DNA of 19,167 nt from Abditibacteriaceae bacterium (GTDB lineage Bacteria; Armatimonadota; Abditibacteriia; Abditibacteriales; Abditibacteriaceae), in the NCBI GenBank assembly GCA_031372065.1, contig JANMKN010000077.1, forward strand, positions 1 to 19,167, in the 5' to 3' direction. The notes under the pieces were generated by a model. It was not told the DNA's origin, searched no databases, and saw only the letters and a program-made list of their open reading frames with translations. Below are positions 1 through 19,167 of the stretch, piece by piece. Every line of letters starts with the position of its first letter. Position 1 is the first letter of the stretch. The position numbers and the translations under genes were made by a program.

Positions 1-35
1 GCGCGGCTTCTCGGCCATCAGGACGCCCGAAACGC

Positions 36-131
36 TGAACAGGCGTTGCACCCCTTTGCATCCCAGAGAGTCGGCGGTAGGTCTGGAGGCAATGGGACCT
101 TGAGTTTGCTCAGAATCACCTCTGCGTTTGG
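36..131 (-). other. Possible fragment of a PilB/GspE-type ATPase Zn-binding region fused in inverted orientation to pncB
   Basis: The minus strand reads PNAEVILSKLKVPLPPDLPPTLWDAKGCNACS, resembling the segment ending in LYxGKGCxxC of PilB/GspE ATPases. It breaks off before the expected GYxGR. Confidence 0.4.
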
Positions 132-1466
132 AACAGCGGCGGTTTTACGCTCGCTTGTGGCTTGCAACAAGCCATTGAATATCTGGAAGAATTGCATTTT
201 GACGAAGATGACCTCAATTATTTGAAAACCTTGACCGGAAACGACCAAAAGCCGCTTTTTGAGCAGGGATTTTTGGATTATCTGCGCGATTTGAAGTTTT
301 GCTGTCAAGTGGACGCTGTTCCTGAAGGCACACCGGTTTTCCCTTATGAGCCACTGGTGCGTGTCCAAGGCCCGATTTTGCAAGCGCAAATCATCGAAAC
401 GCTGCTGCTGACGATTATCAATTTTCAAACGCTGATTGCCACCAAAGCGGCGCGTGTCAACATTGCGGCGCGCGGCGAAGCGGTTTTGGAATTTGGCGCG
501 CGGCGCGCTCAAGGCGTGGACGGCGCGCTTACGGCCAGTCGCGCCGCCTATATTGGCGGCTGCGCGGCCACTTCCAACGTTTTAGCGGGCCGGGTATGGG
601 ATATTCCCGTTAAAGGCACGCACGCGCACAGTTGGGTGATGCTTTTCGAGGACGAACGCGAAGCCTTTCAAACTTACGCGCGCACCATGCCCAATAATTG
701 CGTGTTTTTGGTGGACACTTACGATACCTTAGAAGGCGTGCGCCATGCCGTTGAAGTTGGCAAATGGCTGCGCGAAAACGGCCATGAATTGCTGGGTGTG
801 CGCTTGGATTCGGGCGATTTGGCCACACTTTCCATCGGCGCGCGGCAGATTTTAGACGAAGCTGGTTTTGAAAACGCCGCTATCGTGGCAAGCAACGATT
901 TGGATGAATATCTGATTCGCTCGCTCAAAGATCAAGGCGCCAAAATTTCGGTTTGGGGCGTCGGGACGCGCTTGGCGACGGCTTACGACCAACCGGCACT
1001 GGGCGGCGTGTATAAATTATCGGCAGTTCTCGAAAATGGCGAATGGCAACCGCGTTTAAAACTATCCGAGCAAAGCGTGAAAATTTCCAACCCCGGCATT
1101 TTACAAGTGCGGCGCTTTCGGCGCGCATCAGGCGATAAAACGGGGCAGTTATTTGCGGATGCGATTTACGATGTTCAAAATCCGCCGCGTGATTGGGTGA
1201 TTGTTGACCCGACTGATTCGCTTTTGCGTTGGAAAGTGACGCCGCAAATGGAAAGCGATGATTTGCTGGTGCCGGTTTTGCAAGGCGGGCGGCGCGTTGG
1301 CGAATTGCCGTCCATTCATGAGATTCGCGCTTTAGCGCAGAGAAACATGGAATTGCTGCCCGATGGCATCAAGCGTTTTGAAAATCCGCATCGTTATCAA
1401 TCGGGCCTTGAGGAAAATTTGCACACGCGCAAGGAAAAAATGATTTTTGCGGCGCGCAATTCGTAA
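132..1466 (+). CDS. pncB: Nicotinate phosphoribosyltransferase, 5'-truncated (N-terminal ~35-40 aa missing)
   Basis: NAPRTase motifs GGFTLACGL, LEFGARRAQG, TSNVLAG, GTHAHSWV (phospho-His), LVDTYD, GVRLDSGD, ASNDLDE and WGVGT. Homology extends upstream of the TTG at 162 to about 132-135. There is an in-frame TAG at 78-80 and no LLTDxYxLTM N-terminal motif. Confidence 0.93.
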   Translation, partial: NSGGFTLACGLQQAIEYLEELHFDEDDLNYLKTLTGNDQKPLFEQGFLDYLRDLKFCCQVDAVPEGTPVFPYEPLVRVQGPILQAQIIETLLLTIINFQTLIATKAARVNIAARGEAVLEFGARRAQGVDGALTASRAAYIGGCAATSNVLAGRVWDIPVKGTHAHSWVMLFEDEREAFQTYARTMPNNCVFLVDTYDTLEGVRHAVEVGKWLRENGHELLGVRLDSGDLATLSIGARQILDEAGFENAAIVASNDLDEYLIRSLKDQGAKISVWGVGTRLATAYDQPALGGVYKLSAVLENGEWQPRLKLSEQSVKISNPGILQVRRFRRASGDKTGQLFADAIYDVQNPPRDWVIVDPTDSLLRWKVTPQMESDDLLVPVLQGGRRVGELPSIHEIRALAQRNMELLPDGIKRFENPHRYQSGLEENLHTRKEKMIFAARNS

Positions 1467-1599
1467 TTTTGAGCTGAATATTGCATCGGAAATTTCTATT
1501 ATGTGCCGTCATGTTCTTCATTTTGTGGAATAGGAAAGAAGCAACGAGGCTTTTCCGCTTTCATGAAATAAGACAGAGCCTTGTAAGGACATAGCGATG

Positions 1600-1628
1600 T
1601 TGCGTTAAACTGGCGATTAGCTTATGCT
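1600..1628 (+). promoter_or_regulatory. Candidate sigma70 promoter for cpaF-tadB-tadC
   Basis: TTGCGT (1600-1605), 17-nt spacer, TATGCT (1623-1628). Implies a 5' leader of about 250 nt. Confidence 0.35.
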
Positions 1629-1887
1629 AAGCAACATCTTGGCGTGTTGGGTTCGCCGTTTGGTTTTGCCGATAAAAAACAGCCGTAAACGCCAAAACTG
1701 CCTCGCGAAAGCAGTGTCGTAATGCGTAAACTACAGGCTGTGTTATGTATATCCGTATGGACTCGCCAAGTTGCGAGTTGGTGTCTGCGGTTTATTACCA
1801 CTCAGCCGTTCCGCGTTGCAACCGCGCGCCACTGCCCGATGACCGGAAACTATATTGACCGGCGGGTAAAGAGTCTGGAGGAAAACA

Positions 1888-4014
1888 ATGTCCCTTTTGT
1901 CCCGTTTGGATCGGGTTCGTAGCAAAGATGCCTCTTTGGAAAATGCAGACGAAGTCGAAGCCGTCGAAGGTGCTGCACCAGCCTTAGGCGAGGGTGAAAC
2001 AACTCCGCCCCAATTAACTGCGCCCGGTGAGGAAGGCGCGAGTGTCGTTCGCGCCGAAGGCCGCGAGGCTCTTGGCAGCCCACGTATTTCACAAACAATC
2101 GCTACCATGCAAGGCATGGACGCGGTGGAAGGTGTGCCCGAAAGCGAAGATGAAATGCGGCGCTACTATCGCCACAAGCACATGATTTTCAATGAAGTGC
2201 TGGGGGCGGTAGATCAGCGTTTGTGGCAACAGCCGCAACGTGAATTGATTCGCAGCATTTTAGAAAAGGCGATTGATAAAGCCATCGCCGGAGCCAGCCT
2301 GACCATCACGCGCCACGAGCGCACTTGGCTGGTGACTGAGTTCCTCCATGAAGTGGCTGATTTTGGCCCGCTCACGCCCTTTTTGGATGATGCCGCGATC
2401 ACGAAAATCATGGTTGAAGGCTCCAACGAAGTCATCATTGATCGTCTGGGGCAAAATGAGACGACGCCTGTTTCCTTCCGGGATAACGATCACCTTTTAG
2501 GGCTGATTCATCGCATTGCGGGCATTGTGGGCAGCCGCCTTGATCCCAAAGTGCCGTTGCTTGATCGTCCTTTGCCCGACGGCGGACGCGTGCGCGCCAA
2601 AGTGCCGCCGTTGTCGCCACATCCCTCACTTTCCATCGAAAAAACAACGGGCAACCCGTTTGAAGCCCTGCGCCGCGCACAGGCTCAGGAACAACGCCCC
2701 GAATCGGCGCCTTTTGGTGCTTTGCGTGAACGAATTCAGCAAAAACTGATTCAGGAACTTGATCGCTCGGTTATGGCGGCGACCAATCCCGACCAAATGC
2801 GTAGTCAAGTCGAAGATATGATCAATCAGGTGATGCATGAAGAGCGCATTGCCATGTCACGCGCCGAACGAGCTTCGTTAGTTGTCGAATTGATTCATGA
2901 AATCGTGGGCCTCGGCCCGCTGGAACCGCTATTGAATGACCCCGAAGTGGACGAAATCATGGTCAACGGTGCCGACGCGATTTATGTGGAACGACACGGC
3001 AAGTTGACGCTGACAAATCAGCGTTTTCGTGACAATCAGCACGTCATGCAAATTGTTGAACGCATCATTGCTCCACTGGGTCGCCGTGTAGATGAAAAAA
3101 CGCCTTATGTGGATGGCCGTTTGCGTGATGGTTCGCGTTTTCATGCCATTATTCCGCCCTTGGCACTGGCTGGCGCCACGTTAACGATTCGCAAATTCGC
3201 CAAAGACCCGTTCACCATGACGGACTTGATTAACTTCAACACGATTACGCGAGAAGCCGCGCAGTTTTTGCAAGCCTGTGTTGAGGCGCGGTTGAACATT
3301 GTGGTGTCGGGTGGCACCGGTTCTGGCAAAACCACTTCGCTGAACGTGTTGTCGTCGTTTATTCCTTCTAATGAGCGCATTGTGACCATCGAAGACGCAG
3401 CGGAATTGCAGTTGCGTCAAGATCACGTTGTCCGTTTGGAAACGCGCCCGCCCAACATCGAAGGCGCAGGAGCAATTACCATTCGCGATTTGGTGCGAAA
3501 CTCGCTTCGTATGCGCCCAGATCGCATTGTGGTCGGCGAATGTCGCGGTTCCGAAGCGTTGGATATGTTGCAAGCAATGAACACGGGGCATGACGGTTCT
3601 TTGACCACCGGTCACTCGAACTCGCCGCGTGACATGATTAAGCGTTTGGAAACCATGGTAATGATGGCCGGTTTCGACTTGCCGATGCGCGCTATCCGCG
3701 AGCAAATTGCGATGGCTGTGGATGTCATTGTGCATCAGTCGCGTATGAGAGATGGCACGCGCAAAATCACGGCGATTACCGAAATCGCTGGCATGGAAGG
3801 CGATGTTATTACCACGCAGGATGTGTTCTTGTTTGAACAGGAATATATTGACGATGCAGGCAAAATTCATGGGCGCTTGCAGCCTACTGGCTTGCATCCC
3901 AAGTGCTACAATCAGATTTTGCACTCTGGTGTCAAACTGGCCTCAGATGTTTTCGTGCCGCGAGGCTTTGCTGATGCAGTTACTCCCAAAGCGCGTATCA
4001 TGGGCGGACGTTGA
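1888..4014 (+). CDS. cpaF: Tad/Flp pilus assembly ATPase CpaF/TadA with duplicated N-terminal domain
   Basis: [21 protein letters not shown], Walker A GGTGSGKT, Asp box [44 protein letters not shown] at 1877-1881. Followed by tadB and tadC. Confidence 0.96.
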
Positions 4015-4017
4015 TAA

Positions 4018-4066
4018 ATTTTGAATTTTTAATTGTTCGAAATTAAAAATTCAAAATCAAAAATTC
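4018..4066. repeat. AT-rich heptamer-derived inverted repeat (17-bp perfect stem, 6-nt loop) plus extra heptamers
   Basis: attttgaatttttaatt (4018-4034), loop gttcga, aattaaaaattcaaaat (4041-4057), then further aaa(a)t(t)c-type units. Confidence 0.85.
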
Positions 4067-4074
4067 TTACTGCC

Positions 4075-5109
4075 ATGGAAACCTTAATTATTGGTCTGGC
4101 TTTGTTTACCGGGATAGTGCTGTTTATCGCGGGACTGATGCAGGGGCCACAGGAAGCGGAGGAAACCGCTGCTGAAAAATTGACGCGTGTGCGTGCCCGC
4201 CGCGATGAAATTTCGCCCGATGGTCAATCGGCCCGCGAAAAAGAAATTGATCGGGAATTTGCCAAACGCGAAGAAAAGCGCGTGCGCCAGCAACGGCGTG
4301 AAACCTTCGTGCCGGCGCTCAGTAAAGTCGCCATTTCGGTTCAAGTTTTCAGGCGCCTTGAAGAAGAGTTGTTGCAAGCCCGCTCTCCTTGGCGCGCCAT
4401 GGAATTGTTTGTTTTCAGCATTTTCGCGGCAATTGTTACCTTCATCATTCTAATAATGATGCATTTTCCCGTTTTTATTTCAGCGCCTATTGCGGTAGCC
4501 TGTTTTGGTTTGCCGTGGGCTTATGTGCGCCTCTTAAAAATGAAATATGCACGGCAATTTGAACAGCAACTGGCCGATACGCTGATGCTCATGGCGAATA
4601 GCCTGCGCGCCGGATTTTCGTTTTTGCAAAGTTTGGAAATGGTGTCGCGTGAAGCAATGCCGCCAGTAGCCGATGAATTTCAGCGTTTAACGCAGGAAAT
4701 TTCCATCGGTGTGCCAGTTAATCAGGCTTTGGAGAATATGGGCGCCCGTGTGCATTCTACTGACCTTGATCTCGTGATAACTGCCGTGTTAATTCAGCGC
4801 GAGGTTGGCAGTAGCTTGGCTGAAATTTTAGAAGTTATTTCCAGAGTCATTGGCGAACGCATTCGTATTCGCGGTGAAATTCGCACCCTCACGGCGCAAG
4901 GGCGCTTAACGGGCGCGATTTTAGGTTTTTTGCCGCTTTCGCTGGGCATAGCGATTCACTTCGTCGGCGCTTTAACCACGCCCAATGAACCATCGTTTGT
5001 GCAGCCCTTGTTGTCAACAATTCAAGGTAATTACTTGCTTGGCATTGGCCTCGCGCTGCAAGTCATTGGTTTCATCATCATCATGAAGATTGTGGACATT
5101 AAGGTTTAA
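4075..5109 (+). CDS. tadB: Tad pilus inner-membrane platform protein TadB (T2SS F family)
   Basis: N-terminal TM, FEQQLADTLMLMANSLRAGFSF, IQREVGSSLAEIL, IRTLTAQGRL and C-terminal TMs. ATG 4075 is preferred over TTG 4033, which lies inside the AT-rich inverted repeat. Confidence 0.93.
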   Translation: METLIIGLALFTGIVLFIAGLMQGPQEAEETAAEKLTRVRARRDEISPDGQSAREKEIDREFAKREEKRVRQQRRETFVPALSKVAISVQVFRRLEEELLQARSPWRAMELFVFSIFAAIVTFIILIMMHFPVFISAPIAVACFGLPWAYVRLLKMKYARQFEQQLADTLMLMANSLRAGFSFLQSLEMVSREAMPPVADEFQRLTQEISIGVPVNQALENMGARVHSTDLDLVITAVLIQREVGSSLAEILEVISRVIGERIRIRGEIRTLTAQGRLTGAILGFLPLSLGIAIHFVGALTTPNEPSFVQPLLSTIQGNYLLGIGLALQVIGFIIIMKIVDIKV

Positions 5110-5174
5110 ATTTCGCTTGATTCGTTTGATGTTTGTCGCACAGTTTTAGGGGACTCCCAAAAGGATAGCTGTTC

Positions 5175-6086
5175 ATGCTCAATCGTTCACAGGCACGCGT
5201 AAAAACAATGGCTCAAGGCGACTCTCGCAAGGTGCGCCTGAATGAAGAAGATCCTTTGGCGCGTCTTACGCAGGATGCGCGTCGCCCAAGGCAGCAGCAA
5301 GGCTCGTTTTTCACGCGCGTGGCGCTGCCGTTTCTGGAAAAGATTGCCGCTCCCGGCAATATGCTGGCGCGCAATATCAATCGAGACGAAGTGCGGATGC
5401 GCTTAATGCGCGCTGGTTTTCCTGCCGGGTTGACCGCTGCGGCTTTTATTGGCTTGCAGATTTTTCTGACTTTTAGCGTCAGTTTACTTTTCTTGCTTTG
5501 GGTTCCGATTTTAGAAAGCGTTTTCGGTAGTTATCTGCCGTTTTGGTTTAGCGGCCCCGTTGCGGCTGTTTTGGGTTTGATTTACGGCTATAAAGCACCT
5601 GAAATTTGGGTAAACATGGTCACGCGCCGGCGCCAACAGGAAATACAAAGCGTGCTGCCCGATATGATTGACCTCATCACCGTGTCGGTGGAAGCCGGGT
5701 TGAGTTTATATGGTGCCATTCAGCGCATTTCGGCGCGTTTCGATAACCCACTCAGTGAGGAATTTGAACGCGCCTTGCAAGAAGTGCGATTGGGGCGCTC
5801 TAATATCGAATCCATGCGCGATTTAGCGCGCCGCGTGGACGTGCCCGATTTGTCGTCGTTAATTTCGGCGATTGTGCAAGCCGATATGCTTGGTTTGGCG
5901 ATTGCCAACGTTTTGCGCGTGCAAAGCGAACGTTTGCGCGAAAAGCGCTCTCAGCGCGCTCGCGAAGCGGCTCAAAAAGCGCCGATTAAAATGGTGATTC
6001 CGCTGGTGTTTTTCATTTTTCCGGCGTTGTTTATTGTCATTTTAGGCCCGGCGCTTCTCAAAATTGCAGCCACAAGCGCGTTTTAA
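5175..6086 (+). CDS. tadC: Tad pilus inner-membrane platform protein TadC (T2SS F family)
   Basis: LPDMIDLITVSVEAGL, LRVQSERLREKRSQRAREAAQKAPIKMVIPLVFFIFPALFIVILGPA. SD AAGGA at 5161-5165. Confidence 0.94.
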   Translation: MLNRSQARVKTMAQGDSRKVRLNEEDPLARLTQDARRPRQQQGSFFTRVALPFLEKIAAPGNMLARNINRDEVRMRLMRAGFPAGLTAAAFIGLQIFLTFSVSLLFLLWVPILESVFGSYLPFWFSGPVAAVLGLIYGYKAPEIWVNMVTRRRQQEIQSVLPDMIDLITVSVEAGLSLYGAIQRISARFDNPLSEEFERALQEVRLGRSNIESMRDLARRVDVPDLSSLISAIVQADMLGLAIANVLRVQSERLREKRSQRAREAAQKAPIKMVIPLVFFIFPALFIVILGPALLKIAATSAF

Positions 6087-6093
6087 AACGCAT

Positions 6094-7545
6094 TTAAGCC
6101 GCAGCTTCGGCAATTAGCGGCACTTCGCCAAAACGCGGCAAGCGCAATAGCAAAATAAATGTGACGGCCATCAAAACCAGATTGAAAATGAAGGTGTGCG
6201 AAAACGCGTAAGCGTAGCGCGCCGGTTCAGGCGCTGGGCCAAGGAGCGTGAAAAAGATGCTCCCGATAATGGCGATGCCGAGCGAACCGGAAATTTGTTG
6301 CCCTGTTGTTAAAACGCCCGAAGCCGTGCCCGCAAAATGCGGCGCGATGCCACGCAACACCACACCGCTGAGTTGGGGCACTAAAAGTCCTTGCCCGAAG
6401 CCGTAAATGGCAATCGGCGCCCATAAATCGCGTGGCGATAGCGCAACGCCGCGCGTTTGCATCAAAAAAATCAGCCACAGCGCGCCCGCTATCATAATCA
6501 ACACTCCAGCCTGTAACAGTCGTGTGCCCAATTGGTCAGCCATGCGCAAGGCATAAAGCGACGCTAATAAAAAGGCCAACGACAGCGGCGCGAAAGTTAA
6601 TCCGGCAACTTTGGGCACTAAACCCATGCCGTCTTGCAAGAATAAAGTCAGCATTAACGCAAATGAACTCATGCCCATGAAGGTGGACATCATACACAGC
6701 AAGCCAGCCACGAAATTGGAGTCTTGGAACAAGTTCAGGTCAATCAAAGGTGTGCCGCCGCGCTGCGAAAGCCGTGCTTCAAAAGCGACGAAACCGCGTA
6801 AAACAAATAGCGAAAAAGCCACGCACAGCCACGCCCACAGCGGCCAACCGGCTTCGCGGCCTTCAGCGAGCGGGAACACCAGCAAAAATAAGCCAGCGGA
6901 AACCAAGCCGACACCGATTAAATCGAGCTTTCGCGAGTGCGGCGCATAAGATTCGGGCACGAAGCGCGGTGTCAGCAATAGCGAAAGCAAGCCGACAGGC
7001 AGATTCACGAAGAATATCGGGCGCCATGACTGCCCCCCGAAATTCGCGCTGATTAAATAGCCGCCCAAAACGTTGCCAATAAACGAAGCGATGCCGACCA
7101 CAATGCCCAAAATGGCGAAGGCTCTGGCGCGCTCGTGCGGTGGAAAACTGACCTGAATAATGGAAAAAATCTGCGGCACCATTAAAGCCGCTGTGCCGCC
7201 CTGCAAAACGCGCGCAGCGATAAGAAAACCAGCCGAAGGTGCCAATCCGCACAGCAGCGAAGCGAGCGTAAAAGCCGCGACGCCGCACAAAAAAACGCGT
7301 CGCCGTCCATAAATATCGCCCAAGCGCCCGCCGGTTATCAGGCTGACGGCATAAGTTAAGCCATAACCGACAACGACCAATTGCAATTGGGCTGATGTGG
7401 CATTCAAATTGGTTTGAATGGCGGGTAGGGCGATGTTGACGATCAAAAAATCGAGAACAGCCAGAAAAAGTGCGCCCAAAATGACGGCCAAGGCCATCCA
7501 GCGGCGTGGATCAAGCGTTTCGGCAAATGAATTTGAAACAGACAT
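6094..7545 (-). CDS. MFS drug:H+ antiporter, DHA2 (EmrB/QacA-like, 14 TMS) family
   Basis: LDFLIVNIALPAIQ, motif A GGRLGDIYGRRR, LIAARVLQG, WRPIFFVNLPVG, about 14 hydrophobic segments. Confidence 0.93.
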   Translation of the reverse strand: MSVSNSFAETLDPRRWMALAVILGALFLAVLDFLIVNIALPAIQTNLNATSAQLQLVVVGYGLTYAVSLITGGRLGDIYGRRRVFLCGVAAFTLASLLCGLAPSAGFLIAARVLQGGTAALMVPQIFSIIQVSFPPHERARAFAILGIVVGIASFIGNVLGGYLISANFGGQSWRPIFFVNLPVGLLSLLLTPRFVPESYAPHSRKLDLIGVGLVSAGLFLLVFPLAEGREAGWPLWAWLCVAFSLFVLRGFVAFEARLSQRGGTPLIDLNLFQDSNFVAGLLCMMSTFMGMSSFALMLTLFLQDGMGLVPKVAGLTFAPLSLAFLLASLYALRMADQLGTRLLQAGVLIMIAGALWLIFLMQTRGVALSPRDLWAPIAIYGFGQGLLVPQLSGVVLRGIAPHFAGTASGVLTTGQQISGSLGIAIIGSIFFTLLGPAPEPARYAYAFSHTFIFNLVLMAVTFILLLRLPRFGEVPLIAEAAA

Positions 7546-7660
7546 AAAAAAGGCCGCGTCCTACGCTCTCTAAAGGAACATAAGGATTTGGCCGCCCTTA
7601 ACAGTGGCAACATCCTGCAACGAGTTCCCGGAAATTGCGTCGTGCAAAGATCGAATGCCT

Positions 7661-7669
7661 TGCTATAAT
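7661..7669 (+). promoter_or_regulatory. Extended -10 promoter element for rel
   Basis: TGCTATAAT is a perfect TGnTATAAT, 70 nt upstream of ATG 7739. SD-like GAAGGTG at 7724-7730. Confidence 0.6.
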
Positions 7670-7738
7670 GGCTTGTAAGGCTTTACGAAGCACTAAACGC
7701 ATTAATGCCACGATTAATGCCATGAAGGTGTCGCGAAC

Positions 7739-10282
7739 ATGAAGACGTTTTCCTCTTCCGGAACTTTGAACCCTATTTCAAAGCCAGCAGTTTCCACTTC
7801 CCCGCCCACTGTGACGCAAACTTCCAGCGGCCTTGTTGCATCGTCCGGCAAGTCCGCTGTTTTTAATGGCGAAGTGCCAGAGGCCAAGCACAACGATGCG
7901 CACAACGATGCGGCGACGCTCGAAATCATCGTAGATTCTGTCGCGGCTGAGTCGGTGGAAGTGGCGCAAGATGAAGTCGCCACAGAGGGCACTGGCTCCA
8001 CGCTTTCCAGCGAAGAGTTGGCCTTGCAAAAAATTACGGCGCTCATTGAAAATACCAAAGCGGCGCGCCCCGCAACCGATACGGGATTGTTAGAAGACGC
8101 TTACGCATTCGCGTATTTGCAGCACCAAACAATTCACGATCAGCATCGCAAAACGGGCGAAGCTTACATCGAACATCCGATTGCCGTCGCGGGCATTTTG
8201 GCCGAATTGGGCATGGACGACCCGACAATTGCTGCCGGATTGCTGCATGATGTGCCCGAAGATTGTGCTGTGCCTTACGAAGAAATTGTGCAGCGATTTG
8301 GTGCCGAAGTGGCGCAACTGGTCGAAGGCGTTACCAAACTGCGGCGCATTGATTTTACAGATAAACAAGAAAAACAAGCCGAAAATTTGCGCAAGTTGTT
8401 TTTAGCGATGGCGGGCGATGTGCGCGTGATTATTGTGAAATTGGCGGATCGCCTGCATAATATGCGCACGTTGGAAGGCATTAAAGACCCGCGTCGCACC
8501 GAAATCGCGCAGGAAACTTTGTATATTTTCGCGCCGATTGCGCATCGCCTTGGCATTTGGCGCATCAAGTGGGAATTGGAAGATCGCGCTTTTAAATACA
8601 CGCATTCCGACGAATATCGCCAGATTTACGAGAAAGTCAATCGCACCCGCGCCGAGCGCAGCGCCTTAGTGCAGCGTTGCATTCACACTTTGCAAGAGCA
8701 GTTGCAGGAACAAGGCATCGAAGCCGAAGTCACCGGGCGCCCGAAGCATTTTTATTCGATTTATCAAAAAATGATCAAGCAAGGTTTGAAGTTCGATGCA
8801 ATTCATGACCTTATCGCCTTGCGTGTCATTTGCAATTCAACATCCGATTGTTATCAAGCGCTGGGCATCGTGCATAATTCGTGGCAAATGGTGCCGGAAA
8901 TGTTTTTTGATTATGTCGGAATGCCAAAGCCAAATGGTTATCAGTCGTTGCACACCAAAGTGTTAGTGGCGGGCGGCGATGTGATTGAAGTGCAGATTCG
9001 CACCAAGGAAATGCACCGCGACGCCGAATTTGGCATCGCGGCGCACTGGCGCTATAAACAAGGTGACAAGCCCGCGCAAAATTGGGGCGATAAACTGCGT
9101 TGGCTGCGTTTGGTTTTGGAAATAGATTCCGACACGACGGGAAATGCACGCGAGTTTTTGGATTCGCTCAAATTAGACGTTTCCAACGAGCAGATTTTTG
9201 CCTTTACGCCCAAAGGCGACGCGATTTATATGCCGCAAGATTCGTCGCCGGTTGATTTTGCTTATCGCATTCACTCGGAAGTCGGCTTTCATTGCACCGG
9301 AGCGCGCGTCAACGGGCGCATTGTGCCGCTGTCCTACAAATTGCACAACGGCGACATTTGCGAAATTATCACCAGTCGCAGCAGCACCGGCCCCAAACAT
9401 GGCTGGCTCGATTGGGTTGTCACGCCGCACGCCAAGAATCGCATTCGCAATCACCTTAAGCGCCAGAATTTCGACGAAAATTTCCGCGAAGGCGTGACGC
9501 GTTTAGAAAAAATCGCCCAAGCGGAGCGCCTAAAACTTGGCCCGCCAGCGGACAATGATGCCATTAAAGCCATCGCTCACGCGATGAATTACAAAAGCGC
9601 CGAAGATTTGATTGCGGCTATTGGTTACGGCGATCAATCGGCGGAAAATGTCATCAACAAAGTGCGCGCCGAAACCAAAGAAACCAAGCCTGCGGCCAAA
9701 CCACGCTTAATCGGCGCGCAAGATGACAATTTATCAGGCTCCGCACGGCGTTTGATGGATCGCAAGGTCAATTTAATGACCGATATGCCCGATTTGTCCG
9801 GCACATTGGAATTTTCCATTCCCGCGACGGGCGAAACATCTGGGCACGGTTCGGCGGGCGAACACAAAGATTTGTTGTATTCCTTGGCGCGTTGTTGTTC
9901 GCCGATTGCGGGCGATGAAGTGTGTGGCTACGTCACGCGCGGGCGCGGCGTGACCGTGCATCGCGCCGATTGCGCCAACTTGAAACAATACGAAGAAAAA
10001 GAGCCGAACCGTTTGATGAACGTGCGCTGGATCGGTCAAAGCGACAAGCCTTTTTCGGCGCTGATTGGCATGGAATGTATGGATCGCGCGGGCCTTTTAC
10101 ACGATGTCACCGGCATAATCGCGACGCGCGGCGTTAATATCTGTGGCGTGAACACTTATCCGCTGAAAAACAGCCGCGCCCGATTAAATATCGCCGTCAC
10201 GATTTCCGATTCGCAAAAATTAACGGATTTGATGAATGCCTTGCGCTCGGTTCCCGGCGCCGTTGAAGTGCATCGCGTTTAA
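7739..10282 (+). CDS. rel: Long RSH bifunctional (p)ppGpp synthetase/hydrolase Rel
   Basis: Hydrolase HPIAVA, LLHDVPED, KLADRLHNMRTL; synthetase RPKHFYSIYQKM, NGYQSLHT, EVQIRT; TGS FTPKGD...DFAYRIHSEVG; Zn finger ARCCSP...HRADC; C-terminal ACT. Followed by dtd. Confidence 0.97.
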   Translation: MKTFSSSGTLNPISKPAVSTSPPTVTQTSSGLVASSGKSAVFNGEVPEAKHNDAHNDAATLEIIVDSVAAESVEVAQDEVATEGTGSTLSSEELALQKITALIENTKAARPATDTGLLEDAYAFAYLQHQTIHDQHRKTGEAYIEHPIAVAGILAELGMDDPTIAAGLLHDVPEDCAVPYEEIVQRFGAEVAQLVEGVTKLRRIDFTDKQEKQAENLRKLFLAMAGDVRVIIVKLADRLHNMRTLEGIKDPRRTEIAQETLYIFAPIAHRLGIWRIKWELEDRAFKYTHSDEYRQIYEKVNRTRAERSALVQRCIHTLQEQLQEQGIEAEVTGRPKHFYSIYQKMIKQGLKFDAIHDLIALRVICNSTSDCYQALGIVHNSWQMVPEMFFDYVGMPKPNGYQSLHTKVLVAGGDVIEVQIRTKEMHRDAEFGIAAHWRYKQGDKPAQNWGDKLRWLRLVLEIDSDTTGNAREFLDSLKLDVSNEQIFAFTPKGDAIYMPQDSSPVDFAYRIHSEVGFHCTGARVNGRIVPLSYKLHNGDICEIITSRSSTGPKHGWLDWVVTPHAKNRIRNHLKRQNFDENFREGVTRLEKIAQAERLKLGPPADNDAIKAIAHAMNYKSAEDLIAAIGYGDQSAENVINKVRAETKETKPAAKPRLIGAQDDNLSGSARRLMDRKVNLMTDMPDLSGTLEFSIPATGETSGHGSAGEHKDLLYSLARCCSPIAGDEVCGYVTRGRGVTVHRADCANLKQYEEKEPNRLMNVRWIGQSDKPFSALIGMECMDRAGLLHDVTGIIATRGVNICGVNTYPLKNSRARLNIAVTISDSQKLTDLMNALRSVPGAVEVHRV

Positions 10283-10291
10283 TTTGTCTTT

Positions 10292-10322
10292 TTGTCGGGG
10301 CGAGGTATACCTTGCCCGACAA
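10292..10322. repeat. GC-rich REP-like hairpin just after the rel stop
   Basis: ttgtcggggcgagg-tata-ccttgcccgacaa, with one bulge and one G-U pair. Confidence 0.6.
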
Positions 10323-10406
10323 TTTGGCGCAAAAGCATTTCTCGCCGACAAAATGCTGCTTTGGCAGGTTTTTTGGCGTTTTTTGTTCGTAAGAGTGCAT
10401 TTTGCG

Positions 10407-10668
10407 CTTGAAATATGGCTTCTCAGCTTGAAATATAGCTTCTCAGCTTGAAATATGGCTTCTCAGGTTGAAATATAGCTTCTCAGCCTGAAATATGGCT
10501 TCTCAGCTTGAAATATGGCTTCTCAGCCTGAAATATGGCTTCTCAGCCTGAAATATGCACCCTCACAGTTGAAAGACGGCTTCCCGGCTCGAAAATTGGC
10601 TTCTCAGCTTGAAAATCGCACCCTCACGGTTGAAAATTGGCTTCCCGACCTGAAAATTGGTATCATGG
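10407..10668. repeat. Tandem array of about 13 units of 20 bp (two of 21 bp), consensus cttgaaatatggcttctcag
   Basis: Seven near-identical units at 10407-10546, followed by six diverged units. Confidence 0.95.
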
Positions 10669-10721
10669 GGCGAAAGATTGCAAATTAACTCAAAACTCTC
10701 AATTCCAAATTCTTCACTCTC

Positions 10722-11159
10722 ATGAAAGCTGTCATTCAACGCTGTCACCGCGCCAAAGTGGAAGTCGAAGGCAAAATTGTCGGCGAAATCGGCGCCGGTT
10801 TGACGATTTTTTTAGGTGTAGCGAAGGGCGATGACGAAGCCGCCGCCGAAAAATTAGCGCGCAAGATTGCTACGCTGCGCATTTTTAATGATGACGAAGG
10901 CCGCTTTAATCGCTCGATTTTAGATATTGGCGGCGACGCCTTGGTTATTTCCAATTTCACGCTTTGTGGCGATACAAAAAAAGGCACGCGACCTAATTTT
11001 ACGCAGGCGGCGCCACCGGACGAGGCAAATCAACTTTATCAAGCCTTTGTTACACTGCTTCGCGGCCAAAAAGTGCCGGTAGAAACTGGCATTTTTGCGG
11101 CTATGATGAACGTCTCTGTCGAAAACGATGGACCAGTCACGATCATTCTGGAGGCGTAG
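10722..11159 (+). CDS. dtd: D-aminoacyl-tRNA deacylase
   Basis: MKAVIQR, LRIF, SNFTL (SQFTL-like), KGTRPNF, NDGPVT (Gly-cisPro). Classical position downstream of rel. Confidence 0.97.
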   Translation: MKAVIQRCHRAKVEVEGKIVGEIGAGLTIFLGVAKGDDEAAAEKLARKIATLRIFNDDEGRFNRSILDIGGDALVISNFTLCGDTKKGTRPNFTQAAPPDEANQLYQAFVTLLRGQKVPVETGIFAAMMNVSVENDGPVTIILEA

Positions 11160-11212
11160 AAAGCTCCTCACAACGGCAAAACGCAGTATTTAGGCAAGAT
11201 TTCCACGATAGG

Positions 11213-11239
11213 AGCAAGCAATCGGTAGTTTTGCTTGCT
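11213..11239 (+). terminator. Possible terminator or operator hairpin between dtd and cpaE
   Basis: agcaagcaa / ttgcttgct perfect 9-bp stem with 9-nt loop, followed by pyrimidine-rich sequence rather than a clean U tract. Confidence 0.35.
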
Positions 11240-11351
11240 GTTCCCTTGTTCCGTGCTCAATTTTTTGCTTTTTGGTCTATGAAACTGCGCATTATGTCGC
11301 CCGCGTTTTGAGTGCGACTGTGCTAACCTTAATCTGAATTAATTCGCTATT

Positions 11352-12557
11352 ATGCAAAGCTCGCTGATTCGCATTTTGCCGGCCTGTCTGACCGAACCAT
11401 TGCCTGACGGTTGGGAAAAGGCGCCTACCGGCTATGTGATTGAACCCATGCCAGAAGTTGAGGCGCCAGAGGCCGTTATTATATCGCTTCGGGCTACGGA
11501 AGCCGATTTATTGCTGCTTGATGGCGATAAACCCGGCATAGATGCCTTCACCTTAACAGAAGCCGTCTTGGCTGCGTTGCCGAATGTGGCGGTTGTTATT
11601 CTTTCCAGTGATAGTTCGCCTGACCGCTTGCGCCGCGCTATGCTGGCGGGCGTCGAAGAGTATCTCATCAAGCCGTTAGACGCTGTGGCAATGCGCGACG
11701 CCATTATCGCCGTGGCCTCGCATCGCACTTTACGCGTGGTGCAGGATAATGTGGAAGCCAGTCCCACGCCCGATGGTGGTGGAATCGTGGTTGGCATTGT
11801 TTCGGGAAAAGGCGGTTTGGGCAAAACCACAATAGCAACGAACTTGGCCGCCATCGTCGCGAAAACGCCGGGGCGCACGGCGGCCTTGGTAGGATTGGAA
11901 TCGGGCGATGCTTCGGTTTTGTTGTCGCTGCAACCAAAACTGGGATTATTGGACATGGCGGGCGCCGCTTATGACGAAACGGCTTTTAAACCCGAATGGT
12001 TGACCCATTTCACTTCCATTCACCGCACAGGCATTCAATATTTCACATGGCAGGGCATTTCCACGCAGGCGCCCGAAGGCATTCCCGACGATTTTTTCTC
12101 TAACACTTTTGAAATGTTCCGGCGCACTTTTTCGGCGACCATTGTAGATTTTCCATTGTTGTCACCCGAAGAAGCGCAGACTTCACTGCCGCTGGTAGAT
12201 ATAATTGTGGTAGTTTCGTCGTCGTCGGATTTGCTGGCGCTGAAGGCGACCAAATCGTTTTTAGAAATGGTGCCGCCGGAAATTGAGCAGCGTGTGCGTA
12301 TTATCATTAACCGGGCCGATGCCACGGATATGATCAGCCGCGATGATTTTGAAAAAACGCTCAACACCAAAGTTTTAGCGACGCTGCCGAATCAGCCGCA
12401 AATTGCATCGGCGGCTATCAATATGGGTTCGCCTTTCGCGCTGACACAAAAGGACAGCGAACTGGCGATCAACCTGCGCGTAATCGCGCAACGCTTATTT
12501 AAACTGCCAGCCGAAGTCGAAGAAAAACCCAAGCGTCGTTTCATGCTCTTTTCTTGA
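11352..12557 (+). CDS. cpaE: Tad pilus localisation protein CpaE/TadZ (receiver-like domain plus MinD/ParA-like ATPase)
   Basis: REC-like LLLLDG...RRAMLAGVEEYLIKP; deviant Walker A SGKGGLGKTT; TIVDFP; IIINR; AINMGSPF. Confidence 0.9.
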   Translation: MQSSLIRILPACLTEPLPDGWEKAPTGYVIEPMPEVEAPEAVIISLRATEADLLLLDGDKPGIDAFTLTEAVLAALPNVAVVILSSDSSPDRLRRAMLAGVEEYLIKPLDAVAMRDAIIAVASHRTLRVVQDNVEASPTPDGGGIVVGIVSGKGGLGKTTIATNLAAIVAKTPGRTAALVGLESGDASVLLSLQPKLGLLDMAGAAYDETAFKPEWLTHFTSIHRTGIQYFTWQGISTQAPEGIPDDFFSNTFEMFRRTFSATIVDFPLLSPEEAQTSLPLVDIIVVVSSSSDLLALKATKSFLEMVPPEIEQRVRIIINRADATDMISRDDFEKTLNTKVLATLPNQPQIASAAINMGSPFALTQKDSELAINLRVIAQRLFKLPAEVEEKPKRRFMLFS

Positions 12558-12651
12558 TGGGGAGGGTTCTGTTTCGCCATTTTGAGAGAATGAGAAAAAA
12601 GCGCCTATGGCTGTCGAATTTCGCTAAATCCTGTTTGCGAATATGGTAGAT

Positions 12652-12680
12652 TTGGCATAGTGCGACGAATGGTTTAAAAT
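12652..12680 (+). promoter_or_regulatory. Candidate sigma70 promoter for cpaC-cpaB
   Basis: TTGGCA (12652-12657), 17-nt spacer, TAAAAT (12675-12680), each 5/6 to consensus. Implies a leader of about 220 nt. Confidence 0.5.
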
Positions 12681-12906
12681 TTCTTTGATAATCGAGTCTT
12701 TAGGAGCAGCAGACGCGTGAGCTGCTTCCGCCACATTCAGCCGTTTTAAGTTGAATGTTCGTGTGGTCTGATGTGGCGCAAAAGTTATTCGGGAATTCAT
12801 TAGTCGTCGCCAGCGAAGGCCAAATGCAACAACCATCGCCGCCGGCAACCTGACGCACCTTAGAAGATCATCTGGAGATCATCTTCCGCTTTTAAGGAGA
12901 GACGAA

Positions 12907-15861
12907 ATGATTAAGCCGACCCCTGCGCGGCCCCGCACCTCAGAATGTGTATCTCGCGGTGCTGCGCCCCCGACTTCCGGCAGTTCCCCTGCCGATGCTT
13001 CCGCTATGAAAATGCTTGACTCCCTCGCGACTGAAGAACCCTCGAACGTGCCTCTTGCGTTCGACCTGCGTGCGGCCCGCACTGATCGTTTAGCGGCGCT
13101 GTGCCTGCTGCTGGCCTTGTGTGGCCCCACTGCTTTTGGGGTGTTGACCGCTGCGGGCACGGATAGCATGGTGTATGCCTCGTTACCGGGCAAGACTCTG
13201 GGCAAAAAACAAGTCTGCAAGATTGCTCCTGCCACTGCATTAAATGCGTTGGCGCCCGCAGTCAAGCCCGCGACCAAACCTGCGGGCTTAGAGCGTGTGG
13301 CCTTGACTGCGGCTGCGGCCTCACCCGATTGGCGCAGTGATTTACAATGGCTTTTGCCACGCGCTCGTGCCAACGATGGGGCGGATAACCCGCATCCCAC
13401 ACGCGCCATGTTTCCTTTGTCGCTGCTGGCAAAAGCCCGCTTGCCGGAAAACAGGACTTCTTCGGTATTGCGTGGCGTGGCCGTAGAGCGGCCAACCGGC
13501 ATTTCGCTCGCACGGCTCATCAACGATAATATGCCTGCCAAGACCGGGCCTCGCGGCGACGCCTCTATCAGCGCGTTGCCTTATGTATGGAAAAGCGGGC
13601 TTGTCAGCGTTCCGGCAGAAGGGCCAGTTCGATTCGCTGATGCCAAAGACGAAATCAAGGCACAATCTTCCAGCGGACAACTTCCTCCCTTGCTGCAAAA
13701 GGCCGATGGCACGCCTGATTTGTCGAAAATGGGCAAAGTAGTCAACGCCACCGCGTTGAAATTGCCTCCGCCCAGCCAGCCCCTGCCGCCTAAGTTGCAA
13801 GCCGCTTCGGTGCCTGCGGACACTAAATTCATTTCATCGTTGCCGCGTCTGGCACAAGCCGGGGCGCCCGGTAATGCAATGCCGGAGCCGAGTGCTTCGA
13901 ACCAAATTGAAGTGACGGTCAGCACCTTTGTGGTGCTAATTGCGCCTGATGATTTGCAAACTGTCGCTATCGCTGATCCTGATATTGCCGATGTCGTCGT
14001 GGTGAATTCGCGCGCGGTGCTGGTCAATGGCAAAAAACCGGGCGCGACCAGTCTGGTCATTGTTGACAAGAAAATCCGCCAATATCATGTGCAAGTTGTG
14101 CCTTCGACTGGCAACAAGCCGGGCGATATGGCCGATGCCGTGGCAGCAGCGATTAACCTTCCCAATGTGCAAGTGCGCGCCATTAATGGTTCGATTGCTT
14201 TGAGCGGGCAGGTTGCCAACGCGGACGAACAGAAAATGGCGGGCGACATTGCCAGTTTGTTTGCCAGCAAAGTGGTGAATCACACCCAGATTCGTCCCAC
14301 TGTGACAAACGAAGGCCCGCAAGTGCCGCTGGATGCGCAAATTAAAAACGCGATTCGCACGGGCGGCGTGGAAGTGCGCGTTTTGGGCAATACCGTCTTA
14401 TTGGAAGGTCAGGTGCCCAGCGAAGCACAACGCGCGACGGCTGAAGCTGTCGCCAAGGCTTTGGCGAAGGACATGGAAGTCCAGAACCTGATTACCTTGC
14501 CCGCGCTGCCACTGCCACCTATTCCAAAACTGCTCACGCTTGATCAGGTTAATGACACGCTGAAGCCAATGCAGGCGCCGCCTCCGGCCCCTGATATGCC
14601 CGGCGTGATCCCGGCTCCGCTGCAACCGATGACGCGCATCATAGCCCGTCAGGTAGCCGATCAAATCGTTCTCGAAGGCGTGGCGCTCACGGCTGACGAA
14701 ATCAAGCAGGCTCAAGAAATTGCCACGCGCACCGGTTTAAATGTGGTGAGTCGTGTCGTCATCGCTACGGCACCGCAAGCGCTTTCCGAGGATGTTCAGG
14801 CACTCAATGGTATTGCTACAGCGATCAATCGCTCCATTCCGGGCGCGAAAGTGATGGTCAGTGGTGGCAAAGACCGCTTGGTGCTGACCGGAACCATTCC
14901 TTCAACCACTTCGGCAGTGTTGGCCGAGCAAATCGCGCGCAGTTACAGCAAAAAAGTAGACAACCTTTTGCTCACGCCGCGCCCGCAACAAATTGATGTG
15001 GACATCACGGTTTTGGAAATCAACAAAACCAACTTGAAAAATTTAGGTGTCACATTCACCTCGCTACTCGACAGCACTGCCACGAATCCCACTGGTTTTG
15101 TTATCGGTCAAGGGGCGCCGGGCTTAGTCAGCGCCACGCCTGTCAGTCGCGCCATTCAATTTCTGTCGCCGATCCAGGCCGCGATTCGCGCCGAAGTGAC
15201 TAATGGCAACGCGCGCATTCTTTCCAATCCGCGCACCACAGTTTTGTCGGGCCGCACGGCGACTTTCAAAGTCGGCGGTGAAGTGCCCATTCCCGGCGTG
15301 TCCACGTTGTCAGGAAATGGCAATGCTACCACGACGATTATTTTCAAGCCGTTTGGCATTCTGATGGACGTGACGCCGGTTGTCAGCGATGATGGCGTCA
15401 TTACCGCGCAAATTCGCACCGAGGTTTCGCAACCCGACTTCACTATCGGTGTGGTGCCTCCCGGCGGCGGTGGCATTATTCCCGGCTTCTCGCAGCGTCA
15501 GGCGCAAACCGAAGTGACCATTGAGCCGGGCGGCACTTTGGCCCTTGGCGGACTGATTTCCAATAACATTACGCAAACGCGCCGCGAAATTCCTTTGCTC
15601 AGTAGAATTCCGGTTTTGGGCGCGCTGTTTTCAAGCAAGCGTTTCCAAAAGAACGAAACCGAACTGGTTATCTTCGTGACGCCGCGCTTGCTGGAAACTA
15701 AACTGAAAGATGGGCAGATGGCGCCCGCGCGTCCGTATTCGGTTGGCGAAAGCGAATCTGCCAAAGTGGTTATGGGCACCACCGGTATTCCGTCCTTTGT
15801 GGATAACACAGCCTTTTCGACTGCTGCCAGCGGTAGCGGCGGCAGCGGAGGCGGCCAGTAA
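12907..15861 (+). CDS. cpaC: Tad pilus secretin CpaC/RcpA with long N-terminal extension and four BON-like domains
   Basis: Pilus-secretin N domain IADPDIADVVVVNSRAVLVNGKKPGATSL; secretin core ARILSNPRTTVLSGRTATFKVGGEVPIP and IPLLSRIPVLGALFSSKRFQKNETELVIFVTP. SD AAGGAG at 12894-12899. Confidence 0.93.
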   Translation: MIKPTPARPRTSECVSRGAAPPTSGSSPADASAMKMLDSLATEEPSNVPLAFDLRAARTDRLAALCLLLALCGPTAFGVLTAAGTDSMVYASLPGKTLGKKQVCKIAPATALNALAPAVKPATKPAGLERVALTAAAASPDWRSDLQWLLPRARANDGADNPHPTRAMFPLSLLAKARLPENRTSSVLRGVAVERPTGISLARLINDNMPAKTGPRGDASISALPYVWKSGLVSVPAEGPVRFADAKDEIKAQSSSGQLPPLLQKADGTPDLSKMGKVVNATALKLPPPSQPLPPKLQAASVPADTKFISSLPRLAQAGAPGNAMPEPSASNQIEVTVSTFVVLIAPDDLQTVAIADPDIADVVVVNSRAVLVNGKKPGATSLVIVDKKIRQYHVQVVPSTGNKPGDMADAVAAAINLPNVQVRAINGSIALSGQVANADEQKMAGDIASLFASKVVNHTQIRPTVTNEGPQVPLDAQIKNAIRTGGVEVRVLGNTVLLEGQVPSEAQRATAEAVAKALAKDMEVQNLITLPALPLPPIPKLLTLDQVNDTLKPMQAPPPAPDMPGVIPAPLQPMTRIIARQVADQIVLEGVALTADEIKQAQEIATRTGLNVVSRVVIATAPQALSEDVQALNGIATAINRSIPGAKVMVSGGKDRLVLTGTIPSTTSAVLAEQIARSYSKKVDNLLLTPRPQQIDVDITVLEINKTNLKNLGVTFTSLLDSTATNPTGFVIGQGAPGLVSATPVSRAIQFLSPIQAAIRAEVTNGNARILSNPRTTVLSGRTATFKVGGEVPIPGVSTLSGNGNATTTIIFKPFGILMDVTPVVSDDGVITAQIRTEVSQPDFTIGVVPPGGGGIIPGFSQRQAQTEVTIEPGGTLALGGLISNNITQTRREIPLLSRIPVLGALFSSKRFQKNETELVIFVTPRLLETKLKDGQMAPARPYSVGESESAKVVMGTTGIPSFVDNTAFSTAASGSGGSGGGQ

Positions 15862-15918
15862 ATCCCAGCCAATAGGTCTGGTCGAAATAAACCTCGGCCA
15901 GACCACAAGGAGACATTC

Positions 15919-16989
15919 ATGAATCGCAACAATATGCTTTTAATGGGACTGGCGGTCTTTTTCGTCATTGGCGTGGGACTTACGGCCTATGTGTTAAAGG
16001 GACGAGGCAATTCCCAATCAACGCCTGTTGGCCCCGCGCCAACGCCAGCACCGGTGAAAACCTTTGTAGCTGCCAAAGACATCCCGCCACGCACTGTCAT
16101 CACGGCCAATATGCTGACCGAATCCACCGAAGCCAAGCCGACAGCGGGCGCAATCACCGATATGGATCAGGTCGTGGGAAAGTTGTCCGCCGAGCCAATT
16201 TATAAAGGTCAAGTGGTAAAATCCCGCATGACAACCGAGGAACTCGAACGCGTGATTCCGGCCTCGTTTGCCATACCGAAACAAGATCAGCAGAATTTGC
16301 GTGCCGTAGCGATTTGGGTTGACCCATTGCAAACCGCTGCCGGGCTGGTGGATAAAGGTGACCGCGTGGACATTATTGCGGTGCATAAATTAAAAATCAC
16401 CGGCAACAACAGCACGGGCGAAATCGCATCGGGCCGCACTATCGCTCAGGACTTGCAAGTTTTGGCCGTAGATCGCTCGTTAGAAGCGGCGACGAAGCCG
16501 GCATCGGCACCCGCTCCAAGCGCACCGGCGTCTACTCCTACTCCACCTCCGGCACCCACGCCGCCGCCGCAACCGGGACAGAGAACCTTTACGCGCGTGG
16601 TCGTGGCAGCGCCTCCTGAAATAGCGGAACGTCTGGTGGCGGCCAACACCACGGGTGAATTGCATATCACCATCCGCGACCCGCAAACTCGTGAAAATTT
16701 CCCCGTTTCCGGCGTGCGCGAATATCCAGCTAATCCGGTTGATCCTGTGGTGCTGAAAGTTCGCGATGCCGCTGTCGAGCGTCGCCTGAATAACATCAGG
16801 AAGCAGGATGAGCGGCGCTGGAAGATAATTGAGATGCAAGATGTCAAGCGCATGAATCCGGTTATTCCGCCACCTCAAATTGGGCCGATGAATACGGGTG
16901 GATTGCCTACGCCGCTTCCTACACCAGACATTCGCGAAATTACTGTGGTGCGTGGCACCGAGAAAACGCGTGTGATTGTGCCTCGTTAG
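15919..16989 (+). CDS. cpaB: Flp pilus assembly protein CpaB/RcpC
   Basis: N-terminal TM, SAF domain VAAKDIPPRTVITANML...VVGKLSAEPIYKG, RcpC domain RAVAIWVD...AGLVDKGDRVDII...LQVLAVD. SD AAGGAG upstream. Confidence 0.93.
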   Translation: MNRNNMLLMGLAVFFVIGVGLTAYVLKGRGNSQSTPVGPAPTPAPVKTFVAAKDIPPRTVITANMLTESTEAKPTAGAITDMDQVVGKLSAEPIYKGQVVKSRMTTEELERVIPASFAIPKQDQQNLRAVAIWVDPLQTAAGLVDKGDRVDIIAVHKLKITGNNSTGEIASGRTIAQDLQVLAVDRSLEAATKPASAPAPSAPASTPTPPPAPTPPPQPGQRTFTRVVVAAPPEIAERLVAANTTGELHITIRDPQTRENFPVSGVREYPANPVDPVVLKVRDAAVERRLNNIRKQDERRWKIIEMQDVKRMNPVIPPPQIGPMNTGGLPTPLPTPDIREITVVRGTEKTRVIVPR

Positions 16990-17053
16990 ACGAGCCAAAG
17001 CATTACGCCCAGCAAAAAGCGGGGTTGGTGCCTTTTTCAGACTGTTATGGTTT

Positions 17054-17080
17054 GAAAAAGCGCGCCAGCCTCGCTTTTTC
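17054..17080. terminator. Possible bidirectional intrinsic terminator after cpaB
   Basis: gaaaaagcg / cgctttttc inverted repeat with A and T tracts. The GC stem is short. Confidence 0.4.
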
Positions 17081-17081
17081 G

Positions 17082-17090
17082 TGCCATAAT
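17082..17090 (+). promoter_or_regulatory. Extended -10 element for murJ, possibly giving a leaderless transcript
   Basis: TGCCATAAT ends 8 nt before GTG 17099. No SD present. Confidence 0.5.
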
Positions 17091-17098
17091 TATCTTTC

Positions 17099-18790
17099 GT
17101 GTCTTCCGAATCCGCGTCTCGCGACAAAATAGTGACTCCCGTCGAAACCACTTCCTCCTCCATTAAATCCAGCGCCCGCCGCTCCACTGCATTGCAAGCG
17201 GCGGCTTTGCTGTCGGTGCTGTATTTTCTCTCGAAATTGACTGGTTTGGTGCAGCAGCAAATCATCATGGCGGTTTTGCCGACCAAAGCCACCGACGCTT
17301 ACACGGCAGCTTTTCGCCTGACTGACTTCGTGAATTATCTCGTCGCAGGCGGCGCGCTTTCGATTACGTTTATCCCGCTGTTTACCGAACTTTGCGAAAG
17401 TGGGCGCGAAAAAGAAGGCTGGAATTTCTTCTCGACGCTGCTTCTCTTGATGGGCTTGATAACCACAACCGTTGTTGTGATTTGTGTTTTCGCCGCCGCG
17501 CCGTTGATGCACTTGTTCGCTCCGGGCCTTGATGGGCCAAAACATCCGGCAGGCACGTTCGATTTAGCCGTGCAAATGTCGCAAATCATTTTGCCGGGGC
17601 AGATTTTTTTCATCCTCGGCGGCCTGCTCGTCGGCGTGTTGAACGCGCAAAAGCGTTTCGGCGCCACAGGTTTTACGGGCGCGCTGTATAACGTGGTGGC
17701 GATTATCGGCGCTGTGATTTTGTGGAAGATTACCGGCAAGGAAGTCGCGTTTGCGTGGGGCATTTTGCTGGGCGCGTTCGCGGGATACTTGATTTTGCCG
17801 CTCTGGGCTGTCTTGTCAGGGCCGCGCGAATTGCGTCCGAGTTGGCAGTTTTCGCTGCGTCATCCTTTGTTGAAGCAGTATTTTCTCACCGCCTTGCCGA
17901 TTATGCTCGGCGTGTCGTTTCCCATCGTAGATCAGATTGTGATCGGCTATTTCGCTTCGGAAGGCAGCGGTTGGCTGACCTATTTGGGCGCGGGCAACCG
18001 TTTGATGATCGTGGCGCAAAGCGTCTTGGCGCAAGCGGCAGCAGTGGCGGCGTTTCCATATTTGGCCTCGAATAGTGCGGCGCAGGATTGGCAAAAGCTC
18101 GCTGATTTTGTGCGGCAAGGCTTGCGCCGCTTGACTTTTATTACTTTGCCGCTGGCGACTTGGATGATGCTAACCTCGCGTCCCACCGTGGATTTGTTGT
18201 ATGGTTACGGCAAATTTAAAGGCTTTGCTTCTTTGCACGACACGGCGGTGGCGTATGCGTTTTACAGCGTCGGATTGTTCGCGTGGGCCGGACAGCAACT
18301 GATTGCGCGCGGTTTTTATGCGCTAAAAGACACGCGCACGCCGACAATTATCGGCAGCGTGATTACGCTTTTCTTTTTCATCCCGCTGGTAAAATTCTGC
18401 TCATTGCAAGACAATCCGGTGTTGTTTTTGGCCTTGGCGACCAGTATTGGTGCCTGCGTGCATTTTTCGGCGATGCTTATCGCGTTCGAGAGAAAACTAA
18501 CGCGCGATTATCAAGCGAATCTCGACGCGCAGCGCGTTTGTGGCACGCTGCTGCGCACGACTGCGGCGTGCGCTTTGATGGGCATTGCGGGCTTAATCGG
18601 CCTAATGTGCAGCGACTTTTTGCCGTTGCATGGCAAAATGCTCTCTCTCGCACGCTTTGCGCTCATCAGTTTGCTGTCGTGGCCCGTTTTTGCTGTGGCG
18701 TCAAGCCGTTTTAACATTCCCGAATTTGATTGGATTTGGACTCGTTTGGCCGGAAAAATCACGTCGCGCTTGCGGCACAAGTCTTTATAG
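17099..18790 (+). CDS. murJ: Lipid II flippase MurJ/MviN
   Basis: DAYTAAFRL, GGALSITFIPLF, GVLNAQKRF, RGFYALKDTRTP, LALATSIG, about 14 TM segments. The start could instead be GTG 17132. Confidence 0.93.
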   Translation: MSSESASRDKIVTPVETTSSSIKSSARRSTALQAAALLSVLYFLSKLTGLVQQQIIMAVLPTKATDAYTAAFRLTDFVNYLVAGGALSITFIPLFTELCESGREKEGWNFFSTLLLLMGLITTTVVVICVFAAAPLMHLFAPGLDGPKHPAGTFDLAVQMSQIILPGQIFFILGGLLVGVLNAQKRFGATGFTGALYNVVAIIGAVILWKITGKEVAFAWGILLGAFAGYLILPLWAVLSGPRELRPSWQFSLRHPLLKQYFLTALPIMLGVSFPIVDQIVIGYFASEGSGWLTYLGAGNRLMIVAQSVLAQAAAVAAFPYLASNSAAQDWQKLADFVRQGLRRLTFITLPLATWMMLTSRPTVDLLYGYGKFKGFASLHDTAVAYAFYSVGLFAWAGQQLIARGFYALKDTRTPTIIGSVITLFFFIPLVKFCSLQDNPVLFLALATSIGACVHFSAMLIAFERKLTRDYQANLDAQRVCGTLLRTTAACALMGIAGLIGLMCSDFLPLHGKMLSLARFALISLLSWPVFAVASSRFNIPEFDWIWTRLAGKITSRLRHKSL

Positions 18791-18835
18791 CGGGGCTTGC
18801 GCCCAATGGCATGGAGTTAAGGCTCTTTTTAATCT

Positions 18836-19073
18836 CATACCGTCTGTAGTCGCGCGCATATCGTCTGTGGTCGCACGCATATCGTCTGTGGTCGCATCCA
18901 TATCGGATATGTGAGCGATACCAAACGATATGCGTGCCATCCCAAACGATATGTGAGCGACCACAGACGATATGGATGCGACCACAGACGATATGCGAGC
19001 CATCCCAAACGATATGCGAGCCGTCCCAGACGATATGCGTGCCATACCAAGCGATATGCGAGCGACCACATGG
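18836..19073. repeat. 21-bp tandem array that inverts orientation at a dyad centred on 18905
   Basis: Three units catatcgtctgtggtcgcnnn (18836-18898), centre catatc-g-gatatg, then eight reverse-orientation units starting gatatg at 18906, 18927, 18948, 18969, 18990, 19011, 19032 and 19053. Confidence 0.95.
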
Positions 19074-19143
19074 GCGCTATGAGAGGCGTTTTGGGAATGT
19101 TAAGCGGCCAAAAAATGGCTTAAAAGGGCGTTTTCTAATTAAG

Positions 19144-19167
19144 CCCCTCACCCCCGGCCTCCTGCCC
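19144..19167. repeat. Probable left arm of a CCCTCACCCC...CTCCC-type REP-like palindrome, cut by the window end
   Basis: cccctcacccccggcctcctgccc resembles the C-rich arm of a widespread intergenic palindrome. The right arm is not visible. Confidence 0.3.

Follow-up and report, generated by a model that had tools for sequence, protein, structure and literature searches.

The analyzed window, which covers 19,167 nucleotides of an Abditibacteriaceae bacterium, harbors a cpaF/tadA gene whose product contains two modules, each made of a three-helix bundle (3HB) and an NTD, in front of one ATPase domain. Sequence comparisons indicate that this double CpaF is genuine and old, that it has been under selection, and that it is a Tad motor variant whose platform shows matching alterations; a mechanism for it is proposed below. 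The parts altered in this lineage are central to the inversion model of the motor, as the 3HB+NTD is doubled, the N-terminus of TadB is longer and a TadC helix has been dropped in most families. The retraction-face residues are kept despite these changes of module and platform, which makes the lineage a natural test case for inversion and for gating.

Architecture of the double CpaF

Pfam and NCBIfam searches placed the 708-aa protein among the CpaF/TadA-type ATPases, with two stretches matched. The nearest solved structure was the Caulobacter CpaF 9e24 (E 1.6e-136, phmmer against PDB), and the best Foldseek matches of the double CpaF were also CpaF structures. The double CpaF is homologous to the Tad (type IVc) motor CpaF/TadA and holds its 3HB-NTD-ATPase core, and its parts and neighboring genes are listed in Table 1. 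The nearest named homologs were obtained from Abditibacteriaceae, Ca. Fervidibacter and Armatimonadota, and the ESM Atlas returned generic T2SSE clusters only. The NCBI taxonomy keeps Abditibacteriaceae and Ca. Fervidibacter in separate phyla, and GTDB unites them as Armatimonadota.

Table 1. Positions of the double CpaF, its parts and the other Tad genes in the window (aa numbers are those of the 708-aa protein).
Feature	Position (nt)	Strand	Remarks
cpaF/tadA, 708 aa	1888..4014	+	IDR-(3HB-NTD)1-linker helix-(3HB-NTD)2-ATPase; PF00437 matched in 2 stretches
N-terminal 'MSLLSRL' helix and disordered region, aa 1-86	1888..2145	+	pLDDT mostly <50
Copy 1 three-helix bundle, aa 87-157	2146..2358	+	model helices 87-107, 118-136, 142-157
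Copy 1 NTD, aa 158-258	2359..2661	+	C-terminal end is the conserved NPF
Short helical connector, aa 259-273	2662..2706	+	from the AlphaFold2 model
Copy 2, canonical 3HB+NTD, aa 274-442	2707..3213	+	by comparison with CpaF 9e24
C-terminal ATPase domain, one per chain	3214..4011	+	catalytic residues invariant in 45/45
tadB/cpaG	4075..5109	+	likely start 4075, ORF open from 4033; longer, charged cytoplasmic segment after TM1, ~4180-4360
tadC/cpaH	5175..6086	+	without the usual N-terminal transmembrane helix
cpaE/tadZ	11352..12557	+	receiver and ParA/MinD-like domain
cpaC/rcpA	12907..15861	+	secretin with BON domains
cpaB/rcpC	15919..16989	+	TIGR03177 above cut-off

The original prediction held that aa ~92-258 are repeated as aa ~276-442, and the two stretches indeed align with 57 of 167 residues identical (34%, E 1e-33), with all the motif pairs quoted there, SIEKT against TIRKF included. 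A self-alignment check by hhalign, in which the copy-1 profile was compared with copy 2, gave a probability of 99.9 over 159 columns, and the Smith-Waterman score between the copies was 253, against 31 ± 6 (maximum 67) for 1000 shuffles. The protein has a single P-loop only (GSGKT, K481), as had been claimed, and the module borders held approximately, with helix 1 of copy 1 running from about aa 87 (position 2146), slightly ahead of the claimed 2161. At the DNA level the NTD parts of the copies share just 166 of 324 positions (51%), so a recent duplication and a repeat created by the assembly are both excluded.

AlphaFold2 modelled the isolated copy 1 with a pLDDT of 94.1 and a pTM of 0.86. 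The best PDB match of this model was CpaF 9e24, residues 80-244 (Z 18.9, rmsd 3.0 over 164 residues), followed by a runner-up at Z 14.1, and Foldseek gave a TM of 0.78. Residues 80-244 of CpaF 9e24 are exactly its 3HB+NTD, and the fold expected for aa 92-258 was therefore recovered. Judged by these models, copy 1 is a complete, diverged 3HB+NTD module. In the full-length AlphaFold2 model, both copies show one order of elements, with three helices and a short fourth one ahead of two sets of three strands that have a helix between them; its global confidence was low (pTM 0.42), with no confident packing of copy 1 in the single chain.

The counterpart of aa 1-86 varies in relatives from ~35 to >500 aa. 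Among the longest N-terminal extensions seen is the 330-700-aa, Pro/Ala/Glu-rich and repeat-containing stretch found before copy 1 in genus g2 (L011-L018, L031, L033, L034). The spacing from module to module is constant at 173-180 aa in all 20 loci, and the short helix between the modules comes after an NP[FML] motif whose NP is invariant.

Residues kept and replaced in the two copies

Residues were counted in 82 copy-1, 81 copy-2 and 145 single modules, under the Caulobacter CpaF numbering taken from the phmmer alignment to CpaF 9e24; these sets include near-identical relatives, so the figures in Table 2 are counts of sequences and not of events.

Table 2. Occurrence of CpaF module residues (Caulobacter numbering) in the sequences compared.
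Residue	Copy 1	Copy 2	Single modules
R217	0/82	81/81	145/145
R241	1/82	81/81	140/145
F243	1/82	81/81	139/145
R/K205	0/82	81/81	145/145
E209	3/82	81/81	130/145
D208	82/82	81/81	139/145
P212	82/82	81/81	144/145
R206	75/82	81/81	141/145
G204	67/82	81/81	144/145

The stretch made up of copy 2 and the ATPase domain aligns with the Caulobacter CpaF from one end to the other. Both R217 and R223 are present in 81 of 81 copy-2 sequences, and under the own numbering of the 708-aa protein copy 2 contains D409, R411, R417 and R435 together with the loop-8 sequence G398-R-R-x-D402-E403. In the ATPase domain, K287, E312, E331, G334, R347, E357, R359, H382 and R387 (Caulobacter numbering) were found in 45 of 45 sequences. 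In the own numbering, the Walker A and B motifs, the Asp box, the His box, the R541 finger and the pore-loop residues E525 and G528 are invariant in the same 45, as is the retraction-face R581, with P580 in 42/45 and the C-terminal motif residues R619, D622, G623 and R625 in 44/45. The double CpaF thus keeps the motor residues named for the proposed inversion (P386-R387, the beta13-beta14 turn and an intact C-terminal motif) and the residues of a Tad motor (Walker A K287, Asp box E312, Walker B E357, His box H382, and R217, R223 and R347). By its conserved residues, the ATPase core is intact, and the copy-2 and ATPase domains would build a normal hexamer.

According to the accessible text of PMC12019362 and PMC11300603, the nucleotide arginines of CpaF are R217 and R223 in the NTD and R347 in the adjacent ATPase domain, with R217 and R223 engaging the phosphates and D215 steadying R347 of the neighbor. 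Copy 1 lost R217 in every sequence and kept R223 in 78/82, D215 in 79/82, G149 in 82/82 and H191 in 81/82, and it is followed by a helix and 3HB2 and not by an ATPase domain. It is diverged and very likely non-catalytic, as was first proposed. The earlier argument from arginines stood where nucleotide-binding arginines of the NTD are concerned and did not extend to the TIRKF arginine (R241), since the accessible parts of these papers name R217, R223 and R347; the loss of R217 is a stronger sign of a non-catalytic copy 1 than that of the TIRKF arginine.

Loop 8, with conserved G204, R205, R206 and D208, is the platform interface predicted from AlphaFold models in the accessible part of PMC12019362, and D208K abolished pili, with an expression caveat, in that of PMC11300603. 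These four residues occur in 67, 0, 75 and 82 of the 82 copy-1 sequences, respectively, and with R205 in none and E209 in three, the docking loop is kept only in part. The retention of D208 in copy 1 may be structural.

The canonical sheet residues M164, N225, I227, R241 and F243 are replaced in copy 1. Position 162 is K/R in 80/82 copy-1 sequences, against D/E in 144/145 single modules, and the changes of A/G216 to R/K, N225 to R and I/V227 to K/R were observed in 78, 77 and 73 of the 82, respectively. In the 708-aa protein's own numbering, copy 1 keeps G160-P161, the loop-8 residues R217, D219 and P223, D226 and R234, has P228 and E251 where Caulobacter R217 and R241 would stand, and carries the new basic residues K173, R227, R236 and K238. 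The basic patch has gaps, as families f5 and f33 are without D215, basic 216 and basic 225, and f18 is without basic 227; D208 and NP are present everywhere, including these families. In the copy-1 NTD, 35 of 102 columns are conserved at ≥90%. The net 3HB charge (-2.9 in copy 1, -3.0 and -3.6 in other modules) gave no separation. Distant families have H, N, T or R at position 241, which ruled out a K173-E251 charge swap as a universal feature. Together we infer that copy 1 cannot serve as a catalytic NTD, that its docking loop is partly kept and that its sheet face has been rebuilt, and the invariant new basic residues suggest another partner at least equally well.

Distribution, origin and the altered platform

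The double form was found in 22 of the 27 genomes of the Abditibacteriaceae-like family, a count in which one 63% complete genome (G010) is unassigned. The four family genomes without a double motor (G011, G015, G017 and G019, that of G011 a single contig) all belong to one genus. Two modules were observed in 24 of 41 related genomes, and in G022 the apparent deletion of copy 1 is a scaffold gap, the gene being split by a run of Ns. Across the phylum, the copy-1 profile matched at 1e-30 in 149 of 401 sampled genomes (49 families), a threshold also reached by single modules. Among the loci fetched, all 15 with high-scoring or twin matches contained two modules, one of them cut by a contig end, and all five controls contained a single module; the double motors confirmed in this way come from 10 families of the phylum.

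A general module profile gave 17,967 matches among 1.84 billion cluster representatives, and the best 150 of these were classified; double modules rank high in this list through their summed score, and diverged doubles below ~200 bits fall outside the reach of the best 150. Among the 150, two are NTD-NTD-ATPase proteins, both of the copy-1 type, five are NTD-NTD without ATPase, nine are whole-gene tandem fusions and 134 are one-module proteins, one of the latter being a copy-1 fragment. Three of the five ATPase-less proteins are fragments of the Abditibacteriaceae-like family, and the other two are a 163-aa fragment and a Ca. Riflebacteria protein outside the copy-1 clade. No NTD-NTD-ATPase protein outside the copy-1 type was found among the best 150 of the 17,967 clusters. 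The only match to a stand-alone copy-1 protein among 407 candidates of 100-321 aa is a fragment on a 1-kb contig, and the genome of the window itself contains none.

In the quick tree the copy-1 sequences formed one clade (29/29), and in the careful tree all 20 rows from 10 families did so with a support of 100/99. For NTD2+ATPase, a quick tree that included one mistranslated outgroup row and one truncated row gave 92 for 30 of 31 rows, and a careful tree without the faulty and other rows supported the double motors as one clade at just 25/79. The NTD2+ATPase backbone is poorly supported, so the single origin, which the sequences indicate for copy 1, relies on the copy-1 clade. The 15 copy-2 rows outside f5 and f33 were united at 97/91 and the matching copy-1 rows at 82/51, in partial support of an order in which the duplication came first and the TadC TM1 loss afterwards. 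In five close pairs, copy 1 gave a dN/dS of 0.02-0.09 and copy 2 one of 0.01-0.07, values which indicate that copy 1 is under purifying selection; at larger distances copy 1 is the faster-evolving of the two.

The genes tadB and tadC follow the double cpaF. The TadB segment from TM1 to a fixed anchor measures 59-92 aa in 30 double-type rows (28 genomes), or 59-75 aa when three rows with an additional hydrophobic stretch read as TM1 are set aside; the 13 single-type rows have 35-54 aa. TM1 of TadC is missing in 18 of 20 double loci, among them the window (5175-6086) and L021, L022, L025, L032, L033, L035, L051-L053 and L058-L065, whereas 12 of 13 single loci of the phylum have it, as do 6 of 7 from other phyla; the one exception in each of these two sets is due to a short ORF call. 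Both double loci in which it persists are from family f5, one of the families with the most degenerate copy 1. The platforms of double systems therefore differ at their N-termini, with a longer TadB and, in 18/20 loci, a TadC without TM1, and the absence of the helix that gates pilin access, as proposed in Caulobacter, is a notable feature by itself. The double-type tadC is missing in all four family genomes without a double motor (G011, G015, G017, G019) and the double-type tadB in the three examined, so the double motor and its platform were lost together; in G004, G012, G021 and G023 the two are unlinked and both are kept. Given the one origin of copy 1, the platform changes amount to one coincidence and not to statistical evidence of co-evolution.

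Most genomes of the family also carry an ordinary Tad motor and platform, which gives a built-in control and raises the question of how motors and platforms are paired. In the genome of the window, this second, ordinary cpaF-tadB-tadC set is on contig C248. Putative Flp-like ORFs, on contigs C169 and C170, and putative TadE-like ORFs elsewhere in the genome were picked up by a motif pattern. An MFS transporter, relA/spoT and dtd (6094-11159) separate cpaF-tadB-tadC from cpaE-cpaC-cpaB in the window, the order cpaB-cpaC-cpaE-cpaF-tadB-tadC occurs whole or in part in many relatives, with cpaE immediately 5' of the double cpaF in many of their loci, and the nicotinate phosphoribosyltransferase gene 5' of cpaF is constant in the family loci examined. 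The secretin ORF (12907-15861) codes for 984 aa; three BON matches were found in it, its N-terminal part is long and of low complexity, and its true start is probably downstream of 12907. Tandem repeats were observed between relA and dtd (10406-10614, a 20-bp unit x10.4) and after murJ (18836-19063, 21-bp units), and the Rfam search of the window gave no match. In L036 of G002 (7392-9407 and 3130-5407), tadB, tadC and relA each seem to be split by frameshifts, which are probably long-read assembly errors.

Possible roles of copy 1 and related architectures

The accessible text of PMC12019362 predicts contacts of the 3HB with CpaG's and CpaH's N-terminal helices, of which CpaH helix 1 would gate pilin access, and a preprint (bioRxiv 10.64898/2026.02.24.707734) proposes that the platform's N-terminal helices, on clashing with the 3HB, flip the hexamer between extension and retraction. 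Given these published contacts, the TadB and TadC changes fall where an extra module would sit. We favor, at a probability of about 0.45, a reading in which copy 1 gives the motor an additional, non-catalytic hold on the remodelled TadB/TadC platform that belongs to it. The copy-2 and ATPase domains would form the usual hexamer, and copy 1 would be tied through the short fixed helix to the start of 3HB2, so that six pseudo-NTDs might stand around the membrane-facing (extension) rim, the site of the predicted contact between the platform N-terminal helices and the 3HB. In that position they would grip TadB/TadC outside the catalytic cycle, which would keep the motor on its cognate platform, apart from the second Tad system of the cell, the ordinary one, and could favor one side of the extension/retraction switch or bridge it. 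The fold, the single origin, the dN/dS of 0.02-0.09, D208 in 82/82 copy-1 sequences, the remodelled N-termini of TadB and TadC and the joint loss of motor and platform are all consistent with such a contact. For the second TadB/TadC docking site put forward in the original prediction, D208, the altered platform N-termini and the joint loss lend indirect support. On the other hand, R205 and E209 are lost and loop 8 is only partly kept, f5 has a double motor and yet keeps TadC TM1 (2/20 loci), the orientation of copy 1 in the full-length model is of low confidence (pTM 0.42), and the interface in the cited papers relies on AlphaFold models, with the inversion model in a preprint.

A more doubtful reading makes copy 1 a regulatory input domain, whose basic sheet face would switch the motor by taking up a ligand that carries phosphate or an acidic partner, for example CpaE. 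It agrees with the basic K173, R227, R234, R236 and K238 around D226 (own numbering), fixed in copy 1, with the retention of D215 and R223, with cpaE immediately 5' of the double cpaF in many loci, and with CpaE dimers, which in the accessible part of PMC13170226 surround CpaF in situ and shift between states; other N-terminal add-ons of pilus ATPases, such as the FHA of class III CpaF, may be a parallel. However, the patch is not universal (f5, f33, f18), the shared face of its residues was derived from strand alternation and not from coordinates, no ligand motif was found in copy 1, and the TadB/TadC changes are left unexplained. Improbable, in our view, is an intramolecular brake or clamp on the neighbor's copy 2 or ATPase domain, which would hold the active sites or the extension face idle until displaced: the NTD fold with D215 and R223, which face the active site in CpaF, is kept while R217 is absent, and the linker is short, of constant length and with an invariant NP, but copy 1 is not confidently packed in the single-chain model (pTM 0.42), and the replacement of M164, N225, I227, R241 and F243 makes a copy 2-like contact with an ATPase domain unlikely. 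Still less probable is self-association of copy 1 into an additional hexameric tier stacked on the motor, the extra ring tier of the original prediction. Six copies per hexamer of a well-folded domain would be at hand, but in the accessible text of PMC12019362 CpaF oligomerizes through contacts of the NTD with the adjacent ATPase domain and not between NTDs, so a copy 1 without its own ATPase domain gives such a tier a weak basis, and a closed tier would lie, on the N-terminal face, over the pore into which the platform is predicted to reach. A copy 1 that has no function and persists as a relic, or that was produced by the assembly, is hardly credible, although the whole double system is missing in 4/27 family genomes and copy 1 shows the faster evolution over long distances. 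The 51% DNA identity between the copies, the same architecture in 24/41 relatives, the 35/102 NTD columns conserved at ≥90% and the run of Ns behind the apparent deletion in G022 argue against it, and the purifying selection (dN/dS 0.02-0.09) already largely refutes a relic.

How one motor performs both extension and retraction is debated in the literature, in which a 2024 paper invokes the disordered N-terminus and a 2025 paper disputes this. An unlikely extension of the platform contact is that the double CpaF represents a fourth Tad class, in which a catalytically dead NTD duplicate and a platform rebuilt with a longer TadB arm and a TadC lacking the putative gate helix might tether the hexamer during disengagement or a flip between its extension and retraction faces and act as a pivot for a reversible single motor.

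The Caulobacter crescentus CpaF (class II, IDR-3HB-NTD-ATPase; PDB 9e24, 8rjf) shares the catalytic, pore-loop and retraction-face residues with the double CpaF, as well as the setting, with tadB and tadC next and cpaE, cpaC and cpaB near. The double CpaF differs in its additional full 3HB+NTD without R217, R241 and F243, and its platform in a TadC without the N-terminal membrane helix and a TadB with a longer N-terminal segment. In the accessible text of PMC12019362, 292 CpaF orthologs were surveyed and fell into three architectures (core, IDR+core and FHA+IDR+core), each with one 3HB and one NTD, which the two 3HB+NTD modules of the double CpaF do not match. Class III CpaF (FHA-IDR-3HB-NTD-ATPase), as described there, likewise has a folded accessory domain N-terminal to the minimal motor, whereas the add-on of the double CpaF is a paralogous copy of its own 3HB+NTD. 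The double CpaF therefore adds an architecture missing from the published classification, and the unusual architecture claimed for it was confirmed, with none besides the copy-1 type among the best 150 of 17,967 clusters and none in the three classes of the accessible text. A duplicated CpaF NTD was not found in the literature searched by titles and abstract openings, with subscription papers mostly outside this scope, and six taxon names were absent from the accessible supplements of PMC12019362, whose ortholog list may give accessions only. Elsewhere among pilus ATPases, the N1D of PilB/GspE and MshEN are non-catalytic N-terminal domains that dock the ATPase on a membrane partner or bind a regulator; they have other folds, belong to other pilus classes and are not duplicates of the NTD (N2D).

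Whole-gene tandem CpaF fusions (P0054, P0055, P0057-59, P0061-63, P0065), which may be assembly artefacts, likewise have more than one NTD module per chain, but there an ATPase domain comes after every NTD, although the final one of P0054 is incomplete. They are built as NTD-ATPase x2 or x3 and, if real, would form covalent pseudo-hexamers. The Ca. Riflebacteria P0054 reaches 1605 aa, the P0055 form, of 1156 aa, has two cluster members of full length and one, from Anaerolineae, that is partial, and both Walker A motifs of P0061 deviate. Another Ca. Riflebacteria protein, P0110 (457 aa), carries two degenerate 3HB+NTD modules and no ATPase domain, and since it lies outside the copy-1 clade it is likely an independent duplication. 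P0135 and P0175 are CpaF fragments with an extra three-helix bundle alone ahead of a normal module.
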